A stretch of DNA of 64,000 nt from Candidatus Multivoradales bacterium. Its GTDB lineage: Bacteria > Acidobacteriota > Thermoanaerobaculia > Multivoradales > Multivoraceae. The notes below the pieces were generated by a model. That model was given only the letters and a program-made list of their open reading frames with translations. It was not told the DNA's origin and made no database searches. Numbering within the stretch: position 1 is the first letter of the stretch; the number at the start of each line of letters is the position of its first letter. This document shows, piece after piece, positions 1-64,000 of this stretch. Location: the NCBI GenBank assembly GCA_965223325.1, contig CBDCWI010000001.1, positions 928,001 through 992,000 of the forward strand, written 5' to 3'. Position numbers and translations under genes: made by a program.

Positions 1-1
1 C

Positions 2-805
2 GAATCGAGGAGGGCGTTTTTCGAGAAAGGCCTTGACGCCTTCGGCGTGGTCGGCGGTCTGAAACAGGGTGCGTAGGGTTCCTGTGACCCAGGCGCCGGT
101 TGCGTGACCGTCACCCCAGTAGAAGCGTCGCAGACCTTCCTTGAGAAAGCGCACCGCCAATGGTGGGTTCTCGGCAATGCGCCCCGCAAGCTCGTTGGCT
201 CTAGGCAGCAGGTCTTCATGCGCCACGACTTCTTTGACCAGGCCGATGTGTGCAGCGGTTCCTGCGTCGACGAAGTCTCCGGTGAACAAGAGCTCAGCGG
301 CCTTCTCTGGACCGACCAGCCGCGGCAGCCTCCACAGGCCACCGAGATCGGTGATCAACCCGCGGCGTACGAAGATCTCGGAAAAGCGCGCCTTCTCTGA
401 AGCGATGCGGAAATCGGCAAAGAGTGCGAGTTCCATGCCCCACCCGACCGCAGCCCCGTTGACCGCCGCAATCACCGGTCGATCGCACGCCAGAATCGGC
501 AACGCGTAGGGGGTTGGCTCGGTGCGAATGTCGACCGGCCGCGCGGCCTGCTTCTCCTGCTGCGAAACCATCAGCTCTTTGACGTCTTCGCCTGAGCAGA
601 AGGAAGGATCGCTCCCGGTCAGCACGACGACGCGGACCTGGTGGTCCGCTTGCACCGCCACGAATGCCGCAGCGAGCTCCCGATAGGCACGCAGGTTGAG
701 CGCGTTGTGACGCTCTGGACGATCGAGCTGCACGGTTGCCACGTGGTCGCAAACGTCGTACAGGACGTGCTCGAACTCCTGCGGCGGGATGTCGAACTGG
801 GTCAT
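2..805 (-). CDS. Enoyl-CoA hydratase/isomerase (crotonase) family protein, 3' end runs off the window
   Basis: Manual translation from ATG at 805 (absent from the ORF track): [37 protein letters not shown]...[19 protein letters not shown]...[19 protein letters not shown], which are crotonase-family motifs. Confidence 0.9.
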
Positions 806-1140
806 ACGGGAACCTTCGTGTGGACATCTCGAGCAAGAGGCGATGCCTCTGCAGGACGGTTCAGGGCCGCCTTCAGACCTCGGACCCCGAGCTCGATGTC
901 GGTGATTGGGGCTGGCAGCTTACAGCGAACGGGCGGCAGGGGCTCATCGCCCATCACCGCCGGCCACCGAGTCTGTCCAGCAGGGTCATACCAACGACAC
1001 ATTCCCCTGCTCTCATCGATAGCATGACAAGGCCAGCACCGAAGAGAGTCCCTAGACGGTCCCGAAACTCCGCTGCCGGGCGCACCTTTGCACTCCCTTC
1101 CAGGACCAACGCCAGAGCCCGAAAGAGCCACCCGACACCC

Positions 1141-2460
1141 ATGAGCAGAACCCCGAGAAGTCGATCCCGCCTGGTCATCGAAGGCGGCCGGCCACTGTCT
1201 GGCACCGTCCGACCGCGCGGCAACAAGAACGCCGCCCTGCCGCTTCTCGCCGCCTGCCTGTTGACCGACGACACCGTAGTGCTCGAGAACGTCCCGGACA
1301 TCGCCGACGTGCGCACCCTCCTGGACCTGCTGGCGGACCTGGGCGTGAGTGTCGGTCGCGGTGACGATGGGTCCATCGAGCTCGACGCCTCGGGAGTCAA
1401 CGGGCGCCAGCCCGATCCAGAACTCTGTCGCAACATCCGCGCCTCGGTGCTACTCGCCGGTGCGCTCCTGGGCCGGCGAGGTCACGTCGAGCTGCCACCG
1501 CCCGGAGGCGACGTTATCGGCCGCCGCCGGCTCGACACCCACGTGCTGGCTCTAACGGCCCTCGGTGCGCGATTCGACAGCGGCGCCGACCGGTTGACGT
1601 TCGACACAACGGGGCAGCTGGTTGGCACCGAGATCTTTCTCGACGAAGCCTCGGTGACCGGAACCGAAAACGCTCTCCTCGCCGCCGCCACCGCCTCCGG
1701 CGTCACCACGATCCTCAACGCGGCTTCGGAGCCTCACGTCCAGGATCTGTGCCGGTTGCTCAACGCGATGGGGGCGGTGATCACTGGAGTCGGCACCAAC
1801 GCCCTGGTCATTGAAGGCAAGGCCAAACTCGGCGGCGCGCGCTTTCGGCTCGGCCCGGACTATGTCGAAGTCGGTTCGCTCGCCGTCCTGGCAGCGGTGA
1901 CCGGCGGTGCGCTCACGATCACTGGCGCGCGGCCGTATGAGCACCGGGCAATGCGCCTTGCTTTCGGTCGGCTGGGCCTGGTGCTCGATGAGTCTCCCGA
2001 TGGCGAAGACCTGATCGTGCCTCCGAACCAGGAGCTGGTCGTGAGGAGCGACCTGGGTGGCGCCATCCCCAAGATCGAAGACGCGCCCTGGCCGGGCTTC
2101 CCCGCCGACCTGATCTCGATCGCGCTGGTGCTTGCCACCCAGGCCAGCGGCACCGTGCTCGTTCACCAGAAGATGTTCGAGTCACGCCTCTTCTTCGTCG
2201 ATCGCCTGATCGCGATGGGAGCGCGCATCGTCCTTTGCGACCCGCACCGCGCGGTGGTCAGCGGCCCCGCCCGGTTGTTCGGCCAGGAGATGAGCAGCCC
2301 CGACATCCGCGCTGGCATGGCGATGTTGATCGCCGCCCTTTGTGCCGAAGGCACCTCGGTGATCGACAACGTGCAGCAGATCGACCGCGGCTACGAGGCC
2401 ATCGACGAACGCTTGCGCGCTCTCGGTGCCGACATCGAGCGCCAGACAATCGTCGTCTGA
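1141..2460 (+). CDS. murA: UDP-N-acetylglucosamine 1-carboxyvinyltransferase (Asp-type active-site loop)
   Basis: Motifs [63 protein letters not shown]. Start taken at ATG 1141. Confidence 0.95.
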
Positions 2461-2482
2461 CAACGCCTCGAGCGATCTGAGA

Positions 2483-3175
2483 GTGAGACCCAAGAAAGAT
2501 CGCGCGACGACGCGCTCTGAGATCATCGAGCAGGGCAACGTCGTCTTCACCGCCAGCCCCGAGGAGTCGAACGGTGCACGGCCTGGAGCGGCTCTCCCGC
2601 CGCCCTTCAGGGTCGCCGCCCGCACCTGCCTTCTGGTTTCCGCCACCCGTCCTCGGCTGGCGGTTCTCGGCTGGGGGCTGGGTGCGATGGGTGGCGAGAT
2701 GGCCCGACTGCGCCCAGAAGCGCACCTCCTCGGCGTCGAGCTCTCGGCCGACCTCGCGCGCCGGGCACAGAAGCATCTCCCCGACCGAGTCGAGCTGTTG
2801 CACGGCGACGCACTGTCGTTTCTCGAGCGCACCCGCCGGCGTTTCGACCTCCTGCTCGACGACTGTTTCTCTTGGCAACACGCCAAGCCGGTACGGCCGC
2901 CCGAGCTGCTCCGCCATGGAGACCTGGCGCGCCGGCGCCTGCGCCCCGGTGGCCTCTATGTGCGCAACATGCTGCCCGAGCCGCACCTGCCGCTCGCTCT
3001 CCAGACTGAGGACCTGCACAGCGCCTTCGAACACGTTGAACTGCGGCGCTTTCGAGAATGGGACAACGTGCTTGCGGTTTGCACCGAGCGCCCTCTGCCG
3101 AGCGACTGGCGCGCACTTCTTCGCACTTCCGCCTCTACGAGCGTCGGCCGCCGGCGACGATCGCCATGCGCCTGA
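2483..3175 (+). CDS. Class I SAM-dependent methyltransferase, spermidine synthase-like
   Basis: VLGWGLGAMG glycine loop, GVELS, HGDALSFL, FDLLLDD, LRPGGLYVRN. Start uncertain. Confidence 0.7.
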   Translation: MRPKKDRATTRSEIIEQGNVVFTASPEESNGARPGAALPPPFRVAARTCLLVSATRPRLAVLGWGLGAMGGEMARLRPEAHLLGVELSADLARRAQKHLPDRVELLHGDALSFLERTRRRFDLLLDDCFSWQHAKPVRPPELLRHGDLARRRLRPGGLYVRNMLPEPHLPLALQTEDLHSAFEHVELRRFREWDNVLAVCTERPLPSDWRALLRTSASTSVGRRRRSPCA

Positions 3176-4127
3176 AGAGCTCCATGATGTCGACCGGCGG
3201 GCGCTCGATTCCCTGCTGGCGATCAAACTCTCGGTAGAGCGTCTCGACGTTGACCGCGATGCGCTCGGCGTCACCCCACGCGTCGAAGTCACCGAGCGCG
3301 ATGTCTTGTGCCGCAGCGAGCGCATCGAGGCCGGCGGCATAGCGCTCGCGCGCCTGTTGCTCGATGAACAGAAGGTACTCGCGCACCGCCTGCGGCCCGC
3401 GATGGTCGGTGATCGGGCCGTGACCCGGCACGATGGTCTCGAGGTCCATCGCCAGCAGCTTGTCGCAGGCGGCGATCCAGTTCGACACCGGCCCCGCCCA
3501 AATGAGGGGCGTGCCATCGATAAAGAGAATGTCGCCGGTAAACACCGTCTTGTCGTCCGGAACCCAGACCATGATGTCGCCCTCGGTGTGGGCTGGTCCG
3601 ACCTCGAGCAACACGACACGCTTCTCACCCACCGTAAGCTCGAGCGACTCCTCGAAGGTGCGGTTGGGCAAGGTGTGCTGGATGCCTTCGAAGTCGAAGG
3701 CGCCAAACGCTTCGACCAGGTAGCGCGCGAGCTGGTCGTCGCCGGCGCGCGCTGTTTTCATCAGCGCGGCCAGGCGCTCGGGGGTGGCGAGCTTCATCTC
3801 ACCCGCCGCGGCGCGTGAGGAGATGATCTCGACGCCTTCCCCGGCAACCAACTCGTTGCCGTGGGTGTGGTCGCCGTTGCTATGGGTGTTGACCAGGGTC
3901 TTGATGTCGGCGGCCGCCGGCACCGAGCGCCGCATGGCGGCGAGCATGTCGCTCGTCTTGGGCACATCGAACAGCGTGTCGACGAGGAGGGCGTCTTCGC
4001 CCGAAGCGATGAGGCCGGCGTTACTCCAGCCCCAGCCCCCGTCGGGCTGCAGCCAGGCCCAGGCTCCGTTGCCGAGGTCCTGGAGGCCGCGCTCGAAGGC
4101 GAAACCACCCGCAGCCAGAAGACTCAC
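3135..4127 (-). CDS. MBL-fold metallo-hydrolase (cyclase-like subgroup)
   Basis: GWGWSNAGLI, LLVDT, VNTHSNGDHTHGN, GPAHTEGD, FTGDILF, VPGHG. The GTG start overlaps the TGA of the upstream gene. Confidence 0.85.
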   Translation of the reverse strand: MSLLAAGGFAFERGLQDLGNGAWAWLQPDGGWGWSNAGLIASGEDALLVDTLFDVPKTSDMLAAMRRSVPAAADIKTLVNTHSNGDHTHGNELVAGEGVEIISSRAAAGEMKLATPERLAALMKTARAGDDQLARYLVEAFGAFDFEGIQHTLPNRTFEESLELTVGEKRVVLLEVGPAHTEGDIMVWVPDDKTVFTGDILFIDGTPLIWAGPVSNWIAACDKLLAMDLETIVPGHGPITDHRGPQAVREYLLFIEQQARERYAAGLDALAAAQDIALGDFDAWGDAERIAVNVETLYREFDRQQGIERPPVDIMELFRRMAIVAGGRRS

Positions 4128-5908
4128 GGTGTGTCCCGGCGATAGACCACCTTGCCGCCAAGCACCGTGAGATCGACCCGCGCGCTCTCGAGCGCCTCCG
4201 CGTTGCCATCGAGGATGTCGGCTGAAAGGACTGCAATGTCGGCGAGCTTGCCGGGCTCGAGTGAACCCTTCCATTCTTCTTCGAAGGCGGCCCAGGCGTT
4301 GGCGATGGTGTAGCTCCGCAACGCCTCCTCGCGTGTCATGCGCTGTGCTTCGTAGAACACCGAGCCGTCGCGCGCCTGGCGAGTGACCGAAGCGGCGAAA
4401 CTCGCCAGTGGGTCGATGTCTTCGACCGGCACGTCGGTTCCGTTGGTGACCACGGCGCCCGAATCGAGAAGCGCACGCCACATGTAGGCGCCCTCGCGAG
4501 CACGCTGGTCGCCGAGACGACGCGGAACCCAGGGTCCATCCGAGGTGGCGTGAACCCCCTGCATCGAAGCCACGACGCCGAGCTCGGCAAACCGTGGAAT
4601 GTCGCTCGGGTCGAGGTGCTGGGCGTGCTCGACGCGCCAGCGCAAGTCGCTTCCGTCGCCGGCCTTTAGGTAGGCAGCTTCGTAGATGTCGAGAACGGTG
4701 CGATTGGCGCGGTCACCGATGGCGTGAGTGCAAAGCTGGTAGCCGTGTTCGAGGGCCAGTTCGGCCGTGGCTCTGATTTCTTCTTCGGGCTCGATGACCA
4801 GGCCGGTGGTGTCGGGCATGTCGGTGTAGGGCTCGAGCAACCAGGCACCGTGCGAACCAAGGGCGCCGTCCATCGCCTTCTTGATGGCGTGCACCGCCAG
4901 GTAGTCGTCGCCCTCGGAAACCGAGCGCATGGCGGCCAGGCGATCTGCCATCTCCGCCTCCGGTTCGCGCACCATGACCCACAGACGCAACGGTAGAGCT
5001 CCCTCCTCCTCCATCGAATAGAAGAGCTCGATCTCTTCGAAGGAAGAGCCAGCGTCCTGGAAGCTGGTGATGCCATGGGCAAGGGCGCGCTGGCCTGCAA
5101 GCTCGACGTAGCGCCGCATCTCTTGTTCACGCTCCTCGTCGGTCATCGACTCGCGTGAGGCCGCCATGACACGCCCGGGCAGCCGCTGAGCGGTCTCACG
5201 GAGGAGCCCGGTGGCGTCGCCATTCAGGTCGCGCACGATGGTGCCGCCCGGCGGGTCGGCCGTCGCTCGATCGATTCCCGCCGCTTCTAAGGCGCTTTCG
5301 TTGGCGAAACCGGCATGACCGCTGCGATGGGTCAAGAGAACCGGATTCTCTGGCGAAACCGCGGACAGCGCCTCGTGCACCGGGTTACCTTCCACCGCGT
5401 CGTCCGGCAGCGCGTCCCACATCTCCTGATGCCAACCGCGGCCTGCGATCCACTCGCCAGGGGTAGCATTCTCCGCTGCCACGCGCACCTGCTCGACGAT
5501 GTCATCCCAAGACCGGGCGGTGGTTAGATCCAGAACCGAGAGGGCGTAGCCAAGGCCTGTGAAGTGACCATGGCCCTCGATGAATCCCGGAATGGCGAGG
5601 CGCCCATCGAGCTCGATGACTTCGGTGTCCTCACCGATGTAGCCCTCGACCGAGACGTTCGAGCCCAACGCCAGAATGCGAGCGTCTTTGGCCGCCAGCG
5701 CCTCGACGATCGAGAAACCCTTGTCGACTGTCGCGATGCGGCCGCCGCGCAGGACCAGGTCTGCCGGTTCGGCAAGTGCACCTTCGGGCGCTTCGCTGGC
5801 GCAGCCCGCCGCGACGACACCAACAAGGGTGGCGGCAAGAACCAGGAGAAGTCGGGGACGAGCGGCCGTAGGGCGACGGTTGCGGTTCGAGAAACGGTGA
5901 AGCGACAT
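4124..5908 (-). CDS. Amidohydrolase 3 (YtcJ-like) lipoprotein
   Basis: Lipobox AAGC; PGFIEGHGH, DGALGSHGA, THAIGDRAN, RVEHAQ, NGTDVPVE, GSLEPGKLAD. Confidence 0.9.
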   Translation of the reverse strand: MSLHRFSNRNRRPTAARPRLLLVLAATLVGVVAAGCASEAPEGALAEPADLVLRGGRIATVDKGFSIVEALAAKDARILALGSNVSVEGYIGEDTEVIELDGRLAIPGFIEGHGHFTGLGYALSVLDLTTARSWDDIVEQVRVAAENATPGEWIAGRGWHQEMWDALPDDAVEGNPVHEALSAVSPENPVLLTHRSGHAGFANESALEAAGIDRATADPPGGTIVRDLNGDATGLLRETAQRLPGRVMAASRESMTDEEREQEMRRYVELAGQRALAHGITSFQDAGSSFEEIELFYSMEEEGALPLRLWVMVREPEAEMADRLAAMRSVSEGDDYLAVHAIKKAMDGALGSHGAWLLEPYTDMPDTTGLVIEPEEEIRATAELALEHGYQLCTHAIGDRANRTVLDIYEAAYLKAGDGSDLRWRVEHAQHLDPSDIPRFAELGVVASMQGVHATSDGPWVPRRLGDQRAREGAYMWRALLDSGAVVTNGTDVPVEDIDPLASFAASVTRQARDGSVFYEAQRMTREEALRSYTIANAWAAFEEEWKGSLEPGKLADIAVLSADILDGNAEALESARVDLTVLGGKVVYRRDTP

Positions 5909-6040
5909 GCGAGGCTCCTTGGGACGCACCGCCCCTGGGCGGGCGACACTGAGATCTGAGGTGGAACAGGCGCCACGTTACACCGTCCGCTGACCTGCGC
6001 CACGGAGGCGGCGCCGGGCGCGGAACCGGGAGGGTGGCGC

Positions 6041-7918
6041 CTACTCGCAAGTCGAGAAGGCGCTGGTATCGAGAATCGGTTGGAAGGGCACGCCGAGTTG
6101 GTTCTGGTACGCGCGAATCTCGCCGGTCAGCATGTCGACGACCTGGATATCAACCTGAACGTCGGTGAGACCGGCGGCGAACACCCAGAAACGATCGAAC
6201 TGGCGACAGGCGTCGAGCACTTTGATGACCAACTCGACGTTGTCGTTGCTGAAGAACCAGAACCAGCCGGTGTCGGCTGTCAACCGCTCGGCTGAAGCGG
6301 CGCCGGAGTCGCCGTCGCGAGTACGCCAGGTCGCACGCACGCGAAAGCGCTCGTCTTGCAGGCACGCCGTGTCGCCGGCGGTGGTGCACTCGCCGAGGAC
6401 CAGATCGTCGTCACGGATGGTGACCGTGAGCGGCGTGGCATCGAGGTTGACTCCACCCTCGCCGGCGGCAAGTAGCACCTCGAAGGTCTCATCGGGTTCT
6501 TCGATGGCGTCGTCGAGGATCGTGATTTCGGCCGTCTTCGCCCCGGCTTCCCCATCCGCCCAGAACAGCGTCACGGCGTCGGCCGCGTAGTCGACGCCAG
6601 GGTTCGCCGACCCCGCAACGGAGCGCACCTCGGCCGACACCGCGCCCTCGGTGCCTTCGCTGCGGGTGGCCACGACCAGAACACTGCCGGCACTCTCACT
6701 GACCGTCACCTGACGCTCCACTAGCGCCAGTCGGCCGGTGCTTGCACCTGTCGTCTGGACAATGCGATCGATGCGGCCAGATTCAGACACCACATAGAGC
6801 TCGCCGCTCGAGTCCTCACCGAACGACGACAACTGGGTGACCGCAATCGGCAAAAGTCTCGACGTGTAGGAAGACGTTCCCGCAAGCTGCTCGCCTGCCC
6901 AGATCGTGCCGCTGCAGTAGTCACCGTAGATGTAGCGGCCAACGAGCGCCGGAGCATCGTTGCCGCGATAGACGTAGCCGCCAGTCACCGCACACCCGCT
7001 CGAGTGGTTGTACTCGAGCACCGGAGCGGTGTAGGCCGGTGAGCCGCAGGGCGGAATCGGCCCGGGGCAGCCCGCGCTCTGGTTGCGGCACCGGCCGCCC
7101 TCCATCATCTTCCAGCCAAAGTTCTGACCACCGGCGGTTCCGAATCCGACGCGATTGACCTCTTCGCGTTGATTCTGGCCAACGTCGGCGATCCACAGAT
7201 CGCCCGACTGCCGGTCAAAACTGAAGCGCCAGGGGTTTCGCAGACCCGTTGCCCACACCTCGTCGGGTTGCTCGCCGTTGCCCACGAACGGATTGTCGGC
7301 CGGAATGCCGTGAAAGGGCGGGCTGGCGGAGTTTGTGTCGACATCGAGACGCAGCATCTTGCCCAGAAGGCCCGCGCGTTGCGCGTTGCACTGCGGGTCG
7401 TCACCCGAGCCGCCGTCGCCGGTCGCGATCCATAGCATTCCGTCGGGCCCGAACTGCAGCTGACCACCATTGTGATTGCCAAATGGTTGCCCGACGGTGA
7501 GTAACGTCACTCCGCTCCCAGGGTCTGCACGATCGGGATTCGCTCCGACCGAGTAGCGCGCAATCACCGTGTCGCCATTGGTGTCGGTGTAGTTGACGAA
7601 CAGCCAGGGAGTTTGCGGGTACTGCGGATGAAACGCAACGCTCAAGAGCCCCTGTTCGCCGCCCGATCGAACCAGCGCCGAGATGTCGAGGAACGGAACG
7701 GCCAGCAGCGAACCGTTCCTCACGACGCGCACTCGGCCCACCTTCTCGGTGACGAAGAGTCGATCGTCGTTGGCATGGGTCAAGGCCACCGGCGCCGAAA
7801 GCCCAGAGCTCAACACCAACTCGAGCTCAATGTCGGCGAAGTCATCTTGCCCAGCCACGGGAACGACGCCAGTCGCAACCCACAGAGAAACCAACACAAC
7901 AGAACGCAAACCCATCAT
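6041..7918 (-). CDS. Secreted PQQ-dependent glucose/sorbosone dehydrogenase-family protein with Calx-beta and an Acidobacteria-type C-terminal domain
   Basis: Signal peptide; GEQGLLSVAFHP, NHNGGQLQFGPDG, GLRNPWRFSFD, YGDYCSG; Calx-beta DDAIEEPDETF; C-terminal CLQDERFRV...GWFWFFSNDNVELVIKVLDAC. Confidence 0.88.
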   Translation of the reverse strand: MMGLRSVVLVSLWVATGVVPVAGQDDFADIELELVLSSGLSAPVALTHANDDRLFVTEKVGRVRVVRNGSLLAVPFLDISALVRSGGEQGLLSVAFHPQYPQTPWLFVNYTDTNGDTVIARYSVGANPDRADPGSGVTLLTVGQPFGNHNGGQLQFGPDGMLWIATGDGGSGDDPQCNAQRAGLLGKMLRLDVDTNSASPPFHGIPADNPFVGNGEQPDEVWATGLRNPWRFSFDRQSGDLWIADVGQNQREEVNRVGFGTAGGQNFGWKMMEGGRCRNQSAGCPGPIPPCGSPAYTAPVLEYNHSSGCAVTGGYVYRGNDAPALVGRYIYGDYCSGTIWAGEQLAGTSSYTSRLLPIAVTQLSSFGEDSSGELYVVSESGRIDRIVQTTGASTGRLALVERQVTVSESAGSVLVVATRSEGTEGAVSAEVRSVAGSANPGVDYAADAVTLFWADGEAGAKTAEITILDDAIEEPDETFEVLLAAGEGGVNLDATPLTVTIRDDDLVLGECTTAGDTACLQDERFRVRATWRTRDGDSGAASAERLTADTGWFWFFSNDNVELVIKVLDACRQFDRFWVFAAGLTDVQVDIQVVDMLTGEIRAYQNQLGVPFQPILDTSAFSTCE

Positions 7919-8110
7919 CGGCAGCTCCCCCATCAGAATCAATATGGCGCGACGCCATAGAGGATAGAAGAACCCGGCCCTCCACCGCCCGAGGAATCCC
8001 AGTTCCACCCCAGTCAATCGCCCGGGAATCGCCCGGGAGGCGCCCGGCGCGGGCCCGGGAGGTTTCGAATGGGCTCTTCTGGCCGTCCAGGTGTCTCCTA
8101 GAATCACTCG

Positions 8111-9310
8111 GTGTCCATTTCAGCCAGGCCGACCGAGACAGCAACCGCTCCACTCACCTGCCAGAAGAGTGAGTTTTCCCTCCCTACCGGGCGCCACTAC
8201 CTGAACTGCGCCCGCATGGCGCCACTGTCGCGGCGGGTGGCGGCCGCGGGGCACGCGGGGATTGATCGCAAGCTCGACCCCGACGCGATCGATGGTGCGA
8301 TGTTCTTCGACGAGTCGAACGACATCCGTGGCCTCTTCGCAGCTCTGATCGGCGCCGACGACCCGGAGCGCGTCGCCCTGCAGAGTGCGGCGTCTTACGG
8401 CATCGCCACTGTCGCCCGAAACACCAGGCTCGAACCCGGCCAGAACGTTGTCATGCTGGCCGAGCAGTTCCCGAGCAATGTCTACTCGTGGCACCGTCTC
8501 GCCGAAACGAACGGCGCCGCACTTCGCACCGTCGCAGCACCGGATGGCCCTTCGCAGGAACCGCGGGGAGCCCGCTGGAATGCGGACATCCTGGCCGCCA
8601 TCGACGAGGCCACCGGGCTCGTCGCGCTTCCCAATCATCACTGGTCCGACGGCACGCGCTTCGACCTTCCTTCAATTGGCGAGAAGGCACGCAGAGTCGG
8701 GGCGATGTTCGTCGTCGACGGCACCCAGTCTGTCGGAGCCGTTCCATTCGACGTCGGCCAGGTCGGTTGCGACGCTCTCATCTCTGCCGCCTACAAGACC
8801 CTCTATGGCCCCTACTCAGCCGCCCTCGCCTGGTTCGGCCCACGCTTCGACGATGGTGTCCCGCTCGAGGAGAATTGGCTCATGCGCGCCGGCAGCGAAG
8901 ACTTCGCCAACCTGGTCAACTACCGCCACGAGTACCAGCCCGGCGCGATTCGCTATGACGTTGGAGAGCGTTCGAACTTCGCCCTCAACCCGATGACCAA
9001 AGCAGCCCTCGAGGAGGTCACGGCGCGCGACCCGCAGCGCTACCAGGTCTACTGTCAGAAGCTCACCAGTGGACTGGAGGCGCGCCTCGCTCCGCTCGGC
9101 TTCACCATGGAAGAGAGTGCCTGGCGCAGCAGTCACCTCTTCGGCCTACGTTCGGCCGCCGTCGAGCCGAAGAAGGTGCAGGCCGCCCTCGCGTCACATG
9201 GCGTTTCGGTCTCGGTTCGCGGAAACGCGATCAGGGTCTCACCCGGGATCTACAACGATGAGGAAGACATCGACGCCCTGGTCGACGCCCTCTCCGACGC
9301 CGCTCGCTAG
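8111..9310 (+). CDS. Aminotransferase class V PLP-dependent enzyme
   Basis: YLNCA, EQFPSN, VVDGTQSVG, SAAYKTLYGP (PLP lysine), IRVSPGIYN. Confidence 0.88.
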   Translation: MSISARPTETATAPLTCQKSEFSLPTGRHYLNCARMAPLSRRVAAAGHAGIDRKLDPDAIDGAMFFDESNDIRGLFAALIGADDPERVALQSAASYGIATVARNTRLEPGQNVVMLAEQFPSNVYSWHRLAETNGAALRTVAAPDGPSQEPRGARWNADILAAIDEATGLVALPNHHWSDGTRFDLPSIGEKARRVGAMFVVDGTQSVGAVPFDVGQVGCDALISAAYKTLYGPYSAALAWFGPRFDDGVPLEENWLMRAGSEDFANLVNYRHEYQPGAIRYDVGERSNFALNPMTKAALEEVTARDPQRYQVYCQKLTSGLEARLAPLGFTMEESAWRSSHLFGLRSAAVEPKKVQAALASHGVSVSVRGNAIRVSPGIYNDEEDIDALVDALSDAAR

Positions 9311-11721
9311 GCGCGCGCCTTCTCGAGCGCCTCTTCGATGGCCAGCCGAACACGGCCCGGGGCAAGCGGCATGTCGAGATGGGTGATGCCGAGCGGCTCG
9401 AGGGCATCGATCACCGCGTTCACCACACACGGCGTTGCCCCGATGGTGCCCAACTCGCCTATCCCCTTGGCACCCAGCGGATTGAGCGGCGTTGTCGTCA
9501 CGGTGTTGGCGAGCTCGAAGCGCGGAAACGCCGGCGCTCGTGGCAGGGCGTAGTCCATCAGGCTGCCCGTCACCAGCTGACCGCCGTCGTCGTAGCGCAC
9601 CTCTTCCCACAGCGCCTGCCCGATCCCCTGCACGATGCCACCGATACGCTGGCCGTCTGAAAGGAGGGGATTGATCACGTTGCCAAAGTCGTCGGTTGCC
9701 ACATAACGCTCGAGGGAGATCGCACCGGTTTCGACGTCGACCTTCACCTCACAGAGATGAGCCCCAAAGGGATAGGTAGCGCCGGTCGGTTCGAATCGCG
9801 CCACCGCTTCGAGGCCGGGCTCCTCTCCCGGCACCGGCGTGTTCCAGAGATGCGCCATCTGCGCCACGTCACGAAAGTGCAGCGCGCGCTCGCTGTCATC
9901 GCTCCCAGCGACTCGAAAGACACCGGCATCAAAGGCGATGCGCTCCACCGGCACATCGAGATGATGGGCCGCGATGCGGCGCGCCTTGGCGTGGATTCGT
10001 ACCAACGACATATGCAACGCTGCACCACCCACCGCAATCCCACGACTTCCAAAGGTCCCGACGCCATGTTGCACGACGTCGGTGTCACCGTGGACGACGG
10101 TTACTGCCTCGACCGGCACCCCAAAGGCATCGGAGACCATCTGGGCGAACGACGTTTCCTCGCCCTGACCGTGCGGAGAGATACCGGTGAGCACCGTGAC
10201 GTTGCCACTCGGCTCGACGCGCACCGTGGCGCTTTCCCAGGTCCCCATGCGCTCGAGCGGCGACGCGTTGCTGCTCGGGCCGAGCCCGCAGACTTCGGTG
10301 AAGGTCGCGATGCCAATGCCGGTCAGATGGCCGCGAGTTCCGCCAAGAGCGGCGAAGCGGAGCCGGCCCTCCCGCTGGGCCTTCCTTGACCCGCGGTAGT
10401 CGAACATCCCGAGAGCCCGGTCGAGCGTTCGGTCGTAGTCGCCGCTGTCATAGGTGCTGCCGGTGGCGGTTGTGTAGGGGAACGCGTCACGGGCAATGAA
10501 GTTGCGCCGTCTGACTTCGACCGGATCGAGCTCTAGCCGCCGCGCCAGCTCGTCCATGATGCGCTCGATCAGGTAGGCAGCCTCCGGGCGTCCGGCTCCG
10601 CGGTAGGCCTCGGTCGCCATCGTGTTGGTGTAGACGGTGACCGTCTCCCAGGACACCGCCCCAATGTCGTAGCAGCCGCACGCCATGGAGTAGGTCGACA
10701 GGGCGATGAAGGGCCCGTAGTAGGAGCAGTAGGCGCCGACTTCTGCCACGGTACGACCACGCAGAGCGAGCACCCTCCCGGCTTCGTCGTGGGCGACCTC
10801 GACGGTTTCCAGGTGGCCGCGCCCATGGGTCGTCGCCAGTAGGTTCTCACTGCGGCTCTCGCACCACTTGACCGGTCGTTGGAGCGCCTTCGACACCCAC
10901 GACAGCAGACACTCCTCGGGGTAGACCGGGATCTTGCAACCGAAACCACCACCGACCTCGGGCGCCACCGCACGCACATTGATCTCGGGAACTCCCAGGC
11001 AGCTCGCCACCTGCTGTTTGACGTGATGCGGAGTCTGGGTCGAAACGAACACCGTGAGCTTCTGCGGGCCTTCGTCCCACTCCGCGACCACCGCACGCCC
11101 CTCCATGGGCACGGGTGCGACGCGTTGGTTCGAGAGTTCGACCTCGAACGTCCCACTCGCCGCGCGAAACAACTCGTCGGTCCTTGGATGGTCCGCCGGG
11201 ACCCGGAAGCAGATATTGGATGGAAGCTCCGGATAGACCTTCGGTGCATCGTCGGCCATCGCCGACCGCACGTCGGTGACTGCTTCGCGAGGTTCAATGT
11301 CGACGACGACCAGATCCTTCGCATCTGCCGCCTGCTGCGCCGTCTCCGCCAGCACCACAGCCACCGGCTGGCCAACGAAGCGCACATCGCCGTCGGCGAG
11401 CAGCGGATGCTCCTCTTTCGCGATGAAGGGTGCCGAAGCAATCGACGGCGTCGGGCCAACCGTGCCTTTGAGATCTTCAAAGGTGAAGGCGGCAACCACT
11501 CCGGGTGCCGCTCGCGCGACCGAGAGGTCGATCGACTGGATGCGACCGGCAGCGAAATCACTGCGCACGAAGGCGGCGTGCAGCATGTCGACACGTTTGA
11601 TGTCATCGGTATAGGTAGCCAGACCGCGAATGAGCCGCGGATCTTCACGCCGCTTGATCGGGCGGCCGACCGCGTTGGGGCGCCAGTCGGCCGCCGGCTT
11701 ACCGGTCCCGCCTGACATCAA
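9307..11721 (-). CDS. Xanthine dehydrogenase-family molybdopterin-binding subunit (form II CoxL-like)
   Basis: [52 protein letters not shown]. Confidence 0.92.
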
Positions 11722-12257
11722 CCCACCTCCTCTCGGGCGCTCGCTTGCGCGCCACCACCCGCCTGACCATCAGCGCTTCGCAGGCGCCCGAGGGCGGTCG
11801 CCGCGTCTTGTACCGCATCGACGATCTGCTGATAGCCGGTACAGCGGCAGAGATTGCCTCGCAGGCCACGGCGGATGTCGTCATCGCTCGGATCGGGCTG
11901 GTTGGCAAGGAGAGCCGTTGCGGCCATGATCATTCCCGGCGTACAGAACCCGCACTGTAGGCCGTGCTTCTCCCAGAAACCGACCTGCACTGGATGAAGC
12001 GTCTCCTCACTCGGCGCCAGGCCCTCGATCGTCGTCACGCGACATCCATCGGCCTGCACCGCCAGGGTCGTGCAACTCTTGATCGCGCGCCCGTCGAGAT
12101 GAACGGTGCATGCGCCGCAGAGCGTGGTTTCGCAACCAACGTGCGTTCCGGTCAGGCCGAGCTCGTCGCGTAGGAAGTGCACAAGGAGGGAGCGCGGTTC
12201 GACGCTCCGAGTCACTTCGTGGCCGTTGACTCGCACCGTGATCGATACCTCGTTCAT
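11718..12257 (-). CDS. [2Fe-2S]-binding small subunit (CoxS-like)
   Basis: [12 protein letters not shown]...KSC and QCGFCTPG...[11 protein letters not shown] at 12257; the stop overlaps the large-subunit start. Confidence 0.93.
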
Positions 12258-12448
12258 CTCGCACTCTCTGATCGTTGTTGTTGCACGGGCGCACTCTACG
12301 TCCTTTGCGTCGAAGGCGATCCTGGGCCACGCCGCTCGAGCGACCTTCGCCGTTGCCTTGGACTCGCAATAGGGTACGATGACGCAAATTCGCACGATCC
12401 ATCAAACGGAGACGCGGCCCTCGCCGGGTCTCGAGGAGGGCACCCATC

Positions 12449-13042
12449 TTGGATCGCCATTCAGAAGCCGAACGCAAGGACGGCGCGCGCAGTATCGCGA
12501 CAATCATCTGCGTTATCGCCGCCGCGCTCCTCTGGTCGGCTGGCCAGGCAAGCGCACAGTCGGGCGCCCATGTCGGCCTCGACGTCACAACCTGCACCTC
12601 GGGAGAGGACTGCCTGAGTTGCGATCCGGGGAACATCCCTGGCTTGCGCGTCGTCGACTCTGACGGCCAGAGCAAGGCGCGGGTCACCGTGCACTGCGAC
12701 AGACCGGGCAACCGCCGGAATCGCTGCACCGAGAACGACGGCAAGGTCTCGAAACTCCGCTGGACGATGGATGTCTCAGAGTCTGCGGGCGAAACCCTTC
12801 TGGTCACTGGCAAGACCCCGGTACCCCCGCCGGCCGGCTTCAGCCCACTCGCCTACCGCCCAGCCGCGGGCGATCGTGGCAACAGCTCCACGATCGACGT
12901 AGAAACGCGAGCCGCCAACTACCGCTACCTGCGCTTCAACAGCGACAGCGAAGCGGTCTGGCCGTATGCGCTCTACCTGCTCGACGATGAATCCAACATC
13001 ATCGCCTGCGGTGACCCGGTCATCATCATCAGGGACGGTTGA
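12449..13042 (+). CDS. Hypothetical secreted protein, paralog of the next gene
   Basis: GAGGAGG upstream of TTG; signal peptide ending ASA-Q; clear similarity to 13046..13651. Confidence 0.8.
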   Translation: MDRHSEAERKDGARSIATIICVIAAALLWSAGQASAQSGAHVGLDVTTCTSGEDCLSCDPGNIPGLRVVDSDGQSKARVTVHCDRPGNRRNRCTENDGKVSKLRWTMDVSESAGETLLVTGKTPVPPPAGFSPLAYRPAAGDRGNSSTIDVETRAANYRYLRFNSDSEAVWPYALYLLDDESNIIACGDPVIIIRDG

Positions 13043-13045
13043 TCC

Positions 13046-13651
13046 ATGTGTGAACGCACGAGAATCGTCGGCGCGCTAGCGGCAGCACTCTTTCTGGCTG
13101 GCTGTCCTGCGCAGGAAGAAACCCCACCGCCGACTCCGGCACCACCCGCGACCCCAGCACCACCGGGCGGCGGCGATCCCGCCGTCTGGAGCGCCGTCGC
13201 GGTTGCCATCGACCCTGAAGCGCGGTGCGAAGACGACCCAGCACTTCCACTTCTGGTTGCCAACCCGCCGCAACTCGAAGTCACCTGCGGCGGCGCCGGA
13301 GCTCGAAACTTCTGTGGACGCGAGACCTCGAAAGTGCGCTGGCAACTCGACCTGCCGGAAGAGCTGGCCGGTAGCGAGCTCCTGGTACGGGTCAAGGTAC
13401 CCGCGGAGATCCCGAGCGGCTACAGCCCATCGGCCTTCAGCCCACCGGCGAGTGTCGCCTCCGAAGCCGCTCAGGAGCAACAGGCCGCTCTCGTCAGCGG
13501 GTCGGTCGAGATTCTCTCGCGGCTGGCCAACCGCAGTCAACTCCGCTTCGTCGATGGTGTCGCGGTGTGGCCCTATGAGCTCGAGCTCCTCGACGCGGAG
13601 GGCAATCGAATCGCTTGTGGCGACCCGGTGATCATCATTCGCGACCTCTAG
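13046..13651 (+). CDS. Hypothetical lipoprotein, paralog of the previous gene
   Basis: Lipobox LAGC, Pro-rich tether, shared C-terminus AVWPY...IACGDPVIIIRD. Confidence 0.82.
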   Translation: MCERTRIVGALAAALFLAGCPAQEETPPPTPAPPATPAPPGGGDPAVWSAVAVAIDPEARCEDDPALPLLVANPPQLEVTCGGAGARNFCGRETSKVRWQLDLPEELAGSELLVRVKVPAEIPSGYSPSAFSPPASVASEAAQEQQAALVSGSVEILSRLANRSQLRFVDGVAVWPYELELLDAEGNRIACGDPVIIIRDL

Positions 13652-13687
13652 CGGCGCGCCTCCCTCGAGTTTCCCGTCACTCGAGCG

Positions 13688-16330
13688 TCAGGGATCGGCG
13701 CGTTCGAGAAGCTCGACAAAGCGCGCATTCTCTCGCAGAGCGGCGAGTTCTTCGTCACCGCGAAGGCGCTCCGGCGGCGCCCCCAGTTCCAACGCCCGCG
13801 CGATGGCCACGTTGGCCTCACGGGTCGCACCACAGGCAGCGAAGATCTTGGCCACTCCGGTGTAGGCCAACTCGCCGTTCAAGGCGCTCTTCTCCGCCAT
13901 CAGCTTCGAACCCAGGGCCACCGCGTCGGAGCAATGCCCCGCCTTGGCGAGATAGCGCGCGCGCCCCAGCTGCCAGCCGGTGTTGGCGGGGAAGACGGCC
14001 ACCCGATCGTTGAGGATCGAGAGCGCCTTCTCGTACTCGAGCTGCGCCGCCTCGGGTTGGCCGAGGGCCATCAGGGCATCGCCCAGGTTGCCGTGGTGCA
14101 CGTCGCCTCCCGGTGACAGGGTGACTGCCAACTGGTAGTAGGTGCGGGCGGTTTCGTAGTCCCCGCGAAAGAAGTACACCGTGCCGATATTGGAGGCGTG
14201 ATCGGCATCGACGATCGGGCCGTCAAAGTCTTCGATCAGCGCCATCGCTTTGTCGAGGTCGAAAGAAACCAGGTAGACGGCCAGTGCGTTGGCGACCGGT
14301 TCTGGGCGTTGGGGGTCGAGTTCGTGGGCGCGCTCGAGGGCACGCACCGCCCCCTCATGATCGCCTTGGCGCTCGAGGTAGGTCCCCCACTGCCACCAGC
14401 CGCGCCACCAGTCGGGACGCTCCTCGATGACCGAGAGAAACCCGGCCCGTGCCTCGACCTCGCGCCCCGCCCGGGCATCGAGCTTGGCGCGCTCGAGCGT
14501 TCTGACCACCTGCCCTAGCGCCTCAGACTGCTCGCTCAACTCGTCAACAGCAGGGTCCAGAGCAGTCCGCTCCTCGGCGCGCTCCAACCAGCGAGCAGCC
14601 TCGGCATCATCCCCTGCGAAACGGTAGGCACGCGCTAGCACCAGGCTGGCCTCGGGGAGCTGCGGCGCCAGGTCGGCTGCCCGCTGGCCGGCGCTCAAGG
14701 CCAACTGCAGCGTATCGGTACTGCGATCGGCGGCGTGGCGCTGCACCGCGACCTCGGCCAGGGCCGCCCAGGCCAGCGCCAGATCGGGAGCAAGCTGGGT
14801 GGCACGCTCGAGATAGGTCGTCGCCACCTCGAGATCTCCAGGGCCACCGGCGTCGAGAAACTGCAACCCCTTGAGGTACGCACTCCACGCCTCTTCCGAG
14901 GCCGCAACCCCGACCAGCTGCGGAGACGAGGGGCCCGGCTCGATGAGTTGCCGGGCGACGCTTTCGATAATGCGCTCGCGCAGCCGCGCCGAGGCCCTCT
15001 CGGGCTCAACGAAGGTGTCCTGCCACAGAATGTCGCCCGCCGGGAGTTCAACCAGTTCGACCCCTGCGGTGATCTCTCCTTCGTGCTTCGACAGGTACCC
15101 TTCGATCACGAGATCTGCGCCGAGGTCAGCCTCGAGACGATCGTAACGATCGGGCAGATCGACAAGACCGTTGGTTCTGCCATGAGCCAGAACCCGGATC
15201 TCGTCGACCGCCGAGAAGGCGCTGCCAATGGTGCGTGACAGGTAGGCGTACGACGGCTCACCGGTGTCGTTGGTAAAGGGCAGGATCGCCAGGCGACGCG
15301 GGGCATCGGCCACTTCAGCGCTGGTCGTGTTCGAGGGCAGCATCGGCCGACTGAAGGCAGCGCTGTCGACCGCCCGCCAGACCAGCGCCGAACCGAAGGC
15401 AATGGCCGCAATCATGCCGAGAGCGACGCCAGCGAGGCGCACGTTGGGGGAGATGCGCGGCTGGGGCGGCAGGGCCAGCCGCGATGCATCCGTTGCGGTG
15501 GCGCCCGAGATCGCGCGCAGCGCGTCCAGGGCGTCGGCTGCCGATGGGTAACGGTCTTCTCGATCGAAGGCGGCGAGTCGACCGATCACCGGGGCGAGCG
15601 GTGAACCGGCGGCGAGTGAACGACGCGCCTCTTCTGCCATCACGACGTCACGAAGGGCGCCTAGATACTCGGCGAAACTGCGCGGTGTCACTGCGCGCTT
15701 GCCAGTTGCTGCTTCGTAGAGCGTCATACCGAGCGAGAACAAGTCTGCTCGGCCATCGACCGCTTCACCGCGTGCCTGCTCGGGAGCCATGTAGGGAATC
15801 GACCCCACGGCTGCACCGATGCGTGTCAAGGCGATTTCGGTGCCCGCGTCATCGCTCGAAGCGCCCACCACCCGCGCCAGCCCAAAGTCGAGCACCTTGA
15901 CACTGCCATCGGGCGCGACGCGAATGTTGCCCGGCTTGAGATCACGATGCACGATGCCGGCTTCGTGCGCGACGGCCAACGCTTCGCAGACGATCGCACC
16001 AATGCGAATGACCTCGGGCTCGGAAAGAGCACCGCGTTCGATCAGGTCGGCGAGATCTTCGCCCTCGACCAGCTCCATGGCGAGAAAGAGCTGCGCTGGA
16101 TCTGTCGCCTCACCGAAGTCGAAGACGGTAGCGATCGCCGGATGGTTGAGAGCCGCGGCGGCACGTGCCTCGCGCAGGAAGCGCTCGCGGCGCTCGGGAT
16201 CTGAACGCACAGATTCCGGCAGCAGCTTGACCGCCACCAGGCGATCGAGCACCGCGTCGTGGGCACGATGGACTTCGCCCATGCCACCCCGGCCGAGCGG
16301 ATCCAGGAGTCGATACCTATCCTGTAGCAG
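13688..16330 (-). CDS. Transmembrane Ser/Thr protein kinase with TolB_N-like and TPR domains
   Basis: RYRLLDPLGRGGMGEV, VAVK, HRDLKPGN, DFG, YMAPE; one TM helix; LAILPFTN domain; multiple TPRs. The start probably lies upstream of the ATG at 16282. Confidence 0.92.
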   Translation of the reverse strand: MLQDRYRLLDPLGRGGMGEVHRAHDAVLDRLVAVKLLPESVRSDPERRERFLREARAAAALNHPAIATVFDFGEATDPAQLFLAMELVEGEDLADLIERGALSEPEVIRIGAIVCEALAVAHEAGIVHRDLKPGNIRVAPDGSVKVLDFGLARVVGASSDDAGTEIALTRIGAAVGSIPYMAPEQARGEAVDGRADLFSLGMTLYEAATGKRAVTPRSFAEYLGALRDVVMAEEARRSLAAGSPLAPVIGRLAAFDREDRYPSAADALDALRAISGATATDASRLALPPQPRISPNVRLAGVALGMIAAIAFGSALVWRAVDSAAFSRPMLPSNTTSAEVADAPRRLAILPFTNDTGEPSYAYLSRTIGSAFSAVDEIRVLAHGRTNGLVDLPDRYDRLEADLGADLVIEGYLSKHEGEITAGVELVELPAGDILWQDTFVEPERASARLRERIIESVARQLIEPGPSSPQLVGVAASEEAWSAYLKGLQFLDAGGPGDLEVATTYLERATQLAPDLALAWAALAEVAVQRHAADRSTDTLQLALSAGQRAADLAPQLPEASLVLARAYRFAGDDAEAARWLERAEERTALDPAVDELSEQSEALGQVVRTLERAKLDARAGREVEARAGFLSVIEERPDWWRGWWQWGTYLERQGDHEGAVRALERAHELDPQRPEPVANALAVYLVSFDLDKAMALIEDFDGPIVDADHASNIGTVYFFRGDYETARTYYQLAVTLSPGGDVHHGNLGDALMALGQPEAAQLEYEKALSILNDRVAVFPANTGWQLGRARYLAKAGHCSDAVALGSKLMAEKSALNGELAYTGVAKIFAACGATREANVAIARALELGAPPERLRGDEELAALRENARFVELLERADP

Positions 16331-16388
16331 ACGCCTCGCCCCCCTCTGGACGAAAGTTGTGCAGGCCCGAGAAAGAAACCTAACACGC

Positions 16389-17369
16389 TCACGCCGTGAC
16401 GCGACAAGCCTGGATCTCTTTGGTGAGGATCTCAGGTACCTGTTCGTGTACCTCGGGTGCGACCCTGAAGGTGGTCATGATCGAAAGCACGTCGAGGTCT
16501 TCTGGCACGACTTCGGAACGCCCTTCGATCAGCGCCCGGCCGCGCAGGAGTTTCACCGCCTTGACCAGAAAGGAGCGGTCGGTGAGGAGCGAATTCGACT
16601 CGTTGCAGTCGTGGTCGACAACCAGTGTCCGAAGGATGCGCAAGAGGCCGGCGCGTACCGCCTCGGGAACCACGATGTCCTGCAGTTCGGCGTACAGGCC
16701 GTCGAGCTCAGTGCGTGAAATCACCGGCTCCGGTTCGGGCTGCTCGACCACCTCGCCCGAGGCGAAGCGGTCGATGAGCTCGCGTGCGTGGGCCTCGTTT
16801 CCTGACTGAATGAGGCCACGGACTTTGAGCTGAATGGCAAAGCGGTCGACGTTCGCCGGATCGAGAGGCTCGTTGTAGTACTCGTCATCCATCGGGTTGC
16901 CGGTGGCAATCGCCGAGAGTAGCGGGATTGGCCGTTCGCCGAAGCGCCGCTCGTTGAGAATCCGCAGCAGCACGTTGAGCGCCTCTCCAGGCGCCCGTGA
17001 AATGTCGTCGAGGACACAGACTTCGGCGGTCAAGATACCGCCCGGATCGATGCGCTGGTGAATGCGCTCCCCTTCGCCTTCAGCCAGTTCGCGGCGTTCG
17101 AGAACGACGTCACCCACCAGCTCTGCCAGGCGGGTGTCGCGATGCAGCTGGTAGAAGAAGAAGCCGAGCCGCGCGCCCTGGGCGGTGATCTCAGCCAGGC
17201 GCGTCTTGGCAATGCCCGGCGGACCCTCGAGATAGACGTGCTCACGACTGACGAGGCCCAGCATGAGAGCGTCTTTTACATCGCGGTGCCCGACCACGTG
17301 CCGGTCGAGGAGCGCGGAAAGGGCAGACAGGGCTTGCTGGGACACGTTGGCGAACTCCGTTGGAAGCAA
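16389..17369 (-). CDS. MoxR/RavA-family AAA+ ATPase
   Basis: EHVYLEGPPGIAKT, VCVLDDISRA, ALNVLLRILNERRF, ATGN, DRF. Confidence 0.88.
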   Translation of the reverse strand: MLPTEFANVSQQALSALSALLDRHVVGHRDVKDALMLGLVSREHVYLEGPPGIAKTRLAEITAQGARLGFFFYQLHRDTRLAELVGDVVLERRELAEGEGERIHQRIDPGGILTAEVCVLDDISRAPGEALNVLLRILNERRFGERPIPLLSAIATGNPMDDEYYNEPLDPANVDRFAIQLKVRGLIQSGNEAHARELIDRFASGEVVEQPEPEPVISRTELDGLYAELQDIVVPEAVRAGLLRILRTLVVDHDCNESNSLLTDRSFLVKAVKLLRGRALIEGRSEVVPEDLDVLSIMTTFRVAPEVHEQVPEILTKEIQACRVTA

Positions 17370-17429
17370 ACAGTGAACAGGCTAGGGGCCTCAGGGGGCC
17401 GGGGCCAAGGCGGCGGGCAGGATAGCAGG

Positions 17430-19331
17430 CTAGCGTTCCTCGACGGCCAGCTGACCGCGATGATCGGGCCGCGCCTGAAAGCGTAGGCCACCGGTCTCTC
17501 TGGAAAGATCATCGAGTACCGGAGGGCACTCGCCAGAACCGAGGAACACCGTGTGCAGGGCGACGCCGAGACGCTTGGCCTCGGCCCTCTCACGACGCAC
17601 ACTCGGATCGCCAATGATCGGCAGACCGTCGGTGAGCATCACGACGTGGCGGTTGCGCCCCATTCCACCGCGCAACGCCTCGATGGCGACGCGCAGCGGG
17701 TCTTCGTAGTTGGTCTGGCCGAGCGTACGGGCCGTACCGGCGAGCTCGTAGAGTCGCCGGTACGATCGGTGCAGAAGGCGACCACCGACGAGGTGATCGA
17801 TCGCCTTGTGATGAAACTCAACGTAGCCGACCCGCATACGGCGACGCCCGGCGACCCGCACGACCCCCGCGACGACTTCGCCGGCCCACTCCGCCAGTGT
17901 GCCCGCCATCGAGGCTGAGATGTCGCGTAGAACCACGATCGCACCGCCGGCGTTCTGCCGCTTGCGATCGTAGGTACGGGGTGATCCGGGCAAACGGCCC
18001 TCGGCGTAGAGCATCGCTTCGACCAGGTCTCCGTCCAACAGGTCGTCGAGACGACGCAGCGGGCGATAGGCGCGCGGCTGACCACCCGGGTCACTGTCGG
18101 GCTCGATGCGGCCGCGCTCAATACGCCCGACGAGTGCCTTCATCAGACGCTCGACCTGTGCCGGCTGAGTCAACACCCGGCGTTCGGGGTCGGGCTGGTA
18201 GATCTCGTCTTCCGAGTCGAGCACCGCAGCGGTACTCTGGGCGTCACTGGCGACCCCTTCGCCGGACATTGCCGGCCCGGCAATGGTCTCTGAACCAGAG
18301 ACCGCGACCTGGACCTGCTCGTCGCCGGCCTCGCCGAGCAACTCTTCGATCGCATCTTCGAGCTCTTGTAGGAGCTCGCTCGGAATCCGACGGGCCGCCA
18401 TGTAGCGAATCGCGCGCAAGTCTCGCGCGCTGACACACGGCGCGTTGCGAAGCGTCGCGTGCGCCCTGACGATGCGCCAGACCACGACCCCGAAGGTGCG
18501 GTCAGATAAGAGGGCGTCGTCTTCGCGCGACAGGCGCGCGCGCATGCGGCTGAGCAGGTCGGCGTAGCCGTCGCGCACCGACTGTGGAATCGCCAGGCTT
18601 GCTGCACGCTCCTGGAGCGCCTTCCTCACCGCCGATGTGAGCGCCAGCGGGGCGCCATCCTCGTCGAGGAAGGGCTGCTCGGAAAGTGCCGGCGTTTGAC
18701 GAGCGGCGCGATCGAGCACCAGGCGTGCCTCGCGAAACCGGCGCCCGGTGAGCAGGCCGGGCATTCGAACCTGAATCGCGAAGCGATCGAGCTGACTGGG
18801 TTCGAGCGGATCGACCGGTGTGTCTTCTCCTTCCTCATCGGGTGGCCCGGTGGCGACCGCCGTCTCGAGCGGCAGATCGGCACCGAGCGCACGGCGCGCA
18901 GCGAGGATCCGCAAAAGAGGGCCTAGCGCCTCTCCGGGGGCGCGCGGAAGATCCTCGAGGATGGCCACCTCGGCCTCGAGCAGGGGCCCCGGCACGACAT
19001 CACGGCGCAGGATCTCGAGCCGGCCGCGGCGCTCGCGACGGAGAACCGCGTCGCCCAGCAGGTCAACCTCGCGAATGTCGCGATGGAAGGGCACCACCTC
19101 CACACGAGCTCCAGAGAGCTTCGCCAGAGTCTCGGCGAGCAGTGACTTACCGACTCCCGGCGGACCCTCGAGGTAGGCGTGCTCCTTGGCCAGGAGCGCC
19201 AACATCACCCCGACCTTGGCATCTTGCTGGCCGACGAGGACTCGATCGAGACCTCGGCGCACCCGCACGAGGCCGTCGAAGAGCGCGTCTTCTGTGGCTC
19301 TTGCAGTCACGAGCAAAGGGCGCCGAAGCAC
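17430..19331 (-). CDS. MoxR-like AAA domain fused to a C-terminal vWA domain
   Basis: EHAYLEGPPGVGKS, ILEDLPRAPGEAL, LDRFAIQ; acidic linker; vWA MIDAS residues RDISASM, GQTNY, LTDG. Confidence 0.85.
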   Translation of the reverse strand: MLRRPLLVTARATEDALFDGLVRVRRGLDRVLVGQQDAKVGVMLALLAKEHAYLEGPPGVGKSLLAETLAKLSGARVEVVPFHRDIREVDLLGDAVLRRERRGRLEILRRDVVPGPLLEAEVAILEDLPRAPGEALGPLLRILAARRALGADLPLETAVATGPPDEEGEDTPVDPLEPSQLDRFAIQVRMPGLLTGRRFREARLVLDRAARQTPALSEQPFLDEDGAPLALTSAVRKALQERAASLAIPQSVRDGYADLLSRMRARLSREDDALLSDRTFGVVVWRIVRAHATLRNAPCVSARDLRAIRYMAARRIPSELLQELEDAIEELLGEAGDEQVQVAVSGSETIAGPAMSGEGVASDAQSTAAVLDSEDEIYQPDPERRVLTQPAQVERLMKALVGRIERGRIEPDSDPGGQPRAYRPLRRLDDLLDGDLVEAMLYAEGRLPGSPRTYDRKRQNAGGAIVVLRDISASMAGTLAEWAGEVVAGVVRVAGRRRMRVGYVEFHHKAIDHLVGGRLLHRSYRRLYELAGTARTLGQTNYEDPLRVAIEALRGGMGRNRHVVMLTDGLPIIGDPSVRRERAEAKRLGVALHTVFLGSGECPPVLDDLSRETGGLRFQARPDHRGQLAVEER

Positions 19332-19402
19332 CGCCTGAGGGTCGGATCGGACATCGCCCGCAGGATACCGTCATTCACCGGCGCTCATCGGGGCTTTGAC
19401 CC

Positions 19403-21139
19403 TCAAGTCGCTTCGGCGAGCGCACAGCGACGGGCATCGCCGCACGCCGAGCGCCGGCCAGTCTCTGGATCGATGTAGATGCCCTCGAACGAACCCATAC
19501 CGAAGTTCTTCGGATTCACCACCTTGGCGCCCAGGCCACGTTCGTTGGCGGCTTCGAGGGTCGCGGTTGGAAAGTCCGCCTCGACCGCGGAAAACATGCC
19601 GCCTCCGGCCGAGTAGGCGTTGCCGAAGCGCGGCAGGTTGATCGAGGTTTCGATGTCGAGACCACAGTCGAGCAGGTTGGTTGTGTTCTGCACAATGTTC
19701 TGCAGCAGGCTGCCGCTGGGCGAGCCCGACACGATGATCGGCTTTCCGCCAGACATCACCATGTTGGGGGCGACATAGACGGTGGCGCGCTCGCCGGCTT
19801 CGGGCATGACACGGAAGAAGTGCGCTCCGGTGGCAAAGACGGCGACGCCATTGGCGAACAAACCGTTGCTCCACGGCAGCGACATGCACGAGTGCAGGAT
19901 GGTCGCCGCATTGCCATCCTTATCCACCGCACTGACGTGACAGCTACCGGGAAGAGGAGCCGGTTCAGTACTCGCCGGAGCGTCCATCTGCAGCAGGCGA
20001 AAGCGCGTCTCGGCGTACTCTTTCGAAGTGATCATCTCGAGCGGCACGTCGTGGTACTTGGGGTCGCGATGTTTGCCACCGTCGGCGAACACCTGCTGGC
20101 AGATGCGCGCCATCTGCCAGAGCAGTTCCGGAGACTCCGGCACTGGCCCGAGCTCAGCTACGTCGAGGAACTCGAGCATCTGCAGGATCTCGATCAGGTG
20201 CGTGCCACCGTTGTCGGGCAATGGTGAACCCACCAACTGGTAGCCGCGATAGGAGCCGGTGGCTGGCTCGTCGAATCGGACATCGTAGCGCTCAAAGTCT
20301 TCGCGCGTCATGACGCCGCCGGCGGCCTGCACGGCATCACAGTGGTGCTTGGCAAAATCGCCGCGGTAGAAGTAGTCGTTTCCTTCCTCCACCAGGCGTT
20401 CGAGCGTGCGCGCGGCTTCTTTCTGGAAGAGCGTGGCGCCCGGGTCGACCAGAGCGCCGTCGCGGAAAAAGACCTCGCGACCCTGCTCGCTCTTGCCCAG
20501 GGTGTTGGCCATGGTGAACATCTCACCGTAGAGAAACGGGTGCACTTCGAAACCGTCGCGTGCATAGGCGATCGCTGCCGCGCATAGCTCTCGCGACGAC
20601 TTCGTACCATGACGTTCGCGCGACGCCTCGTAGCCCGCCCAGAAGCCCGGCACGCCACAGCCCAGACCGGTCGCCGTGGCATCCGGACCCCAGCCATCGA
20701 GATCTGCAAGCGGCCGATTCATGCCGCCATTGACGTAGCTCGACTTGCCCGTCGCCGTATCGAAATAGAGCATGCTGAGGACACCGGTGATGCCGGTCAT
20801 GTGCGGTTCAACCACCGTCTGGGTAATCGAGGCCGCCAGCGCCGCGTCGGCCGCGTTGCCACCGGCGCGCAGGATGTCGGAGCCAGCGCGCGTCGCCAGG
20901 GGATGCGCCGAGATCACCATGCCGCCGTCACCCTGCGCGAGCTCCTTGCGACCGAAGACCGCCTTGGCGATCAGGCGCTTGCGCTCCTCGTCGTCGACCG
21001 AACCCGGGGTGCCACCGCGGCTGTCTGCGGTGGGCCGAAAAAGGGTACCGGCGCTCGGATGGCCTACGCCCGCCGCGACGCCCGTCGCTCCCAGTCCGAG
21101 CAGACTGCCTTCGATGAAATGTCGACGATTGAGGGACAT
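19403..21139 (-). CDS. ggt: Tat-exported gamma-glutamyltransferase-family (Ntn hydrolase) protein
   Basis: NRRHFIEG Tat motif; GGNAADAA, VVEPHMTGITG, GVPG, YFYRGD, SCHVSAVDKDGN, GDARR. Confidence 0.85.
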   Translation of the reverse strand: MSLNRRHFIEGSLLGLGATGVAAGVGHPSAGTLFRPTADSRGGTPGSVDDEERKRLIAKAVFGRKELAQGDGGMVISAHPLATRAGSDILRAGGNAADAALAASITQTVVEPHMTGITGVLSMLYFDTATGKSSYVNGGMNRPLADLDGWGPDATATGLGCGVPGFWAGYEASRERHGTKSSRELCAAAIAYARDGFEVHPFLYGEMFTMANTLGKSEQGREVFFRDGALVDPGATLFQKEAARTLERLVEEGNDYFYRGDFAKHHCDAVQAAGGVMTREDFERYDVRFDEPATGSYRGYQLVGSPLPDNGGTHLIEILQMLEFLDVAELGPVPESPELLWQMARICQQVFADGGKHRDPKYHDVPLEMITSKEYAETRFRLLQMDAPASTEPAPLPGSCHVSAVDKDGNAATILHSCMSLPWSNGLFANGVAVFATGAHFFRVMPEAGERATVYVAPNMVMSGGKPIIVSGSPSGSLLQNIVQNTTNLLDCGLDIETSINLPRFGNAYSAGGGMFSAVEADFPTATLEAANERGLGAKVVNPKNFGMGSFEGIYIDPETGRRSACGDARRCALAEAT

Positions 21140-21247
21140 GACACAAGACCTCTTTGAATGAACGTTGAGGAAGGGTGATTGTGGTGCAGGCTCCAAGATA
21201 GCGCAGCGGCCAGAAACCCTTGGGGGGTCCGGTCGGAAGGGAACCCC

Positions 21248-23494
21248 CTAGCGCGAGAACAGGTAGGTGAACTTCACCACCACCTGATCACCGGTGGTTT
21301 CGGTGTGCGACAACGACGTCGCCTGCCAGGCCTTGTTGTAGACGACGAAGAGATCGGCCCCCGGCCGATAGATCCAGTTGTAGCGCAGGTTGAGGCCGAG
21401 GACCTCTGCCGAGTCGCTCCACTGTACGAAGGCGTCGACGCGCTGGTTGGGGTTGAAGCTGAGGGCACCGCGCAAGCTCAGAACCTCGGTGGTGAAGGAA
21501 GCGCCAGGGAGCTCGATCTCCGTCCACGAACGGTTGAGCGACAACTGCAGAAACTTGTTCGGGCGATAGGTGGCGCCCGCCGACAGGTCACGCCGGTCGC
21601 CGTCGAAGAAGCCACCCGCGCCGCCGTGCAGTTGCCAGAAGAACTTCTTCTGACTGGGACTCCAATAGAAGAAGCTCCACCTGGTGTCGAAGTCGTAGCG
21701 CCCGGGATCGATGGTCACCCCGGGTCTGATCTCGAAGGGTTCGAAAAGACGTTCGGTTGTCTCTTCGGCCCAGATGAAGAACGAGCTTCCGCCAAACGTC
21801 TCGAAGCCGATCAGATCACCCGACAGCTGACGACTTTCCATCACCCCTGAGCTCTCTTGGGCGATGTGTTTGAAGGTGTATCCCATCTGCAGGTTGCGGA
21901 TGCCGAAGCGCTCGATGCGGGTGCGGATCTGTGCTCGGGGTTTGACGAAACGAAAATCTCTGCGCAGAAGAAACCCCATCCCCGGGTCGTAAGAGTCATC
22001 CACTTCGAGCCCTTCCAGACCGATCGACCAGGTGTCGGCCTCGTAGTTGGCTTCAAAACCCGTAGCCGTCCCATCCGCCCGCTGTCGGTCGCCTGAAGCG
22101 CCTGGACGATCGCGGCTCTCTGAAACAAAGCCACGCAAACCGAGTCGCCGCGTCGGGTTGAAGGTCGCATCGAGGCCGACGACCCGGTTGCTGGCACCGT
22201 CGTCGTAACGGCGCTCGGTGGCGATAAGGCCTATGTTCGAGCGCGTTCCGAGATTGCGCACGACGCGCGCGACACCGAACTCGGTCGACTCCCGGGCGCC
22301 GTCGTCGGCTCTGGTCACAACACCGAGAGCGCCAACGCTCCAATGGTTGCCGACTCGTCCGGTCAGGCGCGTTCCAAAGCGGATTGGAATCGCCTGCCCA
22401 TTGGAATCGAGACCGATGCGGCGCGAGAAGAAGACCTTCATGAGCACTGGGTCGAAGTCGAATTGACGCTTGACTGGGCCGAACTCGAACAGCCCGGCGT
22501 TCTCGAGGAAGAACTCGCGCTTCTCAGGTAGAAACAGCGGAAAGCGCGTCAGGTTGACACGCTGCTCGTCGACTTCGACCTCGGCAAAATCGGTGTTGAC
22601 GGTGAGATCGACCGACAGGTTGCGGGTCGGCCCCCACTTCGCGTCAACACCGAACTCGGCATCGCTGGTGGTGTCGCCGGTCCCGCCCGCCCGTACCCGC
22701 GTGTTGGACAGGTCAGCGGTCACAAAAGGTTTCACTTGCAGCTGTTGGCTCGGCCGCAGATCGCGCAGACCGGTGAGGGTGCCGGCGAGTGAGATTCGCA
22801 TCTCGTCGGCGTCGCGACCGGTTGGAGACCATACGTCCTGTTCGGACTTCGCTGCCACTCGGCGCACGATCTGCAGCCCCCAGGTCGTCTGTGCGGGATC
22901 GAAGCGCAGGGTCGAGAAGGGAATCTCGATCTCGGCAGTAAAGCCGCGCGGACTGCGTTTCGCAGCCACCCGCCAGATTCCGTCCCACTCGGAGTTGACG
23001 TCGCGCCCCTCGTCGGTCACCAGAAGATCCCGGCGGGCTCCATTGCCGTTGGTCTCGAAAACGTAGGCGTTGCGGCGGTCATGGAACGTGTCGAGAATGA
23101 TCGCCACCGAGTCGTCGCCGGCCAACAGGGCGTCGCGCGCCTGCTGGCGAGCGATCAGGTTTTCTGCCGCGGCAACGATCGCGATGTAGAGGTGCGCGTC
23201 TCCGAGTACGAAACGGAGGGCGGTGTTCTCGGTCGCCGGCTCACCCTCGTACGGTTCGCGCTGTTTGAAGTCCCTGGCAACGCCGGCGCGCTGCCAGACA
23301 GCTTCGTCGAGGACTCCGTCGAGGCGGATCGCCTCATCTCCCTCGAGCGTGACGGCGGCCACCGTCGGCCGAGCGGCGGCCCCTTGCGAGAAGCCCGGCT
23401 CTGAGCCGACCAGGGCGAGCGCGAGAAGGCCGGCGAGAAGAGTCCGGTCGCTCGCCCGGCGACACCCCAGGCGCTTTGGGTGATCGATCTGCAT
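21248..23494 (-). CDS. CBM9-like plus DUF5916 domain protein, probably outer membrane
   Basis: IRLDGVLDEAVW, AEIEIPFSTLRF, DLTVNTDFAEVEVD, PEKREFFLE, FFSRRIGL, C-terminal KFTYLF. Confidence 0.85.
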   Translation of the reverse strand: MQIDHPKRLGCRRASDRTLLAGLLALALVGSEPGFSQGAAARPTVAAVTLEGDEAIRLDGVLDEAVWQRAGVARDFKQREPYEGEPATENTALRFVLGDAHLYIAIVAAAENLIARQQARDALLAGDDSVAIILDTFHDRRNAYVFETNGNGARRDLLVTDEGRDVNSEWDGIWRVAAKRSPRGFTAEIEIPFSTLRFDPAQTTWGLQIVRRVAAKSEQDVWSPTGRDADEMRISLAGTLTGLRDLRPSQQLQVKPFVTADLSNTRVRAGGTGDTTSDAEFGVDAKWGPTRNLSVDLTVNTDFAEVEVDEQRVNLTRFPLFLPEKREFFLENAGLFEFGPVKRQFDFDPVLMKVFFSRRIGLDSNGQAIPIRFGTRLTGRVGNHWSVGALGVVTRADDGARESTEFGVARVVRNLGTRSNIGLIATERRYDDGASNRVVGLDATFNPTRRLGLRGFVSESRDRPGASGDRQRADGTATGFEANYEADTWSIGLEGLEVDDSYDPGMGFLLRRDFRFVKPRAQIRTRIERFGIRNLQMGYTFKHIAQESSGVMESRQLSGDLIGFETFGGSSFFIWAEETTERLFEPFEIRPGVTIDPGRYDFDTRWSFFYWSPSQKKFFWQLHGGAGGFFDGDRRDLSAGATYRPNKFLQLSLNRSWTEIELPGASFTTEVLSLRGALSFNPNQRVDAFVQWSDSAEVLGLNLRYNWIYRPGADLFVVYNKAWQATSLSHTETTGDQVVVKFTYLFSR

Positions 23495-23577
23495 GGTTCC
23501 TGGGGCCCTAGGCAACACGGCCAAGTCTGCGCGCGGCCGAATCTACCCGAAGCGAGGCTCGGCCCTGGAGGCCTCTT

Positions 23578-24090
23578 CTAGGGCACAAACGGCTCTGCCG
23601 AATCGATGTCGTAGAGCTCGAGCTTCATGTCGGCTCCCTTACCGCGTCGTAACATACGCTTTCCGTGTCGTGGAAAATCAGCGATCTCGACGGCGAGGCT
23701 CTCGCCACCCATGAGGTAGACGAGATCCTCGTCACCCGCGTTCTTCAGGTTGTGGGCAACAGAGGGAGTGGGAAAACCCATGAAGTCTCCGGCACCGACC
23801 GCGAACTCCTGGTCGTCGATTTCAGCGATTCCACTGCCCGAGAGAATGTAGATCCACTCCTCCTCGCGCTCGTGCGAGTGGAAGGCGAAGGACACTTTGC
23901 CCGGCGGAACGCGGGCGATCGAAACGCCGGTGCGCGATAGCCCCGCCAGGCGACTGAGCCCGGTGATGAACACGTGGGACTCGGGTTCGAAGGGGTGCGA
24001 GAACTCGTGCTCACTTCGCCCGGGCGCGCCGGTCTGGACCAGTGGACTTGGCCGGTTCTCCTCTACCTTCGTTGCTTCTTCGTCACTCAT
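23578..24090 (-). CDS. Cupin domain protein
   Basis: FHSHEREEEWIYILSG and AHNLKN cupin motifs. Confidence 0.88.
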   Translation of the reverse strand: MSDEEATKVEENRPSPLVQTGAPGRSEHEFSHPFEPESHVFITGLSRLAGLSRTGVSIARVPPGKVSFAFHSHEREEEWIYILSGSGIAEIDDQEFAVGAGDFMGFPTPSVAHNLKNAGDEDLVYLMGGESLAVEIADFPRHGKRMLRRGKGADMKLELYDIDSAEPFVP

Positions 24091-24114
24091 CGTCTGCTCC
24101 AATCGTCTCGTGGA

Positions 24115-25161
24115 TCAAAACCGGCCGGGGCCACCCGCCTGGGGACGGGATTTCATAACCTTCCTGGCCAGTCCTCCCAGACCTCCGTACCAGCGGGACC
24201 GCCAGGCGTCGATGAGCGCCGCAACGACGATCACGCTGCCGGTGACGACACGCTTGGTTGGCTCACTCGACCCCACCGAGGCGAGCCCGGTTTGCAGAAC
24301 CGCGATGATCAAAACACCAATGAAGGTGTTGATCACCGAACCACGCCCGCCCATCAGACTCGTTCCACCGATGACCGCCGCGGCAATCGCCGCCAGCTCG
24401 AGGCCAACCGCTGCGTTCGGGTCGGCGCTCGACAGGCGACTCGTTTGCATGAGCGCGCCCAGGCCACAGAGTAGTCCAGAAATCCCGAACACCGCGATGC
24501 GATAGGGGCGGGCGTCGATGCCCGACATCTTGACCGCTTCTTCGTTGGTACCGATGGCAACGAGGTAGCGACCGAGAACGGTGCGCTCGAGCACCAGCTG
24601 GGCCACCACCACGACCGCCACCGCCACCAGGAAAGACGGTGACAGGCGAAGCCCGGGTAGGGGCTCGCCGAGCCAGGAAATCTCGGAACCGATGTACTTC
24701 GTCTGCGAGTCGGTCACCAGAAACGCTCCGCCCCGCGCCACCTCGAGCATGCCCAGGGTGACGATGAACGACGGCAGGCGTGCCAGCACGGTGATCGAAC
24801 CGCTCACCAGCCCGCAGACCAGACCAACCAGAAGGGCGAGGGTCGCGGCGCTTGCCAGTGACCAACCGGAGTCGACCATCAACGCCCCGGTGACCGCAGC
24901 GCAGAACGCCAGGACCGAACCTACCGAAAGGTCGATTCCGGCGGCGATGAGAACCAGGGTCATGCCGACCGCGACCACCGTCAGGTCGGGAATCTGATTG
25001 GCAATCGACACCAGCGTCCGGGCTGAGAGAAAACTCTCACTCTGGCTGCCGAAAAGGAGAACCAGAAGCACCAGCGCCGCTAGGAGACCCAGGAGATCGG
25101 CAGCGAATCGCGTTCGTCGCCGGTCGACGGTCGGAAGGCTGGCGTCCAGGTCGGCGCTCAT
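24115..25161 (-). CDS. rbsC: Ribose-type sugar ABC transporter permease
   Basis: GIDLSVGS, PSFIVTLG, GTNEEAVKMSGI, ELAAIAAAVIGGTSLMGG. Confidence 0.88.
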   Translation of the reverse strand: MSADLDASLPTVDRRRTRFAADLLGLLAALVLLVLLFGSQSESFLSARTLVSIANQIPDLTVVAVGMTLVLIAAGIDLSVGSVLAFCAAVTGALMVDSGWSLASAATLALLVGLVCGLVSGSITVLARLPSFIVTLGMLEVARGGAFLVTDSQTKYIGSEISWLGEPLPGLRLSPSFLVAVAVVVVAQLVLERTVLGRYLVAIGTNEEAVKMSGIDARPYRIAVFGISGLLCGLGALMQTSRLSSADPNAAVGLELAAIAAAVIGGTSLMGGRGSVINTFIGVLIIAVLQTGLASVGSSEPTKRVVTGSVIVVAALIDAWRSRWYGGLGGLARKVMKSRPQAGGPGRF

Positions 25162-26714
25162 GCCGAACGCCTCCCCTCGTAGCCGCGAAACGCCGCCGCC
25201 AGAATCTCCTCGCGTGACCACGCCGAGCGCTCGAAACGCTGGATGAGCTGGCCGTTCGACATCACCAGAATCGCATCGCAGGTTGCCATCAACTCGTCCA
25301 GGTCGCTGGAGACGATCAACAAGGCCTTCCCGTCTTCGGCCAGGTCTTCGAACAAGCCATAGATCAAGAGGCGGGCTGCGACATCGATACCGCGGGTCGG
25401 TTCGTCGAAAAGGAGAACCTGGTCACCGCGCGCCAACCACTTGGCCAGGACAACCTTCTGCTGGTTGCCGCCGGAAAGCTCGACGGCCGGTTGGTCGATG
25501 CTCTGGCAGCGCAAGTCGAGTGCCCGGCGTTGTGCCTCGACCTGCTGGCGTTCACGCCGCTCGTCGAGCCACCCGCGGCGCCGCGGCACATCGGCGAGGG
25601 TTGCCGAGAACAAGAGCGGGCGTTCGAGCAGGAGACCGTCTGCCTTACGGTCTTCGGTCACCATCGCGATGCCCCGTAGAACCGCGTCGCTCGGGTGCCT
25701 GAAGCTCGGTTCCAGTTCCGGGAGTTGGCCATCGACTGCCACTGCCAGCGAACCACTCGCGGCACGATCGGCGCCGAAGATGGCGCGCAAGAGCTCGGTG
25801 CGCCCCGAACCCACCAGACCAGCGACACCCAACCGCTCGCCGCAACACAGATCGAAACTCACATCCTGGACCAGCGGGCCACAACAGAGCCCCTCGACCC
25901 GAAGCGCAACCTCGTCCCGGCACCAACTCCGAAACACTGCCGCCTCTCGAGCCACTTCACCGGTTAGAAGCGACACCATGGTCTGGTTCGCAGTCTGCGC
26001 CGTTTCACGGGTCGTAACCTTGCTCCCGTCTCGGAGAACGGTGATTCGATCGGTCAGTTCACGAAGCTCATCGAGGCGGTGGGTCACGAAGAGAGTGGCG
26101 ACTCCATCCTCCCGCAGCACCGAGAGCTGGGCGAACAAGACCTCGACCTCACGCGCGCTGAGTGCCGCGGTGGGTTCGTCGAGAATGAGCACCCGGCATT
26201 CGCGCACCAAAGCGGCCGCGATTTCGACCAGTTGTTGCTGGCCGACGCCGAGCTCCCCTACCGGAAGAGCCGGATCGATCGTCGCTTGACCGACAGCCTC
26301 GAGTGCCGACGCAGACTCGCGGTGGAGGCGACCGGAGTCGATCCACCCCATTCGATGCGGTAGCTGGTTGAGGAAGAGGTTCTCGGCAACCGACAGCGTC
26401 GGAACCAGGTTGAGCTCCTGCTGAACGATCTGCACACCCCGCGCCTCGGCGTCGCGCTTCCCGGTCGGCGCGTAGGTCTCGTCGCCGAGCGTCATCCGGC
26501 CGGCGCTCGGCGGCAAGAGACCGGCGAGGATTCTGCACAGAGTGCTCTTGCCAGCGCCGTTGGCTCCCACGAGTCCGTGGATCTCGCCGGCGGCGAGGTC
26601 AAAGTCGACCTCCGAGAGGACGCGGACGTTGTAGTCCTTCGATAGCCCGTGGGTGGCCAACACCGTTTCGTTTGCCGAAGCAGGTGGGGAGTGCCCACCC
26701 CCGGGCGTTGTCAT
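25158..26714 (-). CDS. rbsA: Ribose-type sugar ABC transporter ATP-binding protein (two NBDs)
   Basis: GANGAGKST, ILDEPT, TEDRK, LSGGNQQK, DEPTRGID. Confidence 0.92.
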   Translation of the reverse strand: MTTPGGGHSPPASANETVLATHGLSKDYNVRVLSEVDFDLAAGEIHGLVGANGAGKSTLCRILAGLLPPSAGRMTLGDETYAPTGKRDAEARGVQIVQQELNLVPTLSVAENLFLNQLPHRMGWIDSGRLHRESASALEAVGQATIDPALPVGELGVGQQQLVEIAAALVRECRVLILDEPTAALSAREVEVLFAQLSVLREDGVATLFVTHRLDELRELTDRITVLRDGSKVTTRETAQTANQTMVSLLTGEVAREAAVFRSWCRDEVALRVEGLCCGPLVQDVSFDLCCGERLGVAGLVGSGRTELLRAIFGADRAASGSLAVAVDGQLPELEPSFRHPSDAVLRGIAMVTEDRKADGLLLERPLLFSATLADVPRRRGWLDERRERQQVEAQRRALDLRCQSIDQPAVELSGGNQQKVVLAKWLARGDQVLLFDEPTRGIDVAARLLIYGLFEDLAEDGKALLIVSSDLDELMATCDAILVMSNGQLIQRFERSAWSREEILAAAFRGYEGRRSA

Positions 26715-26721
26715 CAGGTGA

Positions 26722-27672
26722 TCACTCGAGGTCGGCGGCGGTGATCAAGTCGACCGCGGTCTCGAGGTCTTCGACTTTGCGCTCCGGGTCGGCCAGCAAC
26801 TCGAGGGCGAACTCGATGCCGAAGACTGCGAGGCGGTCGGCATGTTGATCGGCAGTCGCCAGAATCCGGCCTTCCCGAATCGCCTCTTGAACCGCCGAGA
26901 TGTTGTCGAACCCGACGATCAGCACCTCCCCCTCGCGCCCCGCCGCGCGCACCGCGGCCAGAGCGCCGAGTGCCATGTTGTCGTTGCAGGCGAGGATTGC
27001 CGTGGCGCTCGGGTGCTCGGCCAGCATCGAACTGGCGATGGTGTCTGCCTGGGTCATCTCCCATTGCGCCGACTGCGAATCCACCACCTGCGCCCCGACC
27101 TCGGCCATCGCTTCTTCGAACCCGAGCTTGCGCTCCCTGGCATTGAACGACGTGCGCACGCCTTCGAGAATGAGCACCTCGTCGCCGGCTTCGAGTTTGC
27201 CGGCCAGGAAGGCGCCCACGGCGCGCGCTCCGGCGCGATTGTCGGGCCCGACGAAGGCAACCTCGATACCCTCCTCGTCGAGGACCTCCCGGTCCAAGCG
27301 GTTGTCGATATTGACCACCACGATGCCCTCCTCGATCGCCCGCCGAAGGACCGGCGTCAGCGCCTTCGAGTCCGCCGGCGCAATCACGATGGCGTCAACA
27401 CCCGCGGCGATCATCTCGTCGACCAGAGCCACCTGACGACTCAGATCACGCTCGTCTTCGATGCCGTTGGTCACCAACTCGTATTGATCGCTGTGGGCAC
27501 GCTGATGCTCGCGGGCGCCGTCGGCCATGGTGGCGAAGAACTCGTTGGCGAGTGACTTCATGATCAGTGCGACCCGTGGCCGATCAGGTTCGGTGGCCAC
27601 ATCGTCCGCTGCACCGCAACTGGCAAGCGACACCGAAATGACCAAGAGCACCAGCAGCCGACCAGGACTCAT
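26722..27672 (-). CDS. rbsB: Ribose-type sugar ABC transporter substrate-binding lipoprotein
   Basis: Lipobox LASC; IMKSLANEFF, NIDN, ACNDNMALG, VGFDN. Confidence 0.88.
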   Translation of the reverse strand: MSPGRLLVLLVISVSLASCGAADDVATEPDRPRVALIMKSLANEFFATMADGAREHQRAHSDQYELVTNGIEDERDLSRQVALVDEMIAAGVDAIVIAPADSKALTPVLRRAIEEGIVVVNIDNRLDREVLDEEGIEVAFVGPDNRAGARAVGAFLAGKLEAGDEVLILEGVRTSFNARERKLGFEEAMAEVGAQVVDSQSAQWEMTQADTIASSMLAEHPSATAILACNDNMALGALAAVRAAGREGEVLIVGFDNISAVQEAIREGRILATADQHADRLAVFGIEFALELLADPERKVEDLETAVDLITAADLE

Positions 27673-27882
27673 GGCTCTGAACGCTCGAGTGCAAACCGCA
27701 CCGCCCCGAACCTCCTTCGACGAAGCATGAAGGATTCCCTCCCGGCCCCTCAGGTGGGGGTCCCAAAAGCCCCGGAGCCGCGGCCTGGAATCGAGCATGA
27801 AGTGACCTCTGAGTTGTTGCGAGCAGACGTGCGGCGACGTTACCGCATCGCCCCTCGCGACCTCAGACCTCCAGTGCTTGAC

Positions 27883-28779
27883 CTATTGTTCATCCTCGAG
27901 CACCAGCCGAACGTCGACGGGCTGACCGTCCCAACGCGCCGGCTCGAAGCGCCACTGCCGGACGGCTTCGGAAGCCTCGGGGCCACTCCCCTGCCAGGTC
28001 AACGCGCAAGGGACCGCACCGCTCTCGTCGATCACCGCCAGGACAAGGACTGGCCGCCTGCGCTCGCCTCGCGTTGCCTCCCCGGAGGGTCGTCTCCTCT
28101 GCGGTGCTTCGAGCTGGGCGTCGACGGGCTTCCAGGTGGCGAGTTCTCCACCGGCTGGCCCATGGGCAGGCGCGAGCAGGCAACGCTGGTTCTCGAGCGC
28201 CAAGCGTGCGCCGTCGCCGAGTTTCGAAGCGTCGATCCCCCCGTTGACCCGGCGGGCTTCGTCCAACGCTCCGCCGAGCAGATGAGCCCGGGCGAGAGCG
28301 AGCTCTGCCAAGCCGGCATCGGGGTCGAGCGCGAGCGACGTCTCGAGGTCGGCAACGGCTCTCTGCACAGAGTCCGCGCGCTTCGAGGCATCAGCAAGAG
28401 ACCTCGACACCGCATCGTCGAGCCGAGCCTCGGCGAGTCGGCGAAAGGCCACCGCCGCGGCACTGGCGTCGATCTCCGCTGCCTCGAGGGTGTGCGCCCA
28501 TTCGGCCGCACGCGCCAGGCGGTGGTCCGCGAGGGCGGCCACGACACAGCCGAGAGCGGCGGTGCTGGCCTGGCGATTCGAGAGGCGCCAGGCCCTTTCG
28601 AACTGCCGCAGCGCGCGACTGGCGCGCCCCTTCTCGAGTGAACGTTCGGCCTTGCCGATGAGCGCCGCGACATCTGAGGCCCTGAACTCCTCGGCGGCCT
28701 CGGCGCACCGCGGAAAAGAGCCCGCGCCCAGCCCGAGCAGGAGCGCGAGCGGCAGGGTTACCCAGGTCATCTTTCTCAT
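27883..28779 (-). CDS. Exported helical-repeat (TPR-like) protein with a TonB C-terminal-like domain
   Basis: AGAGGAGG RBS, signal peptide, Ala/Leu-rich helical repeats, C-terminal AVIDESG...AVRQWRFEPARWDGQPVDV. Confidence 0.65.
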   Translation of the reverse strand: MRKMTWVTLPLALLLGLGAGSFPRCAEAAEEFRASDVAALIGKAERSLEKGRASRALRQFERAWRLSNRQASTAALGCVVAALADHRLARAAEWAHTLEAAEIDASAAAVAFRRLAEARLDDAVSRSLADASKRADSVQRAVADLETSLALDPDAGLAELALARAHLLGGALDEARRVNGGIDASKLGDGARLALENQRCLLAPAHGPAGGELATWKPVDAQLEAPQRRRPSGEATRGERRRPVLVLAVIDESGAVPCALTWQGSGPEASEAVRQWRFEPARWDGQPVDVRLVLEDEQ

Positions 28780-28888
28780 CAGCGTGGCGCCTCCTCTTGT
28801 GCCGCAGGCCAGTTCGCTCGAGCGCTCAAGGCGGCCAAGGTCCAGGGTGATTCTATGCCGCGCCCTTTTCTCAGCAGCCGCTAGCGCC

Positions 28889-29923
28889 TCAGGCAGGACA
28901 CATGCGAACGAGGTCGCAACAGAAGGCGACGACCTGCTCTTCGGCCCAGTGGCGCGTTCGCCAGGGCGATCCCAGAACGAAGCCGACGTGACCACCGTGG
29001 TCCGTGAAGGCTGGAACGAGCACTGGCTGGTTCGCGATGAGCTCCACCGGGTGCGTGCTGGCGGGGTTGAACGGGTCGTCGCGCGCCGCGACGAGAAGTG
29101 TTGGGCGGTCGATGCCGGCGAGGAAGTTCACCGAGCCGCACGTTCGCCAGTAGTCCCACGCATCGTCGAAGCCGTGTAGAACTGCGGTCGCGTGGTTGTC
29201 GAAGTCTTCGATGGTGCGCACCGCGTGCAGCAGCTCCCTGTCGAGAAGATCGGGAAACTGATCCGCCTTGGCCAGGGCCTTGGGAACCAGGGTGCGAAGG
29301 AACCGCCGCGCATAAATGCCGAAAAACGCCCGGTCGATGACCGGGCCCGAGACCTCGAGATCGAACGGTGGCGAAGTGACCGCTGCTCCTTGGACCTCTC
29401 GTGGCACCCCCCGCCCAGCGGGCGCGCCGTTTTCGCCTAGCCATTTGAGCAGCACGTTCGCGCCCAGCGAAACGCCGGTGATCACGATCGGGCGGCGTGG
29501 TGCCTCGGCAGCCAGGGTCCGCACGATGAGATCGAGGTCGGTGGTTTCACCCGAGTGATAGAGGCGCGGCGCTTTTGTCGGCCGACCATCGCAGGAGCGA
29601 AACATCAAAATCGCGACGTCGAAGCCAGAGTCCAGCAGCTTCCGGGCCGTGCCGGCGAGGTAGTTCGAGCTGAGCGTTGCCTCGAGACCATGCAGCAGCA
29701 GAGCGAGGGGGGCGGGCGGTGCGTGCGCGGTTGGCCCAGTCTCGAAGGCTCGATAGAGCGACAGCTCATCACCATCGGGAGTACTCACAGCCTGGCGGTG
29801 GAGCGCGAGCGGCTCCTGCCTACGAAAGAGCGGGCTCCAGATGGTCTGCAGGTTCGCCTCGCGGAGCCATAGGGGCGGCCGAAACGGCGACCGGCGAAAG
29901 CGATCTTCGGCGCATGCGATCAC
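28889..29923 (-). CDS. YheT-family alpha/beta hydrolase
   Basis: NLQTIW, LLHGLE, LYHSGETTDL, GVSLGAN, ARDDPF, GGHVGF. Confidence 0.88.
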   Translation of the reverse strand: MIACAEDRFRRSPFRPPLWLREANLQTIWSPLFRRQEPLALHRQAVSTPDGDELSLYRAFETGPTAHAPPAPLALLLHGLEATLSSNYLAGTARKLLDSGFDVAILMFRSCDGRPTKAPRLYHSGETTDLDLIVRTLAAEAPRRPIVITGVSLGANVLLKWLGENGAPAGRGVPREVQGAAVTSPPFDLEVSGPVIDRAFFGIYARRFLRTLVPKALAKADQFPDLLDRELLHAVRTIEDFDNHATAVLHGFDDAWDYWRTCGSVNFLAGIDRPTLLVAARDDPFNPASTHPVELIANQPVLVPAFTDHGGHVGFVLGSPWRTRHWAEEQVVAFCCDLVRMCPA

Positions 29924-29954
29924 CTCGGCGGGCGACAGGACGCCGGCTGGGGTC

Positions 29955-31241
29955 TCAGCTGTCGAGGGCGCGTTCGAGATCACGGATGAGATCGTCTGTC
30001 GTTTCGAGACCGATCGACAGCCGCACGACCTCATCTCCAGCCCCGGCCAAACGACGTTGCTCTTCGCTGAGCTGACGATGGGTCGTCGAGGCCGGATGGA
30101 GGATGAGCGAGCGCGAGTCGCCGACGTTGGCAAGGTGCGAGAACAGCTCGCAGTTCTCGACACAGGAGAGGCCTCGCTCGTAGCCGCCGGCGACACCGAT
30201 GGTGAACACCGAACCGGCTCCCTTCGGCATGTACTTGAGCGCGCGCTGATGATGGGGACTCGACGCCAGACCGGCGTAGGAAACCCACTCGACGCTCGGG
30301 TGCTCCTCCAACCACGACGCGACGCGCAGTGCGTTCTCGCAGTGCCGCTCCATGCGCAGCGCCAGGGTTTCGGTCCCCAGCAGCGTCTGGAAGGCATTCA
30401 TCGGCGCCTGGGTCGCACCGAGGTCACGGAGACCGACAGCGTGCGCCCAGACAGTGAAGGCGAGATCGCCGAAGGTCTCGTAGAACGACAGACCGTGATA
30501 CGCCTCCTCGGGCTCGGCGAGCGCCGGGAACCCGTTGCCCGCCCAATCGAAGAGGCCACTATCGACGACTGCCCCACCCATCGCCGAACCGTTGCCGGTC
30601 AGGAACTTGGTCGTCGAGTGGACGACGAGATCGGCACCCCACTCGATCGGCCGGCAGAGGTAAGGCGTCGCCAGGGTGTTGTCGACAATCAGGGGAACGC
30701 CGTGTGCTCGCGCAAGGTCGGCAAGTGGTTCCAGGTCACTGATGACGCCGCCCGGGTTGGCAATGCTCTCAACGAACAGCGCCTTCGTGCGTGGCCCCAT
30801 GGCGGCCTCGGTGGCCGTGAGGTCGGCGGTATCGACGAAATCCACCTGCCAGTCGAACTTCTTGAAGGTCTTGGCGAACTGGGTGATCGATCCACCGTAG
30901 AGCCGGTTGGAGGCAACGAAGCGGTCGCCGGGCTCGAGGAGAGCGAAGAACGCGAGCACTTGTGCGGCATGCCCGGTGGCGGTGCAGGCAGCGCCGCGGC
31001 CACCCTCTAGACTCGCCAGGCGCTCCTCGAGGGCAGCCACGGTCGGGTTCGACAACCGTGAGTAGACAAAGCCGAAGGTCTGGAGGTTGAACAGCGACGC
31101 AGCGTGGTCGGCGTTCTCGAACACGTACGAGGCGTTCTGGAACACCGGCACCTGGCGCGCGCCGGTAACCGGCTCGGGTGGCGCCCCGGCATGCACCATG
31201 CGGGTTTCGAACCCGTAGGGCTCATCACGCTTGCGCCTCAC
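29955..31241 (-). CDS. metY: O-acetylhomoserine aminocarboxypropyltransferase
   Basis: YSRLSNPT, LYGGS, VDNTLATP, HSTTKF, HLANVGD, HPASTTHRQL, RLSIGLE. Confidence 0.93.
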   Translation of the reverse strand: MRRKRDEPYGFETRMVHAGAPPEPVTGARQVPVFQNASYVFENADHAASLFNLQTFGFVYSRLSNPTVAALEERLASLEGGRGAACTATGHAAQVLAFFALLEPGDRFVASNRLYGGSITQFAKTFKKFDWQVDFVDTADLTATEAAMGPRTKALFVESIANPGGVISDLEPLADLARAHGVPLIVDNTLATPYLCRPIEWGADLVVHSTTKFLTGNGSAMGGAVVDSGLFDWAGNGFPALAEPEEAYHGLSFYETFGDLAFTVWAHAVGLRDLGATQAPMNAFQTLLGTETLALRMERHCENALRVASWLEEHPSVEWVSYAGLASSPHHQRALKYMPKGAGSVFTIGVAGGYERGLSCVENCELFSHLANVGDSRSLILHPASTTHRQLSEEQRRLAGAGDEVVRLSIGLETTDDLIRDLERALDS

Positions 31242-31750
31242 CGTCCGCCGTCTCCGCGCGCTCCGCGTCGACTGGTGATGACGCCGGTATTGACCCCCTG
31301 CCAGGCGAGCTCACGGTAGAGCCGGCCGAACTCGATCTTCGGACAACGGTCCATGACCACCTCGAGACCGGCTGCCAGGGCACGCTCGGCGGCTTCGGGG
31401 TTGATCACCCCGAGCTGCATCCAGACGACTTCGATGCCCTTGTCTTCGGCGAGTGAAATCGCTTCGTCGGTGATGCCGCCGGCCGCCTCCGAATTCCGGA
31501 AGATGTCGACCATCTCGAACGGGCCGGGTGCTTCTCCAAGCGATGCGTAGGCAGCCTCACCGAGAATCTCCTCACCCGCCGCCGCGACCTTGGGGTTGAT
31601 CGGGATCACCCGGTAGCCCTTCTCCTGCAGGTACTTCATCGCAAAGTTGGAGGGACGCTTCCAGTTGGCACTCGCACCCACCATCGCGATGGTGCGCACA
31701 CGCTCGAGAATGCGACGGATCGCGGCGTCGTCGGGTGGCCTCCAGCTCAT
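31238..31750 (-). CDS. CoA-binding domain protein (YccU-like)
   Basis: IAMVGAS, RPSN, VDIFR, VWMQLG, VVMDRCPKIE. Confidence 0.9.
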   Translation of the reverse strand: MSWRPPDDAAIRRILERVRTIAMVGASANWKRPSNFAMKYLQEKGYRVIPINPKVAAAGEEILGEAAYASLGEAPGPFEMVDIFRNSEAAGGITDEAISLAEDKGIEVVWMQLGVINPEAAERALAAGLEVVMDRCPKIEFGRLYRELAWQGVNTGVITSRRGARGDGGR

Positions 31751-31783
31751 GGCACCAGGAAAGGCGAAGCGGTACCGGAACGC

Positions 31784-32131
31784 TCAGAAGAGCATCGCGC
31801 CGCGCGGAGGGCTGGCCATCGATCGCAGACTGCGGGCGCGAATCAACTTCGACTGCTGGGAGCCCAGGACGCGTTGCACTTCGTGTTTGGCCACCAGGTC
31901 CAGGCCAACGGTACGCACGTACCAGGGGAGCGAACCCAACCTGGCGACGCGGTCGGCGCGGACTCGCAGGCGGACCTCTTCTTCGAGCTGGGTGAAGCTG
32001 AGACCACCGCCGCGCGGGGGCAGTGCATCGAGGATCGCGGCGGCGATCATGTCGTACTTCCAGCGATCGATCCGCGGGCCGGTCAATTCTCCGTCTGGGT
32101 CTTCGCAGAAGACTTTCTCGTTCGACGACAT
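31784..32131 (-). CDS. Small hypothetical protein
   Basis: ATG at 32131 with GGGAG upstream; globular-looking sequence (RIDRWKYD...GSLPWYVRTVGLDL). Confidence 0.65.
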   Translation of the reverse strand: MSSNEKVFCEDPDGELTGPRIDRWKYDMIAAAILDALPPRGGGLSFTQLEEEVRLRVRADRVARLGSLPWYVRTVGLDLVAKHEVQRVLGSQQSKLIRARSLRSMASPPRGAMLF

Positions 32132-32332
32132 GGCAGAACTCCCGAGGGCAGTGGAGAGGGACAAGGCGACTCTGCGGAAAGCACTGTCTTTACGCCCGCC
32201 CGGCCACTGAGCCCAGGGCGTAAGCGTTCGAGACATTCAGGGGATCGAGAAGAGAATGCTCAATTCTAGCGGACTGGTAGATTCACCCCCAGCTTTCTGG
32301 CCGTTACTCAACCTCGTATTTCAGGAGTCCGT

Positions 32333-33676
32333 ATGGAAACCGCAACCCGCAGCCTCGCCTTGATCGCCCTGTCCTTCTTGCTGACTGGCTCGCTTGCTGC
32401 TTCTGAGAACAACACCTGGCCCGCCTGGCGAGGCCACGACCAATCCGGAGTTGCCGTGAGCACCGAAGCGCTGCCGACGGACTGGTCGAAGGAGAACATC
32501 CTCTGGAAGACGCCGATCGAGGGCAACGGTCACTCTTCGCCGGTCGTCTGGGCAGACCGAATCTTCCTGACCACCGCCATCGAGGGCGACGAGATCCCGG
32601 GTGCCGAACCGCCAGAGCACACGTTCGGCGGCCAGCCGTTCAAACACCCCCAGGCGATGGCCGGCAACCTGCACCACACCTTCAAGGTAATCGCCATCGA
32701 CCGCTCGAGCGGCGAGGTCGTGTGGAGCAAGGTCGCCTACGAGGGGCGGGTCTACGACGATCGCCACAAGGACAGCAGCTACGCCTCGCCCACAACAGTC
32801 ACCGATGGTGAGCGCGTGATCGCCTACTTTGGTTCGGAGGGGGTCTACTCCTACAAGTGGGACGGCACCCTTGAATGGAAGCGCGATATCGGTGACATCA
32901 AGTCGGTGGGCCTCGGGGTCGCGTCGTCACCCGTGCTCCACGGTAGCCTGCTCTTTCTGCAGGCAGACGAGGATTCGGGCGAGCAGTCGTTCATGGTGGC
33001 GCTGGACAAGCGCACCGGCGAAGAGGTCTGGAAGGTCTCACGTGATGTCCAGCTCTCCTGGACGACTCCCCTGATCGTCGAACACTCAACCGGCACCGTC
33101 CTGGTGACAGTCGGCAACGAATGGGTCATCGCCTACGACCCGGCGGGAGGCGAAGAAGTGTGGCGTGTTCCGGGGCTTGCCAACAACGCCATTCACAGCC
33201 CGATGGTGTCGGGCGACCTGCTCATCGCCACCTCGGGCTACCCAGAGAAGAAGGCCTTCGCCGTACGACTGGGAGGCAAGGGCACGCTCGGTAACGACAG
33301 CGTTGCCTGGACCTACGAGAAAGGCCTCGCCTACATCCCGTCGAATGTTCTCTACGACGGCATTCTCTACGTCACCAACGACGGTGGCGTCTTGACGGCC
33401 CTTGACCCGGCCACCGGCGAGGTGATCTACGGAGGGGGTCGATCAGACATCCGGGGGCGCTATGCAGCGTCTCTCGTCGCCGGTGGCGGCCTGATTCTGC
33501 AGGTCAACATGGACGGCGACGCCGCCTTCATCAAGGCGGGCGACGAGCACGAAGTGGTCGCAACGACCTCGATCGACGAACCGGTCTGGGCAACGCCGGC
33601 GATCGTCGACAACATGATCTACCTGCGCTCGCGCGAGAACCTCTACGCCATCGGTAACAAGGCGGCGGCGGAATAG
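32333..33676 (+). CDS. Secreted PQQ-like beta-propeller (BamB-like) repeat protein
   Basis: Signal peptide, WPAWRG, GHSSPVVW, ASSPV, repeated ALDxxTGE..W motifs. Confidence 0.88.
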   Translation: METATRSLALIALSFLLTGSLAASENNTWPAWRGHDQSGVAVSTEALPTDWSKENILWKTPIEGNGHSSPVVWADRIFLTTAIEGDEIPGAEPPEHTFGGQPFKHPQAMAGNLHHTFKVIAIDRSSGEVVWSKVAYEGRVYDDRHKDSSYASPTTVTDGERVIAYFGSEGVYSYKWDGTLEWKRDIGDIKSVGLGVASSPVLHGSLLFLQADEDSGEQSFMVALDKRTGEEVWKVSRDVQLSWTTPLIVEHSTGTVLVTVGNEWVIAYDPAGGEEVWRVPGLANNAIHSPMVSGDLLIATSGYPEKKAFAVRLGGKGTLGNDSVAWTYEKGLAYIPSNVLYDGILYVTNDGGVLTALDPATGEVIYGGGRSDIRGRYAASLVAGGGLILQVNMDGDAAFIKAGDEHEVVATTSIDEPVWATPAIVDNMIYLRSRENLYAIGNKAAAE

Positions 33677-33745
33677 GAAGGGAGCGCCGCCGGGACACGA
33701 GTCGGTCCCGGCGCGTTGTCTCGGGCGCGTTGCTCAGGCGCTGTC

Positions 33746-35128
33746 TCAGGTGGTCTCCCAGCGCCGGGCGAGACAACGCGCGACCGCCATCAAGGTGGCG
33801 CCGATCAAACACATCATGGCGACCTCGGGGGCGATCGAGCGCAGAATGTCGAGCACCCCGGCACCCGGAGCGTCGTACCAGAAGACGTCGAGGAAGCCGT
33901 CGAGCGCCCAGCCGTTGAAGGTGAAGCGAGAGAGCGGCTCGAGAAACGACGGCATGATGTAGCGCGGCACCATGCTGCCGCCGAGCGCCGACATGATGAG
34001 AATCAAAATGGTGGCCATGCCGTTGAGCTGGGCCCGGGTCTTCGCCAGGGCAGCGAGCATCAAGGCGAAGGCAGACGCTGCGCCCGCGGTCACCACAGCC
34101 ATCACCAGGCAACCCACGAAATGGGGTGCGGTAAACAGGTCAACGTCAAAGACCAACGCTCCCCAAACGAACATCAAGAGCACCTGCAAGATCCCGATCG
34201 CCGTGAACCACGCCCAGTAGGCGCCGAGCAGCGTGCCCATCGTGGCGCTCGACGACAACAGGCGCTCGAGAGTCCCGAGCTCGGCCTCGTCTAAGAGGCC
34301 GCTGGCTGCACCGGTGATCGAGAACAGAAGGAACATCACGCCAAAACCGGCGGCGTAGTAGCTCGCCATCGACGGCTGCTTTTCGTCGTCGTCGGCGTGC
34401 GCCGCGGTTGAGGTGACGTCGACGAGACCGGCCATCGCACCGGCGGTGCCTCCCGCATCAAGAGCGCCCTGGCCCTGGAGCATCGGCTGAGCAGCTTCGA
34501 ACGCCGCCTTCTGTTCGTCGGTCAAACCGCCTCCGAACGTGTCGAGAAACTCCATTCCCGTCTCCATCAACCGGCTCGGCGCCGCCTGCATCACGGCTGC
34601 CTGCACCAGTCCCCCGATGGTGTGTTGCGCCATCGGGTTCGAGGCGTCATAGATGACCTCGAACTGCGGTGGTGTTCCTGCCAACGCACCGAGTTGATCG
34701 GCGAAACCCGGCGGAATGAGGAGGGCTGCCGCAATGTCGCCAGAGCGCACGGCGAGGAAGGCCGCATCCCGACGTTCCGTTTCGCCGAGCGTTGTTGCTC
34801 CATCGGGCAGTTCGGGGTCCTCTCGGACGGCGAGGGCCTCATTGCCCGCCAGTGATGCCACCAGAGCGCGACTTGCGCCACTGTTGTCGAGATCGACAAT
34901 GCGGAGCTCGATCGGGCGCAGCGTTGCGCCGCCACCGCCGCCACTGCGGGCACCGAAGATGGTCGCGAAGATCGAGAAGAACACCATCGGCAGAACGAAC
35001 GCCAGGAAGAGCGCCGTCTTGTCGCGACGCAAAGTCCTCCAGAGAACCCACAGCAGCGTCGGAATACCCCGCACGGTTCGGACGAAGCCAGTGGGAGGCG
35101 GTGAGGTGTTGGACACAGAAGCGCTCAA
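33746..35128 (-). CDS. ABC-2 type exporter permease
   Basis: N-terminal TM, large periplasmic loop, GTLERLL, SALGGSMVP. Start uncertain. Confidence 0.85.
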   Translation of the reverse strand: MSASVSNTSPPPTGFVRTVRGIPTLLWVLWRTLRRDKTALFLAFVLPMVFFSIFATIFGARSGGGGGATLRPIELRIVDLDNSGASRALVASLAGNEALAVREDPELPDGATTLGETERRDAAFLAVRSGDIAAALLIPPGFADQLGALAGTPPQFEVIYDASNPMAQHTIGGLVQAAVMQAAPSRLMETGMEFLDTFGGGLTDEQKAAFEAAQPMLQGQGALDAGGTAGAMAGLVDVTSTAAHADDDEKQPSMASYYAAGFGVMFLLFSITGAASGLLDEAELGTLERLLSSSATMGTLLGAYWAWFTAIGILQVLLMFVWGALVFDVDLFTAPHFVGCLVMAVVTAGAASAFALMLAALAKTRAQLNGMATILILIMSALGGSMVPRYIMPSFLEPLSRFTFNGWALDGFLDVFWYDAPGAGVLDILRSIAPEVAMMCLIGATLMAVARCLARRWETT

Positions 35129-35132
35129 TCGC

Positions 35133-36131
35133 CTACTCCCGCAACTCATGGCCGGTGAGGTGAAGAAAGACGTCCTGGAGAGTCGGAGCTTCGACTTCCA
35201 GGTCGGTGACGAGGACGCCGGCGCGGCGCAGTTCTTCGAGTCGCCTGGGTAGCTCTCGGGCGAGGTCCTCGAGGCGAAACTCGAGAGCGTCGGGCGGCCG
35301 CGGTGTAAAGGCCGAAAGCTCTGCGGCGGCCTCCGTGTTCGTCGCCCTGACGGTCACCAGGCGGCCCGAACCGATCGTCCGGTCGACGAGCTCATCGAAA
35401 CGTCCGCTGGCAACCGTTCGGCCGTGGTCGACGATCGTGATGCGCTCGCAGACCTGCTGTGCCTCGTCGAGCTGATGGGTTGTCAAGAGTAGCGACGCTC
35501 CACCGCGCTGCAACTCGGCGAGCATCTCCCAGATGCGTTCGCGGCTGTGCGGATCGACCCCGACGGTCGGCTCGTCGAGCAGCAGGATCGACGGCTCATG
35601 CAACGTGGCACAGGCGAGATTGAGGCGTCGCTTCATGCCACCCGAGAACCCTTCCACGAGGTCGTTCCGGCGGTCCTCCAGGTTTGTCCACGAGAGCGCT
35701 TCGGCGACCCGACGCGCCAGGTCACCGTCGGCGACCCCCTGCAGAGCTCCCCAGGCCGCGAGATTCTCCGCCGCCGTCAGCCGGGGATAGAGCGCCACCT
35801 CCTGCGGCACGATGCCGAGCGTGTCGCGAAGCACCAGGGAGGCGGGCGAGCGGGCGACGGTGCGGCCGTGAATTGTGATCGAACCGGAGTCGAGTTCAAC
35901 GCGCCCCGCCAGGGCACGAATCAAGGTGGTCTTGCCAGCTCCGTTGGGCCCGAGTAAGCCCAACCACTCGCCGCGAGCGAGGGACACGTCGACACCCGCC
36001 AGAGCCTGGGTGTCACCGAAGCGCTTGTGGGCGCCGCGAACTTCGAGCACCGTCTCGATTCCTGAGGCGGTCGGTGAGGCGGCGCTCTCCGAACGGCGCT
36101 CGTCGGCGGGCTGGGAGATGGAATCGTTCAC
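35133..36131 (-). CDS. ABC-2 type exporter ATP-binding protein
   Basis: GPNGAGKT, FSGGMKRR, LLDEPTVGVDP, LQDVFLHLTG. Confidence 0.92.
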   Translation of the reverse strand: MNDSISQPADERRSESAASPTASGIETVLEVRGAHKRFGDTQALAGVDVSLARGEWLGLLGPNGAGKTTLIRALAGRVELDSGSITIHGRTVARSPASLVLRDTLGIVPQEVALYPRLTAAENLAAWGALQGVADGDLARRVAEALSWTNLEDRRNDLVEGFSGGMKRRLNLACATLHEPSILLLDEPTVGVDPHSRERIWEMLAELQRGGASLLLTTHQLDEAQQVCERITIVDHGRTVASGRFDELVDRTIGSGRLVTVRATNTEAAAELSAFTPRPPDALEFRLEDLARELPRRLEELRRAGVLVTDLEVEAPTLQDVFLHLTGHELRE

Positions 36132-36240
36132 GGCGATCAGAGAGTACGCCAGCAGTCGGTCAGGGTGTTGTTCACAAGTCCTCCGCGGTTTCTATGCGCC
36201 GATCTCAACCGACCGACCGGTTGGACTTTGGCTCCCTCTC

Positions 36241-36269
36241 TTGACGCTCCCTACGCTTCGTCCTAACCT
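36241..36269 (+). promoter_or_regulatory. Sigma70-type promoter
   Basis: TTGACG-N17-TAACCT, close to the TTGACA-N17-TATAAT consensus. Confidence 0.55.
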
Positions 36270-36275
36270 TCTGTT

Positions 36276-36910
36276 CAGTTCGACGCGCGCTGCCCTTCTG
36301 GGTCCTGAGGCCCGCTCACCAAGGAGCCGGGCCCGAATGCGGGCCCAACGATGGAGAGCAGCTCAGCCGTTAGAGGAGGCACCCATGAGTCCGCCGGACC
36401 ACCGTCAGCCCTCGGAAACCGGGTACGGTGACCTGACCGAGGGCCCAGAAAATCACCGGGCGAACGATCGAAGAGCCTGACGAGCCCGCGAAACATTCGC
36501 AACGACGGGCCGACCGTCCGTCGCGTGACCTCCAACCAAAGAGGTCGGGCCAGCTCGCCACCCTGCGGAACTCGTTGGAACGGGGACCGTCACTGACACG
36601 ACGAGCGTCGAGAGAGTCCCGCAACTCTCAGAGACCCCTGCTCTGACCCGCCTCTCCCATCGGTAGCACTGGCCTCGAAAGTTTACCGCCCCGGCGCGTC
36701 GCGCCTCCCGCCAGATCGCCGTGTCTCGACCACGACCCTCGGCCCTGGCAGCCAGGCAGCAGACCCCGGATGCGAGAACTCGAACGCGACGTACGAGCCG
36801 TTCCGCAAGTGCGACCCCATCGGTCTCTTGACCAAGAGCGGTGCACTCGCCGCCAAACGATCCACGCAGACGTTCAAAGAGCGCAGCGGACCACCGCTGC
36901 GCTCTTTCTC
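36276..36910 (+). ncRNA. Candidate large structured RNA or small-ORF transcript of unknown class
   Basis: Lies between a promoter and a terminator, has no credible long ORF and carries many hairpins (see findings). Confidence 0.35.
36385..36480 (+). CDS. Candidate 31-aa small ORF
   Basis: AGAGGAGG at 36372-36379, 5 nt before the ATG; MSPPDHRQPSETGYGDLTEGPENHRANDRRA. Confidence 0.35.
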   Translation: MSPPDHRQPSETGYGDLTEGPENHRANDRRA

Positions 36911-36912
36911 TT
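36876..36912. terminator. Probably bidirectional intrinsic terminator
   Basis: AAAGAGCGCAGCGG-ACCA-CCGCTGCGCTCTTT perfect inverted repeat with tail TTTCTCTT on + and TTTG on -; about 90 nt after the glnK stop. Confidence 0.75.
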
Positions 36913-36998
36913 CGTCGACCGCGAGCGCCCGGCAACGGCCCGGCAATCGACAGGCAATTGCCCGGGAAACGACTGGGGTGAATCTCTGATTCCTCGGG

Positions 36999-37340
36999 TC
37001 AGCCGATGGCGACGGGACCTCGCTCGCCGGTGCGAATGCGGACGACCTCGCCGAGGTCGAGCACGAAGAGCTTGCCGTCACCAATCTTGCCGGTCTGGGC
37101 TCCCCCGGACACGGCGCTGATGACCTTTTCAACGAACTCGTCGTTGACTGCGATCTCGATCTTCGCCTTGCGCAGGAGTCGACCGCCTTCTTTGTGGCTG
37201 CGGTAGACCTCGGACACGCCCTTCTGGCGCCCGCGGCCCATGACGGGCGTCACGGTACACAGATGCACCTCCGCTTCATCGAGTTTGTCGAGCACTTCGT
37301 CGAGCCGATCCGGCTGAACGATCGCAATGATGTACTTCAC
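36999..37340 (-). CDS. glnK: P-II nitrogen regulatory protein
   Basis: GRGRQKG, KAKIEI, TGKIGDGKLFV, VRIRTGE; directly downstream of amtB. Confidence 0.93.
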   Translation of the reverse strand: MKYIIAIVQPDRLDEVLDKLDEAEVHLCTVTPVMGRGRQKGVSEVYRSHKEGGRLLRKAKIEIAVNDEFVEKVISAVSGGAQTGKIGDGKLFVLDLGEVVRIRTGERGPVAIG

Positions 37341-37379
37341 GACCTTTTCTCCTCCAGTCTTTAGGTTCTTCGTGCTCGC

Positions 37380-38747
37380 CTAGTCGACGAGGGTGTAGGC
37401 GGTTTCGCGATGCGACGCCAGGTCGAGACCGAGGCGCTCTTCATCGTCTGAGACCCGCAGCCCCACCACCAGGTCGATGACCTTGAGAAGCAGGAAGGAC
37501 GCCAGAGAAGCGTAGACGAGGGTGTAGAGAACTGCCTTCATCTGAATGAGGAGCTGACCGGGGTTGCCGAAGAAGAGACCGTTGATGTCGTTGCCAGGAA
37601 CGGCACTCGTTGCCCACAGTCCGGCGGCGAGGGCGCCCCAAATGCCGGCGACCCCGTGCACGCCGAAGACGTCGAGTGAGTCGTCGTAGCCAAACCGTGG
37701 TTTGAGCACCGTCACAGCTGGCCAGGCGATCACCGACGCGAAACCGCCAACACCAAGCGCCCCGAGGGCATTGACCGAACCACAAGCGGGTGTGATCGCA
37801 ACCAGACCGGCAACCGCACCCGTGATCGCACCGAGAAGCGTTGGCTTCTTCTCGCGCAGCCAGTCGAGTATCGCCCAGCCCAGCGCACCCGCAGCCGCCG
37901 CGACATGCGTCACCACCAGAGCGTTGGCGGCGCTGGCGTTGGCGCCCAGAGCGCTGCCGGCGTTGAAGCCAAACCATCCGAACCACAACAGGCCGGTCCC
38001 CAGAACTGCAAACGGCAGGTTGTGCGGCGGCGACATGCCGTCGGGGTAGTCGCGCCTGCGACCGAGCACCAGCGCCGCCACCAGGGCCGAGACCCCGGCG
38101 TTGATGTGCACGACCGTTCCGCCCGCGAAGTCGAGAGCGTTGTCGGCGCCAAGGCCGAAAAAGCCTTCGGCTCCACCCCACACCCAGTGACACACCGGAG
38201 CGTAGACCAGCAGCAGCCAGAGTCCACTGAACCAACACAAAGCGCTGAACTTGATGCGTTCGGCAAAGGCACCCACCATGAGCGCCGGAGTAATGACTGC
38301 GAACATACCCTGAAAGATCATGAACAGCTGGCCCGGAATCGTCGTCCCATCCCAGGCATCGAAACCGACGCCGCGCAGAAAGAAGTAGTCGCCACCACCG
38401 ATGAAGCCGCCGAGGCGGTCGGAGCCGAAGGCCAGGCTGAAGCCAAACAAGATCCACAGGACGGTCATCAGCCCCATGCACAGAAAGCACTGCATGAGTA
38501 TCGACAAGATGTTCTTGCGGCGCACCAGGCCACCGTAGAAGAACGCCAGGCCGGGCGTCATGAGAAGAACCATCGCGCTGGCCATCAGGACCCAGGCGGT
38601 GTCGCCAGTGTCGATTCCTCCCTGCTCGGAGGCGAGGAGCGGTGGCGTGGCGGCAACGGCCCCGATGAGAAAGGTCGAGAAGACCGCCGCTGGAAAACGA
38701 AGTAGGAGCCAGCGCGGCCTGTGCTGCGGCGGAGAACTGGGGGTCAT
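37380..38747 (-). CDS. amtB: Ammonium transporter
   Basis: MTPGLAFFYGG, DFAGGTVVH, WFGWFGFNAGS, DDSLDVFGVHG (both pore histidines present). Confidence 0.96.
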   Translation of the reverse strand: MTPSSPPQHRPRWLLLRFPAAVFSTFLIGAVAATPPLLASEQGGIDTGDTAWVLMASAMVLLMTPGLAFFYGGLVRRKNILSILMQCFLCMGLMTVLWILFGFSLAFGSDRLGGFIGGGDYFFLRGVGFDAWDGTTIPGQLFMIFQGMFAVITPALMVGAFAERIKFSALCWFSGLWLLLVYAPVCHWVWGGAEGFFGLGADNALDFAGGTVVHINAGVSALVAALVLGRRRDYPDGMSPPHNLPFAVLGTGLLWFGWFGFNAGSALGANASAANALVVTHVAAAAGALGWAILDWLREKKPTLLGAITGAVAGLVAITPACGSVNALGALGVGGFASVIAWPAVTVLKPRFGYDDSLDVFGVHGVAGIWGALAAGLWATSAVPGNDINGLFFGNPGQLLIQMKAVLYTLVYASLASFLLLKVIDLVVGLRVSDDEERLGLDLASHRETAYTLVD

Positions 38748-38824
38748 GGAGCAACCTCGGCGGTGATGGATTGTTCGCGGTCCGAACGACGGATTCGTTC
38801 AACGGTGTCGATGCCTGTCGGAAG

Positions 38825-38840
38825 AGCAAGGGCCACGCCA
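38825..38840 (-). promoter_or_regulatory. Sigma54 (-24/-12) promoter of amtB-glnK
   Basis: Minus strand TGGCGTGGCCCTTGCT, i.e. GG-N10-GC with TTGC. Confidence 0.7.
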
Positions 38841-38895
38841 ACTTGCGGATCAACCCGCGTGGCCATTGGCAAGACCTTTAAGCTGAAGCGTTTAC

Positions 38896-38912
38896 GCCAC
38901 CAGATGGGAGCA
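38896..38912 (-). promoter_or_regulatory. Possible NtrC-type enhancer site
   Basis: Minus strand TGCTCCCATCTGGTGGC versus consensus TGCACCAWWWTGGTGCA; about 90 bp upstream of the inferred start of transcription. Confidence 0.4.
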
Positions 38913-39020
38913 CCGCCAGGATCCGCCGAGGCGTCGTGGGGCTCGACATCTTCGTCACTCCGCGCCTCTCGGTCGACAAGACTGTCGCTTCAGAAGGGCG
39001 CTATAGTCGATGTGTCATCT

Positions 39021-39251
39021 AACGGGAACGGTTCGCGATTTCGTCGCGTGAAAAGGGAAACCGGTGTGAATCCGGTGCGGCCCCCGCCACTGTGACCAGG
39101 GACGACCCCGCTCGTGAGCGCGCTCGACATCGTTTCGTCGAGCGGCGCTCGACCACTGAGGCCATTGATACCCATCCAGAAGGTGTCTCGGGCCCTGGGA
39201 AGGTTCTGCGACGGTCGGTTGATCTGGACAGTCAGGAGACCTGCCATTCCT
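39021..39251 (+). promoter_or_regulatory. Cobalamin riboswitch
   Basis: AAAAGGGAAACCGGTGTGAATCCGGTGCGGCCCCCGCCACTGTGA, CCACTG...GGGAAG and the B12 box AGTCAGGAGACCTGCC; upstream of a TonB-dependent receptor. Confidence 0.95.
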
Positions 39252-39275
39252 CGAGCTTGAAACGGGAGGTTTCGA

Positions 39276-41126
39276 ATGCCACAGGTCTACAGGGCGCTTC
39301 TGTCTGCCCTCATCCTCTTCGCTCTTGGTTCTTCGGGCCATGCACAGGTAGAGGGCGAACCGCTCGACATCTCTGAACGCATCACCGTCACGGCGACCGG
39401 CGACGACGCTATCGCGGATCACGTGCCCGTCGCGGTAACGGTCATCCCCCGCGATGAAATCGACAACGCCCAGGAAGAGTCGGTCGCAGATCTCATCCGA
39501 CGGGTCCCCGGCGTCACCGTCATGCGAAGTGGTGATGAAGGCGCGGCCGCTTCCTTCTTCCTTCGTGGCACCGAGTCGGACCACGTCCTGGCACTGTTCG
39601 ACGGCGTGCGGCTCAACTCGCCGTACTTCGGCGGCTACGACTGGTCCCTGCACTCGACCGCCGGGGCAGAGCGCATTGAAGTGGTGCGCGGCCCGTTCTC
39701 AGCACTCTGGGGAGCAGACGCGGCTGGCGGTGCGGTGAACGTGATTCCAGTGCGCGGCTCCCGGGAAAGCAGCCTGGCACTCCACGGCGCCGCCGGTGAG
39801 GGCGATTGGCGGAGGATCGAGGCGCGAGTGGGCTGGACGGATGAAAGCTGGGACCTCGCGGCATCGGGCTTCGACCGAGAGGGCCGAAGCGACGCGCCAA
39901 ATAGCGACTTCAGCAACCGGCAATTGCTCTTTCACGGCGGCTACGCCTGGAACGACGGCAACCGTGCCGCCTTCGTCTACCAGGACCTCGACGGCGCTCT
40001 CGGAGTCCCCTTCTCCGACCCAGTGACTCCGTCGCCCCGCCGGCGACAGGAAACGAGCGAGCGGCTGGCGGCTCTACCGCTGCACTTCGCACCCGCGGCG
40101 CGCTGGAACCTGGAGCTCGTGCCGTCGTTCGTCGAGCGCGAACTGTTCTTCAGCGACCCCGACGACACCTTCGGCTTCACCCGCAGCACGACCCTTGCGG
40201 ATACCGAATCGGCACGCCTTGTCAGTCGGCACGAGCTGCCCAGCGCCGGCGGTGCACACCAGATCAGTTGGGGTGCCGAGTGGCGCCGCGACGAGGTCTT
40301 CGCGCGCTCGAACTTCGGCGTCGATCTGAAGGGCAGCCGCTCCACCATCTCAGGCCTTTTCATGCAGGACCAGTGGCAACCGTCGACTCGTTGGACCCTC
40401 CTCGCCGGCGCGCGCTACGACGACGCCAGCGAGTTCGGTTCGCAGTTCTCTCCGCGGGTGGCGCTGGGCTACCAGGCGACCGACCGGGTCACGCTGCGCG
40501 CCAGTTACGGCCGCGCTTTCCGGCAACCCTCGATTGGTGAGCTCTTCTTCCCTGGCTCGGGCAATCCACAACTCTCGGCCGAGCACTCCGAGTCGGCCGA
40601 AGTCGGCATGACCTGGAGAACCGGCAAGGCGCGGCTGGAGCTGGCGGTCTTCAGAAGCGAAACCGACGACATGATCAACTTCGAGTTCACCTCCTTCTCG
40701 TTCGCCAACATCGATTCCGCCGAGGTGAGTGGGGCCGAGCTGAGTTGGAGTCTTCCGATCACGAAAGACGTCTCTTCGACTCTCGGCGCCACCTGGCTCG
40801 ACAGTGAAGACCAGAACGGACAGCCCCTCTTGCGGCGTCCCGAATGGGGCGCCTCCTGGACTCTCAGAGGGCGGTTCGGCAGCCGCGTGCGGGCTGACCT
40901 GTCGGCGATCTTCGTTGGCTCACGCGACGACGTCGACGCGCTCACCTTCGGCCGCGTTCGGTCACCCAGTCATACGGCCGCGAACGTCGCCATCGCCTAC
41001 CGTCTCGGCGGCGCCTTCGCGCTCACCGCGCGCGCCACCAACCTCCTCGATCGCGGCTACCAGGAGGTCAACGGGTTCCCTGCTCCCGGTCGTCGACTGA
41101 TCGGAGGAATTCGGTGGTCGGGGTGA
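39276..41126 (+). CDS. btuB: TonB-dependent receptor, probable cobalamin transporter
   Basis: Plug motifs (FLRGTESDHVLALFDG, ERIEVVRGPFSALWG), beta-barrel, NLLDRGY; controlled by the riboswitch. Confidence 0.88.
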   Translation: MPQVYRALLSALILFALGSSGHAQVEGEPLDISERITVTATGDDAIADHVPVAVTVIPRDEIDNAQEESVADLIRRVPGVTVMRSGDEGAAASFFLRGTESDHVLALFDGVRLNSPYFGGYDWSLHSTAGAERIEVVRGPFSALWGADAAGGAVNVIPVRGSRESSLALHGAAGEGDWRRIEARVGWTDESWDLAASGFDREGRSDAPNSDFSNRQLLFHGGYAWNDGNRAAFVYQDLDGALGVPFSDPVTPSPRRRQETSERLAALPLHFAPAARWNLELVPSFVERELFFSDPDDTFGFTRSTTLADTESARLVSRHELPSAGGAHQISWGAEWRRDEVFARSNFGVDLKGSRSTISGLFMQDQWQPSTRWTLLAGARYDDASEFGSQFSPRVALGYQATDRVTLRASYGRAFRQPSIGELFFPGSGNPQLSAEHSESAEVGMTWRTGKARLELAVFRSETDDMINFEFTSFSFANIDSAEVSGAELSWSLPITKDVSSTLGATWLDSEDQNGQPLLRRPEWGASWTLRGRFGSRVRADLSAIFVGSRDDVDALTFGRVRSPSHTAANVAIAYRLGGAFALTARATNLLDRGYQEVNGFPAPGRRLIGGIRWSG

Positions 41127-41141
41127 GCGATGTTTCTTACC

Positions 41142-41954
41142 TCACGGGGGCCGGCGCCGCGCCCATTCGACCGTCGGTGTGACCCACGCGTCGAGCGGTG
41201 CGTAGATCAGGCCATGGCCGTTGCCAACGTCGAGGACGATCTCGTGCCCTTCGGTGAGTCCGTAGGCTTGCGACAGGGTGAACGCCCGGGCGCACGACCC
41301 GGCGCTTACGGTGTCTTCGAAGTCACGCATCGCCAACACGCGACCGTGCAGGGTGACCTCGCTTTCGAGCATGAAGTCGACAGTGTTGGGGTGACAGCCG
41401 GCGAGCAGGACATAGCGCACTTCGGGATCGCTCACGCGATGGGAAACCCATGACGCGATGAAGGCACCCTTCGAGGCGCCCACGACAGTGAGATTGGCGC
41501 CCGGAACGCCTGCAGCGAGCAGTTCTTCGACCTGCGCAGCAAAGCGCTCGCCGTATTCGATCGCATCGGCGTCGGTCGAGCGCTGCTCGGCGATCACCCG
41601 AAAGCCCCTGGCCGCCAGCGCCTCGAGAATGGCGGCGTACTGGTACTCACCGTAGAGCTCGCTGACGGCTGGCAAGCCCTGGTCTTCGATGATCCTGCCG
41701 TGGATGTAGAAAAGGTAGTGCTCGCGCGGATCAATCTCCGACGGAAAGGCAAAGCGCGTCGTGAGCTCCTCCGCAGTGAGCAGCTCGCCGGCGGCGCGCG
41801 ACGCAGCCACTTCGGCGACGGGTCCAGCCGGTTCGATCAGCACACGTGACGCGTAGATCAGCGCACCGACGATCGCCAGCGCGAACCCGACCGGAAGGAA
41901 GGCGAGCAGGAGTCGACCCAGTGCCGGGGGCCCAGGTGCCGGATTGTGAGCCAT
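41142..41954 (-). CDS. Membrane-anchored alpha/beta hydrolase-fold protein
   Basis: N-terminal TM; LFYIHG, VVGASKG (nucleophile elbow), GHGL. Confidence 0.7.
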   Translation of the reverse strand: MAHNPAPGPPALGRLLLAFLPVGFALAIVGALIYASRVLIEPAGPVAEVAASRAAGELLTAEELTTRFAFPSEIDPREHYLFYIHGRIIEDQGLPAVSELYGEYQYAAILEALAARGFRVIAEQRSTDADAIEYGERFAAQVEELLAAGVPGANLTVVGASKGAFIASWVSHRVSDPEVRYVLLAGCHPNTVDFMLESEVTLHGRVLAMRDFEDTVSAGSCARAFTLSQAYGLTEGHEIVLDVGNGHGLIYAPLDAWVTPTVEWARRRPP

Positions 41955-42000
41955 GCGCCGAACCCTATCCCGATCGGCATCCCGCACAGAACCGCCCACA

Positions 42001-42019
42001 CAGTCGGGGGGACTTTCCC
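42001..42019 (+). repeat. 19-bp REP-like repeat, copy 1
   Basis: CAGTCGGGGGGACTTTCCC, the exact reverse complement of 43264-43282. Confidence 0.85.
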
Positions 42020-42215
42020 AAGCCGTGGCGGCGGTGCGCGTGCTGCCGCGCCCCTCGGCACCTCCTGGGCCCGCATCCCACCCCTTTTCCGCCCTCCGAA
42101 CCCCTCCGCCAGCGGCCCGCCACCGCCTTTCACGCCCGCCAAACGCAGCTCCGCCAGGCCCGCGCCACCGCGGGCCGACTGGGCGCCCTGTCGCCGGCTC
42201 AGCTAGCGCGCTGAA

Positions 42216-43175
42216 TCAAGGGCCGGCCCTCAGTGCCTGGACCGTCTCGAAGGGTCGCGGGCTCGGAAACGTCCCCTCAGGGAACTTCACGCCGAGTTCT
42301 CCCTCACGCTGACGGTCCCGCGCCAGCCGGTGCGCCCTCCACACCCAGTCAAAAGCAGCCAGCAACCGCTGCTGCTCGTCCTCATTGCTGGCAATGACCA
42401 GCGGACAGGGCCCCAGTGCCATTGCCTTGGGAGTCCTGAAGGGGCTCAATCGAAGGAGCTTCCACTGGCCCTTCGGCTTCGTACCTTCCCGTTGGTGACG
42501 CGCTCGCGTTTCCCGTTCGATGTCGCGAATCATCTCGCGCACCCACTCGCAGTAGTCCTCGTCACTCAGGTGGTCAAAGCCCGGGAGCTTCGAAATCACC
42601 ACCGTTTCCTTCTTCGTGAAGCCCTTCTTCGTCAGGTGACGCCCCGCCTTCGTACGCTTGGCCCGGCAATAGGCCGTGTGGTCGACCCACTCGCCCTCGA
42701 GCTCGAACTTCCCTTCCCACAAGGCCCGCGCGACGGTGACCCCAGGCCACTTGAGAGGTGAAGACACCAGGCCCGCCGCACAGCCCTGCGCCAGGACGTA
42801 GCGGAAACGCTTCGACGTATCGGCAGGGTCGCGCCCGATAAAGGACGGTTTGTAGGGCGTTTCCCACTTCGGGCCCTTCCAGCCATGGCGAATGCGGATC
42901 TCGACACTCGTCTGCTGCTGGACGCGGTACATGAAGTCCGCCAGCTGCTGGGCGTCTCGTGCACCGACCAGGAAATGGTGGTGGTTGACCTGATAGTCGA
43001 CGGCGTAGATGGGGATCTCGGTCTTGCGCTGTGCGCGGCCGATGATGCCGTTCATGTGTGATCGCTGCTCAGAGTCGGGCTTGAGCAGGAAGGTTCCGTT
43101 GGTCATGCGGGCGGTCAGCATGACTGGTTCCGGCCCGCTGTCGGTCGTTGGTACGTATCTCGGTTTTGCTCCCAT
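42216..43175 (-). mobile_element. Y1 HUH transposase, REP-associated tyrosine transposase (RAYT)-like
   Basis: N-terminal LTAR, NHHHFLV HUH motif, LADFM, RYV..Q...AGLV...KWP helix carrying the catalytic Tyr; flanked by short inverted repeats. Confidence 0.8.
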
Positions 43176-43263
43176 ATGACATGGGACGCAGAACGCCTGC
43201 GCAGCCTTGCAGCGAGGCCAAACCGGGCCGAATTACGAGGTTTCGCGAACCGTGACTGGGGTC

Positions 43264-43339
43264 GGGAAAGTCCCCCCGACTGGCTGCGGGGGCGGGCGGG
43301 CGCGGCCCCCGCGTTGGGGTGGGAAAGTCCCCCCGATTG
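43264..43339 (-). repeat. Two tandem copies of the 19-bp REP-like repeat separated by a GC hairpin
   Basis: GGGAAAGTCCCCCCGACTG (43264-43282) and GGGAAAGTCCCCCCGATTG (43321-43339). Confidence 0.85.
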
Positions 43340-43346
43340 GGGGGAT

Positions 43347-44081
43347 TCAGCGTTGGGCAGCGGCTTCGAAGGTCGCCAACATCGCGGCTTCGGTCGGCGG
43401 CTCGGAGACGGCGAAGGACATGGGGTACCTCGTTTCGGCGATCTGCTGTTCCGCCCCGGCGTAGTCGTAGGGAGTGTGCCGTAGTTCGACTCCGGCGGCG
43501 CTGAGTAGGGCCCAGTAGGCGCCCGGCTCGCCGAATGGCATGCCGACGCTACCGGCGTTGACGACCCGTGTTCTTCCGACCTGGCGATCGAACTGCATGT
43601 GGGTGTGACCGCAAACCACCACTGACGCTTCCGCCGCATCGAAGATCGGCTGGAGGCGCGCCGCGTCGGTCAGGCGGGTGAAGATCTCGTTGTCATCACG
43701 TGGCGTGGCATGGCAGAAGAGCACCTCGCCAAGCTCAGGTACCGAGTCGCGAACTGTCGCCGGCCAGCGCGCGATGTGAGCCAGCTGCTCGGCCGTCAAC
43801 TGCTCATGCACCCACTCCATGATCGGGTGAAACTGCTTCGGCACACGTACCAGCTCCTCGCCACGCTCGACCACCAGGGTTTCGGTCTCGCCGTTGCCGA
43901 ACAGGTACGCGACCGGTAGGTCGAGGCTGTTCAATCTGTCGAGACAGTCGCCGGGCATTGGGCCCGGCAGCACGTCGCCGCCGACGACGATCTTCTCGAC
44001 GCCCTCGCTTTCGAGGGCCTCGAGGACGGCGTCGAGTGCCGGCAAGTTGCCATGAATGTCGTTGAGCGCCGCGATGCGCAT
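43347..44081 (-). CDS. Metallophosphoesterase (calcineurin-like)
   Basis: DIHGN, GGD, GNGE, CHATP, CGHTH, NAGSVG. Confidence 0.92.
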   Translation of the reverse strand: MRIAALNDIHGNLPALDAVLEALESEGVEKIVVGGDVLPGPMPGDCLDRLNSLDLPVAYLFGNGETETLVVERGEELVRVPKQFHPIMEWVHEQLTAEQLAHIARWPATVRDSVPELGEVLFCHATPRDDNEIFTRLTDAARLQPIFDAAEASVVVCGHTHMQFDRQVGRTRVVNAGSVGMPFGEPGAYWALLSAAGVELRHTPYDYAGAEQQIAETRYPMSFAVSEPPTEAAMLATFEAAAQR

Positions 44082-44156
44082 GGTCGCACTGACCTCCAGC
44101 CAGGAGCCTGAAAGGTTATCTGCTTTCGGACACCTCGCGATGACCCGGCACGAAGC

Positions 44157-45512
44157 TCAACCCTGGGTGCGTGACCAGGCGTTGATCGTCCCACTTTCGA
44201 AACTGTCCTCGAAAATCGGCGCCGGTGTGGTGTCGACGGGCAGGTCGACTCCCTCGACAATGCCAAGCGGCTCGTAGTCGTGGTATCCGGGGAAGACCTC
44301 TCCCAACCGCGGGTTGCACAGTCTTCGAATAAGCACTTCGGAGAGCACTCTGCGATAGTCGGTAGTAACGGCCAGATCCGTCCCGACCCAGAGCTGCTCC
44401 GCCGCGATGCCCGGCCAGCTACCGTGTACGCCGCCGATCGCCGAGCCGCCGAGAACGAACATGCAGTTGCCGTAACCATGTTCAGTGCCGCCGGCCGAGT
44501 TCTCTCGCAGCTCGCGCCCGAACTCACTCATCACAACGACCGTCGTGCGGTCGAGCGGCGAGTCGCCACCGCCAGTATCGAGGTCGGTCAGAAGAGCGGC
44601 GAGACCGGTCGTCAGGTTCTCGAAGAGTGTCGCGAATGGACCGCTCACCCCGCCGAGTCCGTCGTGATGATCCCAGCCTCCGAGGTCGACGGTCGCCACC
44701 TGCAAACCGAGATCGAGCTTGACCATCTGCGCCAGAAGCTGCAGATGGTTCCCGAAGTCGCTTGACGGATACGAGGCACCGTTGGCCGGGGTGTAACCAT
44801 TGGCTGCGGTGCTTGCCACCAGGTCGAGGGCCGCGAGCGAGTTCCTACCGGCACGATGCAACTCTGTCTCCCCCGACGAGTAGATCTGCTCGAGCGCACT
44901 CTGCTGCGCCGCGAGCCACGCCTGCGGGCCGTCGTTGAGATTGAACGACTGGGGTTCGGCGAGGTTGAGAGTCGAAAGGTCGGAGATCAACGACCCGGGC
45001 TGGAGAGCACCAATGGCCAGCGAGCGCAGCTCCGGGTCGACCGGCAGATTCCCGGCGCTCGCCAGATGGCGCGCCAACCAGCCCGAACCGCGCCCAGCAC
45101 TTTCGGGAAGCGCTGCTTCCATGCGTGCCATCGCATCGAAGTGCGACTTGTTGTCGGTCTCCTGGCCGGCGGCGAGCACGACACCCATGCGACCGTCGAG
45201 GTAGTGCTCGTGAAGTGCCGCAGCCACCGGATGCAGGCCAAAGCGCTCATCGAGAGCGAGTGCCCCGTCGGTGCCGCCAGCCGGAATGGCGATTGACGGA
45301 CGCAGCGCCTCGTAGTGCCCGCGATCACTTCCCGCAAGCGGACAAACGGCGTGACAGCCGTCCATTCCACCCCGTAGGAAAATGACGACCAGGGTCTCGC
45401 GGTTGGTGGTACCCGGATCGGCGAAGGTCAGGCTTCGGAAATGGGAACCAGCAAGGGCGGCGATGGCAGCTGAGCAACCGGTCAAGAACTGGCGGCGATC
45501 GATTGAAGTCAT
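44157..45512 (-). CDS. DUF1501 family protein with Tat signal
   Basis: DRRQFL; IFLRGGMDG, SHFDA, GGWDHH, SEFGR, GTEHG; C-terminal IFEDSFESG tail. Confidence 0.88.
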   Translation of the reverse strand: MTSIDRRQFLTGCSAAIAALAGSHFRSLTFADPGTTNRETLVVIFLRGGMDGCHAVCPLAGSDRGHYEALRPSIAIPAGGTDGALALDERFGLHPVAAALHEHYLDGRMGVVLAAGQETDNKSHFDAMARMEAALPESAGRGSGWLARHLASAGNLPVDPELRSLAIGALQPGSLISDLSTLNLAEPQSFNLNDGPQAWLAAQQSALEQIYSSGETELHRAGRNSLAALDLVASTAANGYTPANGASYPSSDFGNHLQLLAQMVKLDLGLQVATVDLGGWDHHDGLGGVSGPFATLFENLTTGLAALLTDLDTGGGDSPLDRTTVVVMSEFGRELRENSAGGTEHGYGNCMFVLGGSAIGGVHGSWPGIAAEQLWVGTDLAVTTDYRRVLSEVLIRRLCNPRLGEVFPGYHDYEPLGIVEGVDLPVDTTPAPIFEDSFESGTINAWSRTQG

Positions 45513-45523
45513 GCTTACAGGCC

Positions 45524-47098
45524 CTACTTGCAGAGAAAAGTGGGAGTCATGAGAAGAAGTCCAATCGCAGCGCGCAGACGGGCGGAATCGGCTGAGCTCT
45601 CGCTCGAAAGATCCAACGGCGCACTGGCTGGGGCGCCGTTGGCCAGGAACTCGACGATCGGAGTGCGCTCGTTATCAGGCAGCGCCCGCCCAAAGATGCG
45701 ATCAATCCAGAAGTCGATCGCCTCAGACGCCGAGGACGAATCAGGCGTTTGCCCCCAGAGATCCGTCATGTAGCGCGGCGCGCCCTCCGCGGCCCGCACA
45801 TTGACCAGCCAGTTCAGAAGCCGCCAGCCAAACACCTGCGGCGAGGTCGTCGTCCAGGCTTCCTTGCGATCAGGGTAACCATCCGGCGGGTGCCACTCGA
45901 ACGGAAAGTTGCCCGCCAACTCGACGCGCTCATAGAGGTCACCCTTGAACCACCAGTTGGCATCGAACGGAACGTCAGCCTGGGTGGCGCGCAACGCACT
46001 TACGGCAAGCTGGAAGGGTCGCTTCACCTTTTCGCCCCAGGTCGACCGGAAGGCCTGCGACAGAATGATCGTGCGCAGCGTGAGCGCGATCTGATCCGGC
46101 GAGTCGACGTGCGCTCTCCAGGTCGCCGCTGCTTGATTCACGACCTCGTCCGGCGGGTCGTCGGCGATCAAACGACGGCAGAGTTTGGTGGCAATGAAAC
46201 GCGCTGTCGCCGGATGCTCCGCCAACATGTCGAGCAGGATCTGACCGTCGCTCTCGTCACGCGCAGTGAGTAGCCGCCCCATGAACAACTTGTCGTTGTC
46301 GGTGTCGTGAAGTTCATGACGGTAGAGGAAATGGCCGGTGTTGCCGATCTCTTCGTTTCCCGGTGAGTCGGAGATGATCCACCCCGACAGGCAGCGCGCG
46401 GCGACCGTCACGTCGTCATCGGTGTAGCCCACGGCGATGCCGTCGTTTCCTTTCGGCACCTGGTCGGCTGGGGTCGAGACGAAGAACGCCTCGGCGCCGA
46501 GGGCGTGCAGCTCGAGCAGCTCGCGCGAGAAGTTCTCATTCAGCCCGTCGTTCTCGCGCCAGGTCTGATAGCGGTTTCGGTTCTGGTCGAGGTACCACAT
46601 CATCGCCGGGCTCTTGGTCACCGCCTCGAGCATGACGCGGAAGTTACCGAACACCTCCGGCCTCAGAACATCGCGGTCGTAGTGCAGAAAGAGCGGCCGC
46701 GCCTCGTCGGAGTAGACCGAGAAATGGTTGTGCCAGAACTCGACCATCACTTCCTGCAACTGGCGTTGGGAGTAGATCGCCCGCAGAAACGTCAGGTCAC
46801 GGGTCTCGAAGAGCGGCTGGAAAAGAACCGTCCAATGACCGGGGTTGACGTGGTGCTCCTCCCAGAGCTGGTCGAAGGGTTTGTTGATGGTCTCGAACCC
46901 GGCTTCGGCGACCTTCTGATCGACTGCCGGGTCGGCCATGCTTTCGGGCGCCAGCTGCTGGTCGAGCCACGCCGACAGGCGCGCGCCGTCGTCGGACGCG
47001 AGGGCTCGAAACGCAGCGAGGTCGCCAGGGCCGGGCCCGAAAGCGAGTCGGTTGTAGACAAGGACGGCGAGCTCTGGGGTGACCGCGGACTCTCCCAT
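45524..47098 (-). CDS. DUF1800 family protein
   Basis: RLAFGP, EFWHNHFS, YLD, NENFSRELLELH, HPATARFIATKL, PPDGYPD. Confidence 0.88.
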   Translation of the reverse strand: MGESAVTPELAVLVYNRLAFGPGPGDLAAFRALASDDGARLSAWLDQQLAPESMADPAVDQKVAEAGFETINKPFDQLWEEHHVNPGHWTVLFQPLFETRDLTFLRAIYSQRQLQEVMVEFWHNHFSVYSDEARPLFLHYDRDVLRPEVFGNFRVMLEAVTKSPAMMWYLDQNRNRYQTWRENDGLNENFSRELLELHALGAEAFFVSTPADQVPKGNDGIAVGYTDDDVTVAARCLSGWIISDSPGNEEIGNTGHFLYRHELHDTDNDKLFMGRLLTARDESDGQILLDMLAEHPATARFIATKLCRRLIADDPPDEVVNQAAATWRAHVDSPDQIALTLRTIILSQAFRSTWGEKVKRPFQLAVSALRATQADVPFDANWWFKGDLYERVELAGNFPFEWHPPDGYPDRKEAWTTTSPQVFGWRLLNWLVNVRAAEGAPRYMTDLWGQTPDSSSASEAIDFWIDRIFGRALPDNERTPIVEFLANGAPASAPLDLSSESSADSARLRAAIGLLLMTPTFLCK

Positions 47099-47352
47099 GA
47101 AAGAGGCTCCTCGAGAAACAAATAGAAAAATAGGACTCGGCAAATATAACCCAAGACGAGGCCCCTCTGCTGAGGGCCCACTTTGCGAAGCACGATGCGC
47201 ACAACCGATGCGTTGCTATTCTCGGCCTCCATCCCGGGCCGCGGGTCCCTCCGGGCGAGAAGAATCCCCGTTTCGCATCCCTCCGGCGTCTCGCCCCTCC
47301 TGACGCCACCCACCCGCAACCACAAGATATTTCATGAATTCCTCCGATTGCC

Positions 47353-48630
47353 GTGGCCGATAGAACGTCTCGTTCGCCGCAACCAAATCACCAGGCCCTC
47401 CTGCACTCCGCTTGGTTCTGGGCGCTTTTGACCCTGGTCCTCGGCGCCGCGCTGGTGATCGCCAGCGGCGCGCTGGCCGGCGACGCTTCGCCGGACTACC
47501 AGTCGTTCTATGAACCCGCAGCGCGCGCCATCCTCGCCGGCGACGCCTACCGGGTCGACGGGGCGCCCGCGGTGCGCTACCCACCTGGCTTTCCGGTCCT
47601 ACTCGCCCTCGAGTTCGGTCTCGCCGAGGCGGTCGGCGTCAGCGAGCGCACGGTCGTGCTCCTGGTCCAGGTGCTCTGCTGGGCGCTGTCTGTCTTTCTG
47701 GTCGTACGGCTCGCGGGCTCATTCGGTGCTGGGCGCCTCGCGGGCCTGGCCGTGGTCACCTGGTTCCCGACCTGGTTGCTGCTGCGTATGCCTGGGAGTG
47801 AAGTGCCCTTTCTGCTCATGTTCTGGGTCACCATCTCAATCGTGTGGAAGGGAACCCAGAAGGGAAGAACAACCAAACGTGCCTTCGCCCTGGCTCTTCT
47901 AGCGGGCGCTGCCGGTGGGCTGGCAGCTCTCGTTCGCCCCATTGCCTTTCTGTGGTGCCTGCCACTGGCAATCGTCGTTTGGCGTTGGCCGCTTCCCAGA
48001 CTGCGGCTACGTGCCGGCGCGGTCGCGCTCCTGGTCGCCGGCACCCTCCTGGCGATCGCACCGTGGCAATTCTGGATGGCAAAGGAGGCCGATGTGCACG
48101 GCCCCCTCAGTAGCGGCGGGCGACTCTCGGTGCTCGACGGCTTGACGATCGGGGTCAAACCGTGGCTCACCGGCGATGAGATGCCAATCCCGAGCGACGT
48201 GCGCGCCCTGATGCAGCGGGTCGACGACGCCCGCGGCGAGTTCAGCGGTACCGGCGATGTGGTGCGCTTCATGCTCGCCGAGGCCGCCCGCCACCCTCTG
48301 CCGGTGGTCAAGATCACGCTACTGAAGGCTGCTCGTTCCTGGTTCGCGGTCGACTCACAACGCCGCGAGCCGCTGCTGCTTCTCTACCAGCTCCCCTACG
48401 TCGTCATCTTCGGGATCGCCCTCGCCCTGGGGCTGCGCTCGGAGAACCGACGCATTCGTGACCTCGCAGTTCTCGCTTCAGGGTCGACCCTCTACTTCTG
48501 GATCATGACCACCGGGGTGCTCTCGATCCTTCGTTACATGGTGCCACCCATCGGTCTCTTGCTCTTGTTGTCGGCGGTCGTTTGGAACGATCGCCTGGAG
48601 CGACGGCACGAAGGAGCAGCTGGTCTCTAG
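47353..48630 (+). CDS. Multi-pass membrane protein, GT-C (ArnT/PMT-like) glycosyltransferase
   Basis: About 10 TM segments; SPDY..FY, RYPPGFP, SEVPF, LVRP, RYMVP. Confidence 0.7.
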   Translation: MADRTSRSPQPNHQALLHSAWFWALLTLVLGAALVIASGALAGDASPDYQSFYEPAARAILAGDAYRVDGAPAVRYPPGFPVLLALEFGLAEAVGVSERTVVLLVQVLCWALSVFLVVRLAGSFGAGRLAGLAVVTWFPTWLLLRMPGSEVPFLLMFWVTISIVWKGTQKGRTTKRAFALALLAGAAGGLAALVRPIAFLWCLPLAIVVWRWPLPRLRLRAGAVALLVAGTLLAIAPWQFWMAKEADVHGPLSSGGRLSVLDGLTIGVKPWLTGDEMPIPSDVRALMQRVDDARGEFSGTGDVVRFMLAEAARHPLPVVKITLLKAARSWFAVDSQRREPLLLLYQLPYVVIFGIALALGLRSENRRIRDLAVLASGSTLYFWIMTTGVLSILRYMVPPIGLLLLLSAVVWNDRLERRHEGAAGL

Positions 48631-49889
48631 ACTTCTGCCAGCGGAAGCACTTTGACCGGCAGGTGGGAGTAACCGCGTACGAAGTTCGACAACACCCGCA
48701 CCGGCTCCCCCACCACCTCGACCTGATGGAAGCGCTTGCTGATCTCTTCCCACAGCACCCGTAGCTGCATCTCGGCAAGGCGGTTGCCCATGCAACGATG
48801 AATGCCAAAGCCAAAGGAAAGATGCGAGCGGGCGTTCTTGCGATCGATGATCAGTGAGTCGGCGTCCTCGAAGACGGCGCTGTCGCGGTTGCCTGACAGG
48901 TACCACATGACGACTTTGTCGCCCTCGCGGATCGTCTTGCCATGAAAGTCGACATCTTCGAGCGCCGTGCGCCGCATGTGGGCGAGCGGAGTTTGCCAGC
49001 GAATGATCTCGGCCACCATGTTGCGAATCAGATCGGGTCTCTGGCGCAGCTTCTCGTACTCGGCGGGGAAACGGTTGAGCGCCAATACACCACCCGAAAT
49101 CGAGTTGCGCGTCGTGTCGTTTCCGCCGACGATCAGGAGCATGATGTTCCCGAGCAGCTCCATCGGTGGCATGTTCCGCGTCTTCGGGTTCTGCGCCAGC
49201 ATGGTGACCATGTCGAAGCCCTCGTGCGCGGGATCGGCACGCGCTTCAAACAGCTCGGAAAAACACGCCAGACACTCGAGCATCTCCTGGCGTGCTTCCT
49301 CCCAGGTCGCCACCAGACCCGACTTGGGGCCGAGGGTGTTGATGTCAGACCAGCGAGTCAGCTTGCGTCGCTCCTCGAACGGGAAGTCAAACAAGGTCGC
49401 CAGCATCTGGGTGGTCAGCTCGATAGAGACTCTCTCCACCCAGTTGAACTCTTCCTGGAGTGGCAGGCTCTCGAGAATGCCCACCACACGTTCCCTGATC
49501 AGGCCCTCCATCTCGGCCAGATTGCGCGGACCGACGACTGGCTGGACGACCCGGCGCTGCTCATCGTGTTTGGGTGGGTCCATGGCGATGAAGGTTGGCA
49601 TCTGAAACTCGTCCGGCGCGTCGAGAATCGTGATGTTGTCTTGCGACGAGAAGCGATTGTGGTCGGTGTCGACCTCTTTGATGTGGTCGTAGCGCGTGAT
49701 CGACCAGAATGGGCCGTACCGACTCTCGGCCTGGTAGTGCACCGGGTCGTCGCGCCGAAGGCGCTCGAAGAAGGGTCCCTCGGCATTCTCTTTGAAGAGA
49801 TGCCAGTTGGTGACATCGAGCTCGTCGATGTCGGCCTCGAGTGCAAAGGCGCGCGCCTTTTCTTCGCTGATGGTTTGGTAGTCGAGCAC
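48627..49889 (-). CDS. Cytochrome P450, CYP153-like
   Basis: FIAMDPPKHD, LLIVGGNDTTRNS, EIIRWQTPLAHMRR, HLSFGFGIHRCMGNRLAE. Confidence 0.93.
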   Translation of the reverse strand: MLDYQTISEEKARAFALEADIDELDVTNWHLFKENAEGPFFERLRRDDPVHYQAESRYGPFWSITRYDHIKEVDTDHNRFSSQDNITILDAPDEFQMPTFIAMDPPKHDEQRRVVQPVVGPRNLAEMEGLIRERVVGILESLPLQEEFNWVERVSIELTTQMLATLFDFPFEERRKLTRWSDINTLGPKSGLVATWEEARQEMLECLACFSELFEARADPAHEGFDMVTMLAQNPKTRNMPPMELLGNIMLLIVGGNDTTRNSISGGVLALNRFPAEYEKLRQRPDLIRNMVAEIIRWQTPLAHMRRTALEDVDFHGKTIREGDKVVMWYLSGNRDSAVFEDADSLIIDRKNARSHLSFGFGIHRCMGNRLAEMQLRVLWEEISKRFHQVEVVGEPVRVLSNFVRGYSHLPVKVLPLAEV

Positions 49890-50129
49890 CGGCTGAGTCT
49901 CCTGAAGGGGTGTTCGGTGGGAACCGACCCGATTGTACCCATCGGCTGATGAATCGGGCGCGCTCGCGGCGTCGCGGCCTCGCGATTGCTATTGTCGCCG
50001 GTGCGCCACGATCCCAAAGAAGTACACGAGGCAGCTGACACCCGGACCAGCCACTGGCCCCCACTGCGCTACGCCTCAGAAGCCGCAGAACCACAACAGT
50101 CAAACCCACCGGGGAGAAAGATCAACGCC

Positions 50130-50639
50130 ATGATGAAGCCATCGATTGCAGGTCTCGGGATTATCCTCACACTCGTCGCCTGCCCGCTCGTTTCGGCTGA
50201 AGAGCCCCGCTTCGACGACGCCTCGGCCTTTGAACGGCTGCAAGACCTCGACGGTGAGTGGACGGGCACCTATGGCGACCAGGACCTGACCGTTCGCTTC
50301 GACACCACCGCCGGCGGCACCACCGTCGTGCTGACGGAGTACCCAGGCACCGACGGCGAAGAAGTCATGCTGTTCTGGATGGATGGAGCTTCGTTGGTTG
50401 CCAAACACTTCTGCTCGCTCGGCAACCAACCCACCTACCGCTTCGAGCCCAACAAGAAAGCCGGCGTGATGACCTTCGCCTTCGACGGTGGAACCAATCT
50501 CGACCCCGAAAAAGACACCCACGCGCACTCCACTGTGTTCCGCTTTAGCGGCCGCGACCAGCTCGAGGCGATCTACAGCTTCTGGGAAGGCGGTAAAGAA
50601 ACCAGCGTCGGCAAGGCGACGCTTGGCCGCACACCCTGA
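50130..50639 (+). CDS. Hypothetical secreted protein
   Basis: Signal peptide, GGAGA RBS, beta-rich body (L.GEW.G, HFCSLGNQP). Confidence 0.75.
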   Translation: MMKPSIAGLGIILTLVACPLVSAEEPRFDDASAFERLQDLDGEWTGTYGDQDLTVRFDTTAGGTTVVLTEYPGTDGEEVMLFWMDGASLVAKHFCSLGNQPTYRFEPNKKAGVMTFAFDGGTNLDPEKDTHAHSTVFRFSGRDQLEAIYSFWEGGKETSVGKATLGRTP

Positions 50640-50652
50640 ACGAAGCCGGGTG

Positions 50653-51279
50653 TCAGCCCGGCACCTGGCAGATGCGCTTCATGCGCACCTCGCCCACCCG
50701 CGGATAGCTCCACACCAGCTCTTCGCCCTTCCGTTCGCGAGTCACCAGCACCTTGGGCAGACCGAAAGGTCGAAAGCTCAGTACCGGCCCCCGCCACTCG
50801 ATCGCCACCCAGGTGTTCATACAGCGTGGCGGCTCGACATCACGCGAGCCATTGCGGAGCGTTCCGTCGGTGATGAAGTCATGAATGATGCCGCTCGAGG
50901 TCACGACCGTGCGGTTGCCGCACTGCTCGATGCGCTCCAGGTGGCCGGGCGCGGGCTCGCCGGTCGACTGCCACAGACCGCGCAGGTCATGGACGCCTTC
51001 GGCCAGCGGCTCGGTGCAGTCAGCGAGGACCGGCATCGGCCAGCTTTCCCACCCACAGCCTGGTGTGTAGGCCTTGGGAATGTCGGCCGAGGAAAGCCCG
51101 CTGCCGTCGAGCTCGGGGAGCCGACAGTAGTCGAGCGCCGCACCATCACCGGCAAAGACCGAGGCCGCGGTGGTGTCTTCGGGCCGCGGGTAGTAAAACA
51201 GCACCCCGTAGGCAACGAGGATCACCACGGCCAGGGCTGCGATCAGGCGCCACGCCCACTTGATCCCTCGGCGCATCAC
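50653..51279 (-). CDS. Hypothetical membrane-anchored protein
   Basis: N-terminal TM; conserved-looking DLRGLW, ERIEQCGNR, IHDF; overlaps the end of the dehalogenase region by operon-like spacing (9 bp gap). Confidence 0.75.
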   Translation of the reverse strand: MMRRGIKWAWRLIAALAVVILVAYGVLFYYPRPEDTTAASVFAGDGAALDYCRLPELDGSGLSSADIPKAYTPGCGWESWPMPVLADCTEPLAEGVHDLRGLWQSTGEPAPGHLERIEQCGNRTVVTSSGIIHDFITDGTLRNGSRDVEPPRCMNTWVAIEWRGPVLSFRPFGLPKVLVTRERKGEELVWSYPRVGEVRMKRICQVPG

Positions 51280-51288
51280 GCCGCCATC

Positions 51289-52311
51289 CTAGGTCGACTC
51301 GATGAAGTCGGACACGATCCCAGCTAGAACGTCGCCGCGCGCTTCCTGCAGAAAGTGACCACCGCCTTCAATCGTCTGGTGGGCCTGGCCCTTGGCACCA
51401 GGAATGCGCGCCTTGAGCACCGCGTCGGCCCCTCTGGTGACCGGATCGTTGTCGGTGAAGGCACACAGGAAGGGTTTCTGCCACTCACTGAAGACCGCCC
51501 AGGCCGCCAGCTGACGCGCGGTCGCCGGGTCGCCGGGCAACGTGGGCACCTGACTCGGCATGGCGCGTGGTCCCATCTTGTAGCTGGGGTCAGGAAAGGG
51601 GGCATCGTAGGCTTCGATCTCGGCGGTCGAAAGCGGCGCGCCTCCACCGCCGGCGACTGAAGCTCCCACCACCATGCCAATAGGAATGTCTTCGGTCTCC
51701 CAGGTCCACTTCTGCCAGTGCGCAAAACCCATTTCACGATCTTCGGGAGCCAGGGTCGAGATCGCACCCATCATCTCCTGCATCGATGGCGTCGGCACCT
51801 CGTCACTGCGAAATCGGCGCACCGCCTCGGCCTTTTCTTCGGGCAGCTCACGCGGCACCGGCAGCCCGGTGTTGGCTGCCACCACGCGCGCGAAGCGCTC
51901 GGGGTTCTCGGCCACCATCCGCAGGCCAATCAGGCCGCCCCAGTCCTGGCCAACCAGGGTCGCGTTCTGCACGTCGTTCTTCTCGAGCCAGGCATTGAAC
52001 CAGTCGACCTGACCGTCGTACGTGTAGTCCTCGCGCGCAGCCGGCTTGTCAGATCGCCCAAAACCCACCAGGTCGGGTGCTAGGACCCTTATGCCGCGCG
52101 AGGTGAAGACCTCGATCATGTGGCGATAGAGAAAACTCCAGGTCGGCTGCCCGTGCATGCAGAGCACCAGCGGACCGTCTGCAGGACCGACGTCTACGTG
52201 GTGGATGCGCAAGCTGCCGCCGGCGCCATCGGGCACCTCGGTGTAGTGCGGCGGATGGTCAAAGCCGGGCACTCTGTCGAATCGTTCGTCGGGCGTGCGG
52301 AGAATCTTCAT
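51289..52311 (-). CDS. Haloalkane dehalogenase (DhlA/DhmA-like)
   Basis: MKILRTPDERF, MHGQPTWSFLYR, GQDWGG (Asp nucleophile plus Trp), AYDAPFP, DPVT, GHFLQE. Confidence 0.92.
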   Translation of the reverse strand: MKILRTPDERFDRVPGFDHPPHYTEVPDGAGGSLRIHHVDVGPADGPLVLCMHGQPTWSFLYRHMIEVFTSRGIRVLAPDLVGFGRSDKPAAREDYTYDGQVDWFNAWLEKNDVQNATLVGQDWGGLIGLRMVAENPERFARVVAANTGLPVPRELPEEKAEAVRRFRSDEVPTPSMQEMMGAISTLAPEDREMGFAHWQKWTWETEDIPIGMVVGASVAGGGGAPLSTAEIEAYDAPFPDPSYKMGPRAMPSQVPTLPGDPATARQLAAWAVFSEWQKPFLCAFTDNDPVTRGADAVLKARIPGAKGQAHQTIEGGGHFLQEARGDVLAGIVSDFIEST

Positions 52312-52342
52312 GGTGCTTCCTATCCGTAGTTGATACAAGGCG

Positions 52343-53401
52343 TCAGGCGAACAGTGCTTCGCAGCCGCTCCCTGCAAGAATCTCGAGGGTGGCCGAACGA
52401 TCGGCCTCGGAGAGGGCCTCGAACTGCTCGCGTAGCCACACCAGGCACTTGCCCTGGTAAGGAAAGGGCTTCTGGACCCAGGGGCTACCATCAATGGTGG
52501 TCTCGACCTTCGGCGCGCCGGCCTCGAGGGCGCGCGCATTGGCGATCAGGAACGGGGCATAGACACGCCCGATCTCAGCCAGGAGCGGACCGAGGCGCGA
52601 GCCGATTTCCTCGCGGCCCAGCCAGCCGGCGCTGGCATCGTCGTCGTTGGGAAGCTCGAAACCCGAAAGGTCGTCGACGATGTCGCACCAGGCAAACACG
52701 CGCGGCGCGCGCTCCAAGGTGAGCGCCATCGGCGTGGGATCGAACTTGGCGAGCTGACTGAGCTGCCCGTAGGCGGCAAAGTCACACGAACCCGGTCGCT
52801 GGCCGAGAAAGAACGGTTGCTGCTCGAGAAGCTCACGGAACACGGCGAGAAAGCGCTCGTAACTCGCCTCGATCACCGGCGCCGTGGTGTCGTTGGAGCC
52901 GACCACCCAGAGGCGCGAGATCTGACGCTCCCTGAAGACCTCACCCAACCGCTTCATCTCGTCTTCGGGCGCCGAGATATCGCGCCAGCGCGGCAGGATG
53001 TCACCGGACTTTTCGATATCGGCCTGGTAGTACCAGCGGTAGTGGAACATCGCTTTGGTCAACCACTCGTCGGCGTAGTCCTCGATGAGCGCGTCAATGA
53101 AAGCGATGACCGGGTCGTCGGGAACCACCGACCGACCGCGCAGGCCTCCTTCGAAGCGACGGATAAGAGGCGTCGAGTCGACCACCGCCTCCAGTTCTCC
53201 TGTTGCACTGGGCAGGTAGAACGTCGGCAGCAGCTGGACTTTGGGCTTTGGAAGGGCCGAGACTGCGCTGTCGCTTCGGTGGTCCGGGCGGCGGAGAATC
53301 AGCTGATGCGGTACGCGGCGGTAGCGCAGGAGCGCCAACATCTTGCGGGTATAGGGCGAGCCGGGCGCCCCGCTGAAGCGCAGCGGCGGTTCGAGGGTCA
53401 T
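52343..53401 (-). CDS. Glutathione S-transferase-like protein
   Basis: GSPYTRK, LLP, DSTP, IEDYADEWL, FFLGQRP..CDFAAYGQL. Confidence 0.85.
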   Translation of the reverse strand: MTLEPPLRFSGAPGSPYTRKMLALLRYRRVPHQLILRRPDHRSDSAVSALPKPKVQLLPTFYLPSATGELEAVVDSTPLIRRFEGGLRGRSVVPDDPVIAFIDALIEDYADEWLTKAMFHYRWYYQADIEKSGDILPRWRDISAPEDEMKRLGEVFRERQISRLWVVGSNDTTAPVIEASYERFLAVFRELLEQQPFFLGQRPGSCDFAAYGQLSQLAKFDPTPMALTLERAPRVFAWCDIVDDLSGFELPNDDDASAGWLGREEIGSRLGPLLAEIGRVYAPFLIANARALEAGAPKVETTIDGSPWVQKPFPYQGKCLVWLREQFEALSEADRSATLEILAGSGCEALFA

Positions 53402-53444
53402 CGGTGGACCTCCTCTCAGGGGGGTTCGGCGTTGGAACACCGGT

Positions 53445-53461
53445 TAATGACTGTCATCAAA
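53445..53461. promoter_or_regulatory. Putative TetR operator
   Basis: TAATGACTGTCATCAAA, 15/17 identical to the reverse complement of 58142-58158. Confidence 0.65.
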
Positions 53462-53588
53462 TCTGTGGTAGACAGTACACCATCCACTCTTCGGGTGCTG
53501 AACCGACTCCGCGCTTCCAGGCCGCTCGGCCCGCTCTTTCAGGGCGCGTGAGGGTCCTGCACCTTAGAAAGTCCTGCACCTTCGAGAC

Positions 53589-54941
53589 ATGTCGATCAAG
53601 ACTGCCATCACATCGCGCATCGTCACCTCGCTGCTCAGCGAGAGTCGCCAGGCCAGAAGGCGAGCGCGCACCGAAGCTCAGCGCCAGCGTCGCGACGAGC
53701 GGCATCGGATCGACTTCTTTCACCAGGTCGACGACCCCTACTCTCATCTGCTTGTCCAGGCCCTCGAGACCGTCGTCGAGCGCTACGACGTCGAGGTTTG
53801 CCTCTGGCTGGTGCCACCGCCCGATGACTGGGCGGCACCTCTACGACCACAGCTCAACGCGTATTCACTGGCCGACGCCCGCCGCCTGGCACGGCGTGCG
53901 GGGCTCTCCTTCGGAGCGCGCGCGCTGCCCGAACGAGAAGCTGTACGGAGCGCCCAGCGAGCATTGGCCGCCGTCATGGAAAGAGAACCAGAAGGCGGGA
54001 GAGCCTCTTCGAAGCAGCTCCTAGAGAGGGCCGCGGAGATTGGCGAGGCGCTCTGGAGTGGTCGTGCGTGCGAGACCGCCGCCGGCACCGGAAACGGCCT
54101 TGATGCTTCAGTCGAAAGGCTCCTCGCGCGCGGTCGAGCGCGAAGAGACGAAGAAGGCCACTACCTGGGCGCAACCTGTCTCTACGGCGGCGAGTGGACG
54201 TGGGGAATCGACCGCCTGTTCTATCTCGAAGAGCGGCTGGCTGCCCTGGGCGCACGACGGCCCGACGCACCGGCTCGACCCGTCTTCGAACCTCCCAGCA
54301 TCCTGGAAGACCCGCCCGAGCGCGCCGCTTTGACCAACCAGACGCTTCCCGACCTGCACTTCTTCCTGTCGTTTCGCTCCCCGTACACCTACATTGTCAG
54401 CGAGCGCGTCCAGCAGTTGGCGACGGCCTACGGGGTTGGCCTGCAACTGCGCTTCGTTCTACCGATGGTGATGCGCGGCCTACCGGTGAATCGGACCAAG
54501 GGTTTCTACATCCTGCGCGATGCAGCGCGCGAGGCACGCCGTTTGGACGTGCCCTTCGGTCGCATTGCGGATCCGGTCGGCAGGCCCACCGAACGTGGCT
54601 ACTCACTGCTCCCCTGGGCGATCGACGAGGGGCGCGGCATCGAATACTGCCGGTCTTTCCTGACCCGAGTGTGGTCAGAAGGTGTCGACGCGGGCAGCCG
54701 ACCTGGCATGCGGCAAATCGTCGAAGCCGCCGGCCTGCCGTGGAACCCTGCCAGGGAGGTGCTAGAGAGCGGCGGAACGGCCGATCACGGGTGGCGAAAA
54801 GAAGCGGCAGCGAACCGCTCCGAGCTCGCCTCTTACGGACTGTGGGGAGTGCCGTCGTTTCGCGTCGGAGATCTGGCCGTCTGGGGCCAGGACCGGCTCT
54901 GGGTGCTCGAGGACGAATACAAGCGAATCTTGAACAACTGA
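53589..54941 (+). CDS. Tandem DsbA-like / HCCA isomerase (kappa-GST) domain protein
   Basis: Two repeats: FFHQVDDPYSHL...WGIDRL and FFLSFRSPYTY...GVPSF...WGQDRL. Confidence 0.85.
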   Translation: MSIKTAITSRIVTSLLSESRQARRRARTEAQRQRRDERHRIDFFHQVDDPYSHLLVQALETVVERYDVEVCLWLVPPPDDWAAPLRPQLNAYSLADARRLARRAGLSFGARALPEREAVRSAQRALAAVMEREPEGGRASSKQLLERAAEIGEALWSGRACETAAGTGNGLDASVERLLARGRARRDEEGHYLGATCLYGGEWTWGIDRLFYLEERLAALGARRPDAPARPVFEPPSILEDPPERAALTNQTLPDLHFFLSFRSPYTYIVSERVQQLATAYGVGLQLRFVLPMVMRGLPVNRTKGFYILRDAAREARRLDVPFGRIADPVGRPTERGYSLLPWAIDEGRGIEYCRSFLTRVWSEGVDAGSRPGMRQIVEAAGLPWNPAREVLESGGTADHGWRKEAAANRSELASYGLWGVPSFRVGDLAVWGQDRLWVLEDEYKRILNN

Positions 54942-54957
54942 AAAAGAAGGAGAAGAC

Positions 54958-55395
54958 ATGCCGACCTTCGAAAACCAGGTCTACCCCACAAACCCCGAGC
55001 AGATCGCCGCCATGCGCGAGCAGGGGCCTCCAGGACCCATCTACATGGTCAACCTGCTCAAATTCAAAGACCAGGCCGTTTACGCTGACGGCCGCGAGAC
55101 CGACCTCAGCGGGCGGCAGGCCTACGAGTTGTATGGCAAGGCAGTCGCCGAGATTCTCAAAGACTTCGATGGCAGCGTGGTCTTTGCCGCCGACGTCACC
55201 ATGCTGTCGCTGGGCAAGGTCAGCGAACTCTGGGACGAAATCGCCATCGCCACCTACCCGAACCGCGCCGCGTTGGTTGCCATGTCCATGTCCGACGCCT
55301 GGCGCGAAGCATCGGTTCACCGCGAGGCTGGTCTCGCCGGCCAGCTCAACATCGAAACGACGCTCATCGAAGGGTCGCCGGTTCCCGGCGCCTAG
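54958..55395 (+). CDS. DUF1330-like dimeric alpha/beta barrel protein
   Basis: MVNLLKF, SGRQAY..Y, WD.....YP, HREAGL. Confidence 0.8.
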   Translation: MPTFENQVYPTNPEQIAAMREQGPPGPIYMVNLLKFKDQAVYADGRETDLSGRQAYELYGKAVAEILKDFDGSVVFAADVTMLSLGKVSELWDEIAIATYPNRAALVAMSMSDAWREASVHREAGLAGQLNIETTLIEGSPVPGA

Positions 55396-55421
55396 CCACC
55401 CATTCTCTCCGAGGACTCGAC

Positions 55422-56273
55422 ATGAAGAAACTCGTCATGGCGCTCGCCCTGGTTGGAGGTGCCCTGGTGGTTCTAGCCATCGCTCTCCCGAACGTTCTCA
55501 AGGCCGCTGGCCTGCATCCCGACTTCGAAGAGAGTCGGGAGTTTGACCACTCCGGCAAACGCGCCTTGATCATCACCACCAGCCACGCGGTGCTTGCTCC
55601 ACCTGGAGAAAACAAAGGAAAGCCCACGGGCGTGTTCGCCTCTGAGATGACCGTGCCCTACTACGAGTTCACCGATGCCGGGATGACGGTCGACGTGGCG
55701 AGTGTCGCGGGCGGTGCAATCCCCATCGACCCGCTGTCGTTTCGCTACATGGTCAGAACGCCGGCCGACGAGCGCTACCTCGAAGACCCAGACTTCCAGG
55801 CACTTGTTGAGAACTCTCACCGAATCGACGATCTCGACTTCAGAGCCTACGATGCGATCTTTCTAGCCGGCGGCTGGGGAGCTGCCTACGACCTCGGGTT
55901 CTCCGACGTTCTGGCGCAAAAGATTACCGAGGCCTACTACGCCGAGAGGAAACCGATCATCGGCTCCGTCTGTCACGGTGTGCTCGGGTTGATCAACGCT
56001 CGCAATCGCGACGGTCATCTGCTGGTTGCCGGCCGTCGCATGACCGGGGTCACCGACAAGCAGGTCACCGAGCTGGGGATCGACATCACTCCGCAGCACC
56101 CCGAAACCGAGCTGCGTGCCGCCGGTGCTCTCTTCGAGAGCCGGAGCGCCTTTCGCGACATGCTCGCCACTCATGTCGTTGTCGATGACGAGCGCCGCTT
56201 TGTCACGGGACAGAATCAGAACTCCGGTCACGAGACGGCTCAGAGAATGATGGGAATCCTCGCTGAGCGCTAG
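55422..56273 (+). CDS. DJ-1/PfpI (type 1 glutamine amidotransferase-like) protein
   Basis: SEMTVPY, AIFLAGGWG, SVCHG, VTGQN. Confidence 0.88.
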   Translation: MKKLVMALALVGGALVVLAIALPNVLKAAGLHPDFEESREFDHSGKRALIITTSHAVLAPPGENKGKPTGVFASEMTVPYYEFTDAGMTVDVASVAGGAIPIDPLSFRYMVRTPADERYLEDPDFQALVENSHRIDDLDFRAYDAIFLAGGWGAAYDLGFSDVLAQKITEAYYAERKPIIGSVCHGVLGLINARNRDGHLLVAGRRMTGVTDKQVTELGIDITPQHPETELRAAGALFESRSAFRDMLATHVVVDDERRFVTGQNQNSGHETAQRMMGILAER

Positions 56274-58119
56274 CCGCCAACGTGAGCACTCTCCGGCGCC
56301 GTCGCGAACGGAGCCAGCCCAAACCAACGAGCATTGCGGTTGCCGCAACGATGGTGAGCACGAGCAGGTGTCGCCGCAGGCGATCGTAGGCCATGTTGAT
56401 GCCGAGTTGGCGATCGGGCGAGTACCCGGCTGGCACCTCGAGCACTCCAACGCGCTCGGCGTAGGCCTCGTAGTCGGCCATCAACTTCGCGAAGCGCTGG
56501 GGCTCGATGTTGGCGAGATCCTCGGTCTCGCCAGGATCGCGGGACAGGTTGAACAGGCGCCACACGCGGTCACCCGCCGGCGGTCCCACCCGCACCAACT
56601 TGTAGTCGCCCTTCCAGACCCCACTGTGGCCGGCGGTTTCGAAACCCACCGCGTCGTTCGTGCCGTAGACTCTTGCCGCGGGATCGCTGAGCACTGGCAC
56701 CAGGCTGCGCCCGATCACGGGTTGCATTCCGGCCGCTTCCACCGCATCGACGCCGGCCACCTCGAGCACGGTAGGTGCGATGTCGGTGATGAACGAGAAC
56801 CCACCCGCAAGACCGTGCGCTCTGACACCGGCACCCGCCATGATCAACGGGACGCGTACGCCTCCTTCGCCCCCGTGGAACTTGTAGTAGGCCAGGGGCG
56901 CCGCCGAGGCAGCGGCGAAGTGTGGTCCGATGGCGACGTACGAGCCCTTCTCACCCAGGGTCTCGAAATCCGTGCGATAGCCAACGCTTCGGAGCCAGCG
57001 CCTGAATCCCGCACTCGACATGGGATCGCCGGCCTCGGGACCGTTGTCGGAGAGCACGACGAAAAAGGTGTTCTCACGTTGACCCTCCGCCTCGAGATAG
57101 GCGATCAGCCGGCCCAGGTGGAAGTCCATCGCCTCGAGCATTGCAGCATTCACCGCCATTCGCTTGGCCGCCAGGGCGCGTTCGGAGCGCTCGAGATCGC
57201 TCCACGAGTCCTGTGGCGGTTGCGCGGCGGCTCTGGTTTCCGGTGAAACGATGCCCGCTGCTACGGCGCGCTCGAACCGCGCCCGTCGGAGTTCTTCCCA
57301 GCCGCCGTCGTAGACGCCAAGGTAGCGCTCGATGAACTCGCGCGGGGCCTGCACCGGGATATGGATCGCCTGAAACGCCAGGTAGGCGAAGAACGGTTGC
57401 CGCTCGCTCGCTTCTTCTGCTCGCCGGTGGTCTTCGTCGATGAACTCGATCATCTTGTCGACCAGAAACTCCGACGAGTAGAAGTCATCGGGCAGGTCGG
57501 TAGGCTCGCCATCGGCAAACCACGGCGGCTCGTCGTAGATCGGCAGATAGGAGCGCTTCTCGTAGTTGTCTGCGCCGGTGGCGTCGAGGGCGAAAGTGCG
57601 ATCGAACCCACGCACACTGGGCAGCGTCTGGGGTGTATGACCGAGGTTCCATTTACCACTCAAGTAGGTGCGGTATCCGGCGCGAGAAAGGCGTGTCGCC
57701 AGCGTCACGACGTCTTCGCGCAGGTGGCCCTCGTAGCCGCGTTTGCCGCGCTGACGGAGCGGCGTCGCCTCGTAGAGACTGCCGACTCCGGCGGTATGCG
57801 CGTCGACCCCGGTGAGCAGCATGGCGCGCGACGGGGAACACATCGGCGAAGCGTGAAAGTTGGTGAACTGGACGCCTTCTCGCGCCAGCCGGTCGATGTT
57901 CGGGGTGCGAATCTCACTCCCGTAGGCGCCGAGATCGGTAAAGCCGACGTCATCGGCGACCACGATGACCACGTTCGGGCGCCCCGTCGCCTGCGGATCG
58001 AACTGATCAGGCGTTGTCGCCACCTGACCAGTGGCTGGCTTGGGATCCAAGGCGAGGAGCGCCACCGCCAGGACCAGGAGAGCTGGCGACCGGGAACTCC
58101 CGAGGAGCTCTTCCCTCAT
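56203..58119 (-). CDS. Arylsulfatase (Cys-type) with C-terminal membrane anchor
   Basis: VADDVG, CSPSRAMLLTG, GKWNLG, LSDNG, EGGVRVP; C-terminal TM followed by a basic tail. Confidence 0.92.
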   Translation of the reverse strand: MREELLGSSRSPALLVLAVALLALDPKPATGQVATTPDQFDPQATGRPNVVIVVADDVGFTDLGAYGSEIRTPNIDRLAREGVQFTNFHASPMCSPSRAMLLTGVDAHTAGVGSLYEATPLRQRGKRGYEGHLREDVVTLATRLSRAGYRTYLSGKWNLGHTPQTLPSVRGFDRTFALDATGADNYEKRSYLPIYDEPPWFADGEPTDLPDDFYSSEFLVDKMIEFIDEDHRRAEEASERQPFFAYLAFQAIHIPVQAPREFIERYLGVYDGGWEELRRARFERAVAAGIVSPETRAAAQPPQDSWSDLERSERALAAKRMAVNAAMLEAMDFHLGRLIAYLEAEGQRENTFFVVLSDNGPEAGDPMSSAGFRRWLRSVGYRTDFETLGEKGSYVAIGPHFAAASAAPLAYYKFHGGEGGVRVPLIMAGAGVRAHGLAGGFSFITDIAPTVLEVAGVDAVEAAGMQPVIGRSLVPVLSDPAARVYGTNDAVGFETAGHSGVWKGDYKLVRVGPPAGDRVWRLFNLSRDPGETEDLANIEPQRFAKLMADYEAYAERVGVLEVPAGYSPDRQLGINMAYDRLRRHLLVLTIVAATAMLVGLGWLRSRRRRRVLTLAASAQRGFPSFSEPSRDRSSDSVP

Positions 58120-58123
58120 GATC

Positions 58124-58158
58124 TAATGTTCTCCATTACCGTTTGATGACCATCATTA
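58124..58158. promoter_or_regulatory. Two adjacent putative TetR operators
   Basis: TAATGTTCTCCATTA (58124-58138) and TTTGATGACCATCATTA (58142-58158), between the divergent sulfatase and TetR genes. Confidence 0.65.
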
Positions 58159-58224
58159 CAGCCTCCGTCTGACGGCTGCAAGCAACCGCCCCGCCAGCTT
58201 CGGAGGAGGCGCACGAGGCCACTA

Positions 58225-58947
58225 GTGCAACCCTCTCGATCTGCCCTCACCGTCGACCAATCCACCCGGACTCTTCTTCTCCGCGCCGGCGAACGCCTGT
58301 TCGCAGAAACTGGGATTGCAGGAACGTCGACGCGCGCCATCCTGCGCGCAGCGGGTCAGCGCAACGAATCGGCGCTGCACTACCACTTCGGCGGCCGCGA
58401 GGGCCTCATCGAAGCGATCTATGCCGAACGCGGTGCCGAAGTGAACGAGGAGCGTCGCGCACTCCTCGCCGAGCTTCACGAGAACGGCGACCCTCTGAGC
58501 GTCCGGCAACTGTGCAGAGTGGCCTTCATGCCGCCGGTCCACCTGGCGCGCCGGGACCCCGACTTCTACTGCTTCCTCAAGCTCGTCGGACAGATCGCCT
58601 TCGCGCCCAACGAAACCCTCAAGGCGGCCCAGAAACGCTACGAGCTCGACAGCGTGGCGGAGGTTCTAGAGCTGTTCAAGGCGGCGCTCGACTTGCCGGA
58701 AGCACTTGCACTCCGGCGGCTGGAATTGCTCCATCGTATGGCCGCCACCACACTCGCCCAACGCGCACGCAACAACCAGAGCTTCAAAGGCCGCGCAGCA
58801 GACTTCTACTTCCACACCACCCTCGATGCCATGTCGGCCATGCTGACGACGCCGCCGTCGCCCGAGACTCTCCAGGTTCTCGAGCGCCGCTCAAGGAAGG
58901 GTTCAAAGAGAAGACGCTCGCGTGCAAAAGGCGGGGCCACATCATGA
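58225..58947 (+). CDS. TetR/AcrR family transcriptional regulator
   Basis: LLRAGERLFAETG...STRAI..AAGQRNESALHYHFGGREGL HTH. Confidence 0.92.
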   Translation: MQPSRSALTVDQSTRTLLLRAGERLFAETGIAGTSTRAILRAAGQRNESALHYHFGGREGLIEAIYAERGAEVNEERRALLAELHENGDPLSVRQLCRVAFMPPVHLARRDPDFYCFLKLVGQIAFAPNETLKAAQKRYELDSVAEVLELFKAALDLPEALALRRLELLHRMAATTLAQRARNNQSFKGRAADFYFHTTLDAMSAMLTTPPSPETLQVLERRSRKGSKRRRSRAKGGATS

Positions 58948-60608
58948 CCCGGCGCGCGAAGGTCATCGTCTCGACGGTTTTCGTTCTCATCGCCCTTTCA
59001 GTGATCGCCTGGAGCAACCGACTCGACATCATGCTGGCGCTGATCGAGTTCCAGCAACAGCGCGCAATCGACATCGGCCCCACCCAGGAGATCGTCTGGG
59101 ATCGCGGGGCGGACCCACGAGGTCGGCCGACCGAAGAGCGGCCGCCCAACATCGTGGTCATCATGGCCGACGACCTGGGTTGGAACGACCTCTCGTGGTT
59201 GGGCGGCGGCGTCGCTGGCGGCAGCGTGCCGACCCCCAACATCGATTCGCTGGCACGAGATGGCGCGCAGTTCAGAAACGGCTACGCCGCCAACGGCACC
59301 TGCGCACCCTCGCGCGCCGCGCTCATGACCGGTCGCTACGCGACTCGCTTCGGTTTCGAGTTCACCCCGACCCCCGCCGGGATGATCTCGACCGTCGCCC
59401 GTCTCGGCAACCAGCAGCCCGGCAGGCTCCGGGAGTCGACCCTCGTCGAAGGCCCGACATCGATGGCCTACGACGACATGGGCATGCCACCGTCTGAGAT
59501 CACCATCGCCGAGATGCTGCAACAGGCCGACTACCACACCGTGCATATCGGCAAGTGGCATCTCGGCCGAAACGGCGGCATGGCACCGCACGACCAGGGA
59601 TTCGACGAGAGCCTGCTGATGGTGAGCGGCCTCTACCTGCCCGAAGACGACCCGCGAGTGGTCAATTCGAAGCAGGACTTCGACCCCATCGATCAGTTCC
59701 TGTGGCGCGCCATGTCCTATGCCGCCTCGTGGAACGGCGGCCCCGCCTTCGAGCCCGACGGCTACCTCACCGACTACTACACCGACCAGGCGGTCTCCGC
59801 CATCGAAGCCAACCGCGAGCGGCCCTTCTTCCTCTACCTGGCGCACTGGTCGGTTCATACACCGCTGCAAGCCCTTCGCGAGGACTACGACGCGCTGGCC
59901 CACATCGACGATCACCGTCTGCGGGTCTACGCCGCGATGGTGCGCTCGCTCGATCGCAGCGTCGGTCGAGTGCTCCAGGCGCTCTCTGATTCCGGGCTCG
60001 AAGAAAACACGTTGGTCTTCTTTACCTCGGATAACGGCGCGCCTGCCTACATCGGTCTACCGAGAGTCAACGAGCCATTTCGCGGCTGGAAGATCACCTT
60101 CTTCGAAGGCGGCATTCATGTGCCCTACTTCATCAAGTGGCCGGCGAGAATCCCTTCCGGCCTGGTCTTTGATGCTCCCGTACACGGGTTCGACATCTTT
60201 TCGACCGCCGCCTCGGCAGCTGGCGTCGCTCTACCGGGCGATCGAGCAATCGACGGCAAGGACCTGGTTCCATACGTTCTCGGCGAGGTCGAAGGAGAGC
60301 CGCACGAAAAGCTCTTCTGGCGCACCGGCAACTACCAGGTCGTACTGGCCGATGGCTGGAAGCTCCAGCAGAGCGACCCACCAGGCAACGACTTCTTGTT
60401 CAACCTGGCGGTCGACCCCACCGAACAGAACAACCTCGCCACCCAGGAGCCCGAGCGCGTCGCCGCTCTTCGGGCGCTCCTGGAAGCCCACAACCGGGAA
60501 CAGGTGCCCCCTTCCTGGCCATCGCTTCTCAAGTCGCCAATCAATATCGACAAGACCGGCGACCAGCCGGACGCGCCTTCTGACGACTACATCTACTGGT
60601 ACAACTAG
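58944..60608 (+). CDS. Sulfatase (Cys-type) with N-terminal anchor
   Basis: MADDLG, CAPSRAALMTGR, GKWHLG, TSDNG, EGGIHVP; ATGA overlap with the TetR stop. Confidence 0.92.
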   Translation: MTRRAKVIVSTVFVLIALSVIAWSNRLDIMLALIEFQQQRAIDIGPTQEIVWDRGADPRGRPTEERPPNIVVIMADDLGWNDLSWLGGGVAGGSVPTPNIDSLARDGAQFRNGYAANGTCAPSRAALMTGRYATRFGFEFTPTPAGMISTVARLGNQQPGRLRESTLVEGPTSMAYDDMGMPPSEITIAEMLQQADYHTVHIGKWHLGRNGGMAPHDQGFDESLLMVSGLYLPEDDPRVVNSKQDFDPIDQFLWRAMSYAASWNGGPAFEPDGYLTDYYTDQAVSAIEANRERPFFLYLAHWSVHTPLQALREDYDALAHIDDHRLRVYAAMVRSLDRSVGRVLQALSDSGLEENTLVFFTSDNGAPAYIGLPRVNEPFRGWKITFFEGGIHVPYFIKWPARIPSGLVFDAPVHGFDIFSTAASAAGVALPGDRAIDGKDLVPYVLGEVEGEPHEKLFWRTGNYQVVLADGWKLQQSDPPGNDFLFNLAVDPTEQNNLATQEPERVAALRALLEAHNREQVPPSWPSLLKSPINIDKTGDQPDAPSDDYIYWYN

Positions 60609-60712
60609 CGCCCCTGCTGCACCATCGTCGGGTTCTGGTTTCCTGACACGATGGGGCCTCCTCCCCCACCCGTTCCGTCGCCTGGACGCTCAAACAGCGA
60701 AAGGAAGTCGTC

Positions 60713-62056
60713 ATGGCAACAGCCAGGCTGGCGCGAGTCTTGACCTTCTGGGACGTCTTCTTCATCGCCGTCGGACAGATCATCGGCGCAGGGGTCGTCG
60801 CGCTGACCGGGGTCGCGATTGGCATGACCGGGCCATCGGTCGTCCTGGCCTACTTCTTTGCCGCTCTCCTGGTGCTCGTGGTCACCGTGCTCATCATGGT
60901 TGCCGGAACGGCGCTGCCGGCAACCGGCGCGTACTACGTCTGGGCTTCACGTCTCGGCGGCGGCTGGTTGGGATCGCTGGTGCTGTCGCTGGTTCTTTTG
61001 GCGAGCATTTCGCTCAGCCTGTACGGCAGTTCTTTCGGCCTCTACTTGAACCCGATCTTCCCGGCCCTGTCGGTCAACCAATGGGGGGTCGTGGTGATCG
61101 GGGTGTTGTTTCTTGCCAACCTCCTCGGTCTGCGCATCGCCTCGCGGGTGCAGATTGTCCTGGTGGTGCTTCTGGTCTCCGCCCTGGCGCTGTACGCGGG
61201 CTTTGCCATCCCTCAGATTGACACTGCGTTGCTCTCCCCGATGTTTCCAGCCGGCATCACAGGCTTCGTCACCGCGGTCTTTCTGTTGAAGTTCGCGACC
61301 GGCGGCGCCTACATGATCGTCGGGCTCGGGGGTGAGATGCAGAATCCCCGGCGAACCATCCCGCTGGTCATGGTGACGGCGACGCTGGCTGTGGCGGTGA
61401 TCTACGGCTTCGTGGCGCTGGCCAGCGTAGGCGTGATCCCGTGGCGCGAAATGATCGACCAGCCGCTCACCGTAGCCGGAAAACAGTTCCTCCCTGGCTG
61501 GGCGATGACCTACTTCCTCGTTGCCGGTGCCGGCCTGGCGATCTGCACGACTCTCAATTCGCAGTTCATCCAGGTGCCACGCACCTTTCTGGTCGCCGCC
61601 TGGGATCAGCTCATTCCAGCCTGGGTCGGCAGGCTGAACCGTTTCGGTGCGCCCCACTTCCTGCTCTTGGGGATGCTCGCCATCGGTGTCGTTCCGCTCC
61701 TGGCCGGGCTCGAGATCGGAGCCATTGCCCGGGCGGCGACCATCTCAGCCAGCCTGCCCACTCTGGTGGTGTACTGGGTGATCACCCGCATCCCGCACAA
61801 GTACCCCAAGGCCTACGAGCGGTCGGTGTTCGCTCTCGGTCCGGTCTGGATGTGGTTGCTGTTTGTCCTATCGGCGGCGGCGAGTCTCGTCGGCGTGTAC
61901 TTCCTGTCGATCGACCTGCCCGTTTCAGTGATCTGGACGATGCTTGTTTGGACCGCGGTGTCACTCGCCTACTATCCGTTGCGGCGCCGGTACCTCGCCA
62001 GGAAAGGTCTCGACCTCGACGCATTGACGACCGACGACGAAGTCTTCGAACCCTGA
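60713..62056 (+). CDS. APC family permease
   Basis: About 12 TM; GQIIGAG, PATGAYY, GEMQNPRRTIP. Confidence 0.88.
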   Translation: MATARLARVLTFWDVFFIAVGQIIGAGVVALTGVAIGMTGPSVVLAYFFAALLVLVVTVLIMVAGTALPATGAYYVWASRLGGGWLGSLVLSLVLLASISLSLYGSSFGLYLNPIFPALSVNQWGVVVIGVLFLANLLGLRIASRVQIVLVVLLVSALALYAGFAIPQIDTALLSPMFPAGITGFVTAVFLLKFATGGAYMIVGLGGEMQNPRRTIPLVMVTATLAVAVIYGFVALASVGVIPWREMIDQPLTVAGKQFLPGWAMTYFLVAGAGLAICTTLNSQFIQVPRTFLVAAWDQLIPAWVGRLNRFGAPHFLLLGMLAIGVVPLLAGLEIGAIARAATISASLPTLVVYWVITRIPHKYPKAYERSVFALGPVWMWLLFVLSAAASLVGVYFLSIDLPVSVIWTMLVWTAVSLAYYPLRRRYLARKGLDLDALTTDDEVFEP

Positions 62057-62057
62057 G

Positions 62058-64000
62058 TCAGGCGGAATCGCCGAGACGACGAAGACCGAACAGCACCACC
62101 AGTGCGAGAAGGGCAAGCAGCCCGGTGGTCGACAAGGTTGGAATCACCGCAGCGAGACCGACCCGCGTCGAGTCACTGGCCACATCGCCGGCGGGGTTCG
62201 GATCAACGACTCCGGGGCCTGCCACCACCGACGCGGTGCTTTCGAGCGTGCCGGTGAACATCGCGTCGATCAGGCCTTCGGCGCTGTAGGTCACCTGACC
62301 CCCCGCGGCCAGGTAGACCACATCAGCGATGTCGGCGCTGCCTGATGCCGTACAGCTCGAGCCCGCGGTGGCAACGCAGGTCCAGGTGACCCCGCTGAGA
62401 GCCGCCGGGAAGGTGGTAGTGACCGTGGTCCCCGGTGCATCGCTCGGTCCGGCGTTTGAGACGACAATGGTGTAGGTGTGCAAATCGCCCGCCCCCGCCT
62501 GGGCTACCCCATCGGTGACGGTCAAGGTGAGGTCCGCCTCCGGCGCCAGGACCGTGTCGGCGTCGGTCGCGGAGTTGTTGCCCGGCGTCGGGTCGGTTCC
62601 CGAGGCGGTGACCGTCGCGGTGTTCGACAGGGTGCCAAGGAGAGCGGGATCGATCGAACAGGTCGCGGTGTAGGTCACTGAGCTTCCGACCGGAAGCGAC
62701 AGCGTCTCGGACAGATCACCTGATCCCGCAGCGGTGTTACCGGTCGCGCCGCCCGCCGCAGCGCTTGTGTAGGTGCAGCTGAGGGCAGCCGGGAACGAAT
62801 CGGTCAAGGTCGCCGCCGGATCGAGAACGGGCCCGGCGTTGGTCGTGACAATCGTGTAGACGATGCTGCCACCGGGGGCCGCCGAAACAACGCCGTCGGT
62901 CTTGGTCACTGACAGGTCAGTTCCCAGAGCCACGGTCACCATATTGCACGCGGTATCCGTCGAACAAAGATTCGTCGTGTCGAGGCACACCGTGTAGGTA
63001 CCAGCGGCGGCGTAGGTATGACTCGGGTTGGCGGCGGTCGAGGTGTTGCCATCGCCAAAGTCCCATAGATGTGAGTCGGCCAGAAGCGAGGCGTCGCTAA
63101 ACGTCGCGGTCAGGCCGCTCTGACTACTGCTCCAATCGGCAGTCGGGCCCTGTCCCAGATTTCTGATCACCGTGTCGGTACATACCCTGGACCAACCGGT
63201 GATCGTGGTCTCGAGCGAGGGGGCAAAAGGTCCCGTCGAAGCGTAGGCGTGACTGGGAGCGAGAGCGTTCTCGAGCGCACTGCCATCGTCGTAGTCCCAC
63301 TCGAAGGCCTGCTCGGGGGTACCGTTGAAGACCTCCTGGCTGTAGAAGCGGCTCGACGCAAAAGCGGAGCTGTTGTTGGTGAAGATCACGGTGTCGGGAG
63401 CCGCGAGGCAACCGGGCGCCGCTGCGAAGTCGGCGGTCAGATCGAACGTAACCGCGGGCTCGAAGAGCCAATCGGCATCGAAGTCATCCGGACCCACCGC
63501 CACGTCGGCGCCGTTGAACCAGGTGCCGAAAAGGTCGATGGCAGCCAGGTACTCTCCGGCGCCGTCATCGGCCGTGAAGTCATTCGAAACCAGGGCGATG
63601 TTGTCGGCGCTGTGGTTTTCCACCGCGAGCACATACGAAGCGTTGACCGTCACCGGCGAAGCGAACGTTGCCGTGTTCAAGAGCTCGGGGAGAGTCCCGG
63701 TGCCCACCTCGTTGCTCATCGTCACCACCACCGACCGGAGCGGTGCGGTTGGAAAACCGCTGGCATCGGCCAGGGAGATGGTCGCCGTCAGGTCGATCAT
63801 GTCACCGGGATTCGTGACCCAACCGTAGAAGTCGAACCCAGAGATCGTGACGGGACCCGGCGCCTCGAACAACTGGGCCACACCCTGCGCCGAGGTCGCA
63901 TTGTTGATGTTGAGTCCCTGCAGCACGGTGGCCTTGGCCGCCGAATAGAGAACGTTCTCGGAGGGGCAGGTGACGGTCCGGTTGCCGCCGAGCGGCGGGG
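62058..64000 (-). CDS. Surface protein with PKD and DUF11 domains and IPTL-CTERM sorting signal (5' end outside the window)
   Basis: WDFGDG...NPSHTY (PKD); DLSVTKTDG...YTIV..NAGP...DPTPGNNSATD (two DUF11); IPTLS + TM + RR. The frame stays open to the window edge. Confidence 0.88.
   Translation of the reverse strand, partial: PPLGGNRTVTCPSENVLYSAAKATVLQGLNINNATSAQGVAQLFEAPGPVTISGFDFYGWVTNPGDMIDLTATISLADASGFPTAPLRSVVVTMSNEVGTGTLPELLNTATFASPVTVNASYVLAVENHSADNIALVSNDFTADDGAGEYLAAIDLFGTWFNGADVAVGPDDFDADWLFEPAVTFDLTADFAAAPGCLAAPDTVIFTNNSSAFASSRFYSQEVFNGTPEQAFEWDYDDGSALENALAPSHAYASTGPFAPSLETTITGWSRVCTDTVIRNLGQGPTADWSSSQSGLTATFSDASLLADSHLWDFGDGNTSTAANPSHTYAAAGTYTVCLDTTNLCSTDTACNMVTVALGTDLSVTKTDGVVSAAPGGSIVYTIVTTNAGPVLDPAATLTDSFPAALSCTYTSAAAGGATGNTAAGSGDLSETLSLPVGSSVTYTATCSIDPALLGTLSNTATVTASGTDPTPGNNSATDADTVLAPEADLTLTVTDGVAQAGAGDLHTYTIVVSNAGPSDAPGTTVTTTFPAALSGVTWTCVATAGSSCTASGSADIADVVYLAAGGQVTYSAEGLIDAMFTGTLESTASVVAGPGVVDPNPAGDVASDSTRVGLAAVIPTLSTTGLLALLALVVLFGLRRLGDSA

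Follow-up and report, generated by a model that had tools for sequence, protein, structure and literature searches.

A probable single-copy small gene with a Pro-Pro mini-ORF and a structured RNA body in Thermoanaerobaculia

Identification of a probable free-standing small gene

In this study, we analyzed a stretch of 64,000 nucleotides from a Candidatus Multivoradales bacterium genome (hereafter the window) and found that it very probably holds a conserved, single-copy and free-standing small gene on the + strand, with a predicted promoter, a ribosome-binding site, a short open reading frame (ORF), a structured RNA and an intrinsic terminator. Matching loci belong to Thermoanaerobaculia (Acidobacteriota), mostly to metagenome-assembled genomes, and we are not aware of small-RNA studies in these bacteria. 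Since a tiny frame with Pro-Pro-Asp/Gly lies at the start of the RNA, the RNA may sense the passage of ribosomes through prolines. The best explanation overall, which we hold with somewhat less than even confidence, would be a conserved mini-ORF gene combined with an RNA whose state is gated by translation. A preliminary description of the same DNA had proposed a novel structured ncRNA or dual-function RNA at this place. This agrees with a + strand unit that has covarying structure and no Rfam family, but the short ORF that turned out to be a key element had been dismissed.

The unit lies in a gap of 867 bp (36132-36998), which is the largest in the window according to codon-score gene calling (the next one has 727 bp), in line with the earlier claim of a biggest gap of ~870 bp. 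The G+C content of the region is ~65%. Four sequencing runs yielded only identical contigs, without variants, and no listed run containing this DNA is recorded as RNA. The elements of the unit and the genes that border the gap are as follows:

35133-36131, minus strand: ABC-2-type ATPase gene, whose start borders the gap
36211-36226, no strand assigned: near-palindrome GACCGACCGGTTGGAC, candidate operator
36241-36246 and 36264-36269, + strand: predicted promoter TTGACG-N17-TAACCT, which fits TTGAC-N16-18-TAnnnT
36254-36259, + strand: alternative -10 box TACGCT, which keeps the family spacing from the palindrome
36329-36346, + strand: hairpin GGGCCCG-AATG-CGGGCCC in the 5' leader, from sequence and predicted fold
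36373-36379, + strand: ribosome-binding site GAGGAGG, 5 nt before the ATG
36385-36480, + strand: short ORF of 31 codons plus stop (MSPPDHRQPSETGYGDLTEGPENHRANDRRA), with the core P-P-D-H at 36391-36402
36408-36415 pairing with 36437-36444, + strand: helix P1 (GCCCUCGG with CCGAGGGC), 21-nt loop, comparative support
36481-36821, + strand: genome-specific expansion with predicted stems (a junction at 36481-36557 and stems at 36571-36605 and 36612-36629)
36507-36518 with 36734-36745, + strand: possible long-range pairing, 83% complementary, resembling the inner helix of relatives
36822-36833, + strand: small conserved hairpin GGUC-UCUU-GACC, with 42 nt between it and the terminator stem
36876-36915, + strand: predicted terminator, a 14-bp hairpin with loop ACCA followed by CUCUUCGU
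36999-37340, minus strand: glnK, whose stop borders the gap, with amtB beyond it, both opposite to the unit

Folding energy was compared with dinucleotide shuffles, a check that had been proposed for this region. Over 36276-36912 the + strand was better than its shuffles (z -4.92), and the minus strand was negative as well (z -3.05; 20 shuffles per strand). When the terminator was left out (36276-36870), z was -2.47 for the + strand, with 3 of 100 shuffles as good, and -1.28 for the minus strand, with 11 of 100 as good. Thus, the excess of structure is modest and the + strand is slightly favored.

One alternative is that the minus strand is the functional one, serving as 3' UTR and terminator of amtB-glnK and as a long 5' leader of the ABC-transporter operon, or that the gap is neutral spacer or a decayed gene with chance stems. 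This would suit the orientation of the four flanking genes, all on the minus strand, the minus-strand fold that beats shuffles as long as the hairpin is included, a weak codon-usage signal in one + frame, and the hairpin itself (36876-36907), which follows the stop of glnK at a distance of 92 nt, could form on both strands and may also end glnK transcripts arriving from the opposite side. Nevertheless, we regard it as very improbable: the features that are conserved, from promoter, ribosome-binding site and ATG to codon periodicity, G-U pairs and T-rich tails, all belong to the + strand, the unit recurs beside unrelated genes, the minus-strand fold loses most of its excess without the hairpin, none of the frames in the gap fits a protein family, and the ABC operon lacks a close orthologue in five relatives (best identity 45%) and yet the unit is conserved.

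With regard to a decayed gene, 12 frames of the gap were without a Pfam family (two matches at E about 0.2 were noise), and the + frame 36597-36986 gave only noise among 61 genomes. A phmmer search of the + frame against 1.84 billion proteins returned one match, a translated tandem repeat that paired the same 26-32 residues four times, and it was rejected. A word-index search with a 181-residue minus-strand frame found nothing among proteins of 99-317 residues. The codon-usage signal covers 36660-36810; its frame has no start codon before 36828 and reads through the terminator.

Distribution of the family

DNA BLAST of the gap against 61 genomes revealed no homologue, and its sole extra matches were to a dispersed repeat at 36918-36998. 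The first homologues were recognized by comparing the gap by eye with that of a genome of the same genus. A 48-nt sequence-only model of the start region (R1) gave one match of at least 21.5 bits in 48 of the 57 genomes of the same family, with next-best matches of at most 18.5 bits. Among 151 genomes of the order, 40 were positive, and these came from five families. A degenerate pattern consisting of ribosome-binding site, ATG and xPPDH matched 5 of the 57 family genomes, and its reversed control matched none. R1 did not find the unit in the other nine family genomes, including single-contig genomes of 97% completeness, and a second model (R2) gave no more than one weak match among these nine, which suggests that the gene is dispensable. 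As MAFFT misaligned the 3' arms of P1, both with whole units and with the 5' module, R2 was built from 15 of 22 sequences and Infernal was used to align the rest. In a scan of the phylum, R2 matched 6 of 151 genomes, and three of the five foreign matches were in apparent coding sequence that lacked the ORF features.

A comparison with Rfam had been suggested previously, and the unit matches no family at gathering score. In the whole window, Rfam 15 matched only a cobalamin riboswitch at 39012-39262, outside the region; seven matches to the region at E up to 10 were all below gathering, and 14 homologous or similar loci had 0 matches at E ≤0.1. No family of Pfam or NCBIfam matches the unit either. 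The earlier statement that the region has no tmRNA, RNase P, SRP or 6S RNA was correct. None of them matched here, all four are found on another contig of the genome (178, 277, 64 and 81 bits, respectively), and ARAGORN was negative in nine loci. Among the papers listed in searches of open-access literature, none describes this RNA in its title or the start of its abstract. The result is a clearly defined family, with one copy per genome in five families of one order, that is absent from the RNA and protein family libraries searched.

Promoter, leader, terminator and size of the unit

The promoter-like TTGACG-N17-TAACCT that had been reported on the + strand is present at 36241-36269, and TTGAC-N16-18-TAnnnT was found upstream of the start codon in 41 of 52 homologous units. 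A simple consensus scan counted 0 promoter-like sites and misses this one. Upstream of the -35 box, CCRACCGGTYGG occurs in 25 of the 52 members, all from the window's own family; the palindrome of the window is just beyond the scanned 170 nt and is therefore not among the 25. It ends 14 nt before the -35 box in the window versus 2 nt in the big genus of the family. The -35 box and the ATG are separated by 144 nt in the window versus 55-75 nt in most relatives.

At the other end, the 14-bp inverted repeat of the preliminary description (36876-36889 with 36894-36907) is 100% complementary. Owing to the short T-run, the consensus scan mentioned above counts 0 terminator-like sites. In addition to the window, three further genera of the family and the large genus have the stem core AGCGCAG / CUGCGCU (CAGCGCU in one case). 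At the equivalent place, the hairpins of other families are unrelated and their U-runs are clearer. The terminator script missed 13 of 30 representatives, whose terminators were read by eye. With these promoter motifs and the terminator hairpins of relatives, the unit is a candidate independent transcription unit.

The size of about 630 nt that had been proposed for the unit is peculiar to this genome. It is ~640 nt in the window versus about 230-330 nt in relatives, and homologues span about 195-300 nt from ATG to terminator where a terminator could be placed. In the window copy, the body contains ~300 additional, unconserved nt, and the 5' leader is longer. In the expansion (36481-36821), no homologous sequence in relatives, no protein family and no credible protein homologue were found. 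The stems described earlier within 36481-36629 and the 5' hairpin at 36329-36346 are in sequence specific to this genome, without counterpart in relatives, and the hairpin is thus without comparative support.

The mini-ORF

The most conserved element of the unit is the ribosome-binding site with the ATG and the short ORF (36373-36480). It is true that all three + frames stop within the region, as had been noted, but this 31-codon ORF with its strong ribosome-binding site was overlooked. The distance from the end of a GGAGG-type core to the start codon is 4-5 nt in 44 of 52 members and falls within 1-10 nt in every member. In all 52 aligned members the start codon (51 ATG, 1 TTG) is in frame with the Pro-Pro codons, and the common motif is M-x(0-2)-P-P-[D/G]-[H/Q], with Pro-Pro-Asp/Gly within the first 5-7 codons of every member, although these frame and motif counts are partly circular because members were gathered with motif-built models. 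The length from start to Pro-Pro changes by whole codons (0, 1 and 2 codons in 1, 47 and 4 members), and Pro-Pro is followed by Gly in 29 and Asp in 23 members, and by nothing else. From this conserved frame and the ribosome-binding site, the ORF is predicted to be read as codons and translated.

Inside CCN-CCN-GRC-CAN, the variable positions are 3, 6, 8 and 12. The first Pro codon is CCA in 28 and CCG in 24 members, never CCC or CCU; in the long ORFs of the genome, CCA makes up 12% of all Pro codons and 22% of the first codons in Pro-Pro pairs. The third base of the Asp/Gly codon is always C (52 of 52); a constraint on the RNA or ascertainment by the models, and not coding, may lie behind this. 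A 10-nt direct repeat, CGGACCACCG, is present in the ORF and in the terminator loop; it was taken as chance because the terminators of relatives that were examined do not have it.

Conserved RNA structure

All stems listed in the preliminary description are in the sequence and in its minimum-energy fold, but only 36408-36415/36437-36444, helix P1, has comparative support. The recommended search for homologues and covariation was fruitful in that homologues were found in which both P1 and the small hairpin covary. In the window, P1 begins 11 nt downstream of the Asp codon's first base, and in members it begins 10-11 nt after the Asp/Gly codon. Of its 412 cells 98.1% are paired, and six of the eight pairs changed on both sides; 0 of 500 shuffles scored as high, and slid controls reached 38-76%. 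A helix of at least 8 bp was present in 50 of 58 distinct members versus 114 of 1160 shuffles, and the 3' arm of P1 lay outside the R1 model used to collect members. About ten G-U cells of P1 would be C-A mismatches if read on the opposite strand.

Around the small hairpin, the stem previously placed at 36825-36838 has to be replaced, since the conserved pairing is 36822-36825/36830-36833. Among 13 lineage representatives, with hairpins chosen by eye, 98.5% of 65 cells are paired and four of five pairs are doubly changed. In the large genus (24 sequences), the 75 predicted pairs are 98.0% paired and 13 have double changes; its closing helix, whose 5' strand contains the ORF stop, shows them in five of eight pairs. 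Outside the large genus, a duplex test for such a closing helix gave z from +0.71 to -3.76; for the window copy z was +0.71, and no long-range closing helix could be demonstrated there. Judging from this covariation in three modules, the structure of the RNA body is conserved and hence the RNA itself is under constraint.

These data also bear on the idea of a plain small-protein gene, in which the 31-residue peptide would be functional and the helices would merely stabilize the mRNA or tune translation. Such a gene would have the strong ribosome-binding site and in-frame start seen in all 52 members. Two of ten peptides looked up had already been predicted by gene callers, both without a name. 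In the large genus the peptide has 29-33 residues and keeps a C-terminal stretch PGAA[EK]S, and this fairly constant length and C-terminal part leave room for a functional peptide. The same stretch, however, coincides with the 3' arm of P1 and the closing helix. Across families the ORF varies from 10 to 46 codons and similarity ends at about residue 11, and in one family, four genomes carry a single additional base ahead of P1 that changes the overlying peptide frame and keeps the helix. Moreover, RNA conservation reaches 150-450 nt past the stop codon and includes a covarying hairpin, and the peptide has no match in Pfam or NCBIfam. A small-protein gene is therefore considered unlikely.

Genomic context

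The neighbors of the unit vary by lineage, including glnK, msrA, a Mg-chelatase/ComM-like gene and genes for peroxiredoxin, acyl-CoA dehydrogenase, ribosome recycling factor and asparaginase. This difference between lineages implies that the unit is a free-standing gene. Convergence on amtB-glnK, as described earlier, is found only in the window and in the same-genus genome; it is incidental, as the unit has other neighbors elsewhere. For annotation, the unit means that the "empty" gap downstream of glnK is probably a gene.

Another possibility is a cis-acting leader-peptide attenuator of a gene beyond the terminator, a gene that the window copy would have lost. The layout is alike, with a short ORF containing stall-prone codons just after the promoter (in all 52 members), overlapping helices and an intrinsic terminator. 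A same-strand downstream gene is found in only some lineages, such as the large genus, where it is the Mg-chelatase/ComM-like gene in five loci inspected (Pfam-confirmed in two). On the other hand, glnK and amtB run opposite to the unit in the window, glnK converges on the unit both here and in the same-genus genome, and the msrA, peroxiredoxin, acyl-CoA dehydrogenase, AMP-binding enzyme and asparaginase loci likewise have a downstream gene of opposite orientation. The stall site is 150-450 nt away from the terminator, and no alternative terminator/antiterminator (switch) pairing that overlaps the ORF was seen. The duplex test mentioned above, between the post-P1 and the pre-terminator region, was non-discriminating in such G+C-rich RNA. 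An attenuator appears distinctly improbable.

A possible translation-gated mechanism

We tentatively consider the unit as a translation-gated riboregulator that reads a pause at Pro-Pro-Asp/Gly, a reading that is possible but rather less than an even prospect and whose mechanism we infer as follows. The ORF would be translated and yet the peptide would not be the relevant product, only M-x(0-2)-P-P-[D/G]-[H/Q] being kept. By ribosome geometry, and given that it starts 10-11 nt after the Asp/Gly codon, P1 would lie at the mRNA entrance when a ribosome stops with the two prolines in its P site. In the best-sampled genus the ORF crosses P1 and stops within the 5' strand of the long-range helix that closes the RNA body, so ribosomes that pass Pro-Pro-Asp/Gly would have to unfold the RNA, and those that pause there would leave it folded. 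The RNA would then report proline elongation capacity, that is, EF-P activity or prolyl-tRNA supply, and the folded body would act in trans.

One study reports diprolyl stalling when Trp, Asp, Asn or Gly follows (PMC4176338), and Asp and Gly are thus two of the four residues that promote EF-P-dependent stalling. A diprolyl with a stall-promoting residue after it, as in EF-P-dependent XPPZ motifs, is found in all 52 members on the basis of their sequences. The residue that precedes Pro-Pro in members is Thr or Ser, and the same study describes these as weak contexts for XPPP (PMC4176338), which counts against the pause reading, as does the derivation of such stalling rules from E. coli. Another report describes CCA as a codon that serves to adjust the strength of pausing, with selection against CCC/U-C (PMC8129111).

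It is a more speculative and doubtful proposal that the unit represents a new class of free-standing riboregulator with its own mini-ORF as sensor, in which pausing at the N-terminal Pro-Pro-Asp/Gly, set by EF-P activity or prolyl-tRNA supply, would determine whether the body remains folded and active. Should the proline-pause reading be true, the unit would offer a natural, self-contained reporter of the capacity to translate polyproline and a compact system for studying the competition between ribosome and RNA fold.

Comparison with known systems and similar units

Dual-function small RNAs include SgrS/SgrT, RNAIII/hld and SR1/SR1P. The unit resembles them as a short free-standing unit with a predicted promoter, a predicted intrinsic terminator and a putatively translated mini-ORF plus conserved RNA structure. 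In those systems, however, the peptide is conserved lengthwise and active and the RNA pairs with known targets, whereas in the unit only 4-6 N-terminal residues are kept and the ORF is inside the structured body.

MgtL and SecM are described as proline-containing regulatory leader or arrest peptides (PMC12856214). The unit shares with them, and with EF-P-dependent XPPZ stalling, a very short ORF of which a few stall-prone codons are conserved and a downstream terminator, as well as helices that, as proposed for the unit, would be positioned so that ribosome location sets the folding. Unlike these 5' leaders of a defined downstream gene, the unit has no fixed one and has a convergent neighbor in many lineages, and its RNA body far exceeds an attenuator in size.

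Like tmRNA, it is a single-copy, structured and stable-looking RNA with a short reading frame; unlike tmRNA, it has no tRNA-like domain (by ARAGORN in the nine loci mentioned above), its frame opens with a ribosome-binding site and AUG, and the normal tmRNA of the genome sits elsewhere, as noted above. The best sub-threshold Rfam match was the orphan sRNA ncS54 (23.2 bits versus a gathering score of 43), which covers only the terminator hairpin and its run-up.

Outside the order, units of similar build (TTGAC promoter, GGAGG, ATG, xPPG/DH, structured RNA and terminator) were observed as well: two further lineages of Acidobacteriota have them, and so do Alphaproteobacteria of Reyranella/Rhodospirillales and Hyphomicrobiales kinds. 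A hairpin directly follows the motif in three of these four groups. Thus, the design may be widespread and old.

A conserved small gene between glnK and an ABC transporter gene

By our own gene calling, positions 36132-36998 (867 bp) contained no long ORF of genome-like codon bias and indeed formed the biggest gap in the window (G+C content of 65%), which the preliminary description had put at about 870 bp. The four flanking genes are all on the minus strand.

Features of the gap and its surroundings
33746-35149, minus strand: ABC-2 permease gene (Pfam)
35133-36131, minus strand: ABC_tran ATPase gene (Pfam)
36211-36226 (core 36213-36224): displaced palindrome (from the sequence), 12 nt farther from the -35 box than in other members
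36241-36269, plus strand: promoter-like TTGACG-N17-TAACCT
36385-36480, plus strand: mini-ORF with its stop codon (36478-36480)
36408-36415 / 36437-36444, plus strand: helix P1
36822-36833, plus strand: small hairpin GGUC-UCUU-GACC
36876-36889 / 36894-36907: perfect 14-bp inverted repeat
36999-37340, minus strand: P-II protein gene glnK (Pfam)
37380-38747, minus strand: amtB gene, beyond glnK

The promoter-like sequence and the inverted repeat proposed previously are both present, and simple consensus scans called neither a promoter nor a terminator at these sites. The region had also been described as lacking a protein-sized gene, which overlooked a 31-codon ORF (MSPPDHRQPSETGYGDLTEGPENHRANDRRA) with its RBS, whose ATG at 36385 is located 5 nt downstream of GAGGAGG. 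BLAST with the gap as query detected no homologue in 61 related genomes. In a genome of the same genus (79% identity in AmtB), glnK is likewise followed by a long gap, of 678 bp, and the strand opposite glnK carries TTGACA-N16-TAGATT, then GGAGG-N4-ATG opening a 38-codon frame that begins MSPPDH, and lastly a hairpin whose stem core is that of the window's terminator. All three bases of the Ser codon differ between the two genomes (AGT against TCG). Two copies of the 10-mer CGGACCACCG are present in the window, one across the conserved Pro-Asp-His codons (36395-36404) and the other at the apex of the terminator hairpin (36887-36896); this repeat is probably due to chance because it is absent from those relatives' terminators that were inspected.

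Distribution of the unit

Sequence comparison indicates that this unit, which consists of a promoter, RBS, mini-ORF, structured RNA and terminator, is a conserved gene. Searching 57 family genomes with a degenerate pattern (RBS, ATG and xPPDH) gave matches in 5, one of them without the other features of the unit, and a reversed-pattern control matched in none. With R1, a sequence-only model of the ORF start region (48 positions, made from four copies), exactly one match of at least 21.5 bits was found in 48 of the 57 family genomes, the runner-up matches reaching at most 18.5 bits. The order-wide scan revealed R1 matches at E <=0.005 in 40 of 151 genomes, the window's own genome counted; when it was excluded, they were distributed over its own family (18/21) and four others (3/22, 3/21, 9/21 and 6/10), and none was found in the 55 genomes of seven further families. 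The use of R2 (the R1 region plus helix P1) on 151 genomes across the phylum added two real members, and three matches within coding sequence were discarded as false positives. Nine family genomes had no R1 match; eight of them were still empty with R2, among them three assembled as a single contig and 97% complete.

No Rfam family reached its threshold in the region, as expected from the preliminary description, and 14 matching loci gave no Rfam match. The peptides belong to no Pfam or NCBIfam family, and 2 of 10 are present as unnamed gene calls in a collection of 15 billion proteins. The unit is not a tmRNA, RNase P, SRP or 6S RNA, in agreement with what had been noted before: all four were found elsewhere in the genome, and ARAGORN was blank in 9 loci. 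These four RNAs are on the larger of the two contigs of this genome (2.14 and 4.55 Mb); the window is on the smaller one, which may be a second replicon.

Conserved reading frame and promoter

All 52 aligned members have a start codon in frame with two Pro codons (0, 1 or 2 codons apart), followed by only Gly (29) or Asp (23) and then by His (41), Gln (10) or Pro (1), with positions 3, 6, 8 and 12 of CCN-CCN-GRC-CAN as the only variable ones; these counts are partly circular because the members were gathered with models of the motif. In these mutually related members the first Pro codon is CCA (28) or CCG (24) and never CCC or CCU; in long ORFs of the window's genome, the share of CCA is 12% among all Pro codons and 22% at the first position of Pro-Pro pairs. 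No shared sequence was found among the peptides of different families past about residue 11, and frame lengths range from 10 to 46 codons.

A promoter of the form TTGAC-N16-18-TAnnnT was present in 41 of the 52 members, usually 55-75 nt upstream of the ATG (144 nt in the window). Upstream of the -35 box, 25 members, all within the window's family, have a palindrome of the form CCRACCGGTYGG. In the best-sampled genus of this family (L037-L062, hereafter the large genus) it is perfect over 16 bp (GTCCGACCGGTCGGAC), lies about 75 nt upstream of the ATG and ends 2 nt before the -35 box; a similar one is found in one other genus. A regulator probably binds this palindrome.

Conserved RNA structure

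Helix P1 starts 10-11 nt past the Asp/Gly codon. In an Infernal alignment of the 52 members, itself fitted to the model, 98.1% of 412 cells were paired, with both-side changes in six of eight pairs (29 cells), which bears out the structured RNA proposed in the preliminary description. None of 500 shuffles was as high, although such shuffle counts overstate significance because kin are not independent, and sliding the partner reduced pairing to 38-76%. In an independent check, for which the 3' arm lies outside R1, at least eight contiguous pairs at a fixed offset were observed in 50 of 58 distinct members and in 114 of 1160 mononucleotide-shuffled downstream sequences. In one family, four genomes have an extra base ahead of P1, which changes the reading frame over the helix and leaves the helix intact; there, the RNA and not the peptide is conserved. 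The main alternative, a plain small-protein gene, would account for the RBS and the invariant frame start, and it appears unlikely in view of this helix and of the divergent peptide ends.

The small pre-terminator hairpin showed 98.5% of 65 cells paired and both-side changes in four of five pairs in 13 lineage representatives, a percentage biased upward because 19 hairpins were chosen by eye and six with 5-nt loops, out of register in MAFFT, were left out. In the window, the conserved pairing (36822-36833) replaces the CTCTT/AAGAG stem formerly placed at 36825-36838. An intrinsic terminator follows on the ORF strand, with clear U-runs in several other families. In the large genus, a 75-pair fold was obtained by RNAalifold from 24 sequences, with 98.0% pairing and both-side changes in 13 pairs (0/500 shuffles as high; slid pairing 32-45%). 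A long-range helix closes the RNA body there, with double changes in five of eight pairs, and the ORF stop codon lies within its 5' strand.

With its big hairpin, the window's copy folds better than dinucleotide shuffles on both strands (z of -4.92 on plus and -3.05 on minus); without the hairpin, the advantage is only modest (on plus, z of -2.47 with 3 of 100 shuffles equally good; on minus, z of -1.28 with 11 of 100). We consider a minus-strand element or a neutral sequence highly improbable, the conserved signals and G-U pairs being on the plus strand.

The downstream neighbours vary in identity and strand, some on the same strand (such as a Mg-chelatase/ComM-like gene, a glyoxalase and a phosphotransferase) and others on the opposite strand (such as glnK, msrA, peroxiredoxin, acyl-CoA dehydrogenase, an AMP-binding enzyme and asparaginase). 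A leader of a fixed gene is therefore rejected, and a cis leader in general, for which the same-strand neighbours would speak, is quite improbable. In five loci of the large genus (L037, L038, L049, L052 and L059), a same-strand Mg-chelatase/ComM-like ATPase gene with a GTG start always comes after the unit, 50-130 nt past its terminator.

The window's copy as an outlier

The size of about 630 nt first proposed is not typical, since the window's copy is longer than its relatives: it measures 522 nt from the ATG to the terminator end versus about 191-297 nt in relatives with script-placed terminators, and 437 nt from the ATG to the small hairpin versus 84-216 nt. Relatives contain nothing that corresponds to its extra sequence (approximately 36481-36821) or its long 5' leader, and neither has a second copy in the same genome or a credible protein homologue. 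All stems described earlier do exist in the sequence; those at 36329-36346, 36481-36557, 36571-36605 and 36612-36629 are therefore single-sequence predictions. A predicted pairing of 36507-36518 with 36734-36745 resembles an inner helix seen in the large genus, and most of the expansion would lie within it; this pairing is a lead, not a finding.

Weak coding-like codon bias was observed at 36660-36810 (log-likelihood of 7-11 per 120 nt versus 12-30 in real genes). The overlying plus-strand frame (36597-36989) lacks a start codon upstream of 36828, and its sole database match, a translated 55-residue tandem repeat, was rejected. The last 80-odd bases of the gap (36913-36998), adjoining the glnK stop, are part of a loose family of dispersed repeats with units such as CCCGGGCAA and GGGAAACG and the end GAATCTCTGATTCCTCGGG, of which about ten partial copies are spread over both contigs.

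Proposed mechanism

What is conserved in the ORF is a diprolyl with only Asp or Gly after it. P1 lies 7-8 nt past the A-site codon of a ribosome that would pause there, which, given the ribosome footprint, would place the helix at the mRNA entrance. The ORF extends through P1 and, in the large genus, on into the closing helix. According to a paper on EF-P (PMC4176338), ribosomes stall at a diprolyl followed by Trp, Asp, Asn or Gly, and Thr and Ser in front of it are weak contexts, so that a strong stall at the Pro-Pro of the unit is less favoured. Another study reports that E. coli uses CCA to tune pausing and selects against CCC/U-C (PMC8129111). On the basis of the motif, the position of P1 and the ORF running through the helices, we propose flux-gated folding: ribosome flux past the Pro-Pro-Asp/Gly site would set whether the RNA body is folded or unfolded, and the folded body would be the active form, acting in trans. 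The signal may be EF-P activity, the supply of prolyl-tRNA or the general state of translation.

Similar units outside the order and other observations

A scan of the genome collection also revealed units outside the order that resemble sRNAs and share this build: a TTGAC promoter, GGAGG, ATG and xPPG/DH come first, the stop codon lies in the context UAGCG, and structured RNA and a terminator follow. Eight loci of the Reyranella/Rhodospirillales type (L072, L125, L091 and five more) have a 20-residue peptide, with L110 as a variant, and the Hyphomicrobiales type (L104, L109, L121 and L128) has 19 residues and a covarying hairpin 13 nt past the Gly codon. Two loci in other Acidobacteriota (L078 and L127) have 10 residues and a P1-like helix at offset 11. 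The Acidobacteriota loci scored 31-38 bits with R2 and L109 and L121 scored 26-28 bits, whereas the remaining two Hyphomicrobiales loci, the Reyranella type and L110 reached 16-18 bits.

Elsewhere in the window, a cobalamin riboswitch (39012-39262, plus strand, 88.8 bits) is directly upstream of an ORF of 616 residues (39276-41126) that reads like a TonB-dependent receptor.
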